Sequence record: NC_052653.1
Reading direction: 5' to 3' (one strand)
Source of the DNA: Escherichia phage vB_vPM_PD06
Length of the DNA: 64,000 bases
Part shown: piece by piece, positions 1-64,000 of the stretch
Numbering within the stretch: position 1 is the stretch's first letter
Layout of the letters: each line of letters begins with the position of its first letter
Translations under genes and position numbers: made by a program
The notes under the pieces: model-generated
What the model saw: only the letters and a program-made list of their open reading frames with translations
Told to the model about the DNA's origin: nothing
Databases searched by the model: none

Positions 1-899
1 TTCTTATCACCAAAGCCCCAACCTGTGATCACGTGACCAGCATAGAAACGAGACTCGGACACACCAGCTTGGATACGTGCTCCTAGACGGATAGAAGACA
101 CAACAGAAGAAACTCTATTGTTAATGTTATTAATTTGGCCTTGCAAGTTGCTATTAACGTTGTTAATATTATTTTGCAGTGTACTTTGCAATGAGTTTAG
201 TCTTGAGTTAAGATAATCTAATCTTACAAGAGCATTACCATTGCCAGTATCTTGACCAGAATTAGAACGAGGATTGTCTATTAAAACATAACCTGCATCA
301 TACAAACGGACTCCACAAGATGTTCCTCCAGTAGATGGATTTATTCTATAAATATAGAGTTGACCACCTGCACCTGGTTCAGAAGACATATTGCCTACTG
401 TTTGTCCATTATAGTTTCTAAAAAATAATGTTGCAGGATCTGTAGCACCTGTACCACAAGTGTAAATATCACCTGCATAGATAGCACCACCATTATCACG
501 CTTAACAAGGACATTCCCTACAACTTGGCTTGATGTTGCGTCTGTAATGTTAGCTGATAAGTGATTGTGACTGTTATCTACGACTTGAATAGATAATGTT
601 ACAGCAGCATTACCATTCCATGTAACTTCACCTGTAGCATCACCTGCCATTGTAATTTTAGTACCGACTATAGGAAGATATGTCGTAGGCAATGTTGGGA
701 AGAATTCATCTTGCATATAGCGAATCCAAGACCCAATATTGTTTAAGATCCAGTTCATTTCTTCACAAGTCATAATCTGACCAAAGTCCATACCGACATT
801 ACGGATGGTTTCTTTTGGTCTAATCTTGTTTGTGTTTCCCGTTCCTGGGAGGGTTACTGTTTGTGTCGCCCAGTCAGGGTAGTATTGTGGCTTTGCCAT
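1..899 (-). CDS. tail fiber protein, partial (N-terminal ~299 aa; gene runs off the window start)
   Basis: Minus-strand frame open from ATG at 899 (GGAG upstream) to position 1 with no stop; no competing ORF in the six-frame track; Gly/Asn/Ser-rich with NNINN heptad-like repeats; sits at the end of the baseplate module. Confidence 0.5.
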   Translation of the reverse strand, partial: MAKPQYYPDWATQTVTLPGTGNTNKIRPKETIRNVGMDFGQIMTCEEMNWILNNIGSWIRYMQDEFFPTLPTTYLPIVGTKITMAGDATGEVTWNGNAAVTLSIQVVDNSHNHLSANITDATSSQVVGNVLVKRDNGGAIYAGDIYTCGTGATDPATLFFRNYNGQTVGNMSSEPGAGGQLYIYRINPSTGGTSCGVRLYDAGYVLIDNPRSNSGQDTGNGNALVRLDYLNSRLNSLQSTLQNNINNVNSNLQGQINNINNRVSSVVSSIRLGARIQAGVSESRFYAGHVITGWGFGDK

Positions 900-912
900 T
901 AAGGGTAACTCC

Positions 913-1542
913 TTATTCTATTTGAGCTATCAGCATAGTCATTCGCCCTGTATCATCTCCTTCAGCCTCTGTGTAAAGAGAACCTAAACCACCTATACCA
1001 TGAGGTGGATTTGTGGCATAATAGGAAGTGAAACCAAAGGCTGAACCCGCTTTCGCACCTAAGCGATAACTACTTAGGATCGGGAAAACGTTAAGTAACT
1101 GTGCTACTGCCTGATCGGATTGTAGACACAAATTATAAAAGAATACGTCGAATGTTTTATTTAATCCAACGTATGTATTAATCGTTTCTTTTTCTGTTCC
1201 TGTAAAACGAGCGAACATATCAATGATATCATCTCGCGTACCAGAAGACGCAACACGATAAGCCCTGATTTTTAATATTGTACGATACTCTTCATCTGTA
1301 GCACCATTTCTTTCCATCCCCATTTCTTCACCAATAAGATCTAAATACTTACCAGTTGCAGTAGAGATTAAGCGGTGTTTGGCAAGATAGATCATTGCCT
1401 GATCTATCTTTTGTTTTTCGCTAGAAATGATATAGAGTAGTTTGACAATGTTCGGAGAAGATTTAAAATCTTCAATCAGTAGGTCTTTAACATCTTCATT
1501 GATACTATCCCACGTTGTCACATGGTCAACACTCACTGCCAT
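913..1542 (-). CDS. hypothetical baseplate or fiber-attachment protein
   Basis: 209 aa ORF, tightly packed between baseplate J-like gene and tail fiber; no motif recognised. Confidence 0.4.
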   Translation of the reverse strand: MAVSVDHVTTWDSINEDVKDLLIEDFKSSPNIVKLLYIISSEKQKIDQAMIYLAKHRLISTATGKYLDLIGEEMGMERNGATDEEYRTILKIRAYRVASSGTRDDIIDMFARFTGTEKETINTYVGLNKTFDVFFYNLCLQSDQAVAQLLNVFPILSSYRLGAKAGSAFGFTSYYATNPPHGIGGLGSLYTEAEGDDTGRMTMLIAQIE

Positions 1543-1544
1543 TT

Positions 1545-3032
1545 TTAGACTCCGTACTCGTAGGAAATATTATCAAGGTCAAAGGATGGTACAACATTGT
1601 ACGCTGGAGTAATATCTCCCTCATTATATTTACTGTCATCCTCAGTATTAAGTTTAACATAAACACGGAGAGAAGTCAAGCGTCCGAACGCAAGTGCAGA
1701 ATAAATTACACCTTTTATCTGATCGTTAGTTACTGTTGACCCTAATTCAAAATAAGCCTGTAAGTTTGCAAGAGCAGAAACAATATTTTCCCTTTCTGTT
1801 GTACTTAACACACTACCATTGCCAGTTTGATACACCAGTTTAAGCGAGTATTCCGCATTATCCCCAGGAGAAAAACGAATTACTTCTTGACCACCATCTT
1901 CTGTTATGATAGTAATTGCTGTTGTACCATAGGTTAAGGTGTTAATAGGCTTAGTATTATAAATAACCTGTGCAACTTCTTCTGCTGTACCACCATACAC
2001 AATAGTCTGGAATGTCATAGCTGGAGCATGTTCCTGATCATGTAGTGTAGGGTTATCATAAATCTTAACCTTTGTCACACCATCTGTCAGTAGTAGAGCT
2101 TTAACAATAGCAGCACGAGTAGCAGCATTAGCTTCATCCATATTATCATTGAAACGAGAGCGGAATTCTGCATCTGTTTCAACATCCGTACCTGGAGAGA
2201 ATGGATAGAAGTTACCTGTATCTAAAAAGCCTGTAAACGTTGAAGAAATACCTGTAATACTTTCTGTACCTACTGGATTATAACCAACGTCTGAACACGT
2301 AACTGGAATTTCACTCCATTTTGTACCAATTGCAATAGATGCGTAAAATTTCACTGGTGTTACTAGACCTATTGGGTTAACATTATCTTCTGGATTATAA
2401 CCCATATAAACATTACTAGCATCATTCCATACTAAAGCACGATCTGTTGTTGATACGTTAGCTTTAATGAAATTCGTGAGATCTAAAATAAAGTTTGTAT
2501 TGCTAGGACTTAATGTTTTACTGTTAAGACCACCATCAATAGCACTTTGAATGTAGAAAGTAATAGAAGTTTCACCAGAAGCTGTTGCGTTTGCTTTAGA
2601 AATGGTGTATGCTCCAATCTTAGCATTCAACATTGTTGGTGCACTGACATAATATGTCAAATCGTTATCGGCATTAAAATAAACATCTGTGCTTAGCTCA
2701 TAAGTCCAAGCTGCCTTATTGTTAGATTTAACATAAGCATGACCACTACCAGCAGAAGCAGCTTTACGATAAAAACCTCTTTTAGAGAAGATTTCATCAA
2801 GGTAAATACCTTCTGCACCATCTAAGGTTTGGGTATTGTAAACACCTTGCATACCTTCCCAAAGGGTGTAATCTGTGTATGCAATAATACGGAACAGTTG
2901 ACCAAAGACAGTATCTTCAGATGTAGCTGTATCTGCACCGAAAGTGTTTTTCAATGCTGTCATATAATTATTTAAAATATCATCAAACGTTGGAATTACA
3001 AAACCAGCATCTGTTAAACCATAATCTGCCAT
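1545..3032 (-). CDS. baseplate J-like wedge protein
   Basis: 495 aa; N-terminal pattern (MADYGLTDAGFVIPTFDDIL...) resembles baseplate J family proteins; position in baseplate cluster. Confidence 0.5.
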   Translation of the reverse strand: MADYGLTDAGFVIPTFDDILNNYMTALKNTFGADTATSEDTVFGQLFRIIAYTDYTLWEGMQGVYNTQTLDGAEGIYLDEIFSKRGFYRKAASAGSGHAYVKSNNKAAWTYELSTDVYFNADNDLTYYVSAPTMLNAKIGAYTISKANATASGETSITFYIQSAIDGGLNSKTLSPSNTNFILDLTNFIKANVSTTDRALVWNDASNVYMGYNPEDNVNPIGLVTPVKFYASIAIGTKWSEIPVTCSDVGYNPVGTESITGISSTFTGFLDTGNFYPFSPGTDVETDAEFRSRFNDNMDEANAATRAAIVKALLLTDGVTKVKIYDNPTLHDQEHAPAMTFQTIVYGGTAEEVAQVIYNTKPINTLTYGTTAITIITEDGGQEVIRFSPGDNAEYSLKLVYQTGNGSVLSTTERENIVSALANLQAYFELGSTVTNDQIKGVIYSALAFGRLTSLRVYVKLNTEDDSKYNEGDITPAYNVVPSFDLDNISYEYGV

Positions 3033-3277
3033 TAATTATCCTCCTTATCAGGGGCAGGTGATCTGCCCCAACGTAAATCTATTAAATTCTTCATTAGTCT
3101 GGATGGTGTGATCATAAAAACAAAAGCCCAGCCCATCCATTCAGGAATTTCTTTATCAATTCCCAAATAAATAAACATACTGGACATAACAATCATACCA
3201 ATAGCATTCCAAACTTTAGTAGAACTGACTTTATTATCAGGATATGTACAAAACATACCTATTAAAAATTTTCTCAT
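3032..3277 (-). CDS. small membrane protein (two predicted hydrophobic helices)
   Basis: 81 aa with two hydrophobic stretches and a charged C-terminus; function unknown. Confidence 0.35.
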   Translation of the reverse strand: MRKFLIGMFCTYPDNKVSSTKVWNAIGMIVMSSMFIYLGIDKEIPEWMGWAFVFMITPSRLMKNLIDLRWGRSPAPDKEDN

Positions 3278-3582
3278 GGTGCGTTCTCATTACTTTTTAA
3301 ATCACGATATACAGCTAATTCCCCAAGGTCTACAGAACCCGCTGAATGCACAAGTACAGCAGCACTAAGACTAATGGCAGTAGTACCTGGGGCAATATCA
3401 GCAGGTAGGGAATACGCCCTTTGCGTCTCCTTATCATAGATAACCTTATACCCACCCAAATCCACACCAACTGAGAAGTAAACAACCTCAGATTGTTTAA
3501 CTCCAAAGTGACGGGCTACTGCTTGTTTATTGGTTAAGATTCCGGTTGAACCTTTACCACCTTGGGAGAACATTTCGTTCAT
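3274..3582 (-). CDS. hypothetical protein
   Basis: 102 aa ORF overlapping downstream gene start by 4 nt. Confidence 0.4.
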   Translation of the reverse strand: MNEMFSQGGKGSTGILTNKQAVARHFGVKQSEVVYFSVGVDLGGYKVIYDKETQRAYSLPADIAPGTTAISLSAAVLVHSAGSVDLGELAVYRDLKSNENAP

Positions 3583-3829
3583 AACAACCTCTTTGTTTTT
3601 CTAAGTAAGCCCCTCTTTGGAGGGGCTTGCAGTGGTAGTGACAACACTTTGAGTTAGTACGATAGTAACTAAAGACAAGATTAACCCTGCTACGATATGT
3701 TTTCATCATTTTATCACATGGCGATGACATGCGCTTGCAGGACATAGTTTGTATGGGTTGTGCGGAATGCCATTTTTGGCCTCTTGTCATCAATAAGTAA
3801 GTATTCATTTCCCCCGCCGAAGCGGGGTT

Positions 3830-5947
3830 TTATATTAAACCATACACTACATTGTGTATTGTTAAACTGCCAATCGAGTTCCCAACATTAAAATTCACCT
3901 CAGCCTTGTATGCTCCTTGAGGGACTGAATCCACTAAAGCATAAAAATTGAATGTGTCGCCTACTGGGATGTTATACCCTATGGAATCCGCAACAGCATT
4001 TCCTTGCTGGTCCAGGAATCTAATTGACGCCAGGGTTGTTGTTAGATTTTTAGCCCAAAAACCAAGCTGAAAATAACGACCAGGCTCACAATCAATGATT
4101 GTTTGGGTGAAATTAGCTGCTGCCTCAGCTGATGGTACAGATAAAACAAAAGAAGTTGAAAACATTAAATCATTAGGAACATCGTTTGCTGTAGTAGCAG
4201 TGACAACTCCTGTTCCAGTTTGCGATAGTGTCCAGTTAGATGTGTTTAAAAACTGTCCTGAGCCATTACTGATGCTATTAATATAAGGGCTTACAATGCT
4301 CCCTAAATTCCAGTTACTTGTGATAAATCCTGCCCGTGGATAGCACCCTCTGGACATTACTTTTTTGCTCGCGCCACCTATCAACTGTCTTGTGGGAAAT
4401 CCAGTAGCAATCGTTGTATTCCCATAGAGGGATAACGAGCAATTATTTAGGCTAACAACCCCATCGCCGTTGCTAACAATAGGTACACTGGTATACCCGT
4501 CTGGGAGTAGTATCGTCGAATTACTGACGGTTAATCGTGAACTGCCCTCCACAGTAAACCCAACGAAACTCTGACCAGGTTGGTACTCAATGTTACCGTT
4601 TGTGAAAACCACTGTTGCGTTATCGGATAGCGCAACAGCAGGGTCAAAATATCCTGATTTTTTACCTGCTGGCAGAGAGCAGCCATCGAATATAAATTGA
4701 CCATTAACAAATGTGAAAGGTCCACCGTTGTCAACCATCCAACAATGATTAAATCTTATAACTTCACCGGAATTTGCTGGTGAATTGAAAATAACAGAAT
4801 TTGTAAAACTTCTGGACAACGCACATTTATCAAAAAGAATACGATATGCATTATCAAGAAACTCAATCCCGGCAGTTGAGATAAACCCACTATTAGAGAT
4901 TCTTAACTCTGATACTTCACCACTGGTAGAACCACCGATAGCCAATTTCCTGGAACCTTTCCCGACGAATGACACACCACTAATCAAAGAAGTTGCGTTA
5001 ATTGCATCTCTGTTAGTGTAATCAGCGCCTGTATTAATGATGGTTAGGTAGTAGTCACCGGTTACAGATGAAGATTCTGTTAAAGTACATTTATTTTTTC
5101 CAATAAGTGCGCCTTTTGCTATGTCGAAAATAATTGGTGTTGTTATCTCTCCTGAAACAGGGACTACACAGTCAAACCCGGCAGCGTTTATTGTGTTGAT
5201 GAATACCGCCAAATCTTCGGTTCCAGTATAACCAGCATCATACACATCCACGGAACCATTGAAGAATTTTCTTTTCCATACCACACCGTTTCCGGGGAAG
5301 GTAACAATATTGTCTATAGCTGTATCCGCGCTAACAGCTACCATAATACCACCACCAAAGTTAAAACCGCTCACATACGAATCAAGTATTATGGAATCAC
5401 CAATTGATCCTGATATTGATGATAACTCAGAAACTGATGATGCAGTTCCTATATAAGACAAGCCATTTGTTTTATTTAAATCACCCCTCAGGGTGGCATC
5501 ACCAACACTAGCCCACGCACTAGGACCAACACCACCGGTTGATGTAGGGGTTGAGTCAGCGGGAACAGCTTTAGGGAAAGCACCACCCCATGTATAGCAC
5601 TGTCCACCTGCAATATACCAAACAGCATCAGTATTATTATTTAATGTAGCACCATCCTCAAAGCTACCATCAACAAGTGTTAACCCCGCTTCAGCAAGAC
5701 TACGACGCCACTGTTCACGATCATTAAGAAGATTGTTATTCAACTCTTCCTGAACAGTATTACCATTTGAGGATTGTATTAAATCTGCTCCATCTGTATC
5801 TTTCAACTGGGTGGCTAAAACCACCCCAGTGTCAGTAAGAAAATTAGAAACTGTGCTTTTAACGGTCTTATCAGGTTGGTCTAAAACTAGGTAATCAGAA
5901 CCATTAACTTTTGATGTTTCCGGTAAATTAGTAATTGTAGTTGACAT
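3830..5947 (-). CDS. tailspike protein with N-terminal anchor motif and beta-helix-like repeat body (putative polysaccharide depolymerase)
   Basis: 705 aa; N-terminus MSTTITNLPETSKVNGSDYLVLDQ...TVKSTVSNF is a tailspike anchor-type motif; long Gly/Ser/Asn-rich repetitive core typical of parallel beta-helix enzymes. Confidence 0.55.
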   Translation of the reverse strand: MSTTITNLPETSKVNGSDYLVLDQPDKTVKSTVSNFLTDTGVVLATQLKDTDGADLIQSSNGNTVQEELNNNLLNDREQWRRSLAEAGLTLVDGSFEDGATLNNNTDAVWYIAGGQCYTWGGAFPKAVPADSTPTSTGGVGPSAWASVGDATLRGDLNKTNGLSYIGTASSVSELSSISGSIGDSIILDSYVSGFNFGGGIMVAVSADTAIDNIVTFPGNGVVWKRKFFNGSVDVYDAGYTGTEDLAVFINTINAAGFDCVVPVSGEITTPIIFDIAKGALIGKNKCTLTESSSVTGDYYLTIINTGADYTNRDAINATSLISGVSFVGKGSRKLAIGGSTSGEVSELRISNSGFISTAGIEFLDNAYRILFDKCALSRSFTNSVIFNSPANSGEVIRFNHCWMVDNGGPFTFVNGQFIFDGCSLPAGKKSGYFDPAVALSDNATVVFTNGNIEYQPGQSFVGFTVEGSSRLTVSNSTILLPDGYTSVPIVSNGDGVVSLNNCSLSLYGNTTIATGFPTRQLIGGASKKVMSRGCYPRAGFITSNWNLGSIVSPYINSISNGSGQFLNTSNWTLSQTGTGVVTATTANDVPNDLMFSTSFVLSVPSAEAAANFTQTIIDCEPGRYFQLGFWAKNLTTTLASIRFLDQQGNAVADSIGYNIPVGDTFNFYALVDSVPQGAYKAEVNFNVGNSIGSLTIHNVVYGLI

Positions 5948-5955
5948 TTTTACTC

Positions 5956-8115
5956 CTATATATAAAATTTTTGTGTTGTTACTAAATCTTCTCCAGATTT
6001 AGTGGCTAATGTAATTCCACTTATAGTGGCAATCTCAACATTTACCTGTTTAAGAGTGATATCTTGCAAGTAGCAATTCAAAGGCACATTACCCATATAA
6101 AACACTTGGGATTTTGAATTAAGAACAGTTATTGAATCATGCATTATTTGTGGGTAAGCCCATATGTATTGATATAAACCAACAAACTTCTGATCATTCA
6201 ATACAATATTACCTATAATCATTTTCCACAAATATGTTCTGTAGTCTGATTCAGGATCAAAGCCATATAATGGTGCTAGAGTTGCGTCTGGAACAAACCC
6301 TGCAAGATAATGTATCTTATCATAACTAAAACCTAGTTGCTCATTAGGTATTTTGATAGCGTCGAAAGATCTTTCCATCTGACCTTCCAACAACCAGTCA
6401 TAACATTCTGAACAATAAAAGTCAAAGTTTTCTGGGATATAATAATCTTTAGGGAAGTTAACAAACTCCATCATACCGTTACCTAAAATGGATGGCACAA
6501 ATGGTAATAATGTAACTTTAGCTCCAGGATAGGCTAATTTAGTATCTGTTGCAAATTTAGCAACACGCAGTCCTAATGTTTTAGATAGGAATGCATAATA
6601 TTCATCATATGGTGTACCAGTTTTATAATTCTTAACTGTACCAACATCTTGTGCATATAATCCAGTTTCATTATTAAATGCAACTTTGGTTGCATAATCA
6701 TAAATACACGGGAGATTGGTAGCTGTGTTATACCACCACCACGGTTCACCAACCTGAATAATAACAGGAAGATCATTGGCAGCGGATATAGAAGCTATCT
6801 TATTTATTACACCTTGTAAATAATTCATCCCTTCATCAATTGAAGGAGATAAAACATAACTTGGTGGCTCATAACCTGTAGCAGCCAGATCATCATTCCA
6901 AGTATGTTGTACCCATTCTACAGGACACACTGTACTCATAAGTTCAAAACTTAAGGAGTTCATTACTGTGTAGCCCATAGCTTTTGCATTAGCGTGGAAA
7001 TTATCAAACCAGGCTTCTGTTGCTGGGTTTAAATATTCTGTTCTATTCAAAGCCCATTTATTAGATCCAGCATCCCAACTAAATTGATAATAGTGTGACA
7101 TACCATTATAATGGTTAATCATATCTCTATAACCTAATCTATAGGTGTTAGAAATAACTCGCTCTGGGGTTAGGTTATACATATCATCATAAGATGTACA
7201 CATTCTTATGGTGTGTGCTGGAACATTTAAATTACCCATATTCATCATACTATAACCCGTATCAGGTTCCAGTATGGTAAACTTAAAGGAAAGATCCTCA
7301 TTGTCTACAGGAATAATATCTTCAATTTCTTGATACCTTGTGGAGATCAAGGAGAAGAACATATTATCTATCTGTGTAGTGTCAACAACAATATCATTTT
7401 CTGGCCCAGATTTTAAATTTGAGAAATCTAATTTTATTGTTGCTGTTTTACCATCCTCTGAAACTTCTTCTGCATAAAAGTTTAGAGATACATAATGAAC
7501 TGTTTCATCCTTCAGTGTCACTGTTAAGGATGGCAATAATTTTTCTTCTTTTAATCCAGGAACACCTTGACTAAGTTCCATTTTAAACCAAAGTTTCTCT
7601 TTACTTAAGTCAGAATGTTCTTGGTAGCCTAATCCTTTGTGATCATATTTATCGTAAGTTGACCAAATAATCCCAGCAAGACCAGCCACTGTCCTATTAA
7701 CCATTCTTGCTGTGAAAGAATCACCATTAGAGATAATAGAACAACTTTCTGTTGCTTGAGAATCTATTGTCCAAAACTTAGGATCAAACATTCTAGACTT
7801 CACAACAGGCCAAGTTAGCGGGGTTGTATTCGATTGATTAGTCGTAATAACACAACGAATTTCTTCATTGATCATCATGTTATTTTGACTTATGCTAGTA
7901 ATCTCAAGAGTAAAATAAAGATCTAAAGAGTTTGCCGGACGTTCATATACATCAACCACCACAGTAGCAGAATCTGCATCAGAAGGGAACGTTACTGTTC
8001 CCTGTTTAGCTACATAATCTCTACCAGCGACCGCCGTTCCATCGACGGTCTTATAGCTGAATGAACTGGCATTTACTCTCGTATTTCGAGTTACAGTAAA
8101 AATAGCCTGTTTCAT
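5956..8115 (-). CDS. tail-associated protein with N-terminal Calx-beta-like domain and glycoside-hydrolase-like body
   Basis: 719 aa; N-terminal TVDGTAVAGRDYVAKQGTVTFPSDADSATVVVDV matches the Calx-beta signature; remainder aromatic-rich (PVIIQVGEPWWWY) like carbohydrate-active enzymes. Confidence 0.45.
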   Translation of the reverse strand: MKQAIFTVTRNTRVNASSFSYKTVDGTAVAGRDYVAKQGTVTFPSDADSATVVVDVYERPANSLDLYFTLEITSISQNNMMINEEIRCVITTNQSNTTPLTWPVVKSRMFDPKFWTIDSQATESCSIISNGDSFTARMVNRTVAGLAGIIWSTYDKYDHKGLGYQEHSDLSKEKLWFKMELSQGVPGLKEEKLLPSLTVTLKDETVHYVSLNFYAEEVSEDGKTATIKLDFSNLKSGPENDIVVDTTQIDNMFFSLISTRYQEIEDIIPVDNEDLSFKFTILEPDTGYSMMNMGNLNVPAHTIRMCTSYDDMYNLTPERVISNTYRLGYRDMINHYNGMSHYYQFSWDAGSNKWALNRTEYLNPATEAWFDNFHANAKAMGYTVMNSLSFELMSTVCPVEWVQHTWNDDLAATGYEPPSYVLSPSIDEGMNYLQGVINKIASISAANDLPVIIQVGEPWWWYNTATNLPCIYDYATKVAFNNETGLYAQDVGTVKNYKTGTPYDEYYAFLSKTLGLRVAKFATDTKLAYPGAKVTLLPFVPSILGNGMMEFVNFPKDYYIPENFDFYCSECYDWLLEGQMERSFDAIKIPNEQLGFSYDKIHYLAGFVPDATLAPLYGFDPESDYRTYLWKMIIGNIVLNDQKFVGLYQYIWAYPQIMHDSITVLNSKSQVFYMGNVPLNCYLQDITLKQVNVEIATISGITLATKSGEDLVTTQKFYI

Positions 8116-8123
8116 TATTTTCC

Positions 8124-11000
8124 TTATTTGGTTACATCAACACTAATATCATTCATAGTTAGAACAGTTAGTGTTGGTATGTTACTATTATCCAAAATTG
8201 GTAAAGCGTTTTGAGGGTTTAGTTTACGATACAAGGCATATAAACCAAAACCACGTAATAGTTCTCCAGCATGGAAACCAAAGAACATTCCGTTATCTGA
8301 ATCTGGGCGTGGTGCAACACTCCAGGAACCATTCATCGGATGGTTAGGGGAAAGCACAATATAGTTTTGCTGAATCAGATCAAAACATCTGTCTGCTACA
8401 ATACCAATGTTTGGAATTTGTGAATCATAACCTGCCAAGCCCATGATTGAACAACCCGCCATAAACAGTGCAGACATATGACTAGTAAAGTCATCTATAG
8501 GTGCAAGAACTGTACCATCTGGATTAAAGATAGTTGGTGTTCTTCCATCATTATTGTCTTGGAACCATTTAAGGTAGTTGATCCAATTTTTACAAACAGT
8601 TACTAGTTTTTCAGGAGGTGTTTCTCCTCTTTGTACAAGTTCGTATACAGCATGACAAGCACAGTAGAATGCACGAGCTTCATAACCATCCCACGCTTTT
8701 TCATTCCAGTGTTTCATTGTAAACGTATTAGGTTCACCGTATTTTCTTGCATCCCAACGATCCCACACATATGCTTGTGCCATAGGCCCAGGCATCACAG
8801 GATCAAACGTGTTATAAAACCACATTTGAGCATCATACAAGAAATCAATACTGTTGTTTAAACGTGTCCAATCAATATCCCTACCTGCGAAACAGTATAA
8901 GGAAGGATACTGGTATCCTGGGTATGGAATACCACGCCATCCATCGTATAATGCAGTGTTTGGGTCACTGATATTAGAGAATGGAATTATTCCTGGTGTG
9001 TAATTAAGACTATTTAACTTATAGTCAATAATAGTACAATCACCTAACTTAGCAGTATGAGGATTTGAAGCCTGTACAGTAATACGGAAGTACATGGTAT
9101 AATCATCACCAGAAGATGACGAATATCTTTCAGGTACATCGTTAATACAATAGAAATCTATTGTTCCTGTTAAACCATTGACAGGAGCCGTATCAAGAAC
9201 TAAATTTACCTGATCTACAGCAGTAAGATTTATTGCTGAAGGTTTAGGATCTGTTTCTGGATGATTAGGCTGGTAAGCACTTAACTTAAAAGCAGAGGCT
9301 GATAAAGTCTTCGTACTCCATGCCCCTTGCGTTTTAGGCAGCATAGCCCACCATCTCCAACCTTGAGCATCCGTGATAGTCATGTTAAAGTCATCTTCAT
9401 ATGTTCTATATGTAATAGACTTAACATTAGCTTTTGATGTAGGAGTTAACCAAAAACCAACAGTGATACCACCATCCGTATCCATTGATGCAGTAACAAT
9501 CTGGTCATTATTAGTTCCAGCAATACCTGTTACATACTTATATTGTACCACAGTATTGTCACCCCAGTCAACAATAATTCGCGGATCTGCGATAATATAT
9601 GTTCCACCACTAGGAGGGGTACTTCTCATAAAGCTGGATAGTGGAATATCCATGCTTGTCATATTAGCTGTACCTAGTGGTAAGCCACAACGGTAAGTTA
9701 CTGTGTTATTTTCATCTTTGGTCTTACTTAATTCCAACTCTGGACGGAAAAGAATACCATGTCCTGCGTCATCTACACCTTGAAACTGAACTCGTAATTT
9801 AGAGTTCTGATCAACTTTAAACCAAATGGATTGCTGTTCTAATGTTGTTTGAGCAGCAACATCTTGTCTAATAACAATATAACCTAAAGTATCTCTTGAA
9901 TATTTAGGTATTGCTGTAGATGGATACGAATAATCGTAAGAGATGCCATCTGTAAACGGAATAGTTGCATATGTAGACTTACGGAAGAATTTATCAAACA
10001 TATCAATGTTTGAGTAATCTTGACACACTAACAGTGAAGATTGCCAGCATAGCCAATATTTTCTTTCTCCTGTAATTTGGTACATCAGGTAATTAGCATC
10101 ACACCACCAAGTTTCGGCATCTGACGCATTATCCTGAAAGCCAATTTCTACCGGAACGTTAACTGGTCTGTTATGCCACATAGTGTTACGCTCCATTAAA
10201 TAACCACCGTGTTCAACAGGGTTACAAGTCGCATAGTTAAATTTATATGTACCGTTTACAGAAGTATTTTTTAGTTGAACTGTTCCGTATTGAGATGTTG
10301 GAAAACCTTCTTCTAAGATATTTCCATCCCAATCAACTTTACGTCCTAGACGATCAATGATCCAATCAACATCCCATTGATCTCCATTCTTAGACCAATC
10401 TGTTGTACCATCTGCATTAACAGCATATACTGTAGCGTTTACAGAGTTCCATCCTAGATTACCATTAAAAGCAAACCATGCTTTATCAAGGTATTCTCCC
10501 CAATGTGGAGCACCATGAGGAATAACTGTTCTACCGTTAGTCCACGTCATTAAGCTACCCTTAAAACCTCCGTGTGTAGGGTAGCCATCATCTGTAAGAG
10601 GATAGTGTGCAAGACGTGGTTCTTTACCGTTAATAATCCAGTTAGGGCGATATTTTGCTGGCGGATCTGGGATAGGTTGACCACCAAAGAAGTAATCTAT
10701 ATAGGCTTGCCAATATTTTTTAGCAGAGTCTAAATACTTTGTATCGCCGGAAGCCAGGTATGCATAAGCGCAACCAAGAATAAGCACGGATTGACCTTCT
10801 GTTGTAGCATCCCCGTTTGGTTGCCCTTCTTGAGCAGTCCAGTTTATAAAGTGTCTGTTATTAGCTAGAACGTTTTGTGGGTTTAATACATAGTGTTGCA
10901 CTGTAGGATCTACAGTTAAACCTGTATTACGATCTAAGAACTGAATATGTCCATCGATCAGTTGAAAAACATTGTCAATTCTGTGCTTAATTCTTGACAT
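8124..11000 (-). CDS. large tail-associated glycosidase-like protein (putative depolymerase catalytic subunit)
   Basis: 958 aa, Trp/Tyr-rich, no anchor motif of its own; start codon overlaps stop of the upstream anchor-motif ORF (TAATG). Confidence 0.45.
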   Translation of the reverse strand: MSRIKHRIDNVFQLIDGHIQFLDRNTGLTVDPTVQHYVLNPQNVLANNRHFINWTAQEGQPNGDATTEGQSVLILGCAYAYLASGDTKYLDSAKKYWQAYIDYFFGGQPIPDPPAKYRPNWIINGKEPRLAHYPLTDDGYPTHGGFKGSLMTWTNGRTVIPHGAPHWGEYLDKAWFAFNGNLGWNSVNATVYAVNADGTTDWSKNGDQWDVDWIIDRLGRKVDWDGNILEEGFPTSQYGTVQLKNTSVNGTYKFNYATCNPVEHGGYLMERNTMWHNRPVNVPVEIGFQDNASDAETWWCDANYLMYQITGERKYWLCWQSSLLVCQDYSNIDMFDKFFRKSTYATIPFTDGISYDYSYPSTAIPKYSRDTLGYIVIRQDVAAQTTLEQQSIWFKVDQNSKLRVQFQGVDDAGHGILFRPELELSKTKDENNTVTYRCGLPLGTANMTSMDIPLSSFMRSTPPSGGTYIIADPRIIVDWGDNTVVQYKYVTGIAGTNNDQIVTASMDTDGGITVGFWLTPTSKANVKSITYRTYEDDFNMTITDAQGWRWWAMLPKTQGAWSTKTLSASAFKLSAYQPNHPETDPKPSAINLTAVDQVNLVLDTAPVNGLTGTIDFYCINDVPERYSSSSGDDYTMYFRITVQASNPHTAKLGDCTIIDYKLNSLNYTPGIIPFSNISDPNTALYDGWRGIPYPGYQYPSLYCFAGRDIDWTRLNNSIDFLYDAQMWFYNTFDPVMPGPMAQAYVWDRWDARKYGEPNTFTMKHWNEKAWDGYEARAFYCACHAVYELVQRGETPPEKLVTVCKNWINYLKWFQDNNDGRTPTIFNPDGTVLAPIDDFTSHMSALFMAGCSIMGLAGYDSQIPNIGIVADRCFDLIQQNYIVLSPNHPMNGSWSVAPRPDSDNGMFFGFHAGELLRGFGLYALYRKLNPQNALPILDNSNIPTLTVLTMNDISVDVTK

Positions 11001-11473
11001 TAAATCACTCCTGCCATCACTAAACTACCTATCCAGGTAGCTCCATTATCATAACTAACAAATTCAAAAATATCTGTAGCTCCCTGTTTATAACTCAAAA
11101 CAGGAGCTCGACCAAAACTCCATTTAACAGATTGAGGCCACGTTACTTTATTTGCTCCACTTCCTTGACGTAGGGATAGAGTAAAGTTTTGAACAATGTT
11201 AGTTGTAACTGGAACATTACTAAATGAAATACTGCAAGTTGGACTAGATAAAGTGGCAGAGAAATACTCTGCCGTGCTAATATCTAAAGCTAGGGTATTT
11301 GTAACAGTACCCCTTGCAGAAAGACGATTTCGTGTAACACCAGCACCAGCAAGAAGAACACGTAATGATGTTTTCTTAGTGATGCCTGATTGATCTGTTA
11401 CAAAATAATCTGTGTCTGAAACAGATGTTGTTACAGGTAGATCAGACACCTTGATTGTAGTTAAATCAGCCAT
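11000..11473 (-). CDS. tailspike anchor/adaptor protein
   Basis: 157 aa; N-terminus MADLTTIKVSDLPVTTSVSDTDYFVTDQSGITKKTSL shares the anchor motif with the 3830-5947 tailspike. Confidence 0.45.
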   Translation of the reverse strand: MADLTTIKVSDLPVTTSVSDTDYFVTDQSGITKKTSLRVLLAGAGVTRNRLSARGTVTNTLALDISTAEYFSATLSSPTCSISFSNVPVTTNIVQNFTLSLRQGSGANKVTWPQSVKWSFGRAPVLSYKQGATDIFEFVSYDNGATWIGSLVMAGVI

Positions 11474-12101
11474 TATTATTTGTAGCTCCCATTGTTGCTG
11501 TTATAGCATAGTTGTAATTGGTTGCAAGACCTTTATTGGCTTCGTTAACAAGGTATTTTTCAAGCAATGCCTCGTTAGACCACTCATTCCACCAAGTAGA
11601 ATAAGTATCTTTAGGAAGACCAACAATGTTAATAAAGCGATAGAGTCTATTTGCAGATTCAACAATTTCAAATGCTTCACAAGTGATTGCTGCATTATCA
11701 TCACCAGCCTCTGGATAGATATATTCTTCAGACGGCTGTGTACTGAATAGAGCACTAACAACTTGTTCACCAACTGTAACAGTAACGTTCATTGAGTAAT
11801 ACCTATCATCTCTATCATAAGAGGATGTGTAGGAATTAATATTATCTATATAAACATTACTTGCGATAGTTGATAAGAAAATGCGATCAACAATCTCTTT
11901 CTTCTTGGCAACACCAATAATCTCTTGCAGATATGGAACCCCAAAATTAGAGTTGAGGAACCATTCTCCACGGAAAGTTCTAAGTGTTATTCCAAGCGTC
12001 TGTGCTGCAATTTCACTTTTAGTTGTGGTTAGTGTTAAATCACCATCCACCATTACTAAATCGTTAGAACCATCAAGTTTTAAATCAAATGGTATTCCCA
12101 T
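11466..12101 (-). CDS. hypothetical baseplate protein
   Basis: 211 aa ORF in baseplate cluster. Confidence 0.35.
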   Translation of the reverse strand: MGIPFDLKLDGSNDLVMVDGDLTLTTTKSEIAAQTLGITLRTFRGEWFLNSNFGVPYLQEIIGVAKKKEIVDRIFLSTIASNVYIDNINSYTSSYDRDDRYYSMNVTVTVGEQVVSALFSTQPSEEYIYPEAGDDNAAITCEAFEIVESANRLYRFINIVGLPKDTYSTWWNEWSNEALLEKYLVNEANKGLATNYNYAITATMGATNNNG

Positions 12102-12104
12102 CTG

Positions 12105-12842
12105 TTAACCTCCATTTGGTTTGTCGGAAGTAACAGTGCTACCACCAGTTTCAACACCGCGTACAGGGTGTGTATGTGTGTGTAAACCAATGCCGCCACT
12201 ATCTTTCATACGACCGTCAGGTGTGATTGTTAAACCGTTTAAATTTACAGTGCCACCTTTATATGTCATAGTCCCACCTTGCAGTGTAAGTTTTCCTCCT
12301 CCTGCATCAGTAAGAACGATACTGTCTGGTGTCATATCTATTTTCATACCTTGTGTGTTGTACACAGATATATTACCGTTAGGATCAAACGAAGCGTAAG
12401 TTTGCTTATTATTTGAGATAACAACTTTTTCAGAATCTACTTCTTCTGAAGAATCTGTAGCTGTTGCTATCTTAGGAATAAAACAGGCTGGATACAAACC
12501 ACAAGGTTGAATTAATGTTCCGCTGCTGGCTGTATCCCCGTCTGTCTGGAAAGCATTCGACGGATCTCTTTCTGAAAAGACAACAACACCAATATCTCCT
12601 GCTTTAATTGGAAATGAAATTCTACCTGTACCACCACCATTTACCATAAAAGGAACATCGTGGAATGTTGGGTAATCTATTTCATCTTCAGTAGATCTGG
12701 TATTTTTTACGATAGATTCTAAAGTTACTGTCTTAGATCCATAATCTACACCAATTACCCTTACAGGTAAAGATGTATGTACTTCCGCAACTTGCTCGTT
12801 GATTAATCCACGGATTGCTGTTACAAAATTTAAAGCATCCAT
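12105..12842 (-). CDS. baseplate central spike protein
   Basis: 245 aa; Gly-rich beta-repeat C-terminus with HTHTHP metal-binding-like tip, as in gpV/gp5-type spikes. Confidence 0.5.
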   Translation of the reverse strand: MDALNFVTAIRGLINEQVAEVHTSLPVRVIGVDYGSKTVTLESIVKNTRSTEDEIDYPTFHDVPFMVNGGGTGRISFPIKAGDIGVVVFSERDPSNAFQTDGDTASSGTLIQPCGLYPACFIPKIATATDSSEEVDSEKVVISNNKQTYASFDPNGNISVYNTQGMKIDMTPDSIVLTDAGGGKLTLQGGTMTYKGGTVNLNGLTITPDGRMKDSGGIGLHTHTHPVRGVETGGSTVTSDKPNGG

Positions 12843-12844
12843 TT

Positions 12845-13855
12845 CTAGCCCTTCTTAATAATTGCAGATACAGATACAGACTCTACTTCAGTTGTCCAGT
12901 CTTTACCTTCCCTATCTCCTGTATGAACAACAGATACTACCTTAAAACCACCATCGTAGTTATGGCTCTTGAGCCAAACAGTTTTTTCTGGTAGGATAGC
13001 ACCGTTCATTTCACATCTGAACTTAACACCATCTGTAGGCTTTTTAGCTTTCTTAGAAGATTTAGTTACTTTTTGTGTCGGTTTAATATCGTTGTGGAAA
13101 GGTTCTGGACTACCAATTAAACCTGTTTCTGCACTAATATATGCGCATCTTGCACTAGACATTTGTGATCTTGGTGTTACGTAAACAGATCCGTCTTGTA
13201 TTGACACATTATGATCAATACCTTTACAGATACTTTCTAAGTAATGTGATGTGTTCCCACACATAGCTGTTGCAGATGATAAAGTTTTCTCTGTGTCTAC
13301 GTGAATATTACCTTCTGTAGTACCTAAATCTTTAACTAAATCTTTAACAACCTTACTTACTTTTGTACCTTTCGGATAACTTCTGCTTGTCCTTGCTTCG
13401 GAGATGTTAATACCACCATCCAGACAATGTAACACTGTACGTCTGTCTGTATTGTTAAAGGTATCACTCACCCATTGCACCGTTCCCTTAAAGATCATAA
13501 TTAACTCTTGACCTTCATAACCTACCGCTAAAGCAACAGCCAAGTTGTTACGAATACCTTTGTTAATATAATTAACAGTATCATCACTTAGGTTATAAAT
13601 AGTTATCTCGGCTTGATTAGGATCTTTGTTATTATCTTTTCTTATTGTGAAAGATATTTGGTGCTCCGTAATAACATACAAGTTAGGGGTTGATTTTTTA
13701 GCATCCCCTAGTTTAGTATCTAAGTCTACTGTAGATTTGAAAGAGGAATTTTTTGTCCTTTTTTCTTTAGTATTAGTAGCTGTACCTATTAACAGTTTGT
13801 ATGCTCTGTTTAGATTTGGTGCAGGAGCTTTTGTGTAATTTCTTTCTTCTGCCAT
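12845..13855 (-). CDS. baseplate hub-like protein
   Basis: 336 aa ORF immediately upstream of the spike gene; positional inference only. Confidence 0.35.
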   Translation of the reverse strand: MAEERNYTKAPAPNLNRAYKLLIGTATNTKEKRTKNSSFKSTVDLDTKLGDAKKSTPNLYVITEHQISFTIRKDNNKDPNQAEITIYNLSDDTVNYINKGIRNNLAVALAVGYEGQELIMIFKGTVQWVSDTFNNTDRRTVLHCLDGGINISEARTSRSYPKGTKVSKVVKDLVKDLGTTEGNIHVDTEKTLSSATAMCGNTSHYLESICKGIDHNVSIQDGSVYVTPRSQMSSARCAYISAETGLIGSPEPFHNDIKPTQKVTKSSKKAKKPTDGVKFRCEMNGAILPEKTVWLKSHNYDGGFKVVSVVHTGDREGKDWTTEVESVSVSAIIKKG

Positions 13856-13870
13856 TTAAAACTCCTTTTA

Positions 13871-14290
13871 TCATGCTTGATATGGAAGAGCGTCGATATA
13901 AACCAAAGCAAATCTTTTATCTACACCTGTGTCATAGTAATTAGGTCTACCGTTTATTTTAACAGTATCTACCAAATAGAGTTGACCATCCGGTACAGAT
14001 TCTATATACTTATATGGTTCTAGAAGATCTAAACCATTGGTTACTTTAAAAGTTACACTAGGATTGTCTCCTGATAATCCTAATTGCATTTGCCAGGATT
14101 GATCTCTTGTATTCCATCTCAAACGTATATCATAATCTACTCCATCGAGAGTTACCGTATATGTTTGGTCTGGGTACTGTTCTGTAGGTAAGTACCAAGA
14201 ATAATAACCTAAATTTCGATCAATAAATACTGCATTGTAGCCACTATTAGATGTGCTTCTACTGATCTTTGAATAAGATGAAATAGCCAA
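13871..14290 (-). CDS. hypothetical tail protein
   Basis: 139 aa ORF. Confidence 0.35.
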   Translation of the reverse strand: MAISSYSKISRSTSNSGYNAVFIDRNLGYYSWYLPTEQYPDQTYTVTLDGVDYDIRLRWNTRDQSWQMQLGLSGDNPSVTFKVTNGLDLLEPYKYIESVPDGQLYLVDTVKINGRPNYYDTGVDKRFALVYIDALPYQA

Positions 14291-14301
14291 AAATTTTCTC
14301 C

Positions 14302-15012
14302 TTATTTTTTACCATCTGCACTGTGATCACTAAGATGTTCTGTACCAGTTGCTTTCCCTGTTCTTGCATCCAAATCAGCATCTGGACTAGTACCTTTCTT
14401 GTTTTTAACACCTGTATTCTTATTTGGTTTTGTCTTAAGTGCAATAGCATTTGTTTCCCCGTAGGAAACTAATCTTACTTGTTCAAATTCCAAGTCAAAT
14501 TGCATTGCATATTCTGTTTGATATTCATATGATATGCCTTTCAAAATAACATTCTCATACACCTTATGTTCTGTTATTAAAATGATAGGCTGTCTTTCAT
14601 CAAATATTTTATCTAAGTAAGTAATTGCTTGACTGATACGAGTACCGTTAACACCAGCACTATATAGCATATCTCGCATCAATCTCACAGGTGTCTCTGT
14701 AATCATTCCTGATAAAGAGAAAGTATTATTTTTAACTTGAACGTGATCAGATACGTTAGCTCCATTTTCTACAGGATAACTAGTTACATCTGCTTGACGT
14801 TTTACACCGATATTTGGAACAGCATCAAAAACTATAGCTTGGTAGTTTTGAATATATTGATCACTTGCACTATTGTAAACGCTTGCTAAAATACAAAAAC
14901 CATTCTCCCCTTTCACAGTAGAGGCAGAGTTATTTGTGTTTTTTGTAGAGTTTATATCTTGTTCCGCTTTATAAACCGCTTGAACGTGTTGTTCTGGAGT
15001 GTTTGCTGCCAT
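14302..15012 (-). CDS. hypothetical tail protein
   Basis: 236 aa ORF downstream of tape measure gene. Confidence 0.35.
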   Translation of the reverse strand: MAANTPEQHVQAVYKAEQDINSTKNTNNSASTVKGENGFCILASVYNSASDQYIQNYQAIVFDAVPNIGVKRQADVTSYPVENGANVSDHVQVKNNTFSLSGMITETPVRLMRDMLYSAGVNGTRISQAITYLDKIFDERQPIILITEHKVYENVILKGISYEYQTEYAMQFDLEFEQVRLVSYGETNAIALKTKPNKNTGVKNKKGTSPDADLDARTGKATGTEHLSDHSADGKK

Positions 15013-15090
15013 ATAATTTTACCTCTTAATGTGATAAGAAACATTCTCCCTTATCACTCATTTTATCACGAAAAACAACTCTTTGTCAAG

Positions 15091-15120
15091 ACAAATAAAA
15101 AGCCCCGCCGAAGCGAGGCT
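15091..15120 (-). terminator. intrinsic terminator after tape measure gene
   Basis: Minus strand reads GCCTCGC-TTCG-GCGGGGC hairpin followed by TTTTATTTGT. Confidence 0.5.
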
Positions 15121-15127
15121 TTATGCA

Positions 15128-17107
15128 TTAACCACCAGTAGAAGATTGTCCACTGCTTAACTGAAGAGTTAAACCTTGTGAGAAGTTACTAAAACTGGTA
15201 TTCATTGTCGCATCTAGATAATTACTAAAACCATAGCCATCTGGAATAACATTAATCTGGAATGCGTTGTCTGGGATAACAACCGTATTCTCTACACTTA
15301 ATGGTACTGGAACACCTTGGCGTGGTGTTAGCATAGATGCTGTTAAATCAGGTCTATTGTAACCGATACTAGAAGCACTTGGGTTTAAGGCACTAGTTAA
15401 GAAACTACTATCAAAGTCACCTAAAGGTTGATTTTCAGGTTTATGTTGATCTCTTCCAATAGGCCAATAAGCCCAAGGATTACCACCAACCTGTGCATCG
15501 TACCCATACTGCGTACCATTATAATAATCTCTTACAGCTTCTTTAGAATTGTTTTTTGGCCCAACCTTATTTGAAAAATCAAGGAAATATTTCGCAATTT
15601 TTGCAAGGCTACTTACAATACTACCAGACATTTCACCAAGACCACGAGCAGCTTCTTGGAAAGTTTTCATATTCTCTGCAAAATCTGGTGCAGATTTTAA
15701 ACCATCCATGAATCCTATAAGTAAGTTATTGGTAAAACCTTCTCCTGCTGCACTAATTTGTGCTCTTAGCTTAACAAAATCTTGTGCTGCTTTGATGTTT
15801 TCATCGTTAAGAGTTGCTCCTGAATTTTTTAACATATCCAAGACTTTCATGTACTCTTTACCGTTATCCAAAAACATACGTTGGTAGTGCATTAAGTCAT
15901 CACCAAGGTTTTCCATCAAACGACCAATTTGCGCGGAGTTCATTCCTCTTTTTTGACCTTCATTAACAAGTGCTTGAACAAAGTCTAAAGGTCTGTTCTG
16001 GAATTTAGCAACGTCTTCTTTCGACCAACCAAATTGGTTCATGATTTCATTAATACCACTATCTCCACCTTTCCATTTACCTGATTTTTCATCAAATTCG
16101 GAGTGGAGTACAGTATTACCTAAACGTTCACGAACGTCTTTAATATTGTCAATGGCTTTAATAATGCTGGCAGAGTCTACACCGTTCATCTCACCCCAAG
16201 TACGCATTGTTAAAATTGCATTAGGGTTTACCTGTACGTTCTGACCACCTTTACTAACCATATTAATACGTTCTGCCGCAGTTGTGATACTTTCAGCTAT
16301 TTTGCTTATACCTTGATATAAACCAGCACCTAAAAGAGCAGCACCAAACATAGCAGGGTTAAGAGCAATAGCAGCATTACCTACACCAGATAGCTTACGT
16401 TGTCTGTCGCGTTGTCTTGCTTCTTTTTCTCTTCTTTGCTGACGTTCGAAATCCTTTCTTTCTCTTTCTCGGATACGCTGTCTTCTTTTATCTTCTGCTT
16501 CTTGCAGACGGGCAATTCTACGTCTAGCTCTCTCTTCATCAAGAAGTTGTGCATTCTTCTCTTTATGAGATCTGCGTAGTTCTTCTAACTGTCTAGCCAA
16601 AGTATTATTCATTTGTTGGCTAGTGATCACACCTTTACGATAAAGTTCAACAGTTTCTTCTACAATCTTTTTAGATTTTTCTAGAATTCTGCTGTCTGCT
16701 TTTGTAAAAGGCATAGCTTTAAAACTAAAATCGTCTTGCTTCATATTAGCAAGTGCTGCACGTTTAGCGGCGGCTTCTGCGGCTCTTTCTTCTGGTGTTT
16801 TACGTCCTCCAGAAGATCCAGAACCACCTCTACCACTTCCTCCTTTTCCACCACCACTTGAACCTCCGGTTGGTGGGATTGGTGGAGGATTACCGCCGCC
16901 AAGACCTGACATTTGCTGCCTTATTCTTTTAGCATACTCTTCCATACTTTTAAACTGACGACGCATTTTAGTCATATTTAAAGATGGTTCAATAGATTCT
17001 GTAAAAGTTTTAAGGTTTTTAATTGCGTCTTTAGTATTTTTTAAACTGTCTTTATCTACAGTAAACGTTACTGTATTCTTAATCTTGGAAGTGTTAATTT
17101 CTAACAA
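15128..17107 (-). CDS. tail tape measure protein
   Basis: 659 aa; Gly-rich low-complexity segment, Arg/Glu-rich coiled coil, hydrophobic segment; follows the frameshifted chaperone pair. Confidence 0.6.
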   Translation of the reverse strand: MLEINTSKIKNTVTFTVDKDSLKNTKDAIKNLKTFTESIEPSLNMTKMRRQFKSMEEYAKRIRQQMSGLGGGNPPPIPPTGGSSGGGKGGSGRGGSGSSGGRKTPEERAAEAAAKRAALANMKQDDFSFKAMPFTKADSRILEKSKKIVEETVELYRKGVITSQQMNNTLARQLEELRRSHKEKNAQLLDEERARRRIARLQEAEDKRRQRIRERERKDFERQQRREKEARQRDRQRKLSGVGNAAIALNPAMFGAALLGAGLYQGISKIAESITTAAERINMVSKGGQNVQVNPNAILTMRTWGEMNGVDSASIIKAIDNIKDVRERLGNTVLHSEFDEKSGKWKGGDSGINEIMNQFGWSKEDVAKFQNRPLDFVQALVNEGQKRGMNSAQIGRLMENLGDDLMHYQRMFLDNGKEYMKVLDMLKNSGATLNDENIKAAQDFVKLRAQISAAGEGFTNNLLIGFMDGLKSAPDFAENMKTFQEAARGLGEMSGSIVSSLAKIAKYFLDFSNKVGPKNNSKEAVRDYYNGTQYGYDAQVGGNPWAYWPIGRDQHKPENQPLGDFDSSFLTSALNPSASSIGYNRPDLTASMLTPRQGVPVPLSVENTVVIPDNAFQINVIPDGYGFSNYLDATMNTSFSNFSQGLTLQLSSGQSSTGG

Positions 17108-17126
17108 GGGTAATCCTCCGTATTAC

Positions 17127-17354
17127 TTATGAATCTGGAATTAATTTTTTCATAGCCGTATCCAGTTCTCTTATTGTTCTCTGTTGACCACGTTTAATAT
17201 CCGCATCTTTAACGTGAAGATCTTGTACATAGTCTTCAAATGTTAAATATTCATAAATTTTAAGTAGATAATCTACACCATAATTATCTAACGAGGACAA
17301 GGTTTCGGAGGTATTCTTAATTACCTTACAAAGAATTACTTCATACCATGTCAA
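17127..17354 (-). CDS. tail assembly chaperone frameshift extension (GT-type C-terminal part)
   Basis: -1 frame relative to upstream ORF stays open ~35 codons upstream of its first start codon, overlapping the 3' end of 17402-17884. Confidence 0.45.
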   Translation of the reverse strand: MTWYEVILCKVIKNTSETLSSLDNYGVDYLLKIYEYLTFEDYVQDLHVKDADIKRGQQRTIRELDTAMKKLIPDS

Positions 17355-17401
17355 GCTAAGGGTTTGTGAGGCAATTTCAATTGCTGATTTAATTGCCGGA
17401 C

Positions 17402-17884
17402 TTAACTCTTCGCTAGAGTCTCTATTCCTTGAAATTGGGTCAACAGTTTTCCGAAACCTCGTTTGAAAAAAGGGGCATAGTTCACCTCAAGAACTTTTGC
17501 AGCTAAGTCAACAACTAATTCTGGGTGAGCAAAAAACAATTCATCAAAATTATCGGAAACACTGTGTCCTGCTTCTGTGTAAACTTCATCTAAAATTTTA
17601 CGTAAGAATGCAGCTAAGTTTTTTTCTTCCAGACCACTGAATAATTGGATCAGTGCCATAGCAATACGAGCTTCTAGATCTTCGTCTGCTGACATAAGAG
17701 CAGTATTATACATTGTCATAGGAACAGCCAGTACACTACCTAGTTCTGGAATCCTTTCAAAAACTTTAGTCGGACTCCACTTGAGAACTCTAAATTTTAC
17801 ACTGCGTCCTTCATCCAGATCAATTTCAACCATTACTTCTGGACGAGCAAATTTTGCAATAGTATTATCTTTTTGTTGTTCCAT
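17402..17884 (-). CDS. tail assembly chaperone (G-type)
   Basis: 160 aa ORF between tail tube and tape measure genes with slippery heptamer near its 3' end. Confidence 0.5.
   Translation of the reverse strand: MEQQKDNTIAKFARPEVMVEIDLDEGRSVKFRVLKWSPTKVFERIPELGSVLAVPMTMYNTALMSADEDLEARIAMALIQLFSGLEEKNLAAFLRKILDEVYTEAGHSVSDNFDELFFAHPELVVDLAAKVLEVNYAPFFKRGFGKLLTQFQGIETLAKS
17465..17473 (-). promoter_or_regulatory. programmed -1 ribosomal frameshift slippery site (CCT TTT TTC; heptamer T_TTT_TTC)
   Basis: Zero-frame codons CCT-TTT-TTC of the chaperone ORF; the -1 frame is open from here through 17127. Confidence 0.45.
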
Positions 17885-17901
17885 TATTTCCTCTCTTTAA
17901 A

Positions 17902-17930
17902 AATAAAGGGCATTTCTGCCCTTTTTATTA
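17902..17930. terminator. hairpin with flanking A and T runs (bidirectional terminator-like)
   Basis: AAGGGCA-TTTC-TGCCCTT flanked by AAAAATAA and TTTTATT between tube and chaperone genes. Confidence 0.4.
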
Positions 17931-18407
17931 CTGAATAGTTAGAGCACTAATAGAGTTAAGTGCGTTAACACCAACACCTACAGTAGAACGAAGTAGGCTT
18001 GCATCTTTAAGACCAATTACCCATTGGTTTTCTTGAATAGTTTCACCAATAGTATCGTCCGGTTGGCTTTGAATCCAACCAATTGTGCTGATATAATATC
18101 CGCGAGGGTCTTCCAGATATACGCTAAATGCTACTTGACGAGTAGAATACATCGTTTGTGCATAAGCAGCAAGGACTTCGTTTGCTGGAGAAGTACGTTG
18201 CAGTGACATTGTTAGCGTACCTAAACGGTTACGACTAAGCGCCAGGGAAACGTCACCATCAGTACCTGAATATGGGTTGATGATATCGTTAGTTTTGTTA
18301 ATAACAATTTTGGTATCTGCGGCGAAACCCCAAGGTTCCCAACCACCCAAAGACAGGATTACTTGAGAAGGATCATAGGCCATTACGCCAGTAAGCATTT
18401 TATCCAA
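17928..18407 (-). CDS. tail tube protein
   Basis: 159 aa ORF directly downstream of the sheath gene and upstream of the chaperone pair (canonical contractile-tail gene order). Confidence 0.55.
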   Translation of the reverse strand: MDKMLTGVMAYDPSQVILSLGGWEPWGFAADTKIVINKTNDIINPYSGTDGDVSLALSRNRLGTLTMSLQRTSPANEVLAAYAQTMYSTRQVAFSVYLEDPRGYYISTIGWIQSQPDDTIGETIQENQWVIGLKDASLLRSTVGVGVNALNSISALTIQ

Positions 18408-18427
18408 AGTGGATCTCCTTTTATACT

Positions 18428-18462
18428 ACTTTTCATATAAGCGGGGTTTCCCCCGCTGCTTT
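18428..18462. other. GC-rich stem-loop between sheath and tube genes
   Basis: AGCGGGG-TTT-CCCCCGCT followed by GCTTTTAATT on plus strand; T-run is on the strand opposite to local transcription. Confidence 0.3.
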
Positions 18463-18465
18463 TAA

Positions 18466-19872
18466 TTATGAAGATACAGTAGAGCTATTGGAATTCTGGC
18501 TATTTGCAGTGCGGTTCGTCAGAACGTTTACCTGCACTTTAACATAGTGGAAGAATCCAGCATATACGTATTCAATAACCATACCATCAACCAAACGTGC
18601 ATTGATTTGAGCATCAGTCATATCTGCACGAGATGGGATATAGATAGTAGGTTTAAGGCTTACCAGAAGTCCTGTTTCCTCTGAAGTTACTACCTCATTG
18701 GCAATAGAACCATTGTTAATACCTACTTGGATTGGGTTTGCAGTAACAGCCTGACGAATCAAAGCAAGACCAGCAGAAGTTGCTCTAACACCACTACCAA
18801 GCATAGATTGCTGTTTAAATAGAGCGAACAGAGATTCTTCTACGCGAGCTTTGAACCACAGAGCGTGTACCACATAGTCAACATAGAAACCACTAACCAT
18901 GAAACCATCACGGTAGAACAGAACACCGTGTTCTTTACGGTAAATATTACCATTCTGTTGAACGATAAAGTTTTCTGCTGTCTGACCAAGTTTTTCAATC
19001 TCGATACCAACAAGGGTTTTACCATGCAGGGTAGTAGTACCTGGTGTTGCAGAGCAGATAGAACCAACTACAGCAGCTTCTGGGAACACTGTATCAGCGT
19101 TAGTCATCCACAATGCCATACAAGTGTTATTGTAGCCCATATCACCTAAGCGTTCTAGAATGTTATCTTCTTGTTTAGTTAGAACACCTGGTTGCGAGGT
19201 AGAGAAGAAATACACTTTATCGTGCTCTTCTACATAACCTGCTAGATCGATAATATCTTGTTCTGCGTGAGAATCAGATAGTAACCAGAACCAACTGTTT
19301 TCATAATCTGCAATTTTAGCAATATCTTCTAAGATATCATTTGCATATTCTACTTTAGTTGTGAATCCTGAACTATCCATAGTAGCGTATTTACCTGCAA
19401 CTGGGGTTACAGTGATAACACTACCATCGTTTGACACAGTGAAGAATTCTTTATACACCATGTCTGCGTTGATCATTTCTGTTAAACCAACAACAATCTC
19501 TTGAGCAGTTGCAGTATCATCGGCAACAAACTTGAAGTCCTTGCTTTTTGAATTTGCTTTAATAGTGATAACGTAAGTTGCACTATCTTCAACTACTGGA
19601 GTTAGAGTTGTTTTAGAAACATCACGCTTACCGACGATAACTTGTTCTGGTGCGAACAGACCGTCAAATAGTAGTTTTGCCATTTTATAAGCTGGATCGG
19701 CAGTGCCAAAACCTGCTTGCAGAAGTGCGTCTGAAGAAGTGAAATAATCTACAAGATTGCCAGTAACGTTATGCCCTGTAAGAATTAGAGGGATATCAAA
19801 CTGTGTTTCACTAATTGAAGTAGCACCGTAGGTAAGGGTTACGGAAACTACCTTATCACGAAAAGTTGCCAT
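18466..19872 (-). CDS. tail sheath protein
   Basis: 468 aa ORF preceding tube gene; size and position fit a contractile sheath. Confidence 0.6.
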   Translation of the reverse strand: MATFRDKVVSVTLTYGATSISETQFDIPLILTGHNVTGNLVDYFTSSDALLQAGFGTADPAYKMAKLLFDGLFAPEQVIVGKRDVSKTTLTPVVEDSATYVITIKANSKSKDFKFVADDTATAQEIVVGLTEMINADMVYKEFFTVSNDGSVITVTPVAGKYATMDSSGFTTKVEYANDILEDIAKIADYENSWFWLLSDSHAEQDIIDLAGYVEEHDKVYFFSTSQPGVLTKQEDNILERLGDMGYNNTCMALWMTNADTVFPEAAVVGSICSATPGTTTLHGKTLVGIEIEKLGQTAENFIVQQNGNIYRKEHGVLFYRDGFMVSGFYVDYVVHALWFKARVEESLFALFKQQSMLGSGVRATSAGLALIRQAVTANPIQVGINNGSIANEVVTSEETGLLVSLKPTIYIPSRADMTDAQINARLVDGMVIEYVYAGFFHYVKVQVNVLTNRTANSQNSNSSTVSS

Positions 19873-19892
19873 TTATGCTCCTGTTAGAAACT

Positions 19893-20549
19893 TTATTCCA
19901 ATGAATTATCCGTTGGGATATACTTAATTAATGATCCATCATCAGTCGTCGTAAAGTAATAAGTTTTACTTCTGTGAGCAACAATGTAAATCTTATCCAA
20001 AGGAAGATCTATTGGAGTAGGATCATCGTAATCATCTCTGAACGAATGAATGTTCATATTAATTGCTTCAATTTCGGTAGTTACTAAATCCTCAATAACC
20101 ATCGTAGTATTGAATGTAAGAAATATTCTCGCTCTTTGTTCAGTTTTATCTCCATCCAGAACAGTGTTAGCCTGTGCAACATTTGTTGCAGACAAGAAGC
20201 TAATACCTTTGGAATAAAGATACTGGTATTTTAATTCATCTGCACCACGAAGTGCCGCAAGAACATAACTTAAAAGTGTCATTGGTCTTCCTCTAAAAGC
20301 CATAAGTTCTATTTCATACTTATTGTCCATTAGATATGAAAACGCATCTTCACTAAAAGAATATTTTTGTGACCAACCACCTGAATCATCAGATGATACA
20401 ATACGTAATGTCAGATATGGGGTTGTTGGTTTAACAAATGGTTTATCCATAACATAAACCGGAAGCCCCACGAGTCTTTGTAAGAACTTAGCGATATTTA
20501 ATAATATCGTATTTTCATACAATTCAATTTGTTCGTAGATATTAGCCAA
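19893..20549 (-). CDS. hypothetical protein (likely TTG start with GGAGG RBS)
   Basis: Six-frame ORF 19893-20594; upstream part overlaps previous gene, TTG at 20549 has GAGGAGGG 8 nt upstream. Confidence 0.35.
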   Translation of the reverse strand: MANIYEQIELYENTILLNIAKFLQRLVGLPVYVMDKPFVKPTTPYLTLRIVSSDDSGGWSQKYSFSEDAFSYLMDNKYEIELMAFRGRPMTLLSYVLAALRGADELKYQYLYSKGISFLSATNVAQANTVLDGDKTEQRARIFLTFNTTMVIEDLVTTEIEAINMNIHSFRDDYDDPTPIDLPLDKIYIVAHRSKTYYFTTTDDGSLIKYIPTDNSLE

Positions 20550-30769: not shown

Positions 30770-30882
30770 AATAAATACTGTTAAGTTGAAATGCTTTATT
30801 AGAATTGTGCGTTAAGGAGTCGCACCCCTCCATCTCAGAAGGAACTAGGCTTGTTCTTCGAAGACACCGCTGGCACGGAGTT

Positions 30883-30958
30883 TGGTCGTGGTAAACGGAG
30901 TCGAACCGTTGTTTCTCGATTATCGGTCGAGTGTACTAACCATCTGTACGATACCACA
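30883..30958 (-). tRNA. tRNA-Ile (anticodon GAT)
   Basis: Hand fold: 7 bp acceptor (U1-G72), T arm AACGG/TTCGACT/CCGTT, anticodon stem CTCGA/TCGAG, loop CCGATAA (C at position 33 is unusual), CCA encoded. Confidence 0.55.
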
Positions 30959-30963
30959 ATAAT

Positions 30964-31060
30964 TGGCAGCAAGGTGAGGAATCGAACCCCTTGATCTATG
31001 GTTTGGAGCCATATTGAGTACCATACTCTTTTAAATCTACCCAGCTATGAGTTCCTTGAG
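30964..31060 (-). ncRNA. tRNA-like sequence with Trp-type (CCA) anticodon hairpin, non-canonical 5' half
   Basis: T arm AGGGG/TTCGATT/CCTCA, 3' acceptor CCTTGCT-G-CCA, perfect hairpin TATGG-CTCCAAA-CCATA and D-like GAGT...ACTC, but no matching 5' acceptor strand at canonical distance. Confidence 0.3.
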
Positions 31061-31104
31061 GTGTCAATGTAATTTAATCATTACACCAGAAGGGAGGTAT
31101 TTAG

Positions 31105-31183
31105 TGGAGGCGGGAATCGGATTTGAACCGATGATCTCCAGCATATGAAACTGGCGAGGACGACCAGACTCCTCTATCCCGCG
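31105..31183 (-). tRNA. tRNA with CAT anticodon (elongator Met or Ile2 type)
   Basis: T arm ATCGG/TTCAAAT/CCGAT, anticodon stem CCAGT/GCTGG, loop TTCATAT, 11-nt D loop; position 1-72 is an unpaired C-C. Confidence 0.5.
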
Positions 31184-31198
31184 CAATCTGTAATAATT

Positions 31199-31283
31199 TG
31201 GTAGCTAAGGTGAGACTCGAACTCACAATCCCTTGGGGCAATACGTTCTAAGCGTATCGTGTATACCATTCCACCACTTAGCC
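31199..31283 (-). tRNA. tRNA-Leu (anticodon TAG), type II
   Basis: 85 nt; acceptor GGCTAAG/CTTAGCT, anticodon stem ATACG/CGTAT, loop CTTAGAA, long variable arm, T arm GTGAG/TTCGAGT/CTCAC, CCA encoded. Confidence 0.6.
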
Positions 31284-31360
31284 ATAATAAGTACACCACT
31301 GTAAGAAGCCTCAATGTGCTATTGACAGTTAACCAAGTCTACTCCTTGGATGGTGTTATT

Positions 31361-31435
31361 TGGTGCAGAGAGATGGTAACGATCCATCCTTTCTACCTTT
31401 TCAGGGTAGCACTAATCCGTCTCAGCTATCTCTGC
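31361..31435 (-). tRNA. tRNA-Phe (anticodon GAA)
   Basis: Perfect acceptor GCAGAGA/TCTCTGC, anticodon stem CTACC/GGTAG, loop CTGAAAA; T loop ATCGTTA is atypical. Confidence 0.5.
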
Positions 31436-31440
31436 AAATT

Positions 31441-31516
31441 TGGTCAGTGCGGCAGGACTCGAACCTGCGACCTGAAGCGTCCAAGGCTCCCACGCTACCA
31501 ACTGCGCTACGCACTG
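31441..31516 (-). tRNA. tRNA-Pro (anticodon TGG)
   Basis: 76 nt; acceptor CAGTGCG/CGCACTG, D arm GCGC/AGTTGGTA/GCGT, anticodon loop CTTGGAC, T arm GCAGG/TTCGAGT/CCTGC, CCA encoded. Confidence 0.7.
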
Positions 31517-31523
31517 TAAATCT

Positions 31524-31598
31524 TGGCTGGAGATCTAGGAATCGAACCTAGTCATCACGACTTCAAAGGCCGTTGCCTTCCCACTAGGCTAATCTCCA
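31524..31598 (-). tRNA. tRNA-Gln (anticodon TTG)
   Basis: 75 nt; acceptor TGGAGAT/ATCTCCA, anticodon stem ACGGC/GTCGT, loop CTTTGAA, T arm CTAGG/TTCGATT/CCTAG, CCA encoded. Confidence 0.6.
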
Positions 31599-32029
31599 AT
31601 AAATTACTTCAGTGTTACCACAAAGTGACGAACTGCTTTTCGTGCAGCAGAAGCCAGAGGCTTAGCATACTTAAGTTCATCTTTTTCCATTATAAATTCT
31701 CTTTTAAATGAAAATGCAGGACTTATTGGCATTGCCTGCGCAAGCCCTCAAGGGGAACATAGGTTTTTGGATATTTAACGACCAGGATAACCATAAACCC
31801 GTCATCATTCACATTCAAGAGGTACACCATAAAACTGCCGGGGTCTTAAAACTATAATGATTCGCAAATCATTAATCAGACAGTTCGATGGCTCCTCGAT
31901 TTTAGCTCACACTAAGGCAGTGAATCTCCAATAAACTAAAAAATCACTTAAAAAGAACCGCTAGAGTTTGAAGGAGAAAACCATGAGCGAAAAGAGAAAT
32001 TTTCTCTAGCGATTCCATTTAAATAATCT

Positions 32030-32104
32030 TGGAGCGAGTAACAGGACTTGAACCTGCACCTGGAGGGTGGAAACCTCATATGCTACCATTAACACTATAC
32101 CCGC
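32030..32104 (-). tRNA. tRNA-Gly (anticodon TCC)
   Basis: 75 nt; acceptor GCGGGTA/TACTCGC, anticodon loop TTTCCAC closed by a 4 bp stem with one mismatch, T arm GCAGG/TTCAAGT/CCTGT, CCA encoded. Confidence 0.5.
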
Positions 32105-32159
32105 TTAACAATATTACTCTAACATACTATTAGCCCCTTTGTCAAGAGGCTTTTGATAC

Positions 32160-32489
32160 TTATTTTAAAATAGTAGATGCACCACGTCTGTTTAGATATG
32201 CAATAGTAAAGTCCAAATCACCTATTTCTTCAGGTTCCCACTGACCTTCTAAGCCATAACAAGAACAATGATATGCGTGTACTTCATAAAACAAAGATGT
32301 TTTCATATCATAAAAATAAACGTGAGATTCACCTTCATAATATGCACAATCATAAGTGGCAGAAAGAATTACAATGTTATCCTTATCTAACTCTACTTCA
32401 TAATATCTTTCAACATCTTCAATATCATCAAAACCATCGAAAACATTGATATTAAAATATTTCTCTAACTCTTTTTCTGTCACATACAC
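32160..32489 (-). CDS. hypothetical protein inside tRNA array
   Basis: 109 aa acidic, Tyr/Cys-rich ORF between tRNA-Gly and tRNA-Thr. Confidence 0.45.
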   Translation of the reverse strand: MYVTEKELEKYFNINVFDGFDDIEDVERYYEVELDKDNIVILSATYDCAYYEGESHVYFYDMKTSLFYEVHAYHCSCYGLEGQWEPEEIGDLDFTIAYLNRRGASTILK

Positions 32490-32506
32490 TCCTTTAGAGT
32501 TAAAAT

Positions 32507-32581
32507 TGGTGCTCCCACAAGGACTCGAACCCTGATAAGTTGCTTACAAGGCAACCGTAATAGCCGTTATACGATAGGAGC
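32507..32581 (-). tRNA. tRNA-Thr (anticodon TGT)
   Basis: 75 nt; acceptor GCTCCTA/TGGGAGC, anticodon stem GTTGC/GCAAC, loop CTTGTAA, T arm CAGGG/TTCGAGT/CCTTG, CCA encoded. Confidence 0.6.
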
Positions 32582-32587
32582 AATACT

Positions 32588-32664
32588 TGGACTCGGCAGG
32601 ATTCGATACCTGCAATTCCAGAAGCCTCTTGGCGACTGGGGGTTTACCTTAACTCTACAAGTCC
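32588..32664 (-). ncRNA. tRNA-like sequence, non-canonical interior
   Basis: 7 bp acceptor-like pairing GGACTTG/CGAGTCC and perfect T stem GCAGG/CCTGC around 8-nt loop TATCGAAT, but no canonical 5-7-5 anticodon arm. Confidence 0.25.
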
Positions 32665-32671
32665 ATAATTC

Positions 32672-32756
32672 TGGCGATGGATCAAGGATTTGAACCTTGC
32701 TAGAACTTTCGTTCACGGATTAACAGTCCGTCGCCCAACCACTAGGCCAATCCATC
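32672..32756 (-). tRNA. tRNA with Asn anticodon (GTT) and a long variable arm (type II-like)
   Basis: 85 nt; acceptor GATGGAT/ATCCATC, anticodon arm ACGGA-CTGTTAA-TCCGT, 15-nt variable region GAACGAAAGTTCTAG forming a GAAC/GTTC stem with GAAA loop, T arm CAAGG/TTCAAAT/CCTTG, CCA encoded. Confidence 0.5.
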
Positions 32757-32763
32757 TTTAATT

Positions 32764-32850
32764 TGGTGCAGGTAGTTGGACTCGAACCAACGAAGCCCCG
32801 AAGGGCAAGAGATTTACAGTCTCCAGCAATTGCCGCTATGCGATACCTAC
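32764..32850 (-). tRNA. tRNA-Tyr (anticodon GTA), type II
   Basis: 87 nt; acceptor GTAGGTA/TACCTGC, anticodon stem GGAGA/TCTCT, loop CTGTAAA, variable arm GCCC-TTCG-GGGC, T arm GTTGG/TTCGAGT/CCAAC, CCA encoded. Confidence 0.65.
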
Positions 32851-32855
32851 GTGTT

Positions 32856-32931
32856 TGGTACATCGTGAAGGATTCGAACCTTCGACCTTGGAGTTAAAAG
32901 CACCTTGCTCTACCAACTAAGCTAACGATGT
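32856..32931 (-). tRNA. tRNA-Lys (anticodon TTT) with weakly paired anticodon stem
   Basis: 76 nt; perfect acceptor ACATCGT/ACGATGT, D arm GCTT/AGTTGGTA/GAGC, T arm GAAGG/TTCGAAT/CCTTC; anticodon loop CTTTTAA flanked by AGGTG/CTCCA with two mismatches. Confidence 0.5.
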
Positions 32932-33065
32932 ATAAATTATCTTTAAAATAGCCAGTGTTTGCGGCACTTAGCTATGAAGTATTGGGGTATCGGTAAAGTG
33001 GTTACCGCCACTTGCCGAAAGTTTACTCTGCTAAAGTAAGATTACAAGCTACATTAAAGATAACT

Positions 33066-33151
33066 TGGCGGTAGATGTAGGACTTGAACCTACACGCCGT
33101 TTCCGACGACAGTTTAGCAAACTGTTGTGGCTACCATTTCACCAATCTACC
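33066..33151 (-). tRNA. tRNA-Ser (anticodon GCT), type II
   Basis: 86 nt; acceptor GGTAGAT/ATCTACC, anticodon stem ACAGT/ACTGT, loop TTGCTAA, variable arm CGTCG-GAAA-CGGCG, T arm GTAGG/TTCAAGT/CCTAC, CCA encoded. Confidence 0.65.
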
Positions 33152-33159
33152 GTTCTTAA

Positions 33160-33312
33160 TTATTCAAAACAACCGGAATCTTTTTGTTCTGCTTTTACCA
33201 TACGAATATTTTTACCATCTTCAGATTGTTGAAGATTAGAATACTCATAAACAACTTTATTATCTACAATCTTAACTCCGGTAACAACCTGTCCAATAGT
33301 TTTATAATTCAT
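33160..33312 (-). CDS. small hypothetical protein (50 aa)
   Basis: Six-frame ORF 33160-33360 overlaps tRNA-Ser at its 5' end; internal ATG at 33312 has AGGAG upstream. Confidence 0.3.
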   Translation of the reverse strand: MNYKTIGQVVTGVKIVDNKVVYEYSNLQQSEDGKNIRMVKAEQKDSGCFE

Positions 33313-33330
33313 AAAGCTCCTAGTTGAATT

Positions 33331-33420
33331 TGGAGGAAGATAATGGAGTCGAACCATCACCGTATCGCTACAATGGGCCAGGGTTCAAACCTGGTTGCGC
33401 ACCGCTGCGCCCTACCTTCC
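33331..33420 (-). tRNA. tRNA-Ser (anticodon TGA), type II
   Basis: 90 nt; acceptor GGAAGGT/ATCTTCC, anticodon stem CCAGG/CCTGG, loop TTTGAAC, ~19-nt variable arm, T arm GATGG/TTCGACT/CCATT, CCA encoded. Confidence 0.6.
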
Positions 33421-33435
33421 CGTTATCATACTTTA

Positions 33436-33465
33436 AATCTAACATAAAACTATCTTGCTTGTCAA
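33436..33465 (-). promoter_or_regulatory. candidate sigma70-like promoter inside tRNA array
   Basis: Minus strand TTGACA, 18-nt spacer, TAGATT; upstream of tRNA-Ser(TGA). Confidence 0.3.
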
Positions 33466-33483
33466 GTAGTTTTTAAAACTTTT

Positions 33484-33565
33484 TGGTCGGGGTGACAGGA
33501 TTCGAACCTGCATACTCCAATTACTCGGTTAACGCCTGATTAGAAGTCAGGTGAGATACACCCCG
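33484..33565 (-). ncRNA. tRNA-Arg(TCT)-like sequence lacking a canonical D arm
   Basis: 7 bp GC-rich acceptor CGGGGTG/CACCCCG, T arm GCAGG/TTCGAAT/CCTGT, perfect hairpin CCTGA-CTTCTAA-TCAGG, but only 7 nt between acceptor and that hairpin and a 23-nt insert before the T arm. Confidence 0.35.
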
Positions 33566-33637
33566 TTTTCACAGTAACTATAACAAAAAACTAAGTGAAT
33601 GTCAAGATATTTTTACTAAAATTATTATTTAAATTGA

Positions 33638-33743
33638 AGCCTAGTTATGGAATCGAACCATATTTCGTATTTAGTTAGACAAAGCGGTCTAACATATTTT
33701 TCAGGCTTTGATGGCCTCGGAATTACCAAATACCCTACTAGGC
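33638..33743 (-). ncRNA. 106-nt tRNA-like element
   Basis: T arm TATGG/TTCGATT/CCATA and exact 7 bp acceptor pairing GCCTAGT/ACTAGGC 106 nt apart; interior has hairpins AGGC-CATCAAA-GCCT and GTTAGAC-CGCTTT-GTCTAAC; no CCA encoded. Confidence 0.25.
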
Positions 33744-33745
33744 GT

Positions 33746-33831
33746 TGGTGCAAGTGGAGGGATTCGAACCCTCAATCATTTAAGCGTTGCGTTTTAAGCA
33801 CAATGTGTATCACCAATTCCACCACACTTGC
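33746..33831 (-). tRNA. tRNA-Leu (anticodon TAA), type II
   Basis: 86 nt; acceptor GCAAGTG/CACTTGC, anticodon stem TTGTG/CGCAA, loop CTTAAAA, T arm GAGGG/TTCGAAT/CCCTC, CCA encoded. Confidence 0.6.
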
Positions 33832-33862
33832 ATATAGGAGATGCATAGCATCTCCTTTTAAA

Positions 33863-33938
33863 TGGTGGTTCCCCAGGGTTACAATCCCTGCCCTCGACAC
33901 TTATGAGGTGTGCGCTCTCGTCAGTGAGCTATGGAACC
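33863..33938 (-). tRNA. tRNA with CAT anticodon (second copy; Met or Ile2 type)
   Basis: 76 nt; D arm GCTC/GAGC perfect, anticodon loop CTCATAA, T stem CAGGG/CCCTG with atypical loop ATTGTAA, acceptor has one mismatch at 7-66. Confidence 0.45.
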
Positions 33939-33945
33939 TTGAATA

Positions 33946-34212
33946 TTAAGCATACTGGGTCATTTCACCAGCTTCGCGTTTCTCCAGAAGAACTGTAATC
34001 AAAGCAATAGCTGCTTCTTCTTCGTGAGGAAGCCCCATTTCATCCAGAAGAGCAAGGAAGTCAATTACCAAACTTTCTGTTTTAAGGCTAACGCTACCAT
34101 TTTCGTTTTCAGTAAGAACTGATTCAGGTTCAAAAATAAAGATTGCTCCACCTTTATTATCAATCAATACGTGCTTCTCAATCAGTTCTTTACCATAAGT
34201 ACGTTCTGTCAT
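33946..34212 (-). CDS. hypothetical protein
   Basis: 88 aa acidic ORF. Confidence 0.4.
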   Translation of the reverse strand: MTERTYGKELIEKHVLIDNKGGAIFIFEPESVLTENENGSVSLKTESLVIDFLALLDEMGLPHEEEAAIALITVLLEKREAGEMTQYA

Positions 34213-34392
34213 AGTTTTCTCCTTTTTGTTTAACTTGGGCTTATCTTAGCAAATAACTAGCTATGTTGTCAACTAGTTTTTACAATATTTTTTCTTGATC
34301 TGTAACCTAGTGTATAACCGCATACAAAGGATACAATAGCAATAAAAACAGATAAGCCAAAAATAATTTCTGTAGACATACTGTTTCCTTAA

Positions 34393-34614
34393 TTATGTGA
34401 AATCTAATTCCTCCTCTGGTGCTGTGTAATTTAGAAGAAGATCAGTTACACTTTGATGTTGATAAACCCTTTCGGGACTGTCATCGAATGCCAAACTTGT
34501 ACAAATCGAGCATAGATCCGACTCTTGAATATTACCATTCCTGTCTCTACGGGAATGATTAGTCAAGTGTCTGTTACAGGCTCGGCAACGAAAATAAAAA
34601 TTATGTTGTTTCAT
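34393..34614 (-). CDS. small Cys-rich (zinc-finger-like) protein
   Basis: 73 aa with CRACNRH...CSIC cysteine pairs. Confidence 0.4.
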   Translation of the reverse strand: MKQHNFYFRCRACNRHLTNHSRRDRNGNIQESDLCSICTSLAFDDSPERVYQHQSVTDLLLNYTAPEEELDFT

Positions 34615-34685
34615 AAATCCTTCGTGAAGCCCATCCAGGGCAGTTGTAGGCTCTCCTTACCTTAATCTTATCACGAAGTTTTTAT

Positions 34686-36419
34686 TTAGTCAACCTGGAT
34701 GGTTCCCATAGTACGAAGAACCTCTACATCAACACGGTTGCGGATATCAGTGAATGTTTCATCACGACCTTCTACTTGTGGTGTAATAACCTTACCATTC
34801 TTGAAGATAACTTGTAACTCATTGTCTTCATCCTGGATATCTTTAAAAGAAAGATTATCTACAAGAGAAAGATTACCATTGGTATCATTAACAACCTTAA
34901 TAAAACCTTTTGCAGAGCGTTTACCAGGATCAGTTTTAGGCTCCTTACTTACCAAAATTTCGTGTTCACCGATGATACTACCTGTTGCTTTAACAGCAAA
35001 ACCAAAAGTATCTCGTGTATTGAACTGATAAGTATAACTACCAACACCAAATACAATATTGGAAGCTGCAAAACCTTTCTTCTTCAGTCGGCGTAAGATC
35101 TCGTGTTCTCGTTCAACAGTAATAGAATCACCATAAATCATACCGATATGCTGATCAAGAACCTTGTAGCCTTTTCGGTTGATAGTACCACCAAACACTT
35201 CCCAAAGGATTTGAATAGAACCTACTGCTTCACAATAAGGAATCTCATAAGTTTCATCAATACAGTCAGCAACACTGCAATCCTGAAGAACATTGTAATA
35301 CTTATTAACATCAGCCAAATGAACTACTTCAGTGGCTGTCGCAATACCATTATTTAAGAGGTCTTGATAGTTATCAAAAGATTCAACATTGTATCCTGCA
35401 ACAACTTTAACCGGATCTCCTGAATCTGGACGAATAACAAGACGACCATTTCGTGACATAATGGAATCTTTCAATTCTACCAGAATGCGAGTCAATACAG
35501 CCCAATAGTCATAAGAGTCTGCTACATATGAACAAAAACCTTCTGGAACAATTTCTTCGATATAACGACGAAGAAACTCTTTTTCTGCTACATAACGAAG
35601 CCCATCTACATCATCTTTAAGATGTGGGAAATGTTTCTTCAGATCTTCAACAATAGATCCAATGTTAGTCGTTGCTACTGAATGTTCTGTTGCCGGAATC
35701 GAACCTGCAACAAACTGATCATAATCAATACCATAATAGTCATGCACAGTTTCAATAGCCAGAATATTATCTGTTCCTGTGAACGATGCCAAGTGAGCGA
35801 TACCACTCTTATAACCATCTTCGATATTACTTAAACCACGTAGGCTAAAATCATGACACTGGAAGTTAACGTGATCAATATTATCACACGTTGCCATCGC
35901 ATATGCCATAGCGATACGCTTATACTGAAAAGCTGCTGTGGCATTAGTCATTGTCTTCCAAGTTTCATCTGACAACAGTGTTTCCACATAGTTAGTTAAC
36001 CAAAAGAATTTTTCTAAAGTATTATGCACAGTAAACACAGGAACACCAATAGGACACAAAACACCTTCTGGCAGAGATCGAACTTCCAGCGGAAGATAAC
36101 CTAAATCGTGCAATTCTCCCCAACATTCCGCAGAAGGAGCAGAAGCACCTAACGCATTTTTAGACATACGATAAAATTTATTTACTGCTGCACTACGAGA
36201 CATTTTAAAGAAGCTATCCCACATAGTTACAAGAGCATCAGTGACTGCTCGACGAATACCTAAAACAATCACACCACGTGCTTCACGATCTGCATAGTGT
36301 GCAAAGTTTTTATCATTACGAGGAGTTAAATTAGAGAAAATAAGTTTTGTATTTTGGTTGTACATCTGCTTGTGACCAGGTTTGTACCAATCAGTAGCAA
36401 AAGGTGCAAAAATATTCAT
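34686..36419 (-). CDS. nadV: nicotinamide phosphoribosyltransferase (NAMPT/NadV family)
   Basis: 577 aa; N-terminal TDWYKPGH motif and RPDSGDP motif characteristic of NAMPT-type phosphoribosyltransferases. Confidence 0.75.
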   Translation of the reverse strand: MNIFAPFATDWYKPGHKQMYNQNTKLIFSNLTPRNDKNFAHYADREARGVIVLGIRRAVTDALVTMWDSFFKMSRSAAVNKFYRMSKNALGASAPSAECWGELHDLGYLPLEVRSLPEGVLCPIGVPVFTVHNTLEKFFWLTNYVETLLSDETWKTMTNATAAFQYKRIAMAYAMATCDNIDHVNFQCHDFSLRGLSNIEDGYKSGIAHLASFTGTDNILAIETVHDYYGIDYDQFVAGSIPATEHSVATTNIGSIVEDLKKHFPHLKDDVDGLRYVAEKEFLRRYIEEIVPEGFCSYVADSYDYWAVLTRILVELKDSIMSRNGRLVIRPDSGDPVKVVAGYNVESFDNYQDLLNNGIATATEVVHLADVNKYYNVLQDCSVADCIDETYEIPYCEAVGSIQILWEVFGGTINRKGYKVLDQHIGMIYGDSITVEREHEILRRLKKKGFAASNIVFGVGSYTYQFNTRDTFGFAVKATGSIIGEHEILVSKEPKTDPGKRSAKGFIKVVNDTNGNLSLVDNLSFKDIQDEDNELQVIFKNGKVITPQVEGRDETFTDIRNRVDVEVLRTMGTIQVD

Positions 36420-36490
36420 AGTTATGTCTCCTTGTTTGTTAATGTGGGAGTATCTTACTAAGCATACTCCCTATTGTCAACACTTATTAT

Positions 36491-37384
36491 TTAAAAATTC
36501 CACACGTATGGAGATACAATTTGTTGTTGCAAATCTGACTGATTCTTAACAAGAACACCAGAATCTTCTTGGATGTTATCTTCCCACACATTAAGAGAAT
36601 GAATGCAGTCAAAGTGCTCACTTAACTCTTTAAGACCTTTAGAAAAGATACCGTGTGTAACATATAGCTCAATCTTACCTGCGTTACGAGCACGTAGCAC
36701 TTTAGCCAATTCGATAAAAGTTCTACCACCATCACAGATATCATCTACGATCATCAGGTTACGCTTATTGAAATCCTGTACAGAAATGTCTGTACGAACA
36801 ATAGCACCTGTTGCGGTATCTCTAACCTTCTCTGCACAGAACACATCTAAAGACATTTTCTTAGATAATTTAAATATTTTCTTAAGAGCACCACCATCAG
36901 GGCTAACAAGAGCAAAATTCTCCATACGTAACTTCCACTTTAAAGTTTCGTAAGCAATCTCTTCTTGAGGCATTACACAGAGTCTGTCAAACACTGCTGG
37001 AGTAACATCACTATGCGGATCAGCAACGATAACACGTGAGAAATTTAATGAATTAATTATAGAAGCAAATGCTTTAACTCCGAATGCTTCCCCAGGCTCA
37101 CACACTCTGTCTTGTCGTGCATACGGCACATACAACATGAGTAAATCAACACAATATGGTTTATGATATAGCATATTGTCCAATGCATTCTTAGTCATAA
37201 CCAAAGTCATCAAGTCTTTAGCAGATCTTACTTCTAAAGTGAGTAAGATTCTGTCTGTAGCATGATTGAAACCTGATAGATTCGTATCTAATTGAACATG
37301 TTGTTCTCCACCAGAGAATGTAAACACTTTAACGTCTACATCAGTAACATAACAGTCAACACCATGCAGAATACTAACTTTCAT
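36491..37384 (-). CDS. prs: ribose-phosphate pyrophosphokinase (PRPP synthetase)
   Basis: 297 aa; PRPP-binding motif MIVDDICDGGRTF; adjacent to nadV. Confidence 0.7.
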   Translation of the reverse strand: MKVSILHGVDCYVTDVDVKVFTFSGGEQHVQLDTNLSGFNHATDRILLTLEVRSAKDLMTLVMTKNALDNMLYHKPYCVDLLMLYVPYARQDRVCEPGEAFGVKAFASIINSLNFSRVIVADPHSDVTPAVFDRLCVMPQEEIAYETLKWKLRMENFALVSPDGGALKKIFKLSKKMSLDVFCAEKVRDTATGAIVRTDISVQDFNKRNLMIVDDICDGGRTFIELAKVLRARNAGKIELYVTHGIFSKGLKELSEHFDCIHSLNVWEDNIQEDSGVLVKNQSDLQQQIVSPYVWNF

Positions 37385-37422
37385 TCTTTATCTCCTTAGT
37401 TGCGTTAGGACTTTATGTTCTC

Positions 37423-37452
37423 TACTCTACATACAGATAGATCTAAAGTCAA
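37423..37452 (-). promoter_or_regulatory. candidate sigma70-like promoter for prs-nadV
   Basis: Minus strand TTGACT, 18-nt spacer, TAGAGT, about 40 nt upstream of prs start with AAGGAG RBS. Confidence 0.35.
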
Positions 37453-37460
37453 TAGATATT

Positions 37461-37510
37461 TATTATTTAATTAATAATAAAATTAATAAATAATTAATAA
37501 ATAATCTATT
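37461..37510. repeat. AT-rich tandem repeats (TTAATAA/ATAAATA units) in divergent intergenic region
   Basis: ttaattaataataaaattaataaataattaataaataatc between divergently transcribed prs and the plus-strand early genes. Confidence 0.5.
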
Positions 37511-37804
37511 GTTAGTATAGAGCATGTATGTTAGTATTATAGATATAACATAGTGCTATATGTAGACTACTCAGTTGTCTGTTAGATCATGTATCACAAG
37601 ATTAGATAACACCCCCTCGCTGCGCTCGGCGTTTTTCGGGGGTTAGGGTAGCATACTTTTTTGCGTTTGTCAACACCTTTTTGGATTATTTTTAAGTACA
37701 ACCTGAACCTCCTAAAAACGATTGTAACGAGTTTTACTGTGAGGTAAGGTGATTGCATATCTTAGAGGCTATTAGCTCGTTACAGAGCCATACAGGAGGG
37801 AATA

Positions 37805-38173
37805 ATGAGGGTCACACGTTACGTTAGAAGTGAAACAATAGATGGAGGCATAATGTATGCTTTCTACGATGATAAAACTTTTTGTTCTGCATTCTATGAA
37901 GAAGACTTGTCTACGGAATGGCAACAAATCATCTTCTTACTTGACATTTTGAAAAGAAGAGATAACTTTGAAGGTATTGAGTGGACAGTGGGAGGCAAAG
38001 TTATCGTTGCAGGTTTAAGCAAACATGAGTTGCTTGACTTAGACTGTAAACTTTGTAATTATCAATTCTCAAAACGTTTACCATTAGAAAGACAGTTAGG
38101 AGTTGAGATTCATGTTGACTTGGGCGATGGAGTATCCTATACTCTCAACAATCATAGTGCTGACGTTAATTAG
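37805..38173 (+). CDS. hypothetical early protein
   Basis: 122 aa ORF, first gene of plus-strand block. Confidence 0.4.
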   Translation: MRVTRYVRSETIDGGIMYAFYDDKTFCSAFYEEDLSTEWQQIIFLLDILKRRDNFEGIEWTVGGKVIVAGLSKHELLDLDCKLCNYQFSKRLPLERQLGVEIHVDLGDGVSYTLNNHSADVN

Positions 38174-38239
38174 TGGGATCACAAAGTGCGTAACAAGCAT
38201 TTGCGATTGTTTAACACATTTTAAACAAAGGAAAAATAA

Positions 38240-38437
38240 ATGAATCAAACTATGCAAACAATCTATAGAGTAATCCTTGGTGAGTTCCATGTTGTTAAGT
38301 CAACATTGAATTATGAAGAAGCTAAAGAGAATTTCTTGCTATGGGTTGAAGCATTCTCTGAAGTTGAAAAGGTAAGTTACAATTGTGTAACTTTAACTGC
38401 TGATCACGTACCTGTATTGGAGTTTATTAAGAAATGA
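38240..38437 (+). CDS. hypothetical protein
   Basis: 65 aa ORF with upstream AAGGAAAAA. Confidence 0.35.
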   Translation: MNQTMQTIYRVILGEFHVVKSTLNYEEAKENFLLWVEAFSEVEKVSYNCVTLTADHVPVLEFIKK

Positions 38438-38673
38438 AAAAAGAAATTTTAACTGATGTAACATATTCTTGTATTAGCAAAGGCGGTTTATATCGTGTAG
38501 TTGGCTTTCCTAAACCAGCGGGTGTATCTAAAGTATTTGATCCTGTTGTGATCTACGAAGATGTAAGGACTGGTCAACAGTATTGGCGATTCCAGCAAGA
38601 TTTCTTACACCGCATGGAGGTTGTTGATGGCGAAAACACCGAAGAAGCGATCCGTAACAAAGCGCGCATCTAA
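38434..38673 (+). CDS. hypothetical protein
   Basis: 79 aa ORF; start overlaps previous stop. Confidence 0.35.
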   Translation: MKKEILTDVTYSCISKGGLYRVVGFPKPAGVSKVFDPVVIYEDVRTGQQYWRFQQDFLHRMEVVDGENTEEAIRNKARI

Positions 38674-38962
38674 AGATGGGGCGGCAAAAGCCGCTCCTAA
38701 GAAACAAAAATTTGACACAGAGGCTTTTGTCTTTGATACTCCAATAGAAAAGATAGAAGAAGCTCTTGCTAAATTTGAAGAACGGGATGCAGATCCTATG
38801 GCAGATCCTTTCACAGAAGATGAATTGTACTGGTTTGGCTGGTGGGTTTTGAATCTACCAGAAGCTAAAAAACGAGGAATGAAGTCAGTTCCTATTTGCG
38901 CAAAAGAATCGGCTGTGTTAGGTTTATACGAGAAGCCTAAAAGAAGGAGCAAAAAGAAATGA
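38627..38962 (+). CDS. hypothetical Lys-rich protein
   Basis: ATG at 38627 with GGAGG upstream; basic N- and C-termini, acidic middle. Confidence 0.35.
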   Translation: MAKTPKKRSVTKRASKDGAAKAAPKKQKFDTEAFVFDTPIEKIEEALAKFEERDADPMADPFTEDELYWFGWWVLNLPEAKKRGMKSVPICAKESAVLGLYEKPKRRSKKK

Positions 38963-39237
38963 GAAAAACTTATCTGAAGTGTTTGTCTGTTGTGCAAAAT
39001 GAATGGTATTCAGGTTTGCTGACAGCAGGTAAGAAATATGAAGTGCTCAATAAACCAGGGGCAAGATTTTCATTAATTAAGAACGACAAAGGCACTGAAA
39101 TGCTTATTTCAGTTGCAGATTCTATGTATGGTACTTTTGAGTTGGTCTATGAATATGTACCAATTATTCTTGAATACAGCGGTACAAACAAACCTTACAC
39201 AGCTTTAGATGTGATCAACAACAAAAGGAATAAGTAA
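38959..39237 (+). CDS. hypothetical protein
   Basis: 92 aa ORF. Confidence 0.35.
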   Translation: MRKTYLKCLSVVQNEWYSGLLTAGKKYEVLNKPGARFSLIKNDKGTEMLISVADSMYGTFELVYEYVPIILEYSGTNKPYTALDVINNKRNK

Positions 39238-39428
39238 TGTTCCTTATTTATTCAGGTAAAGCCAAATACATGCAAGGTGTGAAGCGTGTAAAAGTAGTAG
39301 ATACTGTAACTATAGGAAAATCCTTTATTCTTTATTTGTTTTATATCAATGGAGAAAGATTTGCTGTTTCTAAGAAGTTGGTAGATAATGGTAAAACTTG
39401 GAAAGAAGAGAAACAGGAAGGGGGTTGA
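39237..39428 (+). CDS. hypothetical protein
   Basis: 63 aa ORF. Confidence 0.3.
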   Translation: MFLIYSGKAKYMQGVKRVKVVDTVTIGKSFILYLFYINGERFAVSKKLVDNGKTWKEEKQEGG

Positions 39429-39430
39429 TA

Positions 39431-39772
39431 GTGGCTAAAATTCTTTGGTTAGACGATTTAAGAGATCCTAAAGATTATGGTTATGAGGATGCCATTTGGT
39501 TAAAATCTTTTGAGGATTGGTTATCTTTTGTTTCAGATGAAGATAATTTCAATAATATCTCAGAGATACACTTCGATAATGATCTTGGAGAAGATCAAGA
39601 AGGATATCATGCGTTCTTAGACGTAGAATGTATGTTGTACGCGGGTGAATGGGATGCTCTTAAAACTATCTATGTTCATACATCAAATCCTTCTGCTGCT
39701 GGTAAATATATGTTAGCCAAGGAAAATTTTATTTCATCCTATGGTGTTGAAATTAAACGTGTTAACTATTAA
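39431..39772 (+). CDS. hypothetical protein
   Basis: GTG start with GGAAGGGGG upstream; 113 aa. Confidence 0.35.
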   Translation: MAKILWLDDLRDPKDYGYEDAIWLKSFEDWLSFVSDEDNFNNISEIHFDNDLGEDQEGYHAFLDVECMLYAGEWDALKTIYVHTSNPSAAGKYMLAKENFISSYGVEIKRVNY

Positions 39773-39781
39773 GGAGGTGTT

Positions 39782-39928
39782 ATGCTTTATGTTATTTGGG
39801 TAGATGAAGGGGATGGGTTTTATATATACAAACACACTAACCATTGGCCCGATGTAGAAAAAGCACTTGCAACTTTTGAAGATTGCTTTTACGATATACA
39901 TACAGACGAAGAGTATGTAGAAAATTGA
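39782..39928 (+). CDS. small hypothetical protein (48 aa)
   Basis: ATG with AAGGAGG RBS; below ORF-track cutoff. Confidence 0.35.
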   Translation: MLYVIWVDEGDGFYIYKHTNHWPDVEKALATFEDCFYDIHTDEEYVEN

Positions 39929-40287
39929 TGTGCGCTACTAATCAACATGATATTTGTTACCAACCTCTTACTTGGATTGGTGAGGATCACTATGCTCAAC
40001 GTGTTATAGTCTGCGCTGCGAATAAGTATATTCTCAACAATGGCGAAGAGTTAATTATTCCTTGTGTTAGGCATGCAAATCCTGTACTATCTGCACAACT
40101 TAATGTTTTAAAAGATGCAGGATTGATCGATAAACTGTTTTGCTTACCTGATAATCAAGGGTTTATTGATCAATATTATAATTGGTGGAGTCGCAAAGAT
40201 GCTTATATCATTGCAGATAACGCCAAACAAATTAACTATGAAAGAAATGGTCACGACAGTGAACTATTCAGCGAGGGATTATACTAA
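39928..40287 (+). CDS. hypothetical protein
   Basis: ATG overlapping previous stop (TGATG); 119 aa. Confidence 0.35.
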   Translation: MCATNQHDICYQPLTWIGEDHYAQRVIVCAANKYILNNGEELIIPCVRHANPVLSAQLNVLKDAGLIDKLFCLPDNQGFIDQYYNWWSRKDAYIIADNAKQINYERNGHDSELFSEGLY

Positions 40288-40838
40288 TGTTTATTACAAG
40301 TGATTTGCATTTTATGCACAAACGTATTCGAGAGTTTGCTCCTGAATATCGCCCGTGGGAAGATATGGAGCATATGACAGAAGCACTGATTGAAGCATGG
40401 AATAAATGTGCTACGAGTCCTGGTGTCAAGATGTGGCATTTGGGCGACTTCTGTTTCGGGACTGAAGAAGATACCCGTAAAATTGCTTCACGTCTTCAAG
40501 GTGATATCACTTACTGTGTTGGGAACCATGATTACAGCAAACACCGAGAAGTGCTTGCAGAATATGGCGAGGTGGTGTATTATGACGAAGTGAAATATCA
40601 GAAACTGTTCTTCGTCTTAAGTCATTACCCTATGGCTGCTTGGAATAAACAAGGGCATGGATCAATCATGCTACACGGGCACTCTCACGGATCATTCCCT
40701 GATCATTTGTATGGGAAAATGTTGGATGTTGGTTGGGATGCACACGGAAAAATCTTGCATTTTGACGAAATCATCTCTATTATGGATAAGCGTGATATTG
40801 TTGTTGTAGACCATCATAAGATAATCAAAGGAGATTAA
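40287..40838 (+). CDS. metallophosphoesterase (calcineurin-like)
   Basis: 183 aa with GDxxxG...GNHD...GHSH metal-binding motifs. Confidence 0.6.
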   Translation: MFITSDLHFMHKRIREFAPEYRPWEDMEHMTEALIEAWNKCATSPGVKMWHLGDFCFGTEEDTRKIASRLQGDITYCVGNHDYSKHREVLAEYGEVVYYDEVKYQKLFFVLSHYPMAAWNKQGHGSIMLHGHSHGSFPDHLYGKMLDVGWDAHGKILHFDEIISIMDKRDIVVVDHHKIIKGD

Positions 40839-40839
40839 G

Positions 40840-41772
40840 GTGGCTAAGTTCAATTGTGATGACCTGATTGCAAAAGGTTTAGTGCATAAAAAAGAAGTTA
40901 AATCTGGAGAGTATGCTGGTCTTGCTGTACTTAAATACAAAAACAATGTATTCTGGGATAACTTGTGGAACGTTGACAAACGACTCCTAGATTGTCGTGG
41001 GTTGGTTGTTGACTCAGAAGACAATGTTGTTATCTGGCCTTTTACTAAAATCTTTAATCGTTTTGAGAATGGTACAGATCTTCCAGCAGACCAGCTTGTA
41101 GATGCTGTCCGTAAAGTAAACGGTTTTATGGCATCTGTAGGTGTGTACAAAGGGCAACTTATTGTATCAACAACAGGGAGCCTAGAGTCAGATTTTGCAA
41201 CTCTTGCCAAGAACCATATTGTTTCCGAGTGTGATGACATAGAATATTTCATTAAGTGGACAGAAAGTGCAAAAGCAACTTTCCTTTTTGAAATCTGTGA
41301 TCCTTCTGATCCACATATTGTCGAAGAAGAACCAGGCGCATACTTAATTGGAGCAAGAATTCAAAATCTTGATGGGACAAGTTTCATGCTACCCGAAGGT
41401 GTGCTTGATGGGATTGCATCTATTACAAAATTTAAACGTCCTGAAGTTTATCCGATGATTAAATTTTCAGATGTTGTTGAAATGTCTAAACATTGTAAGC
41501 ACGAAGGGTTTGTTGTTCGGGAAACAAACTATCCGTTTAACTTGCTGTTAAAGATTAAGTCACCATATTATCTTGCTAAGAAATTCCTTATGCGTGGTGG
41601 CAATAAGAAGTGGGATATGATTTGGGACAACCCAAAAAATGCTAAACAAATTGTTGACGAAGAATATTATACTTTGCTAGAATGGCTTCGAAACAACTTT
41701 ACTAAGACTCAATGGGCTGCTTTAGATCCACAAGAGCGACGTAAAGAAATAGAAAACTTCTTTGGAGGCTAA
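40840..41772 (+). CDS. Rnl2-like RNA ligase (nucleotidyltransferase)
   Basis: 310 aa; VDAVRKVNG resembles the T4 Rnl2 motif I region (VAREKIHG); EGFVVRE and LKIK motifs downstream. Confidence 0.5.
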   Translation: MAKFNCDDLIAKGLVHKKEVKSGEYAGLAVLKYKNNVFWDNLWNVDKRLLDCRGLVVDSEDNVVIWPFTKIFNRFENGTDLPADQLVDAVRKVNGFMASVGVYKGQLIVSTTGSLESDFATLAKNHIVSECDDIEYFIKWTESAKATFLFEICDPSDPHIVEEEPGAYLIGARIQNLDGTSFMLPEGVLDGIASITKFKRPEVYPMIKFSDVVEMSKHCKHEGFVVRETNYPFNLLLKIKSPYYLAKKFLMRGGNKKWDMIWDNPKNAKQIVDEEYYTLLEWLRNNFTKTQWAALDPQERRKEIENFFGG

Positions 41773-42177
41773 ATGAAACAACTTATCATTTTACGTGGTG
41801 TTTCAGGTGCAGGTAAATCTACAGTAGCAGAAATTATTTCTGAAGGTTATTGGCCTATCTGTGAGGCAGATCAATATCATTACACAGAAAGTGGTGTTTA
41901 CGATTGGAAGCCAGAGAATGTAGGTAAAGCACACGCATGGTGTCAGAGTATTGTTCGTGATGCTATGGTATCTAATATTAAAAAGATTATTGTCTCTAAC
42001 ACTTCAACCACAGAGAAAGAACTTAAACCTTATTTAACTCTTGCTGAAGAGTTTGGTTATCAAGTTATCTCCTTAGTTGTTGAAAATAGGCACGGTAACG
42101 ACTCAATTCATGAGGTTCCACAACATACTCGTGATCAGCAAGAGAAACGTCTTCGCAGTTCACTTAAGCTACAATAA
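41773..42177 (+). CDS. P-loop kinase (polynucleotide kinase-like)
   Basis: 134 aa; Walker A GVSGAGKST at N-terminus; directly follows the ligase. Confidence 0.5.
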   Translation: MKQLIILRGVSGAGKSTVAEIISEGYWPICEADQYHYTESGVYDWKPENVGKAHAWCQSIVRDAMVSNIKKIIVSNTSTTEKELKPYLTLAEEFGYQVISLVVENRHGNDSIHEVPQHTRDQQEKRLRSSLKLQ

Positions 42178-42186
42178 GGAGAGTGT

Positions 42187-42507
42187 ATGGAAATTTATTC
42201 TGGTGAAGGTAAGTATTTTACAGTAGTCGATAATGGTGAAATTATTATTTATCGCTACGGAAGTGAGTGGAGGAACGAGACAGGAGACGGTTATATCTTA
42301 TCTTTGCTCCGTTTGATTAATGATCTTACGGAAGAACTTGAAGAAACAAAACGTTCATATGATGATCAAGTAGATTCATTAGAAAACATTATTTCAGATC
42401 TAAATGAAGAAGTTTGTTATTTGAGTGGACAAGTTTCAGAGTTAACACTGGAATGTGAAGATTTAGGTGATGTTATTGCAGATTTAAATGAACGTCTTAA
42501 GGATTAA
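42187..42507 (+). CDS. hypothetical coiled-coil protein
   Basis: 106 aa, Glu/Leu-rich heptads. Confidence 0.35.
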   Translation: MEIYSGEGKYFTVVDNGEIIIYRYGSEWRNETGDGYILSLLRLINDLTEELEETKRSYDDQVDSLENIISDLNEEVCYLSGQVSELTLECEDLGDVIADLNERLKD

Positions 42508-42510
42508 TAT

Positions 42511-42735
42511 ATGAGTACAGCTATCTATGTTAAAGGTGTAAGCGAAGATCAACAAATGTTATTCTCATTTGGTGAGAATACTGAAATGGAAGATATGTTT
42601 AATGATATCCTTGATGCCCTTTCTTCGGAAGGGTTCACAATGATTACATACTTTATGGCAACATCTTCTGAATACGTTGATACAGATCTTGAAGACTTGA
42701 TGGAAGAGATTCAAACTCTTGTGTATAATTGGTAA
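42511..42735 (+). CDS. hypothetical acidic protein
   Basis: 74 aa ORF. Confidence 0.35.
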   Translation: MSTAIYVKGVSEDQQMLFSFGENTEMEDMFNDILDALSSEGFTMITYFMATSSEYVDTDLEDLMEEIQTLVYNW

Positions 42736-42743
42736 GGGTAACT

Positions 42744-42932
42744 ATGACATTTATTGAAGAACTAACGAGAATTGCAAACGCACCTAACAGTAGCGAAGAT
42801 CCTTACTTTATGGTGGATGATTACACTGGTGGTAATATTGATGATGCCTATGAACTAGGCAGACTACACGGTGAAATTGAAATGGCTAAATGGGTTCTTT
42901 CGCAACTGGAGGTTAAAGATGAAACAAACTAA
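42744..42932 (+). CDS. hypothetical protein
   Basis: ATG at 42744 within six-frame ORF 42729-42932. Confidence 0.3.
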   Translation: MTFIEELTRIANAPNSSEDPYFMVDDYTGGNIDDAYELGRLHGEIEMAKWVLSQLEVKDETN

Positions 42933-44034
42933 TCCTACACTATATGGTAAAACTTCTACAGGTAAAATTAAACAGTGGTCAGTCTATACCGAAGGTAGTG
43001 TTGTAACTGTTGCTCATGGTCAATTAGGTGGAAAGATTACTAGCAAATCTTATACAGCAGAACCTAAAAATATTGGTCGCTCAAATGAAACAACAGCAGA
43101 AGAACAAGCTGAAATAGAAGCTCTTGCCAAATGGACAAAGCAACTTAAGAATGGGTATTATAAAACAAAAGAGGAAGCTGAAAACCATGTTCCTTCCACA
43201 CCCATGAAATGTCAGGATTATAAAGATTATGCTGATCGTGTTTTGTTCCCAGGTTATGCACAGTATAAATTGAATGGTCTACGTTCAATGATTAACATGC
43301 AAGGTGAATGTTTATCTAAAGCTGGGGAAGTATATAAACTTCCACCTCACTGGAAAGAAATTCCAACCTTCATTAAAGAAGTAGTTGGTCATCCTCTTGA
43401 TGGTGAAGTTTTTGCTGGTTTGGGTGTTCTTAGCCTTCAGCAAATTAATAGTGCGTGGAAAAAGCATAATGCTAACACTCCGCTTCTTAAATACTATGTA
43501 TATGATGTTCCTGTGCCATCTGTACCATTTGAGAAGAGGGTTGAAGTTTTGGCTGCTCTAAAAGAAGTTGTTGAAGATAAAGGTTTAGATGAACTTATTT
43601 GTGTAGTGCATACAGAGTACATTGAAAACCAAGAGCAGTTTGATGAATTCTATGCAAAAGCTCTGCGTGAGAAAGCGGAAGGTGTGGTGTATCGTAATGC
43701 ACAAGGTGTTTACGAGTTTGATAAACGTTCTTATGATGTTATTAAACGTAAACCACGGCAGACGCTTGAAGTTAAGGTGGTAAGTGCAAAACGTGATAAA
43801 AATGGTGACGGGGTATTGACAGGCGAGATGGAAAATGGTAAAGTAGTCGAATTCCTGATGCGTAAGGATTCAGATGAAACCATTAACTATCGTAAAGCAG
43901 AAAATGCCGAAATGTTAATTGGTAAATTTGTTGAGATTGAGTATGAAGAGTTTTCCGATGGTGGAATACCTACTAAACCAACAGGTGTACGTGTACGTAA
44001 GATGATTCCAGGTACTTGGGAACCAGCAGAATAA
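42919..44034 (+). CDS. lig: ATP-dependent DNA ligase
   Basis: ATG at 42919 after GGAGG; KLNGLR adenylation motif (KxDG-type), EGVVYR motif, C-terminal OB-like region. Confidence 0.65.
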   Translation: MKQTNPTLYGKTSTGKIKQWSVYTEGSVVTVAHGQLGGKITSKSYTAEPKNIGRSNETTAEEQAEIEALAKWTKQLKNGYYKTKEEAENHVPSTPMKCQDYKDYADRVLFPGYAQYKLNGLRSMINMQGECLSKAGEVYKLPPHWKEIPTFIKEVVGHPLDGEVFAGLGVLSLQQINSAWKKHNANTPLLKYYVYDVPVPSVPFEKRVEVLAALKEVVEDKGLDELICVVHTEYIENQEQFDEFYAKALREKAEGVVYRNAQGVYEFDKRSYDVIKRKPRQTLEVKVVSAKRDKNGDGVLTGEMENGKVVEFLMRKDSDETINYRKAENAEMLIGKFVEIEYEEFSDGGIPTKPTGVRVRKMIPGTWEPAE

Positions 44035-44043
44035 GAGGTAAAT

Positions 44044-44223
44044 ATGGTATTAGCAACAGTTCTTATGATGTTAATTGCTATTGCAATTATAATGTTAGCC
44101 TCGTTTCCAGTGAACAAATGGTACTGCAATTTTTGTAGATTTGTTGTTTTCCTCTGTGCTGGGGCGTATATGGGCGAATCGGTAGTTCGCATTAGTGTTT
44201 TGTTAGAACAATATTTTAAATAA
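44044..44223 (+). CDS. small hydrophobic membrane protein (59 aa)
   Basis: ATG with AAGAGG RBS; almost entirely hydrophobic. Confidence 0.35.
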   Translation: MVLATVLMMLIAIAIIMLASFPVNKWYCNFCRFVVFLCAGAYMGESVVRISVLLEQYFK

Positions 44224-44232
44224 GGAGAAACA

Positions 44233-44955
44233 ATGATCGAGAATTTTTTCAAACAAGTAAAAGTGGACAATAGCTTCTTTATCAAAGCTGCCGATCAAAT
44301 TGTTGCTTGGAATGCTAAGGCACGTGGTGGCGTAACTCCAGAGTTTACTCAAGAGATGTTTGAAGCTCAACTTTCTTTTGTACGAGAAGAACTAAAAGAG
44401 TTCCAAGCAGCAGCACAGGAAAATGATCACGTTGAATTACTTGATGCAGCAGCAGATATTTTTGTGGTAGCATCCTATCTGGCGTTTATGTTCTTTGGTA
44501 AAGAAGGTGTTGATAAAGCTCTGGAAATGCCGACAGGAGATGTTCTGGCAGAAAACATCTACGATGTTATCATTGAATTTGATAAAATGGTAGAAAATGA
44601 CTTGCAATTTGCCCTAATGTCTCTTACACTTACACGTATGGCACGAGATACTTTGGTGCGTTCTGTTTATAACGAGAAGAAGGTTATGCGTGAAGTGTTG
44701 AATAGCAATGAGTCCAAGTATCCTACCAAGAAGCAACTCCTGGCTATTTGGGAAACTAAGGATATTGTTGAAGCTCTTGAAAAAGAGTGTGATGCTATCG
44801 AGATGAGAAGCAAAGATCGTGCAGAAGGTTCTTATACTGGAGTACATGCTGTATATAACGAAGTTCAAAAGGTATACGTATTCTTTGATGACAAAGGTAA
44901 AATTATGAAGCCATCTACCTTTGTTAAACCTAATATCGCAGCAATCATTGCTTAA
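44233..44955 (+). CDS. MazG-like all-alpha nucleotide pyrophosphohydrolase (possible dimeric dUTPase type)
   Basis: 240 aa; EELKEFQAAAQENDHVELLDAAADIFVV resembles the MazG/HisE metal-binding helix pair. Confidence 0.4.
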   Translation: MIENFFKQVKVDNSFFIKAADQIVAWNAKARGGVTPEFTQEMFEAQLSFVREELKEFQAAAQENDHVELLDAAADIFVVASYLAFMFFGKEGVDKALEMPTGDVLAENIYDVIIEFDKMVENDLQFALMSLTLTRMARDTLVRSVYNEKKVMREVLNSNESKYPTKKQLLAIWETKDIVEALEKECDAIEMRSKDRAEGSYTGVHAVYNEVQKVYVFFDDKGKIMKPSTFVKPNIAAIIA

Positions 44956-44991
44956 GAAATAAAGCCCCTTCGGGGGCTTATTGGAGGTATT

Positions 44992-45270
44992 ATGTTAACA
45001 GCAGAAGATATCTTTAAACACGGTTTGCGTCAGGTAATCAAATCCTTGAAGAATGCAGGTATTGAAGATATCACACAGGAAATTGTTGGTTTAGAAAAAG
45101 AAGGTAAGAGAACAGAATTTAAGTTTTACACAGAAGAACAGTGGTTGAGTAATCCGCAAAACAAAGCTAATGAGGCTGTTAGTCTGTTTGGTAAATCTTA
45201 TAAAGGATTTAAATATCCTGATCATATTGTCGAATATGATGGTGTAAAATATTTTGTAGTTGTTATTTGA
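44992..45270 (+). CDS. hypothetical protein
   Basis: 92 aa ORF. Confidence 0.35.
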   Translation: MLTAEDIFKHGLRQVIKSLKNAGIEDITQEIVGLEKEGKRTEFKFYTEEQWLSNPQNKANEAVSLFGKSYKGFKYPDHIVEYDGVKYFVVVI

Positions 45271-45280
45271 GGAGAAAATT

Positions 45281-46165
45281 ATGTTTGCTAAAAATTTCAA
45301 ATCTTGCGTAACCCTGATTTCTGGTGATGGTCTGTCTATTTCAGCACTGAACACAGTAACAGACAAACCGCTGGATTTTGTTGTGGCACAGGGGCAACAA
45401 GCACATACCATTGGTCTTGTTCGTTTTGAAGATGATGGTTCCTATGTAAAAGTGTTCTCTGGTTTAGAGGTTATTAAAGTAGGGCAGTCTGTTAAGAAAG
45501 TTAACAAGAAGAAAGTTAAACGCATTCTTAATGAAAAACTCCAGGAGATGGAACAAGAGTTTATTACTGCAAATCCTACTAAAGAGTTCTTCTTGGACAA
45601 AGAAAGCAAAAAAGCAATTGAGGCTGATATTGTGTTTTCTCTGCTCCCAGAAACAGAGGCAGATGATTTCTATAACTATGTTGTTGTAGACACTGAAAAC
45701 AGTATTACCTATGTTCTTAATGGTACTAAGAAAATTAGTGAAGATATTGCTGTATTTCTTCGTGAGGTGTTGGGTACTTTCCCAGTTCTGCCGTTTAGTG
45801 TACACGAAGAAGCCATTATTAAAGGTTTTGATACCATCTTAGAAGAACATGAAGCTGAACGACTGACCCTGGGTAATTATATTAAACTTGAAGATTCGGA
45901 AGGTGTGGTTGTATGGAGTAAAGAGTCCCTTTATGAATCTCGTGCAGTAGAACTTATGGAAGATGGTAAGCACGTTGTTGCCATTGGCCTGGAATATGAC
46001 GGCTTCGTTAACTTTATTGTTGATAAAGAATTTAAGTTGAGTGGTATTAAATTCCCTAAATACTTTAATGATGAAGAAGGATCTTTTGAAGCATCTGTCC
46101 TTCTGTGCTTTAACGAAATCCGTGGTATTATGCAAGACCTTATCAAGTCAACTATTCAAAAATAA
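45281..46165 (+). CDS. rdgC: recombination-associated protein RdgC-like
   Basis: ATG at 45281 with GAGGAG RBS; SLLPETEADDF and FLREVLGTFPVLPFS align with E. coli RdgC segments from memory. Confidence 0.5.
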   Translation: MFAKNFKSCVTLISGDGLSISALNTVTDKPLDFVVAQGQQAHTIGLVRFEDDGSYVKVFSGLEVIKVGQSVKKVNKKKVKRILNEKLQEMEQEFITANPTKEFFLDKESKKAIEADIVFSLLPETEADDFYNYVVVDTENSITYVLNGTKKISEDIAVFLREVLGTFPVLPFSVHEEAIIKGFDTILEEHEAERLTLGNYIKLEDSEGVVVWSKESLYESRAVELMEDGKHVVAIGLEYDGFVNFIVDKEFKLSGIKFPKYFNDEEGSFEASVLLCFNEIRGIMQDLIKSTIQK

Positions 46166-46198
46166 TACTTGACTTACTAATTTAATATGTGTTAATAT

Positions 46199-46227
46199 GC
46201 CTACCTACTTAGTTAGGTGGGCTTTTA
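46199..46227 (+). terminator. intrinsic terminator after rdgC
   Basis: GCCTACCTA-CTTAGT-TAGGTGGGC hairpin followed by TTTT. Confidence 0.45.
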
Positions 46228-46239
46228 AGGAGACACACC

Positions 46240-46452
46240 ATGAAAAAACTTCTTGTCGGTTTACTTCTAGTAATCAGTTCTTATTCTTATGCTGGTCAAA
46301 TAACTTTAATTAATTCTGGAGAACAAGTTTCTGGAAGTACAAAATACTGTTTTTACTCTAACGGTATGTACGACAAGGTTATAGAGGTTTCTGCAAGTCG
46401 TCAGTGTCCCTACACACGAACATTCTCAACAGAGAGTTCAGATGATGAATAG
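46240..46452 (+). CDS. small secreted protein
   Basis: 70 aa; N-terminal signal peptide MKKLLVGLLLVISSYSYA. Confidence 0.4.
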   Translation: MKKLLVGLLLVISSYSYAGQITLINSGEQVSGSTKYCFYSNGMYDKVIEVSASRQCPYTRTFSTESSDDE

Positions 46453-46460
46453 GAGGTAAT

Positions 46461-47579
46461 ATTAGCGGTTACATTTTAATCCAACCGGAAGACCTGCACA
46501 AATATGTTGACGAGAACACAATTCTTGCAATAGACTACGATCAAGTGGCGTTCCAAGCATCTTCGGCTTTAGAACAAAGAAAAATCCACGCTGTACACAA
46601 GGCTTCCGGTAATGTAAAAGAGTTTGAAACAAGAACAGATTTTTGGGGTAAATCTTCAAAAAATATTGGAGGATGGTTAGGAGCACTTAACGCGCAACGC
46701 GAAGCTGCTGGTAAGAAGTTGTTCTCTAGAGAAGATTTTGAAATAAAAGATGTTCAAATAGTCCCAGATAATATTTCTTTTACGTTTCAAGCTGCAAAGA
46801 CAAAAATAACCCAGATGATGGATCACCTAAAACTTCAAAAGTATTGCGGTGTCATCGGGGTAGGAAAAACCTTCCGGCATTCTTTCAAAATGCCAAAAGA
46901 ATATAAATCAGAACGATCAGATTTAAGACCAATCCATTTATCAGATACTAAAGATTATCTAGTTGAAAAACATAACGGTGACGTTGTTACTGGTATTGAG
47001 GCAGATGATGCTTTAGAAATCTATGGATATGCAGGGTATAAAGCCTACAAGGAAACTGGTAAGTTTTCTCATATTGTAGCATCTATCGACAAAGATAGCT
47101 TGCACACACCAAGTTTACTCTTTAACTTTTATAAAGAGGATGGTGTTTATAAAAATCCTTGTATTATTCTGATTGATGAATCTATTGGTGATATCTGGAT
47201 CGTAGAAAAAGGTAAGAAAAAAGAAATTAAGGGTTGGGGTAGTTACTGGTTAGCTTATCAAATGCTAATGGGTGATAAGACAGATAGTATTCGACCTTAC
47301 CAAGATTTCGATGTTAAGTTTGGAGATATTACTTGCTTTAATCTTATTTCCAAATGTAAAACACAGGCTGAACTTTTTCAGACAGTTAAAGATCAGTATT
47401 ATGAATGGTTCCCAGATGGCGTTAAATTTACTTCTTGGGATGGTGAAGAAGTAGAGATGACAACTGACGAATGGATAGAGACAATTTTTCAGTTGGTATA
47501 TATGAAACGTTGGGCGAATGATGAAACAACTTTTGAAAGTATGCTACAAGCATATATTTCAGAGCAGGAGGAACATTGA
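46461..47579 (+). CDS. rnh: RNase H / 5'-3' exonuclease (FEN family); 5' end uncertain
   Basis: GIEADD motif, LMGDKTDSI motif, and N-terminal ILAIDYDQVAF resembling the T4 RNase H N-terminus; conserved N-terminal residues lie upstream of the first in-frame GTG (46545) with no in-frame ATG. Confidence 0.5.
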   Translation: MSGYILIQPEDLHKYVDENTILAIDYDQVAFQASSALEQRKIHAVHKASGNVKEFETRTDFWGKSSKNIGGWLGALNAQREAAGKKLFSREDFEIKDVQIVPDNISFTFQAAKTKITQMMDHLKLQKYCGVIGVGKTFRHSFKMPKEYKSERSDLRPIHLSDTKDYLVEKHNGDVVTGIEADDALEIYGYAGYKAYKETGKFSHIVASIDKDSLHTPSLLFNFYKEDGVYKNPCIILIDESIGDIWIVEKGKKKEIKGWGSYWLAYQMLMGDKTDSIRPYQDFDVKFGDITCFNLISKCKTQAELFQTVKDQYYEWFPDGVKFTSWDGEEVEMTTDEWIETIFQLVYMKRWANDETTFESMLQAYISEQEEH

Positions 47580-48538
47580 GTAAATTAACAGACGAACAGA
47601 AAGCCTTGATTGTATCTATGAAAGCACAAGGTTATTCTTCGCGTAAGATTGCACAAGAGGTGTTGGGAAGTTCTACTAAGAAGAGCACAGTAAATGATTA
47701 CTTAGCTCGTGTAAATTCACCACATCGCGGTGCTCCGCAAGATAAAGGTGGGCCAGTAATTAAAATTATTGACGTAGAGACAGCACCTGAGATTGTGTAT
47801 AGCTTCTCACGTTTCAAAGCCTTTATTGCACCTGAACAAGTTATTCGTCGAGGTTACTTGCTTTCCTATTCATCTGCTGATTTAGAAACAGGAGAAGTAG
47901 AAGGTAAGAACCTTAGCAATTACCCTCTGTTTGACATAGATCATACAGATGATTGGGAATTATGTCAAGATCTGTGGCACTTGCTTGACGATGCAGATAT
48001 TGTGATCGCGCACAACGGTATTAAGTTTGATAAGGCTTATATTAACCAACGTTTTGCTTTTCACGGTATGGAGCCACCATCACACTATGTTGTAATTGAT
48101 ACACTCAAGGTAGCTAAGAAGCAGTTTGCACTACCTTCTAATGCGCTTAAAGAAATGTGTTTGTATTTTGATACAGAAAACTTTAAACTTGATAATGAAG
48201 GTTTTCCTTTGTGGAAAGCATGTTGTGAAGGAGACAGACACGCCTTCTTCCGTATGCAAACATACAACGATGGTGATGTTGTTTCTCTCAGAGATCTTTA
48301 CATCAAACTTCGTGCGTGGATTCCACAACATCCTAACGTATCTGCATTCTATGACGATGAAAAACTTCGTTGTCCTCGTTGCGGTAAAGAGCACCTTGAA
48401 GTTGTTCCTGGTAAGGTTTACACAACAGCGGTTAGTACATTCCAAGTGCTAAGATGCACATCATGTAATAGCCTGTCTCGTGGACGTGTTAATTTGCGTA
48501 GCAAAGAGAAGCGTGTAAACACTGTTATTGGAATTTAA
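47576..48538 (+). CDS. DEDD-family 3'-5' exonuclease with N-terminal HTH and C-terminal zinc ribbon
   Basis: 320 aa; IIDVETAP and HNGIKFDKAY exonuclease motifs; CPRCG...CTSCN near C-terminus. Confidence 0.45.
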   Translation: MSKLTDEQKALIVSMKAQGYSSRKIAQEVLGSSTKKSTVNDYLARVNSPHRGAPQDKGGPVIKIIDVETAPEIVYSFSRFKAFIAPEQVIRRGYLLSYSSADLETGEVEGKNLSNYPLFDIDHTDDWELCQDLWHLLDDADIVIAHNGIKFDKAYINQRFAFHGMEPPSHYVVIDTLKVAKKQFALPSNALKEMCLYFDTENFKLDNEGFPLWKACCEGDRHAFFRMQTYNDGDVVSLRDLYIKLRAWIPQHPNVSAFYDDEKLRCPRCGKEHLEVVPGKVYTTAVSTFQVLRCTSCNSLSRGRVNLRSKEKRVNTVIGI

Positions 48539-48540
48539 TA

Positions 48541-48567
48541 AAAAGGGGCGAAAGCCCCTTTATTTTT
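48541..48567 (+). terminator. intrinsic terminator
   Basis: AGGGGC-GAAA-GCCCCT hairpin followed by TTATTTTTGG. Confidence 0.55.
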
Positions 48568-48576
48568 GGAGGATTT

Positions 48577-48978
48577 ATGACTACAGCACTGGATATTCAA
48601 ATTGATGGTGATCACTACAAACGTATGCGTATGCAACCTTTGGAACTTGCATATCTAATTGGTGCAACTCCTTGTTTCACTAAGTTAGCTAAGTATGCTT
48701 GTCGAAACAAAGGTGATCGTGTGATCAACCTAAACAAAGCGATTCACGTTATTCATATTGAAAAAGAATTGAGTGATAAATATTACAATATGTTGTATGA
48801 AGCCTACCCTAACTTAAAAAATCCTGTAAAAATTGAGTTAGCTAATCAGCTAATTGATTTATACACAGACGATGATCTTGTTCGTAAGGCTTTAAAAGCA
48901 ATGTATAAAGGTAAGTATATTGAAGCAGCAGATGCTATTGAACAATTGAAGGAGAGTGTAGATGGCTTCTCACGGTAA
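48577..48978 (+). CDS. hypothetical protein (DUF3310-like GDHY motif)
   Basis: 133 aa; IQIDGDHYKRMRMQPLE near N-terminus. Confidence 0.35.
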   Translation: MTTALDIQIDGDHYKRMRMQPLELAYLIGATPCFTKLAKYACRNKGDRVINLNKAIHVIHIEKELSDKYYNMLYEAYPNLKNPVKIELANQLIDLYTDDDLVRKALKAMYKGKYIEAADAIEQLKESVDGFSR

Positions 48979-49156
48979 ACAATACGGAGAGGGTGAAGTA
49001 TATAAAATATACAATAAACGTGGAGATAAACTCCTATATACAATCACAATCCCAGAAAACATGTGTAAGGCTGGTTTAGACCGTATGCTTTTCTTTAAAT
49101 ATAACATTCCACCTGGAGATTATGTAGCTAAAAAGGTGAGCACTATTGGAAAATAA
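48962..49156 (+). CDS. hypothetical protein
   Basis: 64 aa ORF. Confidence 0.3.
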   Translation: MASHGKQYGEGEVYKIYNKRGDKLLYTITIPENMCKAGLDRMLFFKYNIPPGDYVAKKVSTIGK

Positions 49157-49721
49157 AGAACCTAAAGTTATTTGGGGAGATGGAACACCTTGGAAAACTC
49201 AAGCAGCCTTTTATACATATTTAAGGGGTTGCTTAAGGAAAGCATGGGTGAGACACCCGAATAAGATAAAAAAGATCCAATCTGTACGATTTAAAGCCGA
49301 TAGATTGGATAAAGACGGCAATGTAGTTTTAGATAAGAAAACAGGCAAACCGAAACAGGTTTGGAATTGTCAATGTGAATTGTGTGGACATACAGGAGGT
49401 ATGAAAGACTTTCAAGTAGACCATATTAATGCAGCAGGTACATTAACCTGTTATGAAGATATCCCAAGTTTTGTTTTACGCCTATTGTATGTAACAGAAG
49501 ACGACCTGCGTGTAGTTTGTAAGCAGTGTAACGCTATCCTAGCTTATGCTGACAAGCACGATATGACATTCAGGGAAGCAAAAGCGGAGAAGGAAGCGAT
49601 AGCTTTATGCCAGTCTAAAAAGGATAAAAATTGGCTAACGAAGCGCGGAATTTCACCAGAAAGTACAGTAAGTAAGCGAAGAAAACAAATAGTAAAAATT
49701 CTTCTTGACGAAGAGAAATAA
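49146..49721 (+). mobile_element. free-standing HNH endonuclease
   Basis: 191 aa; CQCELCG ... DHINAAG ... CKQCN matches the HNH zinc-finger nuclease pattern. Confidence 0.5.
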
Positions 49722-49766
49722 TAAAATATTATCGCTCCCACAAACGGGAGCGTTAGAGGAGAAAAT

Positions 49767-50330
49767 ATGGCTAAACTTTATTTCCGATATAGTCCGATGA
49801 ACAGTGGTAAAAGCACACATCTTCTACAAACAGCTTGGAACTATAAAGAAAGAAATATGAAAGTTCTTCTTTTAACTTCAGCTTTAGATACCAGATCTGG
49901 TGGTGCTATTGCTTCTAGGATAGGTATTAAAGAGGAAGCAAAACCAGTTAAAACAAAAGAAGATATGCTGGAAATTTATACACAACTTAAAGAGAATCCA
50001 GTAGATGCAGTATTTGTGGATGAATCACAATTCCTAACTAAAGATATGGTTGACATTCTTGGAGATGTGGTAGACAATTACGATATTCCTGTATTCTGCT
50101 ATGGACTTAAAACAGATTTTGCTACAGAATTGTTTGAAGGTTCTGAACGGTTATTAGCCATAGCAGATTCAATTACAGAATTGAAAAGCATTTGTAAATG
50201 TGGAAGAAAAGCTATTTTCAATGCTAGACTTATCGACTCTAAAGAACAGATTGTTATTGGAGGAGAAGACATTTACGAAACAATGTGTAGAAAATGTTAT
50301 AACAGGAGAAATAATGCGTCTAGTATGTGA
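49767..50330 (+). CDS. tdk: thymidine kinase
   Basis: 187 aa; P-loop SPMNSGKST, DESQF motif, C-terminal Cys cluster. Confidence 0.7.
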   Translation: MAKLYFRYSPMNSGKSTHLLQTAWNYKERNMKVLLLTSALDTRSGGAIASRIGIKEEAKPVKTKEDMLEIYTQLKENPVDAVFVDESQFLTKDMVDILGDVVDNYDIPVFCYGLKTDFATELFEGSERLLAIADSITELKSICKCGRKAIFNARLIDSKEQIVIGGEDIYETMCRKCYNRRNNASSM

Positions 50331-50904
50331 TTGGGATTTAGTAATAGCTCCAGCGGATATAGAATGGTTAAATTGGTTAAATGCGGTAAGTAGATCTAAT
50401 ATCAAATTTGATAAGACACATAAAACTGTGCACTATGATATTACGAAATATTTCCCTGATTTTAAAAAGCAATTTGGTGTAGATCCTTACTCTTTTTGGG
50501 ATAACCAACATCTATATGATACTATGGGAGTAGTACCTAATAGTACAGATGTTGTTCATCGTATAATTGCAAATGGATCTAATATATCTATAGCGAGCCA
50601 CACTAAAGGTGGACACCTTAGTTCTAAATATAGACACGTAACACGATCTTTAGATAAAGTGGATTTTAGTAGAACATCTGGTAATGGTTTTTTCGCAACA
50701 AAAGAAAAATACTTATTACCTTGCGATGTAACTATTGACGATAGGGCTGAAAATCTTGTCCTGTTTCCAGATGAAACGTTGAAAATATATTTCAACACTA
50801 TTTACGAAGATCCATATTTGGAAGAGTTAAAGAAACTTCCTAATGTAATTATCACTGGTTTAGACAATCAGTGGGAAGAAATTGAAAGTATTTTACTACC
50901 TTAA
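50314..50904 (+). CDS. putative HAD-type 5'(3')-deoxyribonucleotidase
   Basis: ATG at 50314 with GGAG upstream, overlaps tdk 3' end by 17 nt; N-terminal CDWDLVIA gives a DxD motif; assignment tentative. Confidence 0.3.
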   Translation: MRLVCDWDLVIAPADIEWLNWLNAVSRSNIKFDKTHKTVHYDITKYFPDFKKQFGVDPYSFWDNQHLYDTMGVVPNSTDVVHRIIANGSNISIASHTKGGHLSSKYRHVTRSLDKVDFSRTSGNGFFATKEKYLLPCDVTIDDRAENLVLFPDETLKIYFNTIYEDPYLEELKKLPNVIITGLDNQWEEIESILLP

Positions 50905-50913
50905 GGAGAAATA

Positions 50914-51885
50914 ATGACAAATTCTATTTCAGCAAAAATTATTGCACACTCTCAAACATCCGAAGGTAAGGATATTGTTACCTTTGAACTTGAATATCCT
51001 CGAATCATTCACTCTGAATTGATGACGCATCGTTTGTTTTCTCGTAATGCAGCATCAAGTCGAGCTATCCCTGTTAAAACTCTAATTGAAATGGTACGGC
51101 AATCTCCAGCACGTCCTTATCGTTTTGGTGCTAACCAACCAGGTATGCAAGATAAAGGCACAGATCACGATGCCCTGATTGATGCAGGTTACACTGCAAA
51201 AGAATGGTGGGACTTGGCTGCTCTAAGTGCTGCACGTTTTGCAGAAGAGTTTGCCCTTGCTGGTTATCATAAACAGGTTGCAAACCGCCTACTAGAACCA
51301 TTTCAGCGTATGAAGACTGTAGTAACCACTACAGAACTAGAAAACTTCTTGTGGTTGCGCGTAGATGCTGATGCAGATCCTACTATTGAGGCTCTTGCTA
51401 AAGAAATTAAAAAACTGTATGAATCTTCTGAACCATATCTTCTTTTCCCAGGAGAATGGCATACACCTTACGTTAATCGTGATCGAGATCCAGAAACTGG
51501 TATGATCCGTTATTTCTTGGGTGAAACCTTCTCCAACGAGAAAATGTTGACAGAAGACGAAGCAAAAGCTATTTCAGCTTCTTGTTGCGCTCAGGTAAGT
51601 TATCGTAAGTTGAATGATACTAAAGATAAAGCATTGGATATCTATTCTCGTTTGCTGTCTGGACAAAAGGTACATGCATCTCCGTTTGAACACCAGGCAA
51701 CGCCAATGAAAGAAATGGATTTGTCAGGATTAAAACAACAGAAAGGTGGTATTAATATTCCTCCGTTCCCTTCCTCTTGGGAAGAAGGTATTACACACAT
51801 GGATCGTAAACATCGTTTGTGGAGTGGAAACTTCTGTGGTTGGATTCAACATCGTCAACTTTTGACAAACCATACAAAATGGTGA
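50914..51885 (+). CDS. thyX: flavin-dependent thymidylate synthase (ThyX-like)
   Basis: 323 aa; THRLFSRNAASSR matches the ThyX RHR-x7-S-x-R signature except Thr for the first Arg. Confidence 0.55.
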   Translation: MTNSISAKIIAHSQTSEGKDIVTFELEYPRIIHSELMTHRLFSRNAASSRAIPVKTLIEMVRQSPARPYRFGANQPGMQDKGTDHDALIDAGYTAKEWWDLAALSAARFAEEFALAGYHKQVANRLLEPFQRMKTVVTTTELENFLWLRVDADADPTIEALAKEIKKLYESSEPYLLFPGEWHTPYVNRDRDPETGMIRYFLGETFSNEKMLTEDEAKAISASCCAQVSYRKLNDTKDKALDIYSRLLSGQKVHASPFEHQATPMKEMDLSGLKQQKGGINIPPFPSSWEEGITHMDRKHRLWSGNFCGWIQHRQLLTNHTKW

Positions 51886-51902
51886 TCAACTTAAAATTAT
51901 AG

Positions 51903-51931
51903 TTGACTTTTAATTGAGATTCGTGTAGTAT
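51903..51931 (+). promoter_or_regulatory. candidate sigma70-like promoter
   Basis: TTGACT, 17-nt spacer, TAGTAT; followed by GGAGAGC-TAT-GCTCTCC hairpin and an AAGGAG RBS. Confidence 0.4.
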
Positions 51932-51982
51932 AGGCTAACGTTAGGAGAGCTATGCTCTCCTTAAAAGAGAGAAGGAGAATTT

Positions 51983-52393
51983 ATGTCACTAATTAATACA
52001 ACCATTTGGGCGACCGTAAGTATGTCTACCATTAAGGCTACACCGATCTGGAAAGAAATGGCTAAAAAGCACGGAGGAAAAATTCCTCACGAGTATCATA
52101 ACACTACATTGCGAGCAGCATTAGTAATGCTTGGTATGTCTACCGATGGACATTATACAGTAGAACGTGGTGTTAATATTCGTAGTAACAACAATCGACG
52201 TGTGGTGTTTGCAAATACTACATTGTATACTTTCCCAGTTCGACAAGACTATAAATATAAGCGAATCTATCAAGGTGTAGATATTTTGCACTTTGGAGAA
52301 GAAGATTTTACAGGTTGGGGTAGCTCTCATATCAAAATGGAAGACTTCGGAAATGAACATGATCCATCACGAGATGATGATTCTGAATTCTAA
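51983..52393 (+). CDS. hypothetical protein
   Basis: 136 aa ORF. Confidence 0.4.
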   Translation: MSLINTTIWATVSMSTIKATPIWKEMAKKHGGKIPHEYHNTTLRAALVMLGMSTDGHYTVERGVNIRSNNNRRVVFANTTLYTFPVRQDYKYKRIYQGVDILHFGEEDFTGWGSSHIKMEDFGNEHDPSRDDDSEF

Positions 52394-52405
52394 TTGAGAG
52401 GCTAA

Positions 52406-52654
52406 ATGACAGAAAGTAATAAATATGAAGGCTGTGAAATTGAAGTCTATTTTGATGAAACATTAGGTTGCAATGTAACAGTTATCCTTGATACATCTAA
52501 AAGATTATCCCCAAAAAGACAAGAAGCAGACCGCAAAGCAAAGGCAAAAGGTTTTGAAGGTATAGATCATTTTGAAGGTTTTCTATACGCAAATGGCTTA
52601 TATAATGAGATGCGTGGCGGTTATGATGTAGATGTTCTAAACATGCACAATTAA
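52406..52654 (+). CDS. hypothetical protein
   Basis: 82 aa ORF. Confidence 0.35.
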   Translation: MTESNKYEGCEIEVYFDETLGCNVTVILDTSKRLSPKRQEADRKAKAKGFEGIDHFEGFLYANGLYNEMRGGYDVDVLNMHN

Positions 52655-52665
52655 TAGGAGAGGAA

Positions 52666-54927
52666 GTGACTCAGTATCTAAGCAAATCTATCCGTTATGT
52701 AACAAAAACAAACGGCAAGAAAGAAGAATTTAATCCAGAAAAACTTCGTAAATGGTCAGAGTTTGCTGCTGGTAAATTAAATTGGTCTGAAATTGAACTT
52801 GAAGCTGTTAAACGTTGTTACGACGGTGTGCCTACTCGTGATTTACATAAAGCTATGATAGCAGCATGTATTGATAAGAAAGATCAGGCATACAGTGATA
52901 TGGCAGGTCGGTTACTTCTTGGTATGATTTATAAACAGGCTCATGGGGGATATCACAATATCCCCTCCCTCCTGGATTTCTACAATATGTCTGTAAGTAA
53001 AGGCTATTGGGGAAAAATGGATTATACAGAAGAAGAAATTATTGAGATTGGTAAGATTGTCAATCACGATAAAAACCTAACTTATGGTTATTCCGTACTG
53101 CGCCAGATGGTTGATAAGTATCTTGTGAAAGATGCGATCAATGATGTTGTTTTTGAATCACCACAGTTTTTATTTATTGGTGTAGCAATGAAGGTAATGG
53201 AAATCCAACCAAAAGATCGCAGAGTAGAAGACATTAAACGTCTATATACCTACGTAAGTGATCTTAAGATTAATTTACCATCGCCTTATTTAACAACTTT
53301 GCGTACTAAGATTAAAGGTAGTGCTTCTTGTTGTCTGTTTAGAGCAGATGATACAGCAGAATCTTTAGCAATTGCTAACTATCTTGCGCATGAATATACA
53401 TTGAATAATGCAGGTATTGGTGTTAACCTTCAAACCCGTGCCACAGGACAAGGTGTTAAGAACAACCGTATCGTTCACGGTGGTCTTTTACCATATCTGA
53501 AATGGATGGAGACAAGTGTTGGAGCATCAAAACAAGCAAGTCGTGGTGGAAGTGCAACAGTAACGTTTACAATACTAGAACCTGATTTTGAAGATCTGGT
53601 ACGTTTGAAAAACCCAACTACTGTTAGTGAAAAACGAGTAGATAAACTTGATTACTCTATCGTAGTAAACAATGCTTTCCTGCGCCGTGCAGCAAAAGGT
53701 AAAGATTGGATGCTAGTTAGTTATGACGAAGCACCAGAACTCTATGAGGCGCTTTATAAAAGCGAGGAAGAGTTTGAAGAAGTATATGAAAAAGTTAGTC
53801 GCAAACGTATTAAGAAGAAGTTTGTAAAAGCACGAGATCTTCTGGCAGAAATTATTACACAAAGAGCAGAGACAGGACGTATTTATATGTTCTTTGCGGA
53901 TAATGCTAATAGGCATACTCCGTTTAAGGATGTTATTTATCAGTCAAACTTGTGCCAAGAAATTTTCTTACCTACGAAAGCATTTCACAATATGACTGAT
54001 CTTTTCACAGGTGAGAATACAGAAGATCAAGAATTGGCATTATGCTTCCTGTCTTCTATTGTAGCTGGTCGTGTTACACCAGAAGAATATGAAGATGTTG
54101 CATATTATACAGTTCTAACTATTGATAATGTTATTGAAACAATGCAGTATCCGTTTAAACATAACGAAATCACTGCTAAAGCACGTAGGTCTATCGGTGT
54201 AGGTATTACAAACCTTGCACATTATCTGGCAAGTAATTTTGTTACTTATTCAGATCCTTACGGCAAAAAACTAATTCACGAATTAGCAGAAAGGCATTAT
54301 TACTGGTTAGCAAGAGCTTCTCTTCGTTTGGCAAAAGAGAAGGGTAATGCACAATGGATGCATAAAACCAAATGGCCTGAAGGATGGTTGCCTATTGACA
54401 CCTACGCTAAAGCTGTAGACGATATTGGCAATTTTAAACTTAAAATGGATTGGGAAGGTTTACGACAAGATATCATTGCACAAGGTGGTATCCGAAATAG
54501 TGTATTAGCAGCTATTGCTCCAAATGAGTCCAGTAGTCTTGTAAGTAATACGACTAACTCTGTGTATCCTGTACGTGATACTATAGTTTATAAACAAAGC
54601 CAAAAAGGTAATGTTCTGTTTATTGTGCCAGATTACGATAAACTAAAAGATATTTACCAATCGGCTTGGGATACACCAGATAAAGATATGGCTGAAGCAT
54701 ATGGACTGTTGACTAAATTCTTAGATCAAGGTGCATCATGTGATAAGTGGATTGACTATTCTAAGATGGAAGGTGGTCGTTTATCCATTAAATCAGAAAT
54801 GCAATATATTCTTCAGTTTGCAAAACTTGGTGGTAAATCTTTGTACTATCTAAATAGCAGAACAAAATCGGCAACCTCACTCGCTCAAGAGGATGAAGAA
54901 TCCGGTTGTGAGTCTTGTAAGATGTAA
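52666..54927 (+). CDS. nrdA: ribonucleoside-diphosphate reductase alpha subunit (class I)
   Basis: 753 aa, GTG start with AGGAGAGGAA upstream; class Ia size, paired with nrdB. Confidence 0.7.
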   Translation: MTQYLSKSIRYVTKTNGKKEEFNPEKLRKWSEFAAGKLNWSEIELEAVKRCYDGVPTRDLHKAMIAACIDKKDQAYSDMAGRLLLGMIYKQAHGGYHNIPSLLDFYNMSVSKGYWGKMDYTEEEIIEIGKIVNHDKNLTYGYSVLRQMVDKYLVKDAINDVVFESPQFLFIGVAMKVMEIQPKDRRVEDIKRLYTYVSDLKINLPSPYLTTLRTKIKGSASCCLFRADDTAESLAIANYLAHEYTLNNAGIGVNLQTRATGQGVKNNRIVHGGLLPYLKWMETSVGASKQASRGGSATVTFTILEPDFEDLVRLKNPTTVSEKRVDKLDYSIVVNNAFLRRAAKGKDWMLVSYDEAPELYEALYKSEEEFEEVYEKVSRKRIKKKFVKARDLLAEIITQRAETGRIYMFFADNANRHTPFKDVIYQSNLCQEIFLPTKAFHNMTDLFTGENTEDQELALCFLSSIVAGRVTPEEYEDVAYYTVLTIDNVIETMQYPFKHNEITAKARRSIGVGITNLAHYLASNFVTYSDPYGKKLIHELAERHYYWLARASLRLAKEKGNAQWMHKTKWPEGWLPIDTYAKAVDDIGNFKLKMDWEGLRQDIIAQGGIRNSVLAAIAPNESSSLVSNTTNSVYPVRDTIVYKQSQKGNVLFIVPDYDKLKDIYQSAWDTPDKDMAEAYGLLTKFLDQGASCDKWIDYSKMEGGRLSIKSEMQYILQFAKLGGKSLYYLNSRTKSATSLAQEDEESGCESCKM

Positions 54928-54967
54928 TGAAACTAGGGGGCTTTGTCCCCCTTTCTTAAGGAGGAAT

Positions 54968-55303
54968 ATGCCTACATTAGTTGTATTACCTGGGGCAACA
55001 CCACAAAGACGCTGGGGAAATTATACACTGGTAGATAGTAAAGATTTTACATTCGATTGGTGTTGTCATTATATTGCAGGTTTTCAATTTTCCAGTGTTG
55101 AAATATGGGCTTCCAATGATCCCATAGCTACCTGGTATGCTTTAACCAGAGCAAGGTATGAGGGAGAGGTTACTATACTACTCACAAAGAGTGTATGGGA
55201 CGCATTAGAGAAGGCTTACATAGAGAATGGTATGGAGAGAAAACACATTGATACAATAAAAGCAATGTGTGATATCGTGGAGGATTTAAATGGCAGCGAT
55301 TAA
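54968..55303 (+). CDS. hypothetical protein between nrdA and nrdB
   Basis: ATG at 54968 with AAGGAGG RBS; 111 aa. Confidence 0.35.
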   Translation: MPTLVVLPGATPQRRWGNYTLVDSKDFTFDWCCHYIAGFQFSSVEIWASNDPIATWYALTRARYEGEVTILLTKSVWDALEKAYIENGMERKHIDTIKAMCDIVEDLNGSD

Positions 55304-56375
55304 TTTATACAACGACACTTACAAAGAAGGTTTCTACCCTGTATTTTTGGGAGAACAGTTAGGTATTTTTGATTCTATTAATGTAACATACCCAGAAATG
55401 CATCGTCTGTACAAACTACAAAAACAGCAAGATTGGGATGAAAACGAAGTAAACTTAGATCAGACACGAAAAGATTTCGTAGCTTGTTCTAAAAGCAACT
55501 ACGATGTTATGATCAAAAACCTATCCTTCCAATGGGAAAATGATTCACTTGCTAAATCAATCATCACTTTGTTTGCACCATTTTTAAGCAACAACGAAGC
55601 ATGTGCAATGATGATGAAGCAATCAGAAATGGAAGTTCTACACGCTTTGACATATTCTGAAATTATTCGTCAGTGTATCCCTAATCCAAATGAAGTTATC
55701 GATCAGATTATGGAGAACGAAAGAATCTTCCAGAGGATGGGTATAGTTGAAGAGGTAATGAGTGATCTGGCAGAGGCAGGACATAAATATGCTCTAGGTC
55801 TGATTGAGAAGGATGATAACCTTCGTCTACTGATCCTGAAAGGAATGATTGCACTTATCGGTCTGGAAGGCATTCAATTCATATCCTCTTTTGCTGCAAC
55901 ATTTGCCTTAGCAGAGCAGCAACTGTTTGTAGGTGCAGCTAAACTCATTCAAAAAATTATGTTGGATGAACTATTGCACGTTAAAATGGATTATGCTATT
56001 ATTGATGCACTGCTGAAAGATCCTGTTTGGAGAAAAGTATACGAAGATAATATCGACGTTCTGACAGAAATTCTTGACACGGTAGTTGGACAAGAGGAAG
56101 ATTGGTGTGACTATCTGTTTAGTGAAGGAAGGGTTATCGTTGGTGGTAACGCAGAGTTGTTCAAACTTTGGGTTTACTTCAATGCTGCGCCTATCTATCG
56201 CAGACTGAAAATGAAACACAAATTCCGTGCACCGAAGAAAAGTCCACTGCCTTGGATGGATGTTTGGTTAAATCCAGATCAAATTCAAGCAGCAGCACAG
56301 GAGATCCAAATTACAGCTTACAAACTGAATTCAGCAAATAAAGATGTAAGTGATGACGAGGAGTTAGACTTCTAA
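55290..56375 (+). CDS. nrdB: ribonucleoside-diphosphate reductase beta subunit
   Basis: 361 aa; paired ExxH motifs (MEVLHALTYSE, DELLHVKM), acidic C-terminal tail. Confidence 0.65.
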   Translation: MAAINLYNDTYKEGFYPVFLGEQLGIFDSINVTYPEMHRLYKLQKQQDWDENEVNLDQTRKDFVACSKSNYDVMIKNLSFQWENDSLAKSIITLFAPFLSNNEACAMMMKQSEMEVLHALTYSEIIRQCIPNPNEVIDQIMENERIFQRMGIVEEVMSDLAEAGHKYALGLIEKDDNLRLLILKGMIALIGLEGIQFISSFAATFALAEQQLFVGAAKLIQKIMLDELLHVKMDYAIIDALLKDPVWRKVYEDNIDVLTEILDTVVGQEEDWCDYLFSEGRVIVGGNAELFKLWVYFNAAPIYRRLKMKHKFRAPKKSPLPWMDVWLNPDQIQAAAQEIQITAYKLNSANKDVSDDEELDF

Positions 56376-56593
56376 TGAAACTACTTTGTGTTGGATTAAT
56401 TTCTGACTTCAAAGACGTTTTCGAAAAGGGAGCCTCTTACGAGGCTTCCGAATTACAGAATGGTTTCTGTGATGTTTACGGCAAACGTTTAAAAAAGAAT
56501 GGTGATCATTGGCTAGGAGTTATGTCTTGCGGTCATATTATAGTTAATGGTGTAGCCAAGTTTGAAATTATCAAAGGAGAAAAAGATGATTGA
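56375..56593 (+). CDS. hypothetical protein
   Basis: 72 aa ORF. Confidence 0.3.
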   Translation: MKLLCVGLISDFKDVFEKGASYEASELQNGFCDVYGKRLKKNGDHWLGVMSCGHIIVNGVAKFEIIKGEKDD

Positions 56594-56768
56594 TTTTGTT
56601 GATGTAGATATTAATTCTGACTTAACAGAAGATGAAGGTGGTGCTTTTGTATGTTCAGATGGAGAGAAATGTTTTACTCTGATGGTAGAGACTTATGATG
56701 GTATCACAGAAATTCTATTAACAGAGAATGAGTTAAAACAGATGTTAGAAAAGATTGAGGAGCTTTAA
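56586..56768 (+). CDS. hypothetical acidic protein
   Basis: ATG at 56586 with AAGGAG RBS. Confidence 0.3.
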   Translation: MIDFVDVDINSDLTEDEGGAFVCSDGEKCFTLMVETYDGITEILLTENELKQMLEKIEEL

Positions 56769-56770
56769 TA

Positions 56771-56917
56771 ATGGACGATGTAAGTATTTGTCCTATCTGC
56801 GGTGGTACTGGGAATTTTATTGTTAGTATGGAACAATTTATTCCTTGTTGGAATTGTAACGGCTTAGGTTTCGTTCATACAGAAGAAAAAGAAGAGGAGG
56901 AAGATAGTGGGGGTTGA
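56771..56917 (+). CDS. small zinc-ribbon protein (48 aa)
   Basis: CPICGGTG...CWNCNG pair of CxxC motifs; below ORF-track cutoff. Confidence 0.35.
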   Translation: MDDVSICPICGGTGNFIVSMEQFIPCWNCNGLGFVHTEEKEEEEDSGG

Positions 56918-57233
56918 TATTGCATGGCGTATGTTACAGGGTGCACCTTTTAATAAATGGGAAGAGGCTGTAGGAGAAGATCCTAGAATTGAAGAAGAAT
57001 TTGATGGAGATTTTAATTGGTTCTTACAAGAAGGTCTTGATTTAAGCCGTATCTCTCCTTTCTATGATGCTGATGAATCTTATTGCATATATGGCATTTA
57101 TTTAGAAGGTGGCGAAGGAAGTGTAGCTGTAGATCTTGAGCAACTAAATAAGAATGCAAAAGAAGCCTATGCACAACTTCTTGAAAAATATAACATTGAA
57201 ACGGAAACTATTATTTCTCAACACGTTTGGTAA
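56907..57233 (+). CDS. hypothetical protein
   Basis: GTG start with GAGGAGG upstream; 108 aa. Confidence 0.3.
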   Translation: MGVDIAWRMLQGAPFNKWEEAVGEDPRIEEEFDGDFNWFLQEGLDLSRISPFYDADESYCIYGIYLEGGEGSVAVDLEQLNKNAKEAYAQLLEKYNIETETIISQHVW

Positions 57234-57246
57234 GGAGGATAGTAGA

Positions 57247-57444
57247 ATGATGCTAGATCAACTGATCAATGCTCCTCGCGTAACAGTAAGTCCAAAAACA
57301 TTTGCATCACTTTTAGAAGATGCTAGAGAGGTTTATAACTTTACTGAAGAAGAGCTTCCTGTTCCTGTTGAAAAAGGTTCCAGATGGTTGTTTTATGAAG
57401 GTATTATTTTTACTGAAGGGAATAATTGGAAGGAGACTAAATGA
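57247..57444 (+). CDS. hypothetical protein
   Basis: ATG with AGGAGG RBS; 65 aa. Confidence 0.3.
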   Translation: MMLDQLINAPRVTVSPKTFASLLEDAREVYNFTEEELPVPVEKGSRWLFYEGIIFTEGNNWKETK

Positions 57445-58430
57445 AATACTTAGTAACAGGTGGTTTAGGCTTTATTGGAAGTGCGGTAGTTCGTTTCCTA
57501 GCTAAAAATACTAAGAATGATATTTACGTTATAGATAAATGGGGTTACGCTTCAGACCCTAGAAATTTATCAGAAACACCTAATGTAAAGTTTTGTCGTG
57601 TTGACTTGACAAATGCTCAGTTAACTGCTAAGATTGTGGCAGATGTTAACCCAGATTATATAATGCATCTTGCAGCAGAAAGTCACGTAGATAATTCAAT
57701 AGCATCACCGAGTGTTTTTATAAATTCAAATATTGTTGGAACATTTAATCTTCTAGAAGCTGTTCGTTTAATGGGAGATAAATCAAATCTTAAAATGTTT
57801 CATCATATTTCAACAGATGAAGTGTATGGTGATATGGAAGAAGGGGATTATCCGTTTACAGAACAGAATCCTTATAAACCAAGTAGTCCATATGCTGCAT
57901 CTAAAGCTGCAAGCGATCATTTGGTAAGAGCGTGGCATCGTACTTATGGTATTCCGACAGTTATAACAAATTGTTCAAATAATTTTGGAGCGTATCATCA
58001 TCCAGAAAAACTAATACCTAAAACGATAACAAATATCTTGATGCATAAACCAATCCCTGTTTATGGCAATGGTCTTCAAGTAAGAGACTGGCTATACGTT
58101 GACGATCACGCAGAAGCATTACACCTAGTAGTAACTAAAGGCAAATCTGGAGAAACATATAATATTGGGAGCAGAAACCCTAGAACTAATATTGATGTAA
58201 TCTATATGATTTGTGATTATATGGATGCGGTATATCCATCTGAAACAGATGCTTGTAGCCTCATTGAGATGGTTACAGATAGGCCTGGGCATGATCTAAG
58301 ATATGAAGTGAATCCTTATAAGATTGAAAAGGAATTAGGGTGGAAAGCTAAAGGCACATTTGAAGAAAAACTTTATTCAACCATTGATTGGTATGTAGAT
58401 AACAAAGAGTGGTGGGAAAATAAAGTTTAA
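57441..58430 (+). CDS. rmlB: dTDP-glucose 4,6-dehydratase
   Basis: 329 aa; N-terminal [14 protein letters not shown] Rossmann motif, [11 protein letters not shown] catalytic YxxxK. Confidence 0.75.
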
Positions 58431-58438
58431 GGAGGAGT

Positions 58439-59308
58439 ATGAAAGGTATTATCTTAGCAGGTGGTAGTGGAACAAGACTTTACCCAGTTACTAAAGGGGT
58501 TAGTAAACAACTATTACCAATTTATGATAAGCCTATGATTTATTATCCACTCTCTGTCCTAATGCTTTCTGGAATTAGGGAAATACTAATAATTACAACA
58601 CCAGAAGATCAAATTAATTTTGTAAATCTTCTAGGTGATGGTTCTTCTTTTGGTATTTCCCTACAGTATGCAATACAGGATAGTCCAAGAGGTTTAGCAG
58701 AAGCGTTTATTATTGGTGAGAACTTTATTGGTGAAGATTCTGTAGCACTTGTGCTAGGTGATAATTTATTCTTTGGTCAGAGTTTTGGTAGCATTTTAGA
58801 TTCTGCTAAAGAACATATTGAAAAGAATGGTGGAGCTAATATTTTTGGGTATCACGTAAATGATCCTGAAAGATTTGGTGTTGTTGAGTTTGATTCTGAA
58901 GGTACAGTGGTAAGTATTGAAGAAAAACCAAAAGCACCAAAAAGCAACTATGCAATTACAGGCTTGTACTTTTACGATAATTCTGTTATACAGAAAGCTA
59001 AAAGCGTTAAGCCTTCTGCTAGAGGGGAGTTAGAGATTACAGATATAAATGAGATGTACTGGAAAGAAAAGGCTTTACGTGTCTGTAAGCTAGGAAGAGG
59101 TTTCACTTGGCTGGATACAGGAACACATGAAAGTCTTATGGAAGCATCTCAATTTGTTCATGCAATAGAAAAGCAACAAGGTATGAAGGTTGCATGCCTA
59201 GAAGAGATTGCTTTTAAAAATGAATGGATTACTTTAGATTCTGTAAAAAGTTCTGGAGAGGTTTTAAGTAAAACAGACTACGGCAAGTATTTACTTAAAT
59301 TAAAATAA
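58439..59308 (+). CDS. rmlA: glucose-1-phosphate thymidylyltransferase
   Basis: 289 aa; N-terminal [18 protein letters not shown] signature. Confidence 0.75.
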
Positions 59309-59320
59309 GGGGGAGATTAA

Positions 59321-59875
59321 ATGATTCAAGCAACAAAAATCGAAGATTTGTTGATCATTCAACCTGACGTTTACGGGGATGAACGTGGTTTTTTCTTAGA
59401 AAGTTTTAATCAGGCTTTATATGATCAATACATAGGTAAACAAAACTTTGTCCAAGATAACCATTCACGTTCTATTCGAGGAGTTCTACGTGGGCTTCAT
59501 TTTCAAAAGAAAAACCCACAAGGGAAGTTAGTACGTTGTGTTCGTGGTGAAGTTTATGATGTTGCTGTAGATATTAGGGTTGGTAGTCCAACATTTGGAG
59601 AATGGGTAGGTGTTCTTTTATCTGAAAAGAATAAAACACAATTTTGGATTCCTCCTGGTTTCGCTCATGGCTTTGTTGTGATTAGCGACATTGCTGATTT
59701 TGAATATAAATGTACAGAATATTACGATCCGACTTCAGAGTGTAGTCTTGCGTGGAATGATCCAGATATCAATATAGATTGGGGTTTTGATTTAATCTTT
59801 AATGATATTAATTTTAAACCTATCTTGTCACAAAAAGATCAGGAAGCCAAAACACTAAAGGAGATCATATTTTGA
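59321..59875 (+). CDS. rmlC: dTDP-4-dehydrorhamnose 3,5-epimerase
   Basis: 184 aa; LRGLHFQ motif and cupin-like pattern; position between rmlA and rmlD. Confidence 0.65.
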   Translation: MIQATKIEDLLIIQPDVYGDERGFFLESFNQALYDQYIGKQNFVQDNHSRSIRGVLRGLHFQKKNPQGKLVRCVRGEVYDVAVDIRVGSPTFGEWVGVLLSEKNKTQFWIPPGFAHGFVVISDIADFEYKCTEYYDPTSECSLAWNDPDINIDWGFDLIFNDINFKPILSQKDQEAKTLKEIIF

Positions 59876-60702
59876 CAAAATTTTTAATCTTTGGTTCAAA
59901 AGGTCAATTAGGACAATCTTTGGCAAAAGTTGCACCAGAAGATGTTATTTTGATTGAAGCAAGTGATATAGACATTACCAACTTTAAAGATGTTATGAAT
60001 AGTCTTGTACAGCACGTGCCTGATGTTGTTGTGAATTGTGCGGCTTACACGGCAGTAGATAAAGCTGAAGAAGATGTTAACACCTGTATAAATGTTAATG
60101 CATACGGTGCAACAAACATTGCCAAAGCATGTAATGATTTACTGATACAGTTTGTACATATTTCAACAGACTATGTTTTTGATGGACATGTTGCTGGCAC
60201 AGAAGAGAGTAAAACAAACCCCTTGAACACCTACGGTTACAGTAAACAATTAGGTGAAACTTTAGTACAAGCAGTTTGTCCTACAGCACTTATTATCAGA
60301 ACAGCTTCTGTTTATAGTGAATTTGGACATAACTTTTTGAAAACTATGTTGGAACGCTACAACGGTGGTCAAAAAGAATTTAATGTAGTATGTGATCATT
60401 TATCATGTCCTACTTATGCACCTGATCTTGCAGAAACAATTTTTAAACTTGTAAAAGATGGTGTAAATAGTAAAATTGTACACTATGCAGGTGCAGATTA
60501 TATTTCTTGGTATGATTTTGCACGTAAGATATTTCTTGTTATAGATTTGTCTGTTACAGTTAATCCTGTATCTGCTTCAACCTATAATTCTAAAGCAGTC
60601 AGACCAGCAACATCTTATTTAAAAACAGATCCTACTTTAAATCCGCGAAGTGTTGATAGCGGTATTGTAAGAACTTTAACTATACTTTTAAACAAGGAGT
60701 GA
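59872..60702 (+). CDS. rmlD: dTDP-4-dehydrorhamnose reductase
   Basis: 276 aa; N-terminal FGSKGQLGQ Rossmann motif; overlaps rmlC stop. Confidence 0.65.
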   Translation: MTKFLIFGSKGQLGQSLAKVAPEDVILIEASDIDITNFKDVMNSLVQHVPDVVVNCAAYTAVDKAEEDVNTCINVNAYGATNIAKACNDLLIQFVHISTDYVFDGHVAGTEESKTNPLNTYGYSKQLGETLVQAVCPTALIIRTASVYSEFGHNFLKTMLERYNGGQKEFNVVCDHLSCPTYAPDLAETIFKLVKDGVNSKIVHYAGADYISWYDFARKIFLVIDLSVTVNPVSASTYNSKAVRPATSYLKTDPTLNPRSVDSGIVRTLTILLNKE

Positions 60703-60965
60703 AAATGAATTTTATTATCTACGGTAAACCAAATTGTCCTTTCTGCACTAACGCTAAGACTCTACTGGAACAGCGTGAACAGGATTTTAAATATCTTACC
60801 TTAGATGAAGACTATTCTTTAGATCAGATTCAGAATCTGGTTTTAGAGAAAACAGGTGTTCTGCCACGTACCTTTCCTCAAATTTTTGTGGAAGATGGTG
60901 AACATCTAACCCACGTAGGAGGTTTTTCTGAACTACGTGAATTCATGGCTCAGATTGCGGAGTAA
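60699..60965 (+). CDS. glutaredoxin (NrdH-like redoxin)
   Basis: 88 aa with CPFC active-site motif. Confidence 0.6.
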   Translation: MKMNFIIYGKPNCPFCTNAKTLLEQREQDFKYLTLDEDYSLDQIQNLVLEKTGVLPRTFPQIFVEDGEHLTHVGGFSELREFMAQIAE

Positions 60966-60969
60966 CAAT

Positions 60970-61113
60970 ATGAAAGGTAAACAGAAACGTAAGATCTTTT
61001 CTCGTGCTTTGGCAACAGAGCTTAAGTCCCAAACTAAAAAGACGAAGCCTAAACGTGAAATGTCTCCTGAACACCTACTGTTTCAAGAGCTAGATCATGG
61101 GGAGGGCGACTAA
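60970..61113 (+). CDS. small basic hypothetical protein (47 aa)
   Basis: ATG 5 nt after glutaredoxin stop; Lys/Arg-rich. Confidence 0.25.
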   Translation: MKGKQKRKIFSRALATELKSQTKKTKPKREMSPEHLLFQELDHGEGD

Positions 61114-61125
61114 TATAAGGAAAAC

Positions 61126-61626
61126 ATGGCTAAAGTAGTTGATGTGTTTGATATGTTACGTTTTGATGAAGGACTAAAGCTAACTGTATATACTGATACC
61201 GAAGGGTATTGGACAGTTGGTATTGGACACCTTCTGACAAAACTCAAAGATAAAGCAGAAGCTATACGCATTCTTGATAACTTAGTAGGTAGAAAAACCA
61301 ATGGGGTTATTACTGAAGCGGAAGCTAGAAGAATCTTTGAGAGTGACGTAAAGAAAGCGATACAACAAATCCATTCAAGCACCATATTATCTCCTATTTA
61401 CGATAAAGTAAGCCCTAATCGTAAAATGGCTATTATTAATATGGTATTTCAAATGGGATTGAAAGGTGCAGAATCTTTCAAAAATAGCTTAACTTTAGTG
61501 AGTAATTCATATTATACTCAAGCCTCTATAAATTTACGTAAAAGTAAATGGTATCGCCAAACGCCTAATCGCGCAGAGCGTGTAATTCAGGTGCTTAAAA
61601 CTGGAACATTAGACGCTTATAACTAA
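61126..61626 (+). CDS. endolysin, T4 lysozyme family
   Basis: 166 aa; FDMLRFDEGLKLTVYTDTEGYWTVGIGHLLTK closely matches the T4 lysozyme N-terminus (catalytic E and D positions conserved). Confidence 0.75.
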   Translation: MAKVVDVFDMLRFDEGLKLTVYTDTEGYWTVGIGHLLTKLKDKAEAIRILDNLVGRKTNGVITEAEARRIFESDVKKAIQQIHSSTILSPIYDKVSPNRKMAIINMVFQMGLKGAESFKNSLTLVSNSYYTQASINLRKSKWYRQTPNRAERVIQVLKTGTLDAYN

Positions 61627-61629
61627 ACA

Positions 61630-61652
61630 AAGGGGCGAAAGCCCCTTTTATA
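61630..61652 (+). terminator. intrinsic terminator after endolysin
   Basis: AGGGGC-GAAA-GCCCCT hairpin (identical to the 48544 hairpin) followed by TTTTAT. Confidence 0.45.
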
Positions 61653-61664
61653 AGGAGTGCAAAC

Positions 61665-62417
61665 ATGGGAAATAAAACCGCAAAGGCTCGTCGTCAATCA
61701 GCAGCCAATGATGACAAACGTGCCAGTCGTTATGCGGCTAAAGCAGTAGGAAATGATGATTACCGTCTTGATGAATTTACCCCTGTTGGGAATCAAGAAG
61801 CTATTGTAAGAAGCATGGTTTGGAATGATTTAACCATTGTTAATGCCCCAGCAGGAACAGGAAAAACGACAACAGCACTATGGAAAGCATTGCAAATGCT
61901 TAAAGCTGGTGACTTCAGAAAGTTGATTTTCCTTAAAAACCCGACAGAAGTAGGTGATGACCAAATTGGTTTCTTATCTGGAGATAAGACTGATAAACTA
62001 GCAGCACACTACGAGTCAACTAAAAGAATTTTCCAACAGTTTATGACTGCAAATAAATTGGAAAACGATATTGCAAGTGGCAAAATTGAACTTAATATTC
62101 CGAACTATGCACTAGGTGCTACGTGGGATAACAGCATTATTCTTATTGATGAAGTTCAACTTATGTCACCAAACACAGTAAAACTTCTCCTTGAGCGAGC
62201 AGGTCTTAATACACGTATTGTCATTATGGGCGATGTTAATCAAACATATGCAATTAAACGAAGAGCTAACGGGTTAGGTGATTTGTTAGATCGTGTTGTT
62301 CCTATTAACGAAGAAGGAGAAAGGGAAGCTATTGTAGATTTTATTGGTTATGTTGAAATGACAACTGCTGATAACCAACGTTCCCGTTTGTCTCAGTTCA
62401 TCACGGAAGTATATTAA
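61665..62417 (+). CDS. phoH: PhoH-like ATPase
   Basis: 250 aa; Walker A NAPAGTGKTTTAL, DEVQ Walker B-like. Confidence 0.65.
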   Translation: MGNKTAKARRQSAANDDKRASRYAAKAVGNDDYRLDEFTPVGNQEAIVRSMVWNDLTIVNAPAGTGKTTTALWKALQMLKAGDFRKLIFLKNPTEVGDDQIGFLSGDKTDKLAAHYESTKRIFQQFMTANKLENDIASGKIELNIPNYALGATWDNSIILIDEVQLMSPNTVKLLLERAGLNTRIVIMGDVNQTYAIKRRANGLGDLLDRVVPINEEGEREAIVDFIGYVEMTTADNQRSRLSQFITEVY

Positions 62418-62453
62418 TAATTACAAGGCAAGGATGCCTATTATGGAGGTTAA

Positions 62454-62948
62454 ATGACGCTAATTGAGATTGATCGCAATGGTATTGATGAATGCTATCA
62501 AGCTGGCTTAGTTAAGCCGAATGAGTTTAGACAGATTTATATTGACAAGATTGAAAAAGAAATATCTCTTCGTTTAGAGAACATGACAACTTTGCAAAAA
62601 GTTCAGATGTTTTTTAGTTGGTTAAAAGGAGAGGATTGGCTAACTAAATATTACCAGGAATTATCTGATAGTCAAGAAGGCTTGTTTGAGTGTATAATAA
62701 ATGTAGCTGGGTCTAATTCAGAATTACTCCTGATTGATGAAGAAGATTCTAAACTTCTTTTTCTTAGCAGTATCTTTCACAAGAAATCTATGTTAGTAAG
62801 AAATTGCAGTGATTTACTAAATCATCCACTAACAAGAACCAATAAAATTCTTGTGGATAAAGAAACACTAAGAGCTATTGATTACCTACGTAAGTATGTA
62901 AGCGGTGGTAAAGCAGTCCTTAAAACACTACAGGAGGAAGTACAATGA
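62454..62948 (+). CDS. hypothetical protein
   Basis: 164 aa ORF. Confidence 0.4.
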   Translation: MTLIEIDRNGIDECYQAGLVKPNEFRQIYIDKIEKEISLRLENMTTLQKVQMFFSWLKGEDWLTKYYQELSDSQEGLFECIINVAGSNSELLLIDEEDSKLLFLSSIFHKKSMLVRNCSDLLNHPLTRTNKILVDKETLRAIDYLRKYVSGGKAVLKTLQEEVQ

Positions 62949-63598
62949 CAACAATTATTGCAACACATAACAAAATTCTATCTGACGGTAAAGTAACAGT
63001 AGGTAATCGAGTAGACACTTTAAATTTCAAGAAAGTGCGTAAAATTGGGGATTACCTTGTTGGTGGTGCAGGACGTCTGTCTTCTATCCTGACTTTCTTT
63101 TCTTGGTTTGAACAAAACTTACAGTGCCAGGCAGCACAAGAGACAATCCCAGGTTTGGTGATCCAATCAGACCCTGATAAAGAAGATGAAGAGTTTGTGG
63201 CATTGGTTGTTCACCCAGACGGTAAAATTTATATGCACGAGGGTAATAATCCAACGCGAGCATATCCTTTAACTGAAGATTACTATGCTGTTGGTAGTGG
63301 GGCAGATTTTGCTTTAGCAGCTTTAGACGCTGGGGCAACCCCAGAAGAAGCGATGGAAGTTGCAAAACTACGAGATGCTTTTTCAGGCGGTGAAACTTTT
63401 GTTGAAGAGATCGAAGAACAACTGGAGCTAACAGCGGAAGATATTCTGAACTTCAGCAAGGAGCAACTAATTAGTATGCTGTTGACTGGTGATCCTGATA
63501 GTGATGAAGCTGAAAGTATTTTAGCAGAAATGAAAGAATCACAAGAAAAAGTATTGACAGTCTCTGAAAAACTTGATAAAGTATCCTCTGATAATTAA
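62945..63598 (+). CDS. HslV-like Ntn-hydrolase peptidase with acidic C-terminal extension
   Basis: 217 aa; MTTIIATHN (Thr after Met), VTVGNRVDTLNFKKVRKIGDYLVGGAG and AVGSGADFALAA resemble E. coli HslV segments. Confidence 0.5.
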   Translation: MTTIIATHNKILSDGKVTVGNRVDTLNFKKVRKIGDYLVGGAGRLSSILTFFSWFEQNLQCQAAQETIPGLVIQSDPDKEDEEFVALVVHPDGKIYMHEGNNPTRAYPLTEDYYAVGSGADFALAALDAGATPEEAMEVAKLRDAFSGGETFVEEIEEQLELTAEDILNFSKEQLISMLLTGDPDSDEAESILAEMKESQEKVLTVSEKLDKVSSDN

Positions 63599-63639
63599 TC
63601 TAACATAAACCCCCTCACGGGGGTTATTAGGAGGAGATA

Positions 63640-64000
63640 TGTTACCAGTACCTGTAATCTTTGTAGAAAAAGCCTACTACTACTCTTTAGAACAAAACTG
63701 TAAAAGGGCTAAAAATTTTATTGAAAGTTTAGCAGAACAGCGTTACACTGTATCTAAAAAGGGATGGTTCAGAACTTCAAAATATCTAGTCAACCCTTTC
63801 GGAGAAGTTCGTGTGTTGTACGGCAACACAGAAAATATCTTAGAAAGAATGTTAGAACTAGATAGGATCTCCTCCTGTGATTATCAACTGTTGAAATTTT
63901 ACGATGTGTCAGAAAGCGTTAAAAACTTTCTTGACGACTTATGTAAACGAAAAACAGAAGAAGATACAATACCAGTATCTATGGAAGAATTAACGTTCTT
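63640..64000 (+). CDS. hypothetical protein, partial (runs off window end)
   Basis: ATG at 63640 with AGGAGG RBS; open to position 64000. Confidence 0.35.

Follow-up and report, generated by a model that had tools for sequence, protein, structure and literature searches.

The region from position 3,830 to 11,473 of the analysed window (the whole 64,000-nucleotide stretch of Escherichia phage vB_vPM_PD06, NC_052653.1) spans gp140-gp141-gp142-gp143 in the gene cluster for lateral fibres and tailspikes of a phi92-like myovirus (Justusliebigvirus). The overall best explanation, which we consider highly probable, is that this locus joins one exchangeable, serotype-specific depolymerase to two genus-invariant proteins built of glycan modules. 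In phi92, the corresponding genes gp140–gp143 belong to the "multivalent adsorption apparatus", which Schwarzer et al. are said to have described in 2012. The arrangement itself is already known, as the genome has been deposited and the family analysed since 2012.

A phi92-type locus among baseplate genes

The gp140–gp143-type genes are adjacent on the minus strand and encode proteins of 157, 958, 719 and 705 amino acids (Table 1). A first-pass annotation had singled out the three large ones as neighboring tail genes of different architecture, which their coordinates and domains confirm. The cluster is flanked by the baseplate hub/spike genes on one side and by the wedge genes on the other, and phi92 gp134-gp146 are syntenic with it, the hub, central spike, sheath-initiator and wedge genes occurring in the same order. 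Phi92 DNA matches window positions 5796-11473 at 98.5% identity, and more than 25 Justusliebigviruses including phi92 match the gp140-gp142 DNA at 97.5-99%. Compared with phi92 gp140-gp143, gene order and flanking baseplate genes are the same and gp140, gp141 and gp142 are each ~98.5% identical at the DNA level, whereas the gp143 slot, filled in phi92 by an endosialidase for K1/K92 capsule that ends in a C-terminal chaperone domain, here holds a TSP4-type O-antigen spike. Escherichia phage vB_vPM_PD114 (MH675927) is for practical purposes the same phage: its arrangement is identical with scattered substitutions only (98.9% identity at 100% coverage of the region, and 99.7% for the spike with the ORFs that follow it), and its record labels the spike gene "hypothetical protein". 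The earlier proposal of a branched, multi-component receptor-binding apparatus is borne out: the phi92 family is the textbook case, a "Swiss army knife" that carries fibres of three types, one of which (fibre II) branches off at the base of fibre I (PMC8594841, PMC13450770).

Table 1. Features of the gp140-gp143 segment, in window coordinates
Feature	Position	Strand	Basis or remark
GC-rich hairpin CCCCGC-CGAA-GCGGGG, directly after spike stop codon	3812..3827	.	terminator-like site
Chimeric tailspike, 705 aa	3830..5947	-	phrog_4217, E = 3e-264; phi92 gp143 position
Spike body (D2, neck, D3', beta-helix D3, D4)	3833..5674	-	homologue of CBA120 TSP4 residues 425-1036, 82% identity
Spike "head" D2 domain (Tail_spike_N), aa 93-150	5498..5671	-	Pfam PF18668, E = 4e-18
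Spike N-terminal anchor, aa 1-54	5786..5947	-	phage-genus-specific; 51/54 residues as in phi92 gp143 N-terminus
gp142 homologue, 719 aa, whole gene	5956..8115	-	phrog_6040, E = 0; phi92 gp142 position
gp142 TIM barrel, aa 299-660	6136..7221	-	glycosidase fold
gp142 NCTSP_N domain, aa 109-268	7312..7791	-	Pfam PF23844, E = 5e-21
gp142 Calx-beta domain, aa 4-80	7876..8106	-	Pfam PF03160, E = 1.7e-9
gp141 homologue, 958 aa	8124..11000	-	predicted (alpha/alpha)6 barrel with beta-sandwich inserts
gp140 homologue, 157 aa, small fibre or adaptor	11000..11473	-	phrog_9017 "tail fiber protein", E = 1e-69; phi92 gp140 position

The exchangeable tailspike

To judge from its sequence, the 705-residue product is a trimeric tailspike made by module swapping. 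Over residues 1-54 it is 94% identical to the phi92 endosialidase gp143, with no similarity further on, and phi92 DNA homology stops at about window position 5796, within the spike gene. For AV123, KKE7M and PaulScherrer, Justusliebigviruses with other spikes, DNA homology stops at about position 5492, corresponding to about residue 152. The recombination boundary is the end of the D2 domain, in agreement with the conserved motif that precedes the receptor-binding domain (RBD) (PMC10408124).

Residues 92–705 are 82% identical over 614 residues to CBA120 orf213 (TSP4; PDB 5w6h, matched with 1125 bits), an Ackermannviridae spike whose domain scheme has been described (PMC8825819). The D2-neck-D3'-D3-D4 body has the same length in both proteins, with one 2-residue gap only; it differs from TSP4 at 18% of residues, and the O78 specificity discussed below rests on homology to the tested protein. 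Collinear alignment to residues 85-697 of the solved chain 5w6h_A brings with it the trimeric beta-helix D3 and the C-terminal D4. CBA120 TSP4 differs in possessing 424 N-terminal residues (the baseplate anchor AD, the branching domains XD1-XD3, and D1) that are absent here: the alignment begins at TSP4 residue 425, and the residues upstream, where AD-XD1-XD2-XD3 would stand, are phi92-type. Lacking those domains, the spike is unable to nucleate a branched TSP complex of the CBA120 kind; it has the phi92 anchor instead. As we envisage it, the 54-residue anchor would dock on a phi92-type fibre and be followed by the D2 head and the Ackermannviridae TSP4-type beta-helix body.

CBA120 TSP4 cleaves the O78 O-antigen, and phage S117 forms plaques on E. 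coli O78 once it has received tsp4 (PMC8825819, PMC10408124, PMC11414711). Assignment to the O78 subtype calls for a receptor-binding body that shares ~75% or more of its amino acids with an O78 spike verified by experiment (PMC10408124), a value that the 82% over 614 residues exceeds. The spike most likely binds and cleaves the E. coli O78 O-antigen, and this cleavage would let the virion work through the lipopolysaccharide layer of O78 strains such as avian-pathogenic E. coli (APEC). A change of specificity to a glycan other than O78, brought about by the 18% of residues that differ from TSP4, we regard as improbable; a literature search gave no host serotype for PD114, which leaves room for this reading, but published subtype analyses find the O78-subtype specificity unchanged above 75% amino-acid identity, and in many cases far below that value (PMC10408124), and the nearest DNA relatives outside PD114 include the spikes of five phages isolated on O78 hosts (phiHAO78-1, ASO78B, AVIO78A, EC1-UPM and phiWAO78-1).

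Promoter and terminator scans gave results at or below shuffled expectation; the one informative site is the hairpin that follows the spike stop codon. This hairpin corresponds, by position only and with the sequences unaligned, to the conserved post-RBD "motif three" terminator (PMC10408124). Two ORFs that phi92 lacks follow the spike. The 102-residue ORF is an orphan TSP "D1 head" domain, and a search with the 84-residue ORF returned no match; the idea that the two are what is left of the phi92 endosialidase, or of the chaperone domain of that enzyme, was rejected on comparison.

Two genus-invariant proteins with glycosidase-type folds

The gp142 homologue (AF2 model, pLDDT 90.5) consists of a Calx-beta domain, an NCTSP_N domain and a TIM barrel. 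The Calx-beta domain passes the Pfam gathering threshold (38.1 bits vs 27), is matched by Na/Ca-exchanger CBD entries in the PDB (E = 4e-4) and is limited, within the gp142 family, to phi92/rV5-like members. Both Pfam domains of the NCTSP module (PF23844 and PF23845) score above threshold, with a structural match to the phage N4 proteins, and the gp142 family profile aligns with the NCTSP_N portion of N4 gp65 (residues 44-129). The N4 gp65/gp64 sheath (PDB 9lc0, 9yf4) thus contains a homologous NCTSP_N and TIM barrel with pocket residues conserved in gp142, yet N4 divides the module, gp65 residues 44-417 comprising NCTSP_N and the first part of the barrel and gp64 residues 111-410 the rest. 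Furthermore, gp65/gp64 form a sheath round a podovirus tail, whereas gp142 is one chain with an N-terminal Calx-beta domain in a contractile-tailed phage: the source phage is syntenic with phi92 tail genes gp130 and gp131, which are assigned to the contractile tail (PMC13450770). It has no non-contractile sheath around a podovirus tail tube, and the NCTSP family name does not describe the role of gp142 here. The barrel has the (beta/alpha)8 fold of TIM-barrel glycoside hydrolases (GH14, GH42, GH153 and similar), with no GH Pfam match at E <= 0.1, and its invariant residues are E391, E457 (in GEPWWW), E570 and D310/D311. No CE4/NodB domain was found, and the "poly-GlcNAc deacetylase" (CE4) label given in several GenBank records and in PMC8594841 is rejected on this ground.

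The predicted structure of gp141 shows the six-hairpin fold of (alpha/alpha)6-barrel glycosidases (GH8, GH76, GH105). Unlike GH8, GH76, GH105/GH88 and the AGE-type epimerases, to which it is 7-12% identical with no sequence-level relation and no Pfam or profile match, its barrel is broken by ~480 residues of beta-sandwich inserts, predicted at about residues 120-292 and 350-660, the second being CBM-like. Its sequence has no Pfam match, no similarity to N4 gp65/gp64 and no solved relative in the PDB at E <= 10, by single sequence or by a 35-sequence profile; the rest of the window contains no paralogue of gp141 or of gp142. The invariant residues are D64, E68, D294, D750 and E913. Homologues of gp141 are encoded next to genes for the tail tube or the baseplate. 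A Pseudomonas P2-like prophage, for example, has the gene order J - I - gp140-like - gp141-like - fibre; the gene immediately upstream of its gp141-like gene encodes a C-terminal domain like that of gp140 (47% identity). Natural fusions join Tail_P2_I to a gp141-like protein (P0083) and a gp141-like protein to NCTSP_N plus TIM (P0098). Distant gp141 homologues also occur without any NCTSP partner, so the two proteins need not always act together.

Among related phages the spike gene is the only one of the three large genes that varies; gp141 and gp142 retain 97.5-99% DNA identity across Justusliebigviruses from different hosts. These two proteins therefore cannot explain differences in host range, capsule or O-antigen. 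This bears on the expectation that the three products are independent depolymerase spikes, each for a different capsule, O-antigen or exopolysaccharide and jointly conferring a multi-serotype host range, which now appears highly improbable. The carbohydrate-active-like folds predicted for all three did turn out to be glycosidase-type, phi92 gp141 and gp142 appear under "glycosidase" in an older review (PMC5380687), and a GenBank label reads "lateral tail fiber with several glycosidase domains". However, gp141 and gp142 are not trimeric beta-helix spikes but are confidently modelled as single chains of globular domains, the spike varies with host range and they do not, and gp142-type modules are tied to a conserved rather than a serotype-variable glycan (PMC11990801). 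The term depolymerase-type spike fits the 705-residue protein, a trimeric beta-helix of the validated CBA120 TSP4 type, and fails for the globular multidomain proteins of 719 and 958 residues; the variable specificity ascribed to these two is largely refuted by their invariance across host ranges.

A second alternative gives gp141 and gp142 a structural role only: their folds, though enzyme-like, would have been exapted as rigid blocks of a fibre arm with neither glycan binding nor catalysis, and polysaccharide would be contacted only by the spike and by gp150/gp151-type proteins encoded outside the window. Near-invariance among phages with different hosts would suit this account, as would the position of gp141 homologues beside tail-tube and baseplate genes, typical of structural proteins, and the lack of any CAZy-type Pfam match for either protein; the N4 homologues, moreover, are described only as a non-contractile sheath anchoring the tail plug, with no activity reported (PMC13434306). 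We nonetheless judge it unlikely. Conservation in both proteins is concentrated in the barrels, where invariant Asp, Glu, His, Trp and Tyr cluster across families that are only 30-45% identical, and the N4 chains have retained these residues even though two proteins share the module there. The CBM-like inserts of gp141 also speak against a purely structural role, as does the published genetics that ties phages with the NCTSP module to dependence on the NGR glycan (PMC8594841, PMC11990801), N4 and phi92-like phages both being NGR-dependent (PMC11990801). More likely, gp141 and gp142 act as a scaffold for the fibres and bind a conserved glycan, for example NGR, which they may also process; catalysis is putative for both. 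From homology and the published genetics, gp142 (Calx-beta, NCTSP_N and TIM barrel) would be the single-chain equivalent of the N4 gp65 plus gp64 module; it most likely recognizes the conserved NGR glycan and may process it.

Placement in the virion and implications

Neither gp141 nor gp142 was placed in the 2026 cryo-EM study of phi92, so that indirect evidence has to tell whether and where the virion contains them. That study screened only fibre-like predicted folds, and the two proteins are neither mentioned nor listed among its fibre candidates (PMC13450770). We propose that gp141 would be a widely distributed tail accessory protein, encoded beside baseplate or tail-tube genes; it most likely sits near the baseplate, a position that we infer, and binds glycan. 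Together, gp141 and gp142 may form a non-fibrous arm carrying the trimeric spike and the small gp140 fibre. Tentatively, and at somewhat less than even chances, we equate the pair with the unassigned non-fibrous density at the periphery of the phi92 baseplate, namely the L-shaped arm of fibre I and/or the base of fibre II. The arm would then be a monomeric chain of glycosidase-fold and CBM-like domains docked on the wedge, the myovirus counterpart of the N4 gp65/gp64 "sheath", and it would present the swappable trimeric spike and gp140 through their common N-terminal motif (37% identity over 38 N-terminal residues), which was sought in the N-termini of gp150 and gp151 and is absent there. If this is true, one NGR-engaging module serves podo-, myo- and siphoviruses, as a single chain here and divided in two in N4.

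The spike type has practical weight: O78 ranks among the major serogroups of avian-pathogenic E. coli, and phages of this type are thus of interest for the treatment and typing of APEC. Overall, the locus offers a textbook case of a broad-host-range phage in which a single swappable, serotype-specific spike stands beside glycan-recognition modules that do not vary. What scientific interest remains attaches to gp141 and gp142, large and deeply conserved proteins that occur in phages of all three tail morphotypes; knowing their place would complete the model of the phi92 baseplate and would test whether the N4 "sheath" and the "lateral fibre" proteins are one functional device.

Genomic setting of the adsorption locus

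The segment 3830-11473 of the window is filled by four close-packed minus-strand genes (see table); the coordinates and protein lengths given in the first-pass annotation prove exact. All four proteins match phage tail PHROGs (E = 0 to 1e-69), and the ORFs are genuine genes. On their 5' side in the sense of transcription lie a baseplate hub (PF22759), the central spike and a wedge-related protein; on their 3' side lie wedge genes (Baseplate_J-like and DUF2612). A megablast search of the region against GenBank phages returned one full-length match, Escherichia phage vB_vPM_PD114 (100% coverage, 98.9% identity), which is 99.7% identical over the 705-aa tailspike (hereafter the spike) and the ORFs downstream of it. 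More than 25 further Justusliebigvirus genomes, including phi92, PaulScherrer/Bas60, VEcB and alia, align over the gp140-gp142 part only (97.5-99% identity). By the annotated phi92 record the genes are gp140, gp141, gp142 and the slot that in phi92 holds the endosialidase gp143; the region thus belongs to the phi92 "multivalent adsorption apparatus", on record since 2012 and nicknamed a "nanosized Swiss army knife" (PMC8594841, PMC5380687). In the BASEL annotation of PaulScherrer the three homologues are already labeled "lateral tail fiber protein with several glycosidase domains", "…with glycosidase and deacetylase domains" and "…with hydrolase domains". With a near-identical genome deposited and the family studied for more than 10 years, the locus is already known and of low interest, except for what gp141 and gp142 do and where they sit.

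Features of the window and domains of gp142
Feature	Position	Strand	Remark
157-aa gene (gp140 homologue)	11000-11473	minus	
958-aa gene (gp141 homologue)	8124-11000	minus	
719-aa gene (gp142 homologue)	5956-8115	minus	
Calx-beta	gp142 residues 4-80		Pfam E = 1.7e-9
NCTSP_N	gp142 residues 109-268		Pfam E = 5e-21
TIM-barrel_NCTSP	gp142 residues 299-660		Pfam E = 4e-82
705-aa gene (spike)	3830-5947	minus	
84-aa Cys-rich ORF	3554-3808	minus	between spike terminator hairpin and 102-aa ORF
102-aa ORF	3274-3582	minus	downstream of spike
Gene left of gp146 homologue	1-899	minus	cut by window start
tRNA cluster	30883-33938	minus	15 genes in ~3 kb

By synteny with PD114 and phi92, the gene cut by the window start is that of the short tail fibre gp147 (fibre III), and the adsorption cluster therefore extends past the window, within which gp147 is incomplete and gp150 and gp151 are absent. 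Elsewhere, the tRNA cluster includes two genes each for tRNA-Met, tRNA-Leu and tRNA-Ser; such clusters are typical of phi92-like genomes. At ~37500-38500 the GC skew changes sign (about -0.06 to +0.21) and minus-strand coding gives way to plus-strand coding; this point is a divergent transcription boundary that separates the structural module from the remaining half of the window.

A chimeric O78-type spike

The spike combines pieces of different origin. Residues 1-54 share 94% identity with the phi92 gp143 N-terminus, with no similarity past that point; residues 93-150 form a Tail_spike_N domain (Pfam); and residues 92-705 align almost gap-free, at 82% identity, with residues 425-1036 of CBA120 TSP4 (orf213), with a 1125-bit match to the solved chain 5w6h_A. 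In TSP4 the matched stretch spans the D2 head domain, neck, D3', catalytic beta-helix D3 and D4 (PMC8825819). TSP4 cleaves the E. coli O78 O-antigen (PMC8825819, PMC10408124), and phage S117 given tsp4 forms plaques on O78 (PMC11414711). The DNA of the spike body also matches spikes of O78-isolated phages from several families (phiHAO78-1, ASO78B, AVIO78A, EC1-UPM and phiWAO78-1). Two breakpoints are visible: DNA homology to phi92 stops at about residue 50, and homology to Justusliebigviruses with other spikes stops at about residue 152, coincident with a pre-RBD recombination motif conserved in Justusliebigvirus and five other genera (PMC10408124). A GC-rich hairpin 3' of the stop codon, matched by position, lies where the same study puts a conserved terminator motif. 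Unlike TSP4 of CBA120, the spike lacks the AD-XD1-XD3 and D1 domains; judged from these alignments, it joins an O78-type body to a phi92 anchor and is no branching hub of the CBA120 kind.

The D1 'head' domain missing from the spike is found downstream: the 102-aa ORF is 64% identical to TSP4 residues 346-420, also aligns with the initial ~94 residues of many tailspike PHROGs and looks like an orphan fragment from the 5' end of a second spike gene. It is retained in other Justusliebigviruses, with the annotation 'tailspike protein' in PD114 and PaulScherrer, and might serve as a landing pad for recombination or as a small, functional head domain. For the neighboring 84-aa ORF neither Pfam nor PHROG gave a match, and it does not resemble the phi92 endosialidase; it may not be a gene.

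Conserved barrel proteins gp141 and gp142

The "hydrolase-like body" ascribed to gp142 was right at the level of fold: the protein carries, after its Calx-beta domain, the NCTSP_N domain and TIM barrel of the NCTSP family, whose N4 members form that phage's sheath, and matches the C-terminal hydrolase domain of PgaB. No CE4 domain was detected in gp142, and PgaB's full name is the probable source of the 'deacetylase' label found in GenBank records and PMC8594841. Across the family (~30% identity) 43 of 371 barrel positions are invariant, including H301, D310, D311, H335, E391, E457 (in GEPWWW), D565 and E570, compared with 3 of 186 in NCTSP_N and 0 in the Calx-beta part, a pattern that fits a conserved pocket.

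In N4 (EF056009, locus L010 6758-12192) the module appears divided over two chains, whereas gp142 holds it in one. Positions 69-320 of the gp142 family profile (NCTSP_N and the start of the barrel) match gp65 residues 44-417, and positions 337-644 (the rest of the barrel) match gp64 residues 111-410; the segments do not overlap, and no extra gp65 match emerged with the HMMER speed filters off. Both halves retain the conserved residues of the gp142 family and are separated by ~960 unrelated gp65 residues, gene 65 lying 32 nt upstream of gene 64. The N4 structure paper does not comment on this division (PMC13434306). Published genetics link the gp142-type module with a glycan that is conserved: the surface glycan NGR is required both by N4 and by the Justusliebigviruses Bas60-62, all of which are able to bypass O-antigen (PMC8594841, PMC8669472, PMC11990801).

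As first described, gp141 is rich in aromatic residues (3.4% Trp, 9.3% Trp+Tyr) and ranks first in this among 12 proteins sampled from the window. It has no Pfam match and no PDB sequence match, including with a 35-sequence profile at E <= 10. Its AlphaFold2 model (pLDDT 86.7, pTM 0.82) has helix pairs at both chain ends and beta-rich inserts between them, in which Foldseek found jelly rolls resembling CBM11 and CBM22. Invariant positions make up 13-16% of the barrel and first insert and 4% of the CBM-like second insert. The term "glycosidase-like" is thus supported for the fold and no further.

Each of the two families comprises ~300 clusters (E <= 1e-5), found in phages of very different kinds. 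The gene order in a Pseudomonas P2-like prophage is Baseplate_J, Tail_P2_I, gp140-like (47% identity in the C-terminal domain), gp141-like and tail fibre. In an E. coli siphovirus-type prophage (L006/L007 10001-12823) a gp141 homologue (55% identity) lies directly 3' of a 560-aa gene, probably for the tail tube (weak Pfam match), implying that the family also decorates non-contractile tails. An SU10-like podovirus contig (L009 6691-11364, Logan SRR10874396) encodes a single 1557-aa protein, a natural gp141-gp142 fusion, composed of gp141-like, NCTSP_N and TIM-barrel parts; its gene directly follows a 255-aa ORF, itself after an SU10-type adaptor gene. In a separate cluster Tail_P2_I is fused to a gp141-like part, and gp142-type modules elsewhere bear other N- or C-terminal attachment domains (DUF7941, DUF2460). 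These fusions and neighborhoods suggest that gp141 attaches near the baseplate wedge and that gp141 and gp142 can work as one unit.

Placement on the virion and division of labor

The 2026 cryo-EM study of phi92 describes three fibre types (PMC13450770): the L-shaped fibre I, on the wedge protein gp145, whose arm has no protein assignment and at whose tip gp143 was inferred; fibre II, also without assignment, which connects to the base of fibre I; and fibre III, which is gp147. Because the screen took only fibre-like predicted folds, gp141 and gp142 are absent from that study, and our preferred reading is that they would form the missing arm of fibre I. The spike and gp140 have a common N-terminal motif (…LPxT[ST]xVxxxDYxVxDQ…), which gp150 and gp151 lack, suggesting that the two use docking sites of one kind.

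The original observation and its fold-level descriptions are confirmed. The interpretation is right in part: the apparatus is multivalent and branched, but rather than three depolymerases directed at three variable polysaccharides it holds one true depolymerase spike alongside gp141 and gp142, which are conserved accessory proteins of predicted glycosidase fold. In our working model, the invariant gp141 and gp142 would probably recognize, in a generic manner, a surface glycan that is conserved and would also act as a scaffold, and the exchangeable spike would probably provide serotype-specific degradation, here of the O78 O-antigen.

Follow-up and report, generated by a model that had tools for sequence, protein, structure and literature searches.

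Described Adaptor and Spike Systems

In podophages of the K1E, K1-5 and SP6 type, enzymatic tailspikes are carried by a gp37-type adaptor with a T7 gp17-like N-terminal domain (summarised in PMC13450770). The gene pair described here, homologous to gp140 and gp141 of phage phi92, would resemble these systems in combining a small virion-bound adaptor with a large enzyme that has no anchor of its own, and the gp141 partner of the podovirus phiR8-01 (g043) bears a Phage_T7_tail N-terminal domain. The differences lie in the docking end, which is gp140C, the C-terminal domain of gp140, and in the cargo, a single GH8-like family conserved between hosts at 40-57% identity instead of interchangeable capsule-specific depolymerases.

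A second likeness is to CBA120 (TSP1-4) and G7C (gp63.1/gp66), whose receptor-binding proteins are stacked via N-terminal modules. Tail_spike_N (PF18668), found in TSP1 and gp66, is shared by the 705-aa spike of this locus and by the rV5 and Seunavirus versions of gp140 (P0020), but the local gp140 lacks it. P2 gpI offers a third comparison, as 20 P2-like prophage loci join the gp141 body to a complete Tail_P2_I, indicating a location at the baseplate periphery. No such fusion is encoded here, so attachment of gp141 must be non-covalent, and gp140 has no similarity to gpI.

The closest system is phi92 itself, whose gp140 and gp141 are essentially the same genes, with the same 1-nt overlap and ribosome-binding site; its genome annotation is reportedly that of Schwarzer et al. 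2012. The phi92 literature consulted counts gp141 among five spikes or fibres and calls it a "glycosidase", names no partner for it and formulates no pairing rule. The phi92 cryo-EM paper (Chen et al. 2026) places gp140 in no density, lists it only as a "fibre-like candidate", contains no mention of gp141 or gp142, and thus gives no positions for the three proteins (PMC13450770).

The Gene Pair and Its Junction

The window, a stretch of 64,000 nt from Escherichia phage vB_vPM_PD06 (NC_052653.1), derives from a phi92-like myophage (Justusliebigvirus). The ORF table contains the two minus-strand ORFs of 157 and 958 aa that a first-pass annotation had placed there (Table 1). The smaller product matches the PHROG "tail fiber protein" profile across residues 1-157 of 159 profile positions (E 1.3e-69), and the larger the "tail protein" profile across residues 1-957 (1590 bits). 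Close homologs of gp140 measure 155-159 aa throughout and are 71-99% identical (19 clusters). The 311 homologs found for gp141 are mostly 920-960 aa long, with 43-99% identity among the 120 listed. These are genuine, separate genes and partners of long standing.

Table 1. Features of the gp140-gp141 locus, in window coordinates
Feature	Position	Strand	Basis or detail
705-aa exchangeable tailspike; paralogous anchor motif at residues 1-54 (nt 5786-5947)	3830..5947	-	
719-aa gp142 homolog; Calx-beta, NCTSP_N and TIM barrel	5956..8115	-	Pfam
958-aa protein, phi92 gp141 homolog; proposed distal subunit	8124..11000	-	99.5% identity to phi92 gp141; PHROG 2871
Coupling junction	10998..11012	-	AGGAG 11012-11008, 7-nt spacer, TAA 11002-11000, ATG 11000-10998
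157-aa protein, phi92 gp140 homolog; proposed anchor/adaptor subunit	11000..11473	-	100% identity to phi92 gp140; PHROG 9017
gp140C domain, residues 55-151 of the 157-aa protein; proposed docking domain for gp141	11021..11311	-	HMM E 4e-44
N-terminal anchor motif, residues 1-48 of the 157-aa protein	11330..11473	-	BLASTP, HMM
gp139 homolog (baseplate sheath initiator), upstream neighbour	11466..12101	-	PHROG 120 baseplate wedge subunit

On the minus strand the gp140/gp141 junction reads ...GCAGGAGTGATTTAATGTCA. The TAA stop of gp140 and the ATG of gp141 have one base in common, and the TAATG overlap noted earlier is thus read directly from the sequence, in agreement with the phi92 GenBank record, which annotates overlap and ribosome-binding site identically. 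The AGGAG upstream of the ATG provides gp141 with its own Shine-Dalgarno sequence. A stop/start overlap recurs in 80 of 95 homologous loci, and a promoter/terminator scan gave no terminator above chance between the two genes.

The stop of the gp139 homolog overlaps the gp140 start by 8 nt; the cryo-EM work on phi92 gives gp139 the name of sheath initiator (PMC13450770). Downstream, the gp142 homolog is possibly a further member of the same appendage; a natural gp141::gp142-like fusion of 1557 aa exists (P0118).

The N-terminal Anchor Motif

An N-terminal motif common to the 157-aa protein and the tailspike at 3830-5947, and missing from the 958-aa protein, had been noticed on first reading. 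The resemblance is real but weak: BLASTP aligns residues 9-46 of gp140 with residues 5-42 of the tailspike (14/38 identical, E=7e-5), and no further ORF in the window matches. The large protein indeed gives no match to the HMM for this motif. When an HMM built from gp140 homologs only was searched against 440 ORFs, the best non-self matches fell at the very start of the fibre or spike protein whose gene lies downstream of gp141, namely the 712-aa protein of LNA4 (E 6e-8), the 1272-aa protein of rV5/Bas54 (E 4e-6), phi92 EndoN92 (E 7e-4) and the 705-aa protein of the window (E 0.05). Motif matches thus stand at the N-termini of phi92 gp143, rV5 gp041 and the LNA4 protein.

The 705-aa protein and phi92 gp143 (EndoN92) are 94% identical over residues 1-54 only; the remainder of the 705-aa protein is swapped and unrelated, and carries Tail_spike_N at residues 93-150. 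By its sequence, the motif behaves like an anchor, a 54-residue end being kept while the rest of the tailspike is exchanged. The putative virion-attachment module of the small subunit is the same motif that forms this conserved 54-residue end.

gp140C and Its Interchangeable N-termini

The label "split tailspike", applied to the locus earlier, misleads in two respects. No unsplit ancestor is in evidence, and the small protein comprises more than an anchor: residues ~55-151, two-thirds of its length, form a distinct conserved C-terminal domain, gp140C. The domain has no Pfam match and no PDB sequence match, sequence and profile searches of the PDB with gp140, gp140C and gp141 returned nothing useful, and the predicted gp140 monomer model has a pLDDT of 43. 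Related domains occur in 5968 cluster representatives.

At least 16 unrelated N-terminal classes precede the constant gp140C. The Phage_T7_tail N-terminus of phiR8-01 g043 is found again in the gp141 partner at locus L086, a lambda tail-tube domain forms the partner N-terminus in E. coli prophages, a Stf-like phage_tail_N does so at two loci (L109 and L123), and the N-terminus of the rV5 partner combines the anchor motif with Tail_spike_N.

Pairing across Phages and Prophages

The gp140-gp141 layout is the same in phi92 and in dozens of relatives sequenced independently, and the pair extends to rV5-like, Seunavirus, Rosemountvirus, jumbo, podo- and siphophage genomes. Gene order and a tight junction are kept in phi92, rV5, Seunavirus LNA4, Bas54, Rosemountvirus birk, S144 and podovirus phiR8-01. 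Within the phage collection, gp140 has matches in 526 records and gp141 in 529; their coordinates are adjacent and they are distributed over the same genera.

A survey of 121 loci with gp141 homologs, drawn from IMG/VR, GTDB genomes and GenBank phages, indicates how regular this association is. A gene ending in gp140C lies directly upstream of gp141 in 95 of them, with gp140C at the extreme C-terminus of the upstream gene in each. In 20 others, all P2-like prophages, gp141 is fused to Tail_P2_I and gp140C is found nowhere in the locus. The rest comprise four loci cut by a contig end and two exceptions, so that a free-standing gp141 follows a gp140C-ending gene in 95 of 97 evaluable loci. The distances of gp140C and gp141 also co-vary (r=0.915; Mantel 0/2000).

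The fusion loci retain the normal P2 H fibre and Tfa chaperone, which suggests that gp141 is an add-on mounted at the baseplate periphery. They also keep the conserved N-terminal helix of gp141; as gp140C is missing there, it is unsafe to take this helix for the element that docks. One locus (L120) shows a possible in-frame fusion of DUF7941, a gp140C-like domain and gp141, in a single draft genome (Scandinavium hiltneri H11S7) and with a weak domain score; no relatives were found when the first 376 aa of the fusion protein served as query. Two other candidates for gp140-like sequence were rejected: a 156-aa protein downstream of a prophage gp141 homolog (L005) has no similarity to gp140, and the N-terminal extension of another homolog (P0103) is Tail_P2_I.

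The association runs one way, gp141 implying gp140C and not the reverse. Among environmental viral loci with divergent gp140C-like domains, taken as a control set from the P0143 scan (the P0146 and P0142 scans gave one locus each), a gp141 homolog was found in 0 of 80, and the downstream genes are diverse. At the level of the superfamily, gp140C is thus a generic module at the C-terminus of fibres, and only a subfamily is paired.

Both genes had been annotated before, and their conserved pairing appears to be undescribed; no description of it was found in the open-access literature on Justusliebigvirus, Vequintavirinae adaptors, Rosemountvirus or phiR8-01.

Fold and Possible Activity of gp141

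In the structural model, gp141 is built on an (alpha/alpha)6 barrel of the GH8-like type, into which beta-rich, CBM-like parts are inserted. Hydrolases of this fold (GH8 and the related GH105, GH76 and GH88) show ~9-12% identity to gp141, whose barrel, unlike that of GH8-type enzymes, is interrupted by large beta-rich inserts. Pfam searches gave no domain and no GH family at E<=0.01, and a PDB profile search gave a marginal GH76 match only (E 0.049 over 28 residues); sequence profiles do not place gp141 in a curated GH family. Residues E68, D294, D336, D750 and E913 are invariant in 62 sequences, and the 40-57% identity between hosts spans phages of Escherichia, Vibrio, Pseudomonas, Stenotrophomonas, Acinetobacter and Aeromonas. 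With neither the N-terminal motif nor a Pfam domain, gp141 lacks an attachment module of its own, and Tail_P2_I is the sole N-terminal extension among the homologs listed. gp141 is probably an accessory that binds or cuts polysaccharides and is, strictly speaking, dispensable on laboratory hosts; a catalytic activity and its substrate are putative.

A Probable Two-subunit Appendage and Its Alternatives

Comparative genomics makes it fairly probable that gp140 and gp141 are two subunits of one tail appendage, an adaptor and an enzyme-like distal subunit. The two genes would be co-transcribed and translationally coupled, with gp140 serving as the virion-proximal adaptor. The first ~48 residues of gp140 would attach it by a motif of the kind that keeps the exchangeable tailspike of this phage group on the particle, presumably by docking on the baseplate, and the ~100 residues of gp140C would form the platform that carries the 958-aa gp141. 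Binding of gp141 by gp140C would be direct. A physical complex on the virion has indirect support from the adjacency in 95 of 97 loci, the weak L120 fusion and phage S144, in which gp16 bears gp140C (E 2e-17), gp17 is gp141-like, and virion mass spectrometry detected both (PMC7432712). The two-polypeptide spike proposed in the first-pass annotation thereby gains comparative backing from the gp140C-ending upstream gene, the swappable N-termini and the gpI fusion alternative, which falls short of proof.

That annotation had also allowed for a single tailspike gene broken by a frameshift or sequencing error, to which a fusion made by programmed frameshifting at the overlap can be added. The sole support for either is that an anchor-only ORF abuts an anchor-less large ORF in another frame, and their probability is negligible. 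The same arrangement in phi92 and its independently sequenced relatives, the conserved 155-159-aa ORF and the Shine-Dalgarno sequence proper to gp141 refute a broken gene, as does the start residue of gp141, which is unchanged in rV5 (35% identity) and in Pseudomonas and Serratia prophages. No close relative has a single-ORF version, and none of the 120 gp141 homologs listed carries a gp140-like N-terminal extension. The fused versions in related genomes that had been proposed as a check come down to the L120 case, and an unsplit ancestor is not in evidence. As for recoding, the junction GTG ATT TAA contains no slippery heptamer X XXY YYZ, and stop and start codons are offset by anything from -26 to +22 nt, depending on the lineage, a geometry incompatible with a conserved recoding site. 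It is somewhat less far-fetched, but still very improbable, that gp141 helps a gp140-type fibre to assemble or serves it as a passing "cap", much like a tail-fibre chaperone encoded downstream, rather than being its cargo. Fibre and chaperone genes classically lie in this order, the second translationally coupled to the first, and Alteromonas fibre/chaperone modules, also shared across phage families, provide a precedent (PMC10579305). A Tfa- or gp38-type pair has a small chaperone-family protein downstream that the fibre needs in order to mature, whereas gp141 has 958 aa, a glycosidase-type barrel with CBM-like domains, and no Caudo_TAP or related chaperone domain in Pfam. Moreover, S144 virions contain the gp141 homolog in abundance (25 peptides; PMC7432712), and gp141 is also found fused to gpI without any gp140C fibre.

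The most serious rival makes gp140 an essential protein of the baseplate or of a short fibre in its own right, with a structural role or, through gp140C, a role in receptor binding. On this view gp141 is attached elsewhere on the virion, and the two genes are neighbours as a functional module inherited and expressed together, not as the sign of direct binding. Transposon data for Bas54 class the gp140-like gene as essential, with hits at 7/47 TA sites, and the gp141-like gene as dispensable, with hits at 94/189 (bioRxiv 10.1101/2025.11.20.689424). This difference, which speaks against a chaperone role for gp141, favours an independent gp140 and means that the small protein must do more than carry gp141; the tolerance of insertions in gp141 is as expected for a peripheral accessory. 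An independent gp140 would also agree with the existence of thousands of proteins that bear gp140C-like domains although their genes have no gp141 in the vicinity, and with the phi92 authors' listing of gp140 as a fibre-like candidate in itself (PMC13450770). However, it leaves unexplained why gp141 follows a gp140C-ending gene in podo-, sipho- and myophages whatever the N-terminus, why gp140C is lost exactly where gp141 is covalently fused to gpI, and why gp141 has no recognisable attachment module. It is accordingly judged unlikely, though it retains appreciable weight beside the two-subunit appendage.

Implications for Tail Appendage Evolution

Phi92-like and rV5-like phages have a very broad host range, attributed to a "Swiss-army-knife" set of tail appendages. 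It is possible, as a tentative reading whose parts are taken jointly, that gp140C and gp141 are a portable "plug-in" appendage of myo-, sipho- and podophages of many Gram-negative hosts. Thanks to a docking domain that stays constant, a phage of any kind could then take on the GH8-like enzyme with no change beyond the N-terminal anchor. The unusually high conservation of gp141 (40-57%) would point to a surface or matrix glycan that is widely shared, and not to a capsule or O-antigen peculiar to certain strains, and gp140-gp141(-gp142) of phi92 might be the proximal arm of fibre I or fibre II.

If the pairing reflects co-inheritance only, the locus is an ordinary, correctly annotated pair of overlapping late genes. 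If gp140 is the gp141 adaptor, the pair would supply a concrete, testable assignment for the unexplained phi92 densities. It would also yield an annotation rule for hundreds of "tail protein"/"tail fiber protein" pairs, in which a gp141-family gene is accompanied by a gp140C-ending anchor or by a gpI fusion, and a natural docking pair that may be usable to graft an enzyme onto an unrelated phage chassis.

The gene pair and its junction

The 157-aa and 958-aa ORFs, homologs of phi92 gp140 and gp141, belong to a minus-strand tail/baseplate operon with the gene order of phi92. Direct comparison with phi92 gives identities of 100% for gp140, 99.5% for gp141, 98.5% for gp142, and 99.4% for gp145, and window 3800-12900 is 98.9% identical to Escherichia phage vB_vPM_PD114, with many other Justusliebigvirus (phi92-like) genomes at ~98%. 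Both genes and their overlap are therefore already known, having been annotated in phi92 since 2012. A first-pass annotation had read their coordinates, lengths, and TAATG overlap correctly. An AGGAG Shine-Dalgarno sequence lies 7 nt 5' of the gp141 ATG, within the end of the small gene, and the same ribosome-binding site is annotated in the phi92 record.

Features of the tail/baseplate region (window coordinates)
Feature	Position	Strand	Remark
Tape measure	15128-17107	minus	tail/baseplate operon
Terminator-like hairpin and promoter	15060-15122	minus	between tape-measure gene and gp135
gp135 to gp138		minus	between tape measure and gp139 in operon order
Sheath initiator gp139	11466-12101	minus	
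157-aa ORF (gp140)	11000-11473	minus	
958-aa ORF (gp141)	8124-11000	minus	
719-aa ORF (gp142 homolog)	5956-8115	minus	
705-aa tailspike	3830-5947	minus	slot of phi92 endosialidase gp143
GC hairpin	3812-3827		perfect, with T-run; directly 3' of tailspike gene
84-aa ORF	3554-3808	minus	Cys/Arg-rich, probably non-coding; overlaps 102-aa ORF
102-aa ORF	3274-3582	minus	PD114 and PaulScherrer label it 'tailspike protein'; resembles none of phi92 gp143-gp145
Wedge protein gp145	1545-3032	minus	

Upstream of gp135, an 11/12 sigma-70-like promoter directly follows a strong hairpin resembling an intrinsic terminator (10 bp stem, T-run); this suggests that the baseplate/fibre operon holding gp140 and gp141 starts there. 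In the gp142 homolog, a Calx-beta domain occurs together with a 'non-contractile tail sheath protein' N domain and a TIM barrel. Domains of this kind are naturally fused to a gp141-like body in P0118, a 1557-aa metagenomic protein, hinting that gp142 could be part of the same appendage as gp141.

The first-pass annotation had proposed either a two-polypeptide spike, adaptor plus enzyme, or a single gene split by a frameshift. The second alternative can be set aside with near certainty. The 19 clusters of close gp140 homologs span 155-159 aa, with identities of 71-99%, and no slippery heptamer is present at the junction. Two tightly joined genes in this order are also seen in rV5, Seunavirus LNA4, Bas54, Rosemountvirus birk, S144, and the podovirus phiR8-01. 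In rV5, gp043 (222 aa) is followed by gp042 (865 aa; 35% identity with gp141, E 9e-178), and in LNA4 a 224-aa ORF precedes one of 929 aa with the identical 1-nt overlap; the stop/start offset differs between lineages, spanning -26 to +22 nt. No gp140-like sequence extends the N terminus in any of the 120 best gp141 homologs; the sole N-terminal extension is 169 aa of Tail_P2_I.

Anchor motif, gp140C, and the gp141 fold

The small protein does carry an N-terminal motif in common with the 705-aa tailspike (14/38 identities, E=7e-5) that occurs nowhere else in the window, and both a gp140-homolog profile and a wider one confirm that the 958-aa protein lacks it. Against 440 ORFs from five genomes, the best non-self matches of the gp140-homolog-only profile fall in the opening ~45 residues of whichever fibre or spike each genome encodes 3' of gp141: the 712-aa protein of LNA4, the 1272-aa protein of rV5/Bas54, phi92 EndoN92, and the 705-aa protein. 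Residues 1-54 of the latter are 94% identical to phi92 gp143 and the remainder is unrelated; its body has Tail_spike_N at 93-150, resembling phi92 gp151 residues 23-79. Because the first 54 residues are kept while the body is swapped, the motif behaves as an attachment module, and the tailspike reads as a clean case of cassette exchange, anchor conserved and enzyme replaced.

The motif is confined to the first ~48 residues of the 157-aa protein, and residues ~55-151 make up a second domain, named gp140C here, which has no match in Pfam or the PDB sequence set, profile search included. The homolog P0020, rV5 gp043, and the Seunavirus protein have the gp140 layout with Tail_spike_N added between the motif and gp140C. 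Exhaustive searching with phmmer finds gp140C-related domains in 5968 cluster representatives, almost always at the extreme C terminus of proteins from 92 to over 2000 aa.

An AF2 model of gp141 with 62 homologs is confident (pLDDT 87.4, pTM 0.84). It predicts a barrel of helices 67-104, 293-335, and 711-924 with beta-rich inserts between them, one of which resembles CBM11 (Foldseek probability 1.0). Sequence methods place gp141 in no GH family; the modeled fold is GH8-like. E68, D294, D336, D750, and E913 are invariant across the 62 homologs, and identity between phages of different genera is 40-57%, unusually high for a host-recognition protein.

A one-way pairing

Loci with gp141 homologs (121, from IMG/VR, one genome per GTDB species, and GenBank phages) were scanned with a gp140C HMM. 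At 95, gp140C ends the ORF directly upstream of gp141, with stop/start overlap in 80 of them. At 20 others, gp141 carries a complete Tail_P2_I domain fused to its N terminus (1097 aa), and gp140C is absent from the whole locus. In P2-like prophages a standard H fibre and Tfa chaperone come after this gpI::gp141 fusion, so gp141 is there an additional module at the periphery of the baseplate. A contig end truncates four loci, and two are exceptions. One, a singleton from Scandinavium hiltneri (L120), is a single 1512-aa ORF with a full-length but weak gp140C match at 161-249 (conditional E 2e-6) and a gp141 body from about residue 261, its ancestral start Met still discernible; it is possibly a natural gp140C-gp141 fusion. 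The other, in an Enterobacteriaceae MAG (L118, 3992-6754), encodes a 920-aa gp141 homolog with no upstream gp140C gene; of its neighbours, which look bacterial, one encodes a secreted peptidase-like protein and another a membrane signalling protein. This homolog may be a domesticated or orphan copy.

The 88 distinct proteins upstream of gp141 range from 107 to 563 aa, with N-termini of at least 16 unrelated classes. Those known to Pfam are in each case known virion-attachment modules: the T7 tail-fibre N-domain (phiR8-01 g043, L086), a tail tube protein of lambda type with fibre repeats after it (prophages of E. coli and Enterobacter), 'phage_tail_N' of the Stf type (L109, L123), and Tail_spike_N (rV5). 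At L005/L006 (6319-8001) and 33 similar loci in prophages of these hosts, a 560-aa protein preceding the gp141 homolog joins the tail-tube N-domain, 'TINGxALTGNITL' repeats, and a C-terminal gp140C. Because a separate 156-aa tube-like gene is also present downstream, a tube-protein paralog may carry the enzyme on a siphophage tail. In the myophages birk (Rosemountvirus; L130, 3792-7372) and S144 (Loughboroughvirus; L213, 2907-6484), the cassette lies between neck/head-tail connector genes and the sheath gene, outside the baseplate module, and the appendage may be mounted at a different virion position.

GenBank phages match gp140 in 526 records and gp141 in 529; the genus counts are equal and the coordinates adjacent. 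In pairwise comparisons, gp140C identity varies together with gp141 identity (r=0.915, reached by 0/2000 Mantel permutations; r=0.35 for pairs with gp141 identity under 60%). Both proteins are also encoded in records MG065646-MG065689 ('Campylobacter phage' A110a, C2, C3, C7, D1, A141), with 99-100% identity to those of E. coli phi92-like phages or, as in rV5-like phages, about 42%/35%; genome lengths fit those same groups, and the host label looks doubtful.

The reverse does not hold. Among 80 environmental viral loci with divergent gp140C-like domains, found using the homolog P0143, none has a gp141 homolog and the downstream genes are diverse; the gp140C superfamily is thus a generic C-terminal fibre module with only one subfamily paired with gp141. 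The pairing rule runs from gp141 to gp140C, not the other way. Signatures of the paired subfamily are QG[ST]GAN..[WF]P and [GN]R.PVLS[YF]; the corresponding signature in the unlinked set is QD.TGGRT.TWPASVKWP. Six environmental viral contigs (L133, L141, L143, L168, L197, L206) have two or three consecutive genes each ending in a gp140C-like domain, with gp141 absent, and the wider family looks like a cap that commonly closes the C terminus of multiple paralogous fibres.

A probable two-protein appendage

Adaptor-mediated tail appendages are a known kind, as in K1E/K1-5, CBA120, and G7C. The accessible literature was not found to state that gp140C and gp141 form a near-obligatory cassette, that this cassette occurs across morphotypes with its anchors exchanged, or that the gp141 fold is GH8-like.

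The upstream pairing supports the adaptor-plus-enzyme half of the original proposal, and a two-protein appendage is the most economical reading, one that we consider reasonably probable. Through its N-terminal motif gp140 would bind the particle, and it would present gp140C, which would hold gp141 as a carbohydrate-active-enzyme-like accessory; we infer gp140C-gp141 binding, its stoichiometry, the enzyme activity, and the docking site of the motif. That gp140 instead has an independent function and is merely co-inherited with gp141 is unlikely, and a chaperone-type role for gp141 far more so. Swappable, recognisable attachment modules before a constant gp140C, a covalent gpI fusion that takes the exact place of gp140C, and a gp141 without any anchor would be hard to explain without physical coupling.

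Published experiments give independent hints. Mass spectrometry of S144 virions detected gp16 (21 kDa) and gp17 (111 kDa, annotated as phi92 gp141-like), the authors leaving the latter undecided between spike and fibre (PMC7432712); gp16 bears gp140C (E 2e-17 to the window protein). In a 2026 cryo-EM study of phi92, gp140 is a fibre-like candidate fitted in no map, fibre II is assigned no protein, and fibre I is an L-shaped arm with gp143 at its tip (PMC13450770). Transposon sequencing of the rV5-like Bas54 found the gp140-like bas54_0025 essential (TA sites hit 7/47), whereas the gp141-like bas54_0026 is intermediate (94/189) and, according to the text, dispensable on K-12 (bioRxiv 10.1101/2025.11.20.689424). 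A pure adaptor is therefore too narrow a description of the small protein, which by these data has a further essential role, presumably in baseplate assembly or in holding other fibres.

Follow-up and report, generated by a model that had tools for sequence, protein, structure and literature searches.

Our results suggest that the tail assembly chaperone gene of Escherichia phage vB_vPM_PD06 gives rise to two proteins, and that the longer of them, a functional product of 252 aa, would be made by a programmed -1 ribosomal frameshift of the lambda G/GT type. We place the probability of this reading at roughly 0.87, on the basis of comparisons between a 64,000-nucleotide stretch of the phage genome (NC_052653.1; referred to below as the window) and related loci. 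The sequence data show the anatomy of the locus, the identities of its genes and the conservation of the signal and of both frames, and from these, together with the lambda precedent, we infer the occurrence of slippage, its efficiency, its ribosomal nature and the partner of the C-terminal domain.

The chaperone pair lies on the minus strand between the genes for the tail tube and the tape measure protein, both of which have the same orientation. The tail sheath gene (18466-19872, minus strand, 468 aa) matches phrog_205 (E=3.8e-104) and DUF3383, the tail tube gene (17928-18407, minus strand, 159 aa) matches PF11681 KPP10_Orf10 and phrog_280, and the tape measure protein gene (15128-17107, minus strand, 659 aa) matches phrog_16051 with 1329 bits. 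These matches bear out the tube, sheath and tape measure assignments that the initial annotation had proposed alongside a frameshift. Genes for baseplate proteins, namely a Dit-like protein, a Pam3 gp18-like plug and the hub, were recognized farther downstream in profile searches. The chaperone ORF itself (TAC-N, gpG-like; 17402-17884, minus strand) encodes 160 aa from an ATG at 17884 to a TAA at 17404-17402, and matches Pfam PF21822 Phage_TAC_15 (E=6.7e-22, 78.8 bits, cut-off 22) as well as phrog_3840 (E=1.2e-49), phrog_1613 and phrog_1688. It is followed by an ORF of 75 aa, usually annotated from a TTG start (17127-17354, minus strand) and assigned to phrog_16039, a family of unknown function; the tape measure gene, with a GGAGG Shine-Dalgarno sequence and a TTG start of its own, begins right after the stop of this ORF. 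In phage phi92 the counterparts of the 160-aa ORF, the 75-aa ORF and the tape measure gene are gp132 ("tail assembly chaperone"), gp133 and gp134. The 1-kb region around the slip site is 99-100% identical to that of many Escherichia phages of the genus Justusliebigvirus (e.g. phage cardinal, PQ567651), a group of phi92-like myoviruses in the subfamily Stephanstirmvirinae.

An intrinsic terminator, consisting of a hairpin and a T-run (17905-17924, minus strand), separates the tube gene from the chaperone gene, and a terminator is annotated at the same position in the records of PATM and phAPEC8. Its location fits, and the terminator probably brings about, a weaker expression of the chaperone and tape measure genes than of the tube and sheath genes.

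The initial annotation had placed a slippery heptamer, T_TTT_TTC, about 22 codons before the stop of the 160-aa ORF. We located it at 17471-17465 (minus strand), where the zero frame reads GTG AAC TAT GCC CCT TTT TTC AAA CGA GGT TTC GGA. The heptamer is made up of the last base of CCT (codon 138) and the codons for Phe139 and Phe140, TTT and TTC, and is thus in the X_XXY_YYZ phase of the zero frame, whose stop follows 21 codons past TTC. Since the preceding codon is CCT in this subfamily, a second in-phase heptamer, C_CCT_TTT (17474-17468), overlaps the first. Slippage on either would yield an identical protein, and the combined slip sequence of the phi92-like subfamily, C_CCT_TTT_TTC, spans 17474-17465. 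In measurements made in E. coli, the H_HH.U_UU.Y class, of which both U_UU.U_UU.C and C_CC.U_UU.U are members, ranks among the most efficient heptamers, and U_UU.U_UU.C is used by some IS elements too (PMC4066793).

The -1 frame also proved to be open from the heptamer through the 75-codon ORF, as had been claimed from the sequence at the outset. Upstream of the slip site this frame contains 17 stops in 133 codons, a stop density of ∼12.8%, whereas from 17486 onwards 119 codons are free of stops, until a TAA at 17129-17127, shortly ahead of the Shine-Dalgarno sequence of the tape measure gene. Counted from the heptamer the open run is ∼114 codons, and by our own arithmetic the chance of such a run at the upstream stop density is roughly 1e-7. 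The extension after the slip (17127-17465, minus strand) comprises 112 aa (QTRFRK...LIPDS) and a stop, and its C-terminal part matches phrog_16039 (E=1.8e-44). In the predicted fusion of 252 aa (TAC-NC, gpGT-like) residues 1-140 would be followed by these 112 new residues, which replace a tail of 20 residues; the corresponding coding sequence is join(17884..17465, 17465..17127) on the minus strand.

The heptamer by itself is weak evidence for frameshifting, because in-phase motifs of the X_XXY_YYZ type are common in the window (108 motifs, or 5.6 per 1000 codons, at 37.5% GC). At only two of the 108 does the -1 frame extend at least 30 codons beyond the zero-frame stop, one being the chaperone site. 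The other, T_TTA_AAC at 60687 on the plus strand, has an 88-codon extension in the -1 frame and was rejected as an ordinary gene junction, with an AAGGAG Shine-Dalgarno sequence and an ATG of its own.

Stronger evidence comes from relatives. Our sample comprised 51 related loci with 43 distinct genes, among which identity in the chaperone falls to about 25% (23-31%). It included annotated phages of decreasing similarity (phi92, Klebsiella phi1_175008, Citrobacter Tr1, phAPEC8, Klebsiella 05F01 and KP13-16), the Vequintavirinae Hena1, FV3, phiTE, KB57, GAP31, SSBI34, ABPH49 and KE23, and 36 contigs from IMG/VR. T_TTT_TTC was present in phase in all 51 loci, from Stephanstirmvirinae, Vequintavirinae and IMG/VR contigs alike, although such counts should not be taken as formal probabilities, since the loci share ancestry and are not phylogenetically independent. 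The -1 frame was likewise open in 51/51, for 103-129 codons downstream of the heptamer and for only 3-23 codons upstream of it. With the fused protein as a tblastn query we obtained matches in 368 phage records, in 288 of which pieces in the two frames cover at least 80% of the fusion.

In the encoded proteins, the Phe-Phe dipeptide of the slip site does not vary. The three synonymous positions of the heptamer each carry 2.0 bits and do not vary among 36 distinct sequence contexts, whereas most third codon positions in the flanking and upstream sequence are near saturation (0.06-0.9 bits). The amino acid before Phe-Phe does vary, being Pro (CCT), Cys (TGT) or Ser (AGT), yet its third base is T every time. 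The dipeptide itself is encoded by TTT-TTC in 44/44 genes, against a ratio of 164 TTT to 179 TTC for the other Phe codons of those genes. Invariance at the synonymous positions of CCT/TGT/AGT-TTT-TTC indicates that selection is acting on the nucleotides of the slip site themselves, as protein constraint alone cannot explain it. One of the two peptide patterns with which the IMG/VR loci were collected contained FF, and the sample is consequently biased towards these amino acids, but not towards a choice of codons.

The sequences that flank the slip site are less uniform. Shine-Dalgarno-like elements at a spacing of 10-14 nt stimulate -1 frameshifts, and E. coli dnaX combines such an upstream stimulator with the heptamer A_AAA_AAG and a downstream hairpin. 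In the window a Shine-Dalgarno-like GAGGTG (17483-17488, minus strand) is situated 11 nt upstream of the heptamer, inside this spacing, a point of resemblance to dnaX. Of 44 distinct genes, 35 have a GGAG, GAGG or GGAGG core 7-22 nt ahead of the heptamer and nine lack it, and the Glu codon at the element is GAG in 34 of 39 cases as compared with 29% GAG elsewhere in the same genes. The element is also constrained by coding. It is therefore plausible, judging from its position and codon usage, that GAGGTG acts as a dnaX-type stimulator through anti-Shine-Dalgarno pairing, albeit one that is not universal among homologues. Downstream, a conserved GGTTTCGG (17451-17458, minus strand) lies 6 nt from the heptamer here and 9 nt from it in the rV5-like phages. 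Translated in the zero frame it gives GFG, and in the -1 frame RFR; this dual coding may fully explain its conservation.

The initial annotation had further suggested a search for a stimulatory structure downstream of the heptamer, and none was detectable by folding or by RNAalifold. For segments of 85 nt and 171 nt, the predicted folds were no better than shuffled controls (z = -0.74 and +0.91, respectively), and RNAalifold returned no conserved base pairs, either for 13 diverse sequences jointly or for each subfamily separately. A scan of 17000-18000 against Rfam revealed no frameshift element. Two sub-threshold matches on the opposite strand were judged to be due to chance: an SraG-like match (36 bits, gathering score 50), which was driven by the terminator hairpin, and a CRISPR-DR35 match (25 bits, below its gathering threshold). 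The site differs from dnaX in that a downstream hairpin is absent and the Shine-Dalgarno-like element is not universal (35 of 44 genes). Nor is the stable hairpin or pseudoknot found, conserved at 5-9 nt past the heptamer, that marks sites of the IS3, coronavirus and dnaX type. Without conserved downstream structure the efficiency of frameshifting may be low. However, the lambda G/GT frameshift is independent of downstream RNA structure, and its absence here is consequently no argument against a frameshift.

It could be hypothesized that the flanking elements and the slip site form one structure-independent cassette (GAGG-like sequence, AAC-UAY-xxU-UUU-UUC and downstream GGUUUCG), the nucleotides of which would have been frozen since the last ancestor shared by six or more lineages of myoviruses (Stephanstirmvirinae, Vequintavirinae, FelixO1-like Ounavirinae, Plateaulakevirus, Chaseviridae and ICP1-like phages). 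The phage's own tRNA-Phe(GAA) and tRNA-Pro(UGG), encoded by adjacent genes at 31361-31516, might help to set the efficiency of such a cassette. We consider this extended hypothesis unlikely.

More distant homologues of the chaperone bear on the nature of the slippage. They were located by walking out from the sheath gene and recognized by a ...N-[YF]-G-x-F-F region. T_TTT_TTC is retained in Chaseviridae VPs20, Aeromonas 4L372D and the FelixO1-like Moogle. At the homologous place, the chaperone of Rheinheimera Barbavirus has an in-phase G_GGA_AAG, which is the lambda motif, and that of Vibrio VnaP an in-phase A_AAT_TTT; ICP1 has T_TTT_TTT, a T7 run, and in Pakpunavirus PaP1 a T6 run is shifted by one phase relative to the upstream frame (G_GTT_TTT_T). 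Taken together with the invariant slip site and the open -1 frame of the 51 loci, these alternative heptamers farther out argue in favor of the match to the conserved G/GT chaperone frameshift that had been proposed initially.

The same fusion of 252 aa could in principle be produced by transcriptional slippage, with an RNA polymerase that stutters on T6 and adds one U to some of the mRNAs. Insertion of a U (CCU UUU UUU CAA) would give a product identical to that of the frameshift, the deeply conserved feature is a T-run, and both the PaP1 run outside the usual phase and the T7 of ICP1 could suggest a mechanism that is independent of phase. Slippage by bacterial RNA polymerase, however, generally requires a homopolymer of about 7-9 bases or longer. 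In the 51 close and mid-distance loci the run is exactly T6 and never longer, and its phase is the canonical X_XXY_YYZ throughout the phi92 and rV5 clades. In Barbavirus and VnaP there is no long homopolymer, yet G_GGA_AAG and A_AAT_TTT are classic ribosomal slip sites. Hence the long homopolymer expected for programmed transcriptional slippage is not what we find, given a run of T6 only, in canonical phase, and heteropolymeric heptamers in some homologues. Even the G_GUU_UUU of PaP1 resembles the ribosomal slip site of T7 gene 10 (cited in PMC12846349), and a survey of heptamers discusses slippage for U7 and A7 runs only (PMC4066793). Lineages that have exchanged one canonical heptamer for another, without a long homopolymer, amount to a natural experiment that supports ribosomal slippage, and we regard transcriptional slippage as improbable, the shifted run of PaP1 being the one observation that leaves it some probability.

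Ribosomal frameshifting would also account for the region between the slip site and the annotated start of the 75-aa ORF. From the opening of the -1 frame at 17486 to the TTG at 17354 the window contains no ATG, GTG or TTG in this frame, and no Shine-Dalgarno sequence was found before that TTG. Among relatives the first start codon of the -1 frame occurs 30 to 85 codons past the slip, at a position that is not conserved, and a few relatives have a chance ATG or TTG right before the heptamer. Because the first start varies, ORF calls differ in length or are absent altogether; the small ORF is omitted from the annotations of Hena1, SSBI34, VB-EcoM-WM, EF1-1 and SKA64, which leaves a gap of ∼300 nt. 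In public records the stretch 17355-17401 (minus strand) is annotated as intergenic, and it codes for LSPAIKSAIEIASQTLS in the -1 frame. Among 13 distinct Stephanstirmvirinae-like sequences, the mean pairwise difference in this stretch at -1-frame codon positions 1, 2 and 3 was 0.34, 0.22 and 0.63, respectively, a signature that matches that of the coding part after the TTG (0.22, 0.17 and 0.57; 13 sequences). An alignment of the conceptual fusions from 43 genes displays conservation through the junction, with FF-x-x-RFR, a variable linker and a conserved domain of ∼75 aa that begins PAIKSAIEIA..., upstream of the annotated TTG.

In the 20 codons where the two frames overlap, the most variable position is the third position of the zero frame. 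Dominance of the zero-frame pattern in the overlap suggests that the tail of the short form is under selection as well, and both chaperone products appear, from these substitution patterns, to matter.

These observations weigh on the layout found in nearly all public records, in which the pair would be two genes, the 75-aa ORF being translated from the TTG at 17354 or by re-initiation past the chaperone stop, and the heptamer a by-product of the conserved Phe-Phe. That dipeptide is indeed invariant in the protein, and in an AT-rich genome about 0.16 heptamers are expected by chance in a stretch of 28 codons. Yet the TTG lacks a Shine-Dalgarno sequence and no position of a start codon is conserved among relatives, conserved residues and -1-frame periodicity reach upstream of the TTG and back to the slip site, with the RFR motif included, and the synonymous positions of the slip site are invariant beyond what the protein would demand. 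Gene callers choose variable starts and so yield ragged products of 64-84 aa. A search of 5.8 billion proteins with the C-terminal part as query gave only such fragments, and neither a fused protein nor a natural in-frame fusion. We find the two-gene layout highly improbable and interpret the 75-aa ORF, from its reading frame and conservation, as the 3' portion of the frameshifted coding sequence rather than a gene in its own right.

Barely credible is a third explanation, in which the downstream ORF would be a relic without function and assembly would not depend on any second product; the C-terminal part does match only PHROGs of unknown function, but its domain is conserved across the subfamilies and beyond with a pattern of purifying selection, and the -1 frame is open in 51/51 loci despite saturated synonymous divergence. 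No meaningful relatives of the fused protein were found in NCBIfam or, by sequence, among the solved structures of the PDB.

According to the frameshift model, most ribosomes would read the chaperone gene from 17884 to its stop at 17402 and produce the short form of 160 aa. A minority would slip with tRNA-Phe on UUU in the P site and on UUC in the A site of C_CCU_UUU_UUC, move back by one base, re-pair with UUU UUU and read 112 further codons in the -1 frame to 17127. The resulting long form would have 252 aa, with residues 1-140 common to both. In lambda, an abundant short form and a rare long form bind the tape measure protein via the domain that they share, the domain encoded in the -1 frame attaches to the tube subunit and nucleates its polymerization, and both forms then leave (PMC5009743). 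By analogy, the short and long forms of the present phage would coat the tape measure protein through their shared N-domain, as gpG and gpGT do, and the rare C-terminal domain would recruit the tube protein, whereupon tube and sheath could polymerize to the right length. The sheath would then be templated by the tube, and neither form of the chaperone would stay in the virion, although both would be needed to assemble the tail.

The G/GT frameshift was described as early as 1993 (Levin) and generalized in 2004 (Xu, Hendrix and Duda), with further work in 2013 and 2014 (reviewed in PMC5009743). The arrangement described here resembles lambda gpG/gpGT in that the chaperone lies between the genes for the tube (the major tail protein) and the tape measure protein, with a canonical heptamer near the 3' end, a downstream ORF that lacks a start of its own, products of comparable size (here 160 and 252 aa) and no obligatory downstream structure. 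It differs in the heptamer, which is U_UUU_UUC (tRNA-Phe) and not G_GGA_AAG (tRNA-Gly, tRNA-Lys). Unlike lambda, moreover, the phage is a contractile-tailed myovirus, and its chaperone belongs to Pfam Phage_TAC_15. Among myoviruses, the tail chaperone of P2 (gpE/gpE+E') is subject to a -1 frameshift on T_TTT_TTG. P2 shares with the present phage a contractile tail, a chaperone pair flanked by the genes for tube and tape measure, and a run of the U6 type, whereas its proteins are much smaller and of another sequence family, and the Z base of its heptamer is G rather than C. P2 is also mentioned in PMC5009743.

Another parallel is Citrobacter phage Moogle, which has a homologous chaperone with an ...L-E-x-N-[YF]-G-x-F-F motif and an identical in-phase T_TTT_TTC, preceded in its case by GGAGG. 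The record of this FelixO1-like phage already annotates a joined coding sequence, named "tape measure chaperone". In December 2025 a paper made the case that the sister clades Vandenendeviridae and Andersonviridae have a conserved GTTTTT frameshift, with arguments of the same kind as ours, i.e. a -1 frame that is always open and a "hypothetical protein" that represents the C-terminal domain (PMC12846349). Stephanstirmvirinae and Vequintavirinae are outside the coverage of that study, and the Pakpunaviruses use the shifted G_GTT_TTT.

In the phi92-like phages the proposed frameshift is ordinary and to be expected of tail chaperones, and it has been missed by the public annotations of the group. 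A joined coding sequence was present in none of 13 annotated phi92-like, phAPEC8-like and rV5-like records whose feature tables we inspected, and we found no statement of a frameshift in phi92, phAPEC8, rV5 or PVP-SE1 in the searchable papers. A correction is warranted in which gp133, or the "hypothetical protein", and the adjacent gap become the C-terminal domain of a frameshifted chaperone with a joined coding sequence. The phi92-like, phAPEC8-like and rV5-like phages affected include many candidates for phage therapy.

In conclusion, the presented data leave the general understanding of the frameshift process unchanged. They extend the G/GT paradigm to two more subfamilies, both large, of phages with contractile tails, with a U6C slip site that is common also to FelixO1-like, Chaseviridae and Plateaulakevirus phages.

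The architecture of the predicted -1 frameshift, which would join the tail assembly chaperone to the overlapping reading frame as a fusion of 252 aa, is kept in homologous chaperone genes of distant myoviruses, namely Rheinheimera Barbavirus (L060), Vibrio phage VnaP (L058), ICP1 (L057), PaP1 (L056), the Chaseviridae member VPs20 (L062) and Aeromonas phage 4L372D (L059). What sometimes changes in these lineages is the slippery heptamer itself, which is swapped for G_GGA_AAG in Barbavirus, A_AAT_TTT in VnaP, T_TTT_TTT in ICP1 and a phase-shifted G_GTT_TTT in PaP1. A joined chaperone coding sequence was annotated in none of these six records. The GC-rich chaperone homologue of Burkholderia phage vB_PL1 (L061, 5390-6138) is an open reading frame without a canonical heptamer; both of its alternative frames are open, for 155 and 115 codons.

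We considered a second heptamer, T_TTA_AAC (60687-60710, plus strand), which lies four codons upstream of the stop of a 276-aa ORF, at a place where the -1 frame holds an ORF of 88 codons. A frameshift was rejected here, the site being an ordinary gene junction (AAGGAG TGA AA ATG). The protein downstream of it begins MNFIIYGKPNCPFC and looks like a glutaredoxin or an NrdH-like protein.

Between the tube stop and the Shine-Dalgarno sequence of the chaperone gene, the hairpin AAAGGGCAgaaaTGCCCTTT and the T-run behind it (17905-17924, seen on both strands) form an intrinsic terminator or attenuator, and a terminator is annotated at this position in the PATM and phAPEC8 records. Two Rfam matches at the locus fell below threshold. 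The first, to SraG (17802-17927, on the plus strand and so antisense to the chaperone gene, at its 5' end), reached 36.3 bits (E ~1e-4) against a gathering score of 50, and is probably due to chance since its alignment is carried mainly by the terminator hairpin and AU-rich sequence. The second, to CRISPR-DR35 (17418-17452, plus strand, 25 bits), likewise seems to be a chance match. In the upstream sheath gene, the RefSeq record of phi92 (NC_023693; L002, 480-572) carries a "Hypothetical tRNA" within the coding sequence. This is probably an annotation artefact, because an ARAGORN scan of the equivalent sheath region in the window (18466-19872) returned no tRNA.

Seven public records bear host names other than Escherichia: four are labelled "Campylobacter phage" (MG065639, MG065645, MG065656, MG065689), and the others "Serratia phage KKP_3264" (OK210077), "Acinetobacter phage ABPW7" (OP562383) and "Pseudomonas phage PsgM04F" (OR584014). 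At the chaperone locus they are either 99-100% identical to phi92-like coliphages, or ~70% identical and phAPEC8-like. Contamination may lie behind these host names, or else very broad claims of host range.

The slip-site codons CCU UUU UUC are decoded by the phage's own tRNA-Pro(UGG) and tRNA-Phe(GAA), whose genes (31441-31516 and 31361-31435, both minus strand) adjoin each other within a minus-strand cluster at 30883-33938. As this cluster holds 15 tRNA genes, the match is probably a coincidence; the phage tRNA-Phe could nevertheless participate in slippage at the chaperone heptamer.

Finally, in several relatives the -1 ORF of the chaperone is separated from the tape measure gene by additional genes: VnaP has a putative homing endonuclease there (L058, 5849-7093), phiTE two ORFs (L010, 1970-3070) and Barbavirus a reverse-strand gene for a DNA-binding protein (L060, 5067-5744). 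The chaperone and tape measure genes are therefore not always neighbours.

What the first reader, a model, noticed from the sequence alone, without database searches (positions are those of the whole stretch)
30883..33938. Dense minus-strand tRNA array: 15 hand-folded tRNAs plus 4 tRNA-like sequences
Within about 3 kb I could fold tRNAs for Ile(GAT), CAT x2, Leu(TAG), Leu(TAA), Phe, Pro, Gln, Gly, Thr, Asn-type, Tyr, Lys, Ser(GCT) and Ser(TGA), nearly all with encoded CCA and often 3-7 nt apart. Several have atypical anticodon or T loops. The array sits between NAD salvage genes and the lysis/packaging genes.
Basis: seen in the sequence. Interest (0 to 1): 0.55.

Follow-up and report, generated by a model that had tools for sequence, protein, structure and literature searches.

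The report
Phage tRNA gene cluster with odd members
This is the already annotated transfer-RNA gene cluster of a phi92-like E. coli phage; it is ordinary as a whole, but it also holds unannotated, conserved, oddly shaped tRNAs, including an arginine tRNA with no D arm.

Summary
Confirmed. Rfam's tRNA model passes 13 of them and adds a 16th.

The window is a Justusliebigvirus (phi92-like coliphage, 97-99% identical to SD2, muut and phi92). The array is annotated in those records, so it is already known. Its layout matches the T5 tRNA region: internal promoters, small ORFs, and tRNA-like RNAs.

Codon counts fit supply of codons that are rare in the host: AGA 9.7x, ACA 5.5x, ATA 4x enriched. The Lys-Tyr-Asn-Thr block matches the published targets of the PARIS and Septu tRNA nucleases.

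The "tRNA-like sequences" are mostly not junk:
- **33484-33565:** Arg(UCU) tRNA without a D arm. 99.5% of cells pair across 28 variants. It is essentially phage-restricted and is almost never found together with a canonical Arg(UCU).
- **30964-31046:** Trp(CCA) tRNA with an 8/4 fold.
- **33635-33743:** selenocysteine-tRNA-like UCA element with A33.
- **32587-32665:** homologue of T5 "RNA3".

Asn(GUU) carries a covarying long variable arm, and Ser(UGA) has an 8/4 fold. No paper describing the D-armless Arg tRNA was found.

The parts
34243..34272 (-). Promoter-like site (TTGACA-18-TAAGAT with TG) upstream of small ORF 33946-34212; probable start of the first transcription unit
   Evidence: the ORF matches phrog_15056 of unknown function
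33863..33938 (-). tRNA with CAT anticodon, probably tRNA-Ile2 (lysidine, reads AUA); odd T loop ATTGTAA and a D loop without GG
   Evidence: ARAGORN; not passed by Rfam; acceptor and anticodon loop resemble T5 tRNA-Ile2(CAU); ATA is 4x enriched in phage ORFs. The Ile2 assignment is inferred.
33832..33862 (-). Perfect 9-bp hairpin (AGGAGATGC-TAT-GCATCTCCT) between two tRNAs; role unknown
   Evidence: sequence; 97% conserved in phi92 and muut
33746..33831 (-). tRNA-Leu(TAA)
   Evidence: 57 bits
33635..33743 (-). tRNA-Sec-like element with anticodon UCA. It has a 7-bp acceptor stem, a 6-bp D stem with a 4-nt loop, the anticodon loop CATCAAA (A33), a long variable region containing a 7-bp hairpin, U73, and TCA in place of CCA.
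   Evidence: Fold. Homologues in Erwinia Henunavirus phages are annotated tRNA-sup(tca); a homologue is also present in Salmonella phage UTK0002. RNAalifold finds 8 compensatory pairs among 4 sequences. The element is deleted in phi92.
33577..33605 (-). Best promoter match in the region (TTGACA-17-TATAGT, 11 of 12), ending about 12 nt before the Arg tRNA 5' end
33484..33565 (-). Non-canonical tRNA-Arg(UCU) without a D arm. Layout: acceptor stem 7 bp, invariant 7-nt connector UAUCUCA, anticodon arm (loop CUUCUAA), near-invariant 23-nt segment with a 3-bp mini-hairpin, T arm, A73, CCA.
   Evidence: Rfam tRNA 40 bits; missed by ARAGORN. Across 28 distinct homologues, 99.5% of cells pair, 14 of 20 pairs show changes on both sides, and 0 of 500 shuffles match. 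Distribution. Complementary to canonical Arg(tct).
33436..33465 (-). Promoter-like site (TTGACA-18-TAGATT with TG) ahead of Ser(UGA)
33331..33420 (-). tRNA-Ser(UGA) with an 8/4 acceptor/T-stem fold, a 5-bp D stem with a 4-nt loop, a 7-bp variable arm capped by GCGA, and U73
   Evidence: ARAGORN; Rfam scores it only on the Sec model at 35 bits; fold. The 8th acceptor pair is A-U here and G-C in PVP-SE1, and the D stem covaries. It is 85.6% identical to T5 tRNA-Ser1(UGA), which the T5 record notes becomes an effective amber suppressor.
33160..33312 (-). Small ORF (50 aa) inside the array, function unknown
   Evidence: phrog_22441; phi92 gp111
33066..33151 (-). tRNA-Ser(GCT)
   Evidence: 54 bits; 96.5% identical to phAPEC8
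32932..33065 (-). Structured non-tRNA RNA of about 130 nt, closed by an 11+5 bp stem; function unknown
   Evidence: fold z-score -3.9, 0 of 200 shuffles as stable; 4 compensatory pairs among 4 relatives
32856..32931 (-). tRNA-Lys(UUU); positions 36-41 read UAACUC, against UAAUCA in E. coli
   Evidence: (66 bits); PARIS cleavage site from PMC12409363
32764..32850 (-). tRNA-Tyr(GUA) with its own variable arm (GCCC-TTCG-GGGC)
32672..32756 (-). tRNA-Asn(GUU) of class II shape: 3-bp D stem and a 4-bp variable-arm hairpin capped by GAAA; G73
   Evidence: (56.5 bits). In the variable arm, 3 of 4 pairs are compensatory across 6 phages.
32587..32665 (-). tRNA-like RNA, homologue of T5 'RNA3'. It has an acceptor-like stem, the conserved block TAGAGTTAAG-TAAACC, a variable hairpin, a T-like arm with an 8-nt loop, no U33 and no CCA.
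   Evidence: ARAGORN only at a relaxed threshold. Same position directly 3' of tRNA-Asn as T5 rna3. 10 of 19 pairs are compensatory in 3 sequences. 99% identical to phAPEC8.
32507..32581 (-). tRNA-Thr(UGU); G39 replaces the U39 of the E. coli PARIS site
   Evidence: PMC12409363
32160..32489 (-). ORF of 109 aa inside the array, function unknown
   Evidence: phrog_8792; no Pfam hit
32116..32145 (-). Promoter-like site (TTGACA-18-TAGAGT with TG) ahead of tRNA-Gly
32030..32104 (-). tRNA-Gly(UCC)
31591..31938 (-). Rearranged segment 98-99% identical to T4-like phages. It comprises the intergenic DNA downstream of rIII plus the last 28 codons of rIII, read here as a 42-aa ORF at 31604-31732.
31524..31598 (-). 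tRNA-Gln(UUG)
31441..31516 (-). tRNA-Pro(UGG)
   Evidence: 93% identical to PVP-SE1
31361..31435 (-). tRNA-Phe(GAA) with A54/U58 in the T loop (ATCGTTA)
   Evidence: (49 bits); flagged as a pseudogene in phi92
31284..31360 (-). Weak tRNA-like remnant: a 7-bp terminal stem and no T arm. Possibly a decayed tRNA.
   Evidence: fold z-score -1.7; only a weak hit outside the genus, 77% to a Klebsiella phage tRNA-Ala region
31199..31283 (-). tRNA-Leu(UAG)
31105..31183 (-). Initiator-like tRNA(CAU): acceptor CGCGGGA with a C1.C72 mismatch; belongs to the T5 tRNA-fMet family
   Evidence: Position 1-72 is mismatched in all four relatives. T5 annotation.
30964..31046 (-). Non-canonical tRNA-Trp(CCA): 8-bp acceptor stem and 4-bp T stem, an extra 9-nt connector, a 6-bp D stem with a TGG loop, G73, CCA
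   Evidence: Rfam sub-threshold at 22.9 bits; ARAGORN only at a relaxed threshold. Homologues occur in 6 other phages, and the one in PVP-SE1 is annotated tRNA-Trp. 15 of 22 pairs are compensatory.
30883..30958 (-). tRNA-Ile(GAU) with C33
   Evidence: C33 is also present in one PVP-SE1 Ile tRNA
30751..30769 (-). Intrinsic terminator-like hairpin plus T run that closes the array

Best explanation
This is the tRNA gene region of a phi92-like (Justusliebigvirus) E. coli myovirus.

**Transcription and processing (inferred).** The region is transcribed on the minus strand from several strong sigma-70-type promoters, and transcription ends at one terminator (30751-30769). The polycistronic RNAs are presumably cut by the host tRNA-processing enzymes. 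The 2-7 nt spacers and the encoded CCA ends fit this.

**Products.** There are 15 tRNAs found by standard tools, plus at least two unannotated non-canonical decoders: a D-armless tRNA-Arg(UCU) and an 8/4-fold tRNA-Trp(CCA). There are also further tRNA-shaped RNAs: a Sec-like UCA element and a homologue of T5 RNA3.

**Function.**
1. The tRNAs supply decoders for A/U-ending codons that the 37% GC phage uses heavily and E. coli uses rarely (AGA, ACA, AUA, CUA, UCA, GGA, UUA).
2. The contiguous Lys-Tyr-Asn-Thr block replaces exactly the host tRNAs that known anti-phage tRNA nucleases cut. The phage copies have altered cleavage-site or body features.

**Shown versus inferred.** Shown here: the genes, their folds, their conservation and covariation, the codon bias, and the promoter and terminator matches. 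Inferred: expression, processing, charging, decoding, and resistance to nucleases.
For: **The tRNA genes.** There are 15 ARAGORN tRNAs, 13 of which also pass Rfam, plus one extra Rfam hit. All have encoded CCA. The array is annotated in phi92 and muut.

**Transcription signals.** Five of the top promoter matches are co-oriented with the tRNAs, and one terminator follows the last tRNA.

**Codon usage.**
- Phage/host frequency ratios are AGA 9.7, ACA 5.5, ATA 4.0, CTA 2.8, TCA 2.5, GGA 2.3 and TTA 2.3.
- Each of these codons is matched by a phage anticodon.
- Cognate codons are enriched relative to the rest (Mann-Whitney p=0.014).

**D-armless Arg(UCU).**
- Covariation is strong: 99.5% of cells pair and 0 of 500 shuffles match.
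- Position 73 is a purine in 27 of 28 variants.
- Relatives without it carry a canonical Arg(tct).
- Only 1 of 41 loci that have it also has a canonical Arg(tct), although 14 carry other Arg tRNAs.

**Trp, Asn and Ser.** Structural covariation is shown.

**Links to T5.** Homologues of the window's Ser(UGA) and of its initiator-like tRNA are annotated in T5; the Ser(UGA) homologue carries a functional note.

**Defence targets.**
- PARIS AriB cuts E. coli tRNA-Lys(UUU), Thr(UGU) and Asn(GUU) at U36AAUC|A41, and changes at U39 or A41 block cutting (PMC12409363).
- Septu cuts the tRNA-Tyr variable loop (PMC13096335).
- The window's Lys reads UAACUC and its Thr reads UAAGCA at that site.
Against: There are no expression, processing or charging data for this phage.

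The two roles cannot be separated by sequence alone. The codon test rests on 64 mechanically chosen ORFs and a 42-gene host sample.

Asn keeps the E. coli PARIS site (UAAUCC), so any resistance would have to come from the body of the tRNA.

Several members break rules thought to be needed for function:
- C33 in Ile.
- A54/U58 in Phe.
- No D arm in Arg, although the main E. coli ArgRS identity element, A20, lies in the D loop (my own knowledge).

The UCA element has A33 and no CCA, and it is deleted in phi92, so it is dispensable.
Confidence: 0.85

Rival explanations
1. The array exists mainly as a counter-defence: it provides spare, nuclease-resistant copies of host tRNAs that anti-phage tRNases destroy. 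On this view codon supply is only a side effect.
For: Lys, Tyr, Asn and Thr sit together (32507-32931). They are exactly the published PARIS targets (Lys, Thr, Asn) and the Septu target (Tyr). Lys and Thr differ from E. coli at position 39, where a change abolishes AriB cutting, and Lys also at position 41, where a change reduces it. Ile has C33. Asn has an extra arm that covaries. Homing endonucleases associate with phage tRNA genes in relatives.
Against: The best-matched codons (AGA, ACA, ATA, CTA) are also the most phage-enriched, which the codon-supply model predicts directly. Tyr, Asn and Lys cognate codons (TAC, AAC, AAA) are only 0.9-1.4x enriched, so both roles probably coexist. No resistance was measured.
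Confidence: 0.35
2. The tRNA-like sequences in the gaps are decaying tRNA pseudogenes with no function, left over from gain and loss in a fast-evolving array.
For: Relatives carry different sets. Klebsiella phage phi1_175008 has Asp, Glu, Ala, Val and Arg tRNAs where this phage has gaps. The UCA element is deleted in phi92, and here it has a U.U mismatch in the D stem and TCA instead of CCA. Element 31284-31360 has a weak fold and only a faint match to a tRNA-Ala region.
Against: Compensatory changes across phage families argue for selection on structure in four of the elements:
- Arg.
- Trp: 15 of 22 pairs.
- UCA element: 8 pairs.
- RNA3-like: 10 of 19 pairs.

The RNA3-like element is 99% identical to phAPEC8, while the flanking Asn and Thr are only 73-77% identical.
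Confidence: 0.2
3. The non-canonical members (D-armless Arg, UCA element, RNA3-like) are not decoders. On this view they are tRNA mimics that act as decoys or inhibitors of host tRNA-targeting enzymes, or as processing punctuation.
For: The PARIS paper itself raises the possibility that viral tRNAs act as AriB inhibitors when abundant. The UCA element has an invariant A33, and RNA3-like lacks a 7-nt anticodon loop. T5 and T4 tRNA regions are long known to encode tRNA-like stable RNAs of unknown function (the T4 part is my own knowledge).
Against: For the Arg member, four features argue for decoding:
- The anticodon loop CUUCUAA is invariant.
- Position 73 is a purine in 27 of 28 variants.
- Its distribution is complementary to canonical Arg(tct).
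- AGA shows a 9.7x excess in phage ORFs.

Trp keeps a normal anticodon loop, G73 and CCA.
Confidence: 0.25
4. The hand-folded cloverleaves are chance structures in AT-rich non-coding DNA.
For: None beyond two members that fail Rfam's tRNA threshold.
Against: Rfam E-values are 1e-7 to 1e-12 for 13 genes. All 15 ARAGORN hits cluster in 3 kb of a 64 kb window. The genes are conserved and annotated in dozens of phage genomes.
Confidence: 0.01

Closest known systems
tRNA gene region of coliphage T5 (NC_005859, about 28-41 kb)
   Same: Both have many co-oriented tRNA genes interspersed with their own promoters, small ORFs and tRNA-like RNAs. Direct homologues include Ser(UGA) (85.6% identical), the initiator-like tRNA, the Arg acceptor and T arms, and RNA3, which lies directly 3' of tRNA-Asn in both phages.
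   Different: The phage family differs: a myovirus of Stephanstirmvirinae here, Demerecviridae for T5. There are 15-19 genes here against 24 in T5. No homing endonuclease gene lies inside this copy. T5 has ordinary Arg, Trp and Asn tRNAs where this phage has the D-armless, 8/4 and class II forms.
The same array in phi92, muut, SD2 and other Justusliebigvirus genomes
   Same: Identity is 97-99.4% over the whole region, with the same gene order. The 15 tRNAs are annotated there.
   Different: phi92 lacks the UCA element. phi92 and muut carry a divergent RNA3-like variant. SD2 has an HNH endonuclease insertion. The Arg and Trp non-canonical genes are unannotated in most of the records listed.
(8/4) tRNAs and allo-tRNAs (Mukai et al. 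2017, PMC5389517)
   Same: Shared features are an 8-bp acceptor stem plus a 4-bp T stem, a long D stem with a tiny loop, and a long variable arm. That paper reports (8/4) tRNA-Ser in bacteriophages. The window's Ser(UGA) fits this, and Trp(CCA) shares the 8/4 fold and the long D stem.
   Different: Trp has no long variable arm, and it has an extra 9-nt connector. No (8/4) tRNA-Trp is mentioned in the passages I read. The UCA element is 7/5, not 8/4, and has A33.
D-armless mitochondrial tRNAs (for example metazoan mt-tRNA-Ser(AGY))
   Same: In both, the D hairpin is replaced by a short connector while the acceptor, anticodon and T arms are kept (PMC4013460 abstract).
   Different: This tRNA is encoded by phages of Enterobacteria, carries an Arg(UCU) anticodon, has a conserved 23-nt segment with a mini-hairpin between the anticodon and T arms, and has a fully standard T loop. 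There is no evolutionary link. It would have to work with bacterial ArgRS, EF-Tu and ribosomes.
T5 tRNA-Lys, Thr and Asn variants that neutralise the PARIS defence
   Same: The same three anticodons are involved. Lys and Thr are changed at positions 39 to 41 of the AriB site.
   Different: The substitutions differ: C39/U40/C41 here against A39/C41 in T5 Lys. Asn is unchanged at the site but has a long variable arm. Resistance was not tested.

Membership tests
Canonical tRNA (Rfam RF00005 / ARAGORN cloverleaf) | Covariance-model score at or above the gathering score of 29 bits | tested here: met
   13 of the 15 score 48-66 bits. The D-armless Arg scores 40 bits. Ser(UGA) and CAT 33863 do not pass, and the Trp-like element scores 22.9 bits.
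Canonical tRNA (Rfam RF00005 / ARAGORN cloverleaf) | Four-arm cloverleaf with a 7-nt anticodon loop, U33, and a T loop of the TTCRANY type | tested here: inconclusive
   The cloverleaf is present in all 15. However, Ile has C33, and Phe and CAT 33863 have A54/T58 T loops. Arg lacks the D arm, and Trp and Ser(UGA) are 8/4.
Canonical tRNA (Rfam RF00005 / ARAGORN cloverleaf) | Aminoacylation and decoding | not testable with these tools
   Support is indirect only: codon match, the purine at position 73 of Arg, and the functional note on the T5 homologue of Ser(UGA).
Phage tRNA gene cluster of the T5/T4 type | Many co-oriented tRNA genes in a lytic phage genome, with internal promoters and small ORFs | tested here: met
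   the phage identity comes
Phage tRNA gene cluster of the T5/T4 type | Interspersed tRNA-like RNAs of unknown function | tested here: met
   Element 32587-32665 is homologous to T5 RNA3. The structured RNA at 32932-33065 is a further example.
Phage tRNA gene cluster of the T5/T4 type | Associated homing endonuclease genes | tested here: not met
   No such ORF lies inside 30883-33938. One is present in SD2 and next to homologues in Alf5 and Roth37.
(8/4) tRNA / allo-tRNA group (Mukai et al. 2017) | 12-bp acceptor branch split 8/4 rather than 7/5 | tested here: met
   In Ser(UGA), the 8th pair is A-U here and G-C in PVP-SE1. In Trp, column pair 8-72 is UA, AU or CG, and the T stem has 4 bp.
(8/4) tRNA / allo-tRNA group (Mukai et al. 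2017) | Long D stem with a tetraloop, and a long variable arm | tested here: inconclusive
   Ser(UGA) has a 5-bp D stem with a 4-nt loop and a 7-bp variable arm. Trp has a 6-bp D stem with a 3-nt loop but only a 6-nt variable region.
tRNA-Sec (Rfam RF01852) | Score at or above 47 bits; bacterial 8/5 fold; UCA anticodon with U33 | tested here: not met
   Ser(UGA) scores 35.3 bits and has anticodon UGA. The UCA element has the anticodon and the 6-bp/4-nt D arm, but it is 7/4-5, has an invariant A33, and gives no Rfam hit.
D-armless tRNA (mitochondrial type) | No D hairpin; the other three arms are kept and covary | tested here: met
   helices 1-7/72-78, 15-19/27-31 and 55-59/67-71 are 99-100% paired. 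The 7-nt connector is invariant, so nothing can be said about whether it pairs.
D-armless tRNA (mitochondrial type) | Mitochondrial genome origin | tested here: not met
   It is found in phages of Enterobacteria and in IMG/VR contigs, with 2 hits in 185,579 prokaryotic species genomes. It works like this class at most; it is not a member.
Class II tRNA (long variable arm: Leu, Ser, Tyr in bacteria) | Base-paired variable arm and a 3-bp D stem | tested here: met
   Asn(GUU) has a 4-bp arm with a GAAA loop, and 3 of 4 pairs are compensatory in 6 phages. The Asn anticodon lies outside the usual class II set.

The most novel reading that the evidence does not exclude
The gene at 33484-33565 would encode a working tRNA-Arg(UCU) that has no D arm, and it would be the phage's only decoder for AGA/AGG, the codons most over-used relative to E. 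coli. If so, a three-armed elongator tRNA is charged by a bacterial ArgRS and used by bacterial EF-Tu and ribosomes. The family would be an overlooked, essentially phage-restricted tRNA class, spread over at least six phage groups and usually left unannotated. A weaker companion claim is that the class II tRNA-Asn and the A33 UCA element are body-modified tRNAs selected to escape or jam host tRNA nucleases.
Probability: 0.5. Interest if true: 0.7.

Novelty: already known. Interest (0 to 1): 0.4.

Why it matters
The array itself adds nothing new. It is annotated in phi92-like phages and follows the T5 pattern.

Its value is as a worked example. The codon-supply and anti-defence explanations for phage tRNAs both leave marks in one locus here. 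Standard annotation also misses real genes in it: two to four conserved tRNA-shaped RNAs are unannotated in most of the public records examined here.

If the D-armless Arg(UCU) decodes, it would show that a bacterial translation system accepts a three-armed tRNA. D-armless tRNAs are best documented in animal mitochondria. Such a tRNA would also be a compact natural scaffold for tRNA engineering.

Tried and rejected
**Literature.** Five full-text searches looked for a description of a D-armless phage tRNA or a long-variable-arm tRNA-Asn. They found nothing relevant. One of them was spoiled because "armless" matched "harmless". This is weak negative evidence only.

**Is the Asn tRNA a Ser-accepting missense tRNA?** I considered this because of its Ser-like D arm and variable arm. 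I rejected it as the main reading. It keeps the E. coli Asn anticodon arm and G73. It has A2-U71 rather than the G2-C71 of tRNA-Ser. Its arm is only 4 bp. The identity rules used here are my own knowledge, and charging was not tested.

**Does the UCA element drive programmed UGA read-through?** 10 of 64 ORFs end in TGA, but the in-frame extensions are only 1-15 codons. There is no support.

**Is linkage of the UCA element to the D-armless Arg seen in IMG/VR contigs independent evidence?** No. Those contigs are fragments of the same phage genus.

**Alternative pairings of the invariant UAUCUCA connector with either GAG of the 23-nt segment.** All these columns are invariant, so covariation cannot decide.

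**Relaxed ARAGORN runs and the mitochondrial mode.** These gave several obviously spurious calls on both strands, so I used them only as pointers.

**Sub-threshold Rfam hits (RyhB, plastid UTR families and others).** These are chance-level and were ignored.

Full report
**1.

ARAGORN on the whole window returns 15 tRNA genes. All lie on the minus strand between 30883 and 33938, and none lies elsewhere in the 64 kb. Every gene ends in an encoded CCA.

Rfam's tRNA model passes 13 of the 15 at 48-66 bits (gathering score 29) and adds a further hit at 33487-33565. The two failures are both structurally odd genes. Ser(TGA) scores only on the tRNA-Sec model, at 35 bits and below threshold. CAT 33863-33938 has the T loop ATTGTAA.

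Spacers of 5-7 nt between neighbours are real. So are the atypical loops:
- C33 in Ile.
- TTCATAT in CAT 31105.
- ATCGTTA in the Phe T loop.

The neighbours are as stated. A NAPRTase and a PRPP-synthetase-like gene lie upstream. Terminase large subunit and portal lie downstream.

**2. Identity of the window**

The region is 99.4% identical to Escherichia phage SD2 and about 97.5% identical to muut and phi92, all of the genus Justusliebigvirus in Stephanstirmvirinae. The muut and phi92 records annotate the same 15 genes. phi92 flags Phe and Ser(TGA) as pseudogenes and calls CAT 33863 a "hypothetical tRNA". The array as such is therefore already known.

**3. Organisation**

Promoter-like sites with TTGACA, a 17-18 nt spacer and a TG-extended -10 element lie on the tRNA strand:
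- 34272-34243.
- 33605-33577, the best match in the region at 11 of 12.
- 33465-33436.
- 32145-32116.

A terminator-like hairpin at 30769-30751 follows the last tRNA. Three small ORFs of unknown function sit inside the array.

This is the layout annotated for the T5 tRNA region. That region has promoters, small ORFs, HNH genes and several "tRNA-like stable RNAs with unknown functions".

**4. Why the phage carries these tRNAs**

I counted codons in 64 long ORFs of the window (16,582 codons) and in 42 annotated MG1655 genes (14,748 codons). The codons most enriched in the phage are:

| Codon | Phage/host ratio |
|---|---|
| AGA | 9.7 |
| ACA | 5.5 |
| ATA | 4.0 |
| AGG | 4.0 |
| CTA | 2.8 |
| TCA | 2.5 |
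| GGA | 2.3 |
| TTA | 2.3 |

Each A-ending codon in this list is the Watson-Crick cognate of a phage tRNA. ATA would be read by a CAT tRNA carrying lysidine (inferred), and AGG only by wobble from the Arg(UCU) tRNA. Cognate codons are enriched relative to the other codons (one-sided Mann-Whitney p=0.014).

Separately, Lys(UUU), Tyr(GUA), Asn(GUU) and Thr(UGU) are contiguous at 32507-32931. PARIS AriB cuts E. coli tRNA-Lys(UUU), Thr(UGU) and Asn(GUU) at U36AAUC|A41. Changing U39 abolishes cutting, and changing A41 substantially reduces it. T5 versions of the three tRNAs neutralise PARIS (PMC12409363). [quoted passage not shown]

In the window, Lys reads UAACUC and Thr reads UAAGCA at that site. 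Asn keeps UAAUCC. Both roles are therefore plausible, and they are not exclusive. Resistance was not measured.

**5. The tRNA-like sequences**

*(a) 33484-33565: tRNA-Arg(UCU) without a D arm.*

Its layout is:
- a 7-bp acceptor stem;
- an invariant 7-nt connector, TATCTCA;
- a 5-bp anticodon stem with the loop CTTCTAA;
- a 23-nt near-invariant segment, CGTTAAYCGAGTAANYGGAGTAT;
- a normal T arm;
- a purine at position 73, then CCA.

About 85%-identical copies occur in Felixounavirus, Asteriusvirus jumbo phages, Kuravirus, Mydovirus and a T5-like Klebsiella phage. They are mostly unannotated or labelled "tRNA-OTHER". A pattern scan of IMG/VR gave 41 loci.

On 28 distinct sequences, 99.5% of cells pair, 14 of 20 pairs show changes on both sides, and no shuffle out of 500 reaches the observed values. 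Slid controls drop to 31-51% paired. The mini-hairpin 38-40/47-49 shows only one-sided changes.

Relatives that lack this gene (phAPEC8, PVP-SE1, Klebsiella phage phi1_175008) each carry a canonical Arg(tct). Of the 41 loci that have the gene, only one also has a canonical Arg(tct), although 14 carry Arg(acg) or Arg(tcg). The loci are partial, so absence is not proven.

The same pattern occurs only twice in 185,579 prokaryotic species genomes, both times on MAG contigs. Its acceptor and T arms match those of T5 tRNA-Arg.

*(b) 30964-31046: tRNA-Trp(CCA).*

Homologues occur in Klebsiella FKP3, Hafnia SarahDanielle, "Listeria" LPML1, Citrobacter Tr1, Pectobacterium POP15 and PVP-SE1. Only the PVP-SE1 copy is annotated as tRNA-Trp.

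RNAalifold gives an 8-bp acceptor stem, a 4-bp T stem, a 9-nt extra connector and a 6-bp D stem with a TGG loop. 15 of 22 pairs are compensatory.

*(c) 33635-33743: Sec-like UCA element.*

It has a 6-bp D stem with a 4-nt loop, the anticodon loop CATCAAA with an invariant A33, a long variable region and U73. Homologues in Erwinia Henunavirus phages are annotated tRNA-sup(tca) and end in CCA. The window copy ends in TCA.

It is deleted in phi92. TGA-terminated ORFs show no long read-through frames.

*(d) 32587-32665: homologue of T5 RNA3.*

It sits directly 3' of tRNA-Asn, as RNA3 does in T5, and has compensatory acceptor, hairpin and T-stem changes. It is 99% identical to phAPEC8, although the flanking Asn and Thr are only 73-77% identical.

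*(e) 31284-31360: weak remnant only.*

**6. Unusual members among the 15**

- **Asn(GUU).** It has a class II shape. Its 4-bp variable arm is capped by an invariant GAAA loop and is fully compensated in phAPEC8, PVP-SE1, phi1_175008 and the Providencia and Proteus phages. T5 and Kuttervirus Asn tRNAs are ordinary.
- **Ser(UGA).** It is an 8/4 tRNA with a 5-bp D stem and a 4-nt loop. It is 85.6% identical to T5 tRNA-Ser1, which the T5 record notes becomes an effective amber suppressor. (8/4) tRNA-Ser in phages was reported by Mukai et al. (PMC5389517).
- **CAT 31105.** It belongs to the T5 tRNA-fMet family. Its 1-72 position is mismatched in every relative.

**7. Evolution**

The array is a mosaic. 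Against phAPEC8, some elements are 96-99% identical (Ser GCT, RNA3-like, CAT 31105), while their neighbours are 73-78% identical. Relatives hold different tRNA sets.

**8. Verdict**

The finding is real and correctly interpreted, and the array is already known. The added value is that most of the "tRNA-like" sequences are conserved, structurally constrained genes. The D-armless Arg(UCU) is the most notable of them. I found no paper that describes it, but that search covers open-access text only.

Noticed in passing
window 31591-31938: A 348-bp stretch inside the tRNA array is 98-99% identical to T4-like phages (Tequatrovirus), but it is rearranged. Two pieces match the roughly 400-nt unannotated DNA downstream of rIII, and the third piece is the last 28 codons of rIII. 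This points to recent exchange between unrelated phage families. What the T4 intergenic DNA does is unknown to me.
   Followed up: partly
window 32932-33065: A roughly 130-nt non-tRNA element between Ser(GCT) and Lys folds far better than shuffles (z-score -3.9). It keeps its long closing stem through 4 compensatory changes in phi92, muut and phAPEC8. It may be a stable RNA like those annotated in the T5 tRNA region.
   Followed up: partly
window 33832-33862: A perfect 9-bp hairpin (AGGAGATGC TAT GCATCTCCT) lies between the first CAT tRNA and Leu(TAA) and is conserved in relatives. Its role is unknown (processing site?).
   Followed up: no
window 30770-30882: The stretch between tRNA-Ile and the terminator is 92% identical to phAPEC8 and 82% identical to a Klebsiella relative, which is better conserved than several of the tRNAs. 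It could be another small RNA or a 3' processing element. Its weak Rfam RyhB hit is probably just the terminator.
   Followed up: no
window 30883-33938 compared with L050 (phAPEC8): Identity is strongly mosaic. Ser(GCT), the RNA3-like element and CAT 31105 are 96-99% identical to phAPEC8, whereas the adjacent Asn, Thr and Pro are 73-77% identical. This suggests gene-by-gene exchange within tRNA arrays.
   Followed up: partly
public records hit: Several GenBank records named as Campylobacter, Listeria or Enterococcus phages are near-identical to coliphage or Ounavirinae sequences. They are probably mislabelled or contaminated.
   Followed up: no
window 32160-32489: The 109-aa ORF inside the array matches phrog_8792 (unknown function). 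It also matches, more weakly (E=5e-15), a PHROG labelled integrase. It has no Pfam hit.
   Followed up: no
window 33863-33938: The CAT tRNA has T56 instead of C56 in the T loop, and its D loop (ACTGACGA) lacks GG. A G18/A19 reading would keep the elbow pairs: G19-C56 would become A19-U56. This is seen by eye only.
   Followed up: no
L003 (Alf5), L007 (Roth37), SD2 hit H1: HNH homing endonuclease genes sit next to the D-armless Arg gene in Alf5 and Roth37, and one is inserted in the SD2 copy of this array. This fits the reported link between homing endonucleases and phage tRNA genes.
   Followed up: no

Follow-up and report, generated by a model that had tools for sequence, protein, structure and literature searches.

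The window, the whole 64,000-nucleotide stretch of DNA analysed here, carries a tRNA array on its minus strand at about positions 30880–33940, in which ARAGORN finds 15 genes and Rfam, at its gathering score, 14. The 3.4-kb stretch around the element of interest is 97–99% identical to phages SD2, muut and phi92, and, judged by sequence, the source DNA is that of a phi92-like coliphage (Justusliebigvirus). Between tRNA-Met (31105–31183) and tRNA-Ile (30883–30958), both on the minus strand, lies a 146-nt gap that contains this element, hereafter the Trp element. The phi92 RefSeq and muut records hold no annotation in the Met–Ile gap or in the gap between tRNA-Thr and tRNA-Asn.

We place the Trp element at 30964–31046 on the minus strand, as an 83-nt non-canonical tRNA-Trp(CCA) gene that includes an encoded 3′ CCA. 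The homology block shared with diverged phages has blastn ends that map to about 31048–30963, and a covariance model built for the class scores 86.5 bits at exactly 30964–31046. The gene lies 58 nt downstream of tRNA-Met and 5 nt upstream of tRNA-Ile. An earlier note on this DNA had drawn the element as 30964–31060, about 97 nt, with CTCAAGG (31060–31054) as a candidate 5′ acceptor strand. That heptamer is present but lies outside the gene: homology stops at about 31048, and the sequence upstream is not conserved.

The gene is flanked on its own strand by a promoter-like site and a terminator-like hairpin. The former (32145–32116), upstream of a Gly–Gln–Pro–Phe–Leu–Met–Trp–Ile run, reads TTGACA-18-TAGAGT and is defined by its consensus match only (10 of 12 positions, plus TG). 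The latter (30769–30751), downstream of tRNA-Ile, consists of AGCCTCCTTATTGGAGGCT followed by the T run TTTTGCTATT. An imperfect hairpin, GGTGTAAT-GATTAA-ATTACATTGACACC, at 31063–31090 (minus strand), takes up most of the 58 nt that separate tRNA-Met from the Trp element. Its conservation is restricted to close phi92-like relatives, and it may be a processing or structural element.

Standard tools do not recognize the window copy as a canonical tRNA. ARAGORN makes no call at the Trp element and calls only one of the 46 Trp-class members described below. The Rfam tRNA model (RF00005) does match, but its score of 22.9 bits stays below the cut-off of 29, and it aligns the copy as a D-armless tRNA at 30967–31027. 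By either the gathering score or an ARAGORN call, the copy is therefore not a canonical tRNA. Folded as a single sequence, it is no more stable than shuffled sequence (z = +0.35). The locus is no clean canonical tRNA-Trp, and tRNA homology is nevertheless present.

Homologues of the Trp element

A low-stringency blastn search with the whole Met–Ile gap as the query returned matches of two kinds: near-identical sequences from phi92-like phages, and diverged sequences of 73–80% identity that cover only about 31048–30963 (~85 nt). The diverged homologues come from the Stephanstirmvirinae (Klebsiella phage KP13-26 and Citrobacter phage Tr1), the Ounavirinae (Hafnia phages and ‘Listeria’ phage LPML1) and the Vequintavirinae (the Certrevirus Pectobacterium phage POP15). 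Each fills a tRNA-sized gap of a tRNA array and is unannotated there. Their alignment reveals compensatory changes in the acceptor stem, a small hairpin and the anticodon stem, and the loop (C/T)TCCAAA is kept.

The element also turns up in Mydovirus phages and in Certrevirus phages of Cronobacter and Enterobacter. GenBank has 236 records with a full-length copy of the Ounavirinae variant, among them Felixounavirus, Shigella phage Sf13 and Citrobacter phage Michonne, and in the GenBank matches listed it is labelled ‘none’ or ‘hypothetical protein’. In Sf13 the element is unannotated; the paper on Sf14 reports ‘19 amino acids’ and does not specify the missing isotype. At least 300 GenBank phage records carry the Trp element, and among the matches listed none is labelled tRNA-Trp. 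Some GenBank records assigned to Campylobacter, Listeria, Acinetobacter, Pseudomonas and Staphylococcus phages are 95–99% identical over the elements to coliphages of the phi92-like and Felix O1-like groups. The hosts named in these records are probably mistaken or reflect contamination.

We scanned IMG/VR with two patterns, one requiring the linker TTAA and one not, and obtained about 90 tRNA-Trp-like sequences, among them about 45 further members of the class in viral metagenome contigs. In these IMG/VR members the invariance of TCCAAA and GGGTTCGA is imposed by the search patterns, and it is independent only in the blastn-derived set. Phage tRNA-Trp-like sequences split into two groups, canonical tRNA-Trp and the class of the window copy. 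From position 1 to U33, canonical sequences measure 31–34 nt and members of the class 37–41 nt; the 49:65 pair is formed in the former and absent in the latter, in which position 49 is A, whereas 8:65 is mostly unpaired in the former and paired in the latter. The class covariance model separates the groups, giving 63–85 bits for members outside its seed, 36–52 for canonical tRNA-Trp and at most 40 for the other tRNAs of the window. A weak match of this model at 57933–58027 (minus strand) lies inside a 329-aa plus-strand open reading frame and was set aside as a chance match.

The linker-agnostic pattern gave 97 matches in the genomes of 185,579 cellular species, nearly all of them chance matches without tRNA pairing; one (L106) is a degenerate match on a contig that equals viral contig L065 in length (59,026 bp). 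The only clear member of the class in the cellular collection is L094 (2839–2921, minus strand; 85.4 bits), from an Erysipelotrichaceae metagenome-assembled genome. This copy sits among several tRNAs on a short, 6.5-kb contig and is therefore probably binned phage DNA.

Fold and comparison with known tRNAs

The anticodon arm that had been noticed, TATGG-CTCCAAA-CCATA (31013–30997, anticodon CCA at 31006–31004), is indeed present, together with a T arm, a 3′ acceptor strand, G73 and CCA. A 5′ acceptor strand at the canonical distance is also absent, as had been claimed: 39 nt separate position 1 from U33, against 31–34 nt in canonical phage tRNA-Trp. What had been missed is the strand itself. 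The sequence AGCTGGGT (positions 1–8, 31046–31039), located 7 nt further from the anticodon than usual, pairs with ACCTTGCT (30975–30968), and this pairing is conserved and covaries in the homologues. In the window copy 4:69 is U·U and 5:68 is G·U.

The remaining parts follow in order along the minus strand. After the 8-bp acceptor stem comes a single unpaired A9 (31038), which is A in all 40 sequences of the alignment described below and lies outside both search patterns. A connector follows, formed by GATT (positions 10–13, 31037–31034), which is the 5′ strand of an additional helix that we call helix X, and by an A/U-rich loop, TAAAA (31033–31029; family consensus Y-T-(T)-A-A-(A/T)). Next is a D hairpin, GAGTA-TGG-TACTC (31028–31016), with GG in its loop, and then the anticodon arm. 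The variable region contains the 3′ strand of helix X, GATC (30996–30993), and a conserved AA (30992–30991). The gene closes with a T arm on a 4-bp stem, GGGG-TTCGATT-CCTC (30990–30976), the discriminator G73 (30967) and an encoded CCA (30966–30964). G73 is G in 40/40 and falls outside the search patterns; CCA is encoded in most class members.

To describe the fold we used A2, an alignment of 40 distinct class members, from which four distinct sequences in two lineages lacking 8:65 were omitted. With an acceptor stem of 8 bp and a T stem of 4 bp (the 8/4 model), 92.8% of cells are paired, compared with 43–51% when the 3′ partners are slid. Twenty of the 23 pairs change on both sides, and the covariation score of 0.863 compares with 0.20 in shuffles, none of 500 reaching it. 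All eight acceptor pairs change on both sides. In this alignment, with those four sequences left out, 8:65 is paired in 40/40 (UA 23, UG 6, AU 4, GC 4, CG 3), while the conventional fifth T-stem pair, 49:65, is unpaired in 36/40. The T stem is paired in 100% of cells, the anticodon stem covaries, and the D hairpin is paired in 89.6% of cells, with all six aligned pairs changing on both sides and GG present in 38/40. RNAalifold, run without guidance, returned an acceptor stem of 8 bp in which position 4 stays open, a D hairpin of 6 bp and a T stem of 4 bp.

The acceptor stem has central mismatches in some members. The 4:69 pair is unpaired in 15/40 and 5:68 in 6/40, and the mismatches are therefore a recurrent feature of one sub-lineage, that of the window copy, which has U·U or C·U at 4:69 and G·U or Y·Y at 5:68. 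The four sequences omitted from A2 keep the long connector and score 63–67 bits with the class model; L017, L020 and L051 have A·C at 8:65, and L028 may have a bulge.

Helix X emerged from a mutual-information scan, which recovered the proposed helices and then flagged new pairs that join the beginning of the connector to the variable region. We examined these pairs in 46 distinct sequences, retaining the four omitted from A2, with positions defined from anchors and thus independent of gap placement. The first pair (X1), between position 10 and the third base before the T stem, is formed in 44/46 (GC 26, AT 13, TA 3 and two G·T) and the second (X2) in 40/46 (CG 15, GC 11, AT 9, TA 4 and one T·G), counts reached in 0 of 5000 shuffles for either pair. 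X3 is paired in 29/46, mainly as TA and CG (307/5000 shuffles), and X4 in 13/46, being mostly an unpaired U·U (1281/5000). Sliding one strand by 1–3 positions gave mostly far lower counts, with maxima of 37 (X1), 20 (X2) and 32 (X3); X3 is therefore not separable from the controls. Across class members 27 distinct strand combinations occur. In the window copy the pairs are G10–C54, A11–U53, U12–A52 and U13·G51 (31037–31034 with 30993–30996). The same mutual-information scan found no covarying partner for the TTAAA part of the connector.

Inside helix X lie the A/U-rich loop, the D hairpin and the anticodon arm, and its 3′ strand is continuous with the 3′ strand of the anticodon stem. On geometric grounds, we infer that helix X may take over the position of the normal D stem by stacking on the anticodon stem, with the GG of the D hairpin reaching the T-loop.

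Compared with the canonical cloverleaf, the 7-bp acceptor stem and 5-bp T stem are replaced by the 8/4 branch. The canonical 2-nt connector, 3–4-bp D stem (10–13:22–25) and 7–11-nt loop give way to a connector of 7–10 nt, whose positions 10–12 pair with the variable region, and to a separate hairpin of 5–6 bp with a mostly 3-nt loop. The 5-bp anticodon stem, the 7-nt loop with U33, the T-loop TTCRANY, the elbow GG, the discriminator and the CCA are all retained. Judged by covariation, the cloverleaf is rewired but intact and belongs to a conserved tRNA-Trp gene; its fold is well supported by comparative evidence.

The class shares CUCCAAA, G73, A1–U72, TTCGAYT and the encoded CCA with canonical tRNA-Trp of E. 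coli, Klebsiella phage Mineola and Aeromonas phage P19, and, like canonical phage tRNA-Trp genes, it is positioned within phage tRNA arrays. The 3′ half of the Trp element is ~80% identical to annotated canonical tRNA-Trp of T4-like Klebsiella and Aeromonas phages. Unlike canonical tRNA-Trp, the class has an 8/4 rather than a 7/5 branch and no 10–13:22–25 D stem. Also unlike it, the class has a 7–10-nt connector, helix X and a compact D hairpin with a 3-nt loop, and measures 37–41 nt, not 31–34, from position 1 to U33.

As far as the accessible text of the sources goes, the class is best described as a tRNA with a rewired core whose closest known counterparts are the 8/4 allo-tRNAs and the ‘E-loop’ tRNAs. 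Like the (8/4) allo-tRNAs, tRNA-Ser and tRNA-His described by Mukai et al. 2017 (PMC5389517), it divides its 12-bp branch as 8/4, has a long D stem capped by a tiny loop, is found in phage tRNA clusters and is missed or mis-called by standard tools. These tRNAs differ in their long variable arms and in their Ser, His or varied anticodons, none being Trp, and the accessible text describes no pairing between connector and variable region. The 8/4 12-bp branch of allo-tRNAs is thus found in the class, and their long variable arm and Ser-type or tRNA-Sec-like body are not. The variable region is short (5–7 nt, of which 2–4 are paired with the connector), and we therefore do not file the class as allo-tRNA.

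Mukai et al. 2017 and PMC7609411 describe just one further tRNA with an extra loop between acceptor stem and D stem, the ‘E-loop’ (8/4) tRNA1 found in polycistrons of acidobacteria. Compared by description only, tRNA1 differs in its GCU anticodon, U73, soil-metatranscriptome origin and toxin–antitoxin linkage, and the E. coli GlyRS and ThrRS that were tested did not charge it in vitro (PMC5389517). Bacterial tRNA-Sec (8/5) also has an 8-bp acceptor stem, with a 6-bp D stem and a 4-nt loop (PMC7609411), but differs in its 13-bp branch, long variable arm, UCA anticodon and lack of connector or helix X. We found no published description of an 8/4 or extra-helix tRNA-Trp in phages.

Other unusual RNAs in the array

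A 77-nt tRNA-like RNA lies between tRNA-Asn and tRNA-Thr at 32588–32664 on the minus strand. The earlier note had seen acceptor and T stems here and no anticodon arm, and this description holds: a 7-bp acceptor stem, a D-like region and a 5-bp T stem with an 8-nt loop, UAUCGAAU, are present, a 7-nt anticodon loop is absent, and a 22-nt hairpin, CCAG-UC-GCC-AAGA-GGC-UU-CUGG, replaces the anticodon arm. The element scores 29.4 bits with the Rfam tRNA model in a short-stretch search and is >95% conserved in Justusliebigvirus and Phapecoctavirus phages.

The exact T-arm string of this element, CAGGTATCGAATCCTG, occurs in >120 viral contigs and >100 distinct elements (related loci L187–L306). Perfect 7-bp acceptor pairing is found in 78 of 100 distinct copies, compared with 16% for shuffled sequence. 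The copies range from 68 to 245 nt and vary greatly in their cores, and a class-II-like D arm recurs in many of them. Most lie outside tRNA arrays, ARAGORN calls one of 102, and Rfam holds no family for them. By these sequence features they look like a family of tRNA-like RNAs without anticodons.

The T4 stable RNAs C and D (species 1 and 2) resemble the 32588–32664 element in having tRNA-like acceptor and T arms without an anticodon arm, and in being encoded inside or beside a phage tRNA cluster. T4 rnaC differs in its normal 7-nt T-loop and its length of 139 nt, against an 8-nt T-loop and 77 nt. With this difference in the T-loop and no sequence similarity detected, we regard rnaC and rnaD as analogues only, not as relatives. 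The acceptor-like stem of T4 rnaC (L307, 1909–2047, minus strand), CGATTCG/CGTTTCG, has U·U at pairs four and five, just where one Trp-class sub-lineage has its Y·Y mismatches.

A third unusual RNA, an Arg(UCU)-like tRNA at 33484–33565 (minus strand), has no D hairpin, only 4 nt at the site of the D arm, a 22-nt variable region and an encoded CCA. It scores 40 bits with Rfam and is missed by ARAGORN and by the phi92 and muut annotations; a near-consensus promoter-like site lies just upstream (33605–33577, minus strand). The gene is conserved in Felixounavirus, T5-like, Vibrio and Mydovirus phages, and one T5-like record labels it ‘tRNA-OTHER’. A single compensatory change hints that its connector also pairs with the strand after the anticodon arm, in a CTC:GAG helix.

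Probable function as a tRNA-Trp

The window copy has the anticodon loop CUCCAAA and a complete Trp identity set, C34 C35 A36, G73 and A1–U72; in A2, G73 is present in 40/40 and A1–U72 in 32/40. E. coli tRNA-Trp has the same anticodon loop, A1–U72 and G73. Of the 46 class members, 38 lie within 100 nt of a same-strand tRNA, most at 2–14 nt. We examined 35 tRNA-rich loci that carry the element and at least five other tRNAs, and found a separate tRNA-Trp in none of these loci, which are partial contigs rather than whole genomes. The other 19 isotypes all occur, each in 12–29 of the 35. Bacterial Trp identity depends mainly on the anticodon, the discriminator and the first pair, and in B. subtilis acceptor pairs 2–5 also contribute (PMC9976931). 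8/4 tRNAs are reported to work in translation in E. coli, and phages are among the carriers of 8/4 tRNA-Ser and tRNA-His (PMC5389517).

These data argue, at a probability of about 0.8, that 31046–30964 (minus strand) encodes a working tRNA-Trp(CCA) of non-canonical structure that is transcribed in the array, processed by the host, charged by TrpRS and reads UGG. Counting against this reading are the lack of excess stability in the single sequence, the mismatches at 4:69 and 5:68 in the window's sub-lineage, which fall among the acceptor pairs that contribute to Trp identity in B. subtilis, the failure of the tested synthetases to charge the ‘E-loop’ tRNA1, and the four class members that lack 8:65. 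The element carries the bacterial TrpRS identity set, and charging by the host TrpRS and reading of UGG are therefore the most likely course. We infer processing, aminoacylation and decoding from a fold established by covariation and from the conservation, array context and isotype complementarity seen across the class. The RNA would be transcribed within the phage tRNA array and excised by host tRNA-processing enzymes. Its 8-bp acceptor stem would stack on the 4-bp T stem, preserving the 12-bp branch read by EF-Tu. After the invariant A9, helix X (2–4 bp, positions 10–13 with the variable region) would enclose the A/U-rich loop, the 5–6-bp D hairpin and an ordinary anticodon arm in turn, to be followed by AA, the T arm, G73 and CCA. 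The G18/G19 elbow contact could come from the YGG loop of the D hairpin. Once aminoacylated by host TrpRS and decoding UGG, the RNA would give the phage its own supply of the sole tRNA species that decodes Trp. Escape from host tRNA-targeting enzymes is one conceivable selective reason for the unusual core.

Two alternatives replace the rewired core with another fold. A 7/5 tRNA of the usual kind, enlarged by an insertion in the D region, would require the 49:65 pair that 36/40 sequences lack, while 8:65 forms in 40/40, and we rejected it. A D-armless, mitochondrial-type tRNA with AGTATGG (31027–31021) as its 5′ acceptor strand would account for the Rfam alignment at 22.9 bits, and in phi92-like sequences AGTATGG pairs with 6/7 bases of the 3′ strand; across the family, however, this acceptor helix is 53% paired, which is chance level, and it was rejected as well. 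Together these two folds are very unlikely. Still less credible is a decaying tRNA-Trp pseudogene or remnant that has lost its 5′ acceptor strand, one of the two possibilities raised in the earlier note for this element and for the one at 32588–32664. It would fit the missing ARAGORN call, the sub-threshold Rfam score, the lack of excess stability in the single sequence and the lack of annotation among the GenBank matches listed. Against it, the full-length unit is conserved across three phage subfamilies at 73–80% identity, with compensatory changes in all four stems and in helix X, the 5′ strand exists and covaries, and the element is the only Trp gene, and thus the sole Trp decoder, of the arrays. 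The observation behind the note was largely accurate, although the true 5′ strand had been overlooked; the comparative evidence bears out the reading as a non-canonical tRNA and contradicts that as a decaying remnant.

A less remote alternative, though still an unlikely one, is a tRNA-like RNA that is produced and matured yet plays no part in translation. Such an RNA might act as a sponge or decoy that occupies TrpRS or a host nuclease directed at tRNAs, or it might serve in regulation or priming; recognition by the protein that binds it would then preserve the anticodon loop and the acceptor end. The non-canonical core and the central acceptor mismatches in one sub-lineage would suit this role. 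The same array holds a tRNA-like RNA without any anticodon loop, and phage tRNAs are known to act against tRNA-cleaving defences (PMC10264068, PMC11555353, PMC11464382). The ‘E-loop’ 8/4 tRNA was inactive with the synthetases tested. Yet every decoding feature is kept (the 12-bp branch, the 7-nt loop, U33, CCA, A37, A38, the T-loop, GG, G73 and the terminal CCA), and the element substitutes exactly for the missing Trp isotype in arrays with the other 19. A nuclease-resistant replacement tRNA, moreover, would still translate. A role in translation is thus the most likely reading of the sequence evidence.

Beyond a functional tRNA-Trp gene, we tentatively propose, with slightly more doubt than belief, that the class represents an unrecognized tRNA topology. 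The 5′ strand of the D stem would pair with the variable region beyond the anticodon arm, the D hairpin would become a side arm, and the RNA would be the sole, fully functional tRNA-Trp of phi92-like and Felix O1-like phages and of Certrevirus and Mydovirus (Vequintavirinae). The Arg(UCU)-like tRNA at 33484–33565 may share the principle, with its extra arm on the other side of the anticodon arm, and the core could evade a host enzyme that recognizes the canonical elbow or D arm.

For annotation, the tRNA inventories of cultured phages whose genomes carry the element apparently lack one whole isotype, an omission that distorts analyses of phage tRNA repertoires, of codon compensation and of which tRNAs phages carry and why. 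If the RNA is charged and used, the L-shape can be built with a D-stem strand paired to the variable region and with an 8/4 branch. This would widen the known limits for TrpRS, EF-Tu, RNase P and the ribosome, and offer a natural scaffold for orthogonal tRNA design. Phage tRNAs are known to replace host tRNAs destroyed by defence nucleases. A rebuilt core, rather than an altered anticodon loop, would be a different route of escape from tRNA-targeting defences, and one directly testable in well-studied phages of E. coli and Salmonella.
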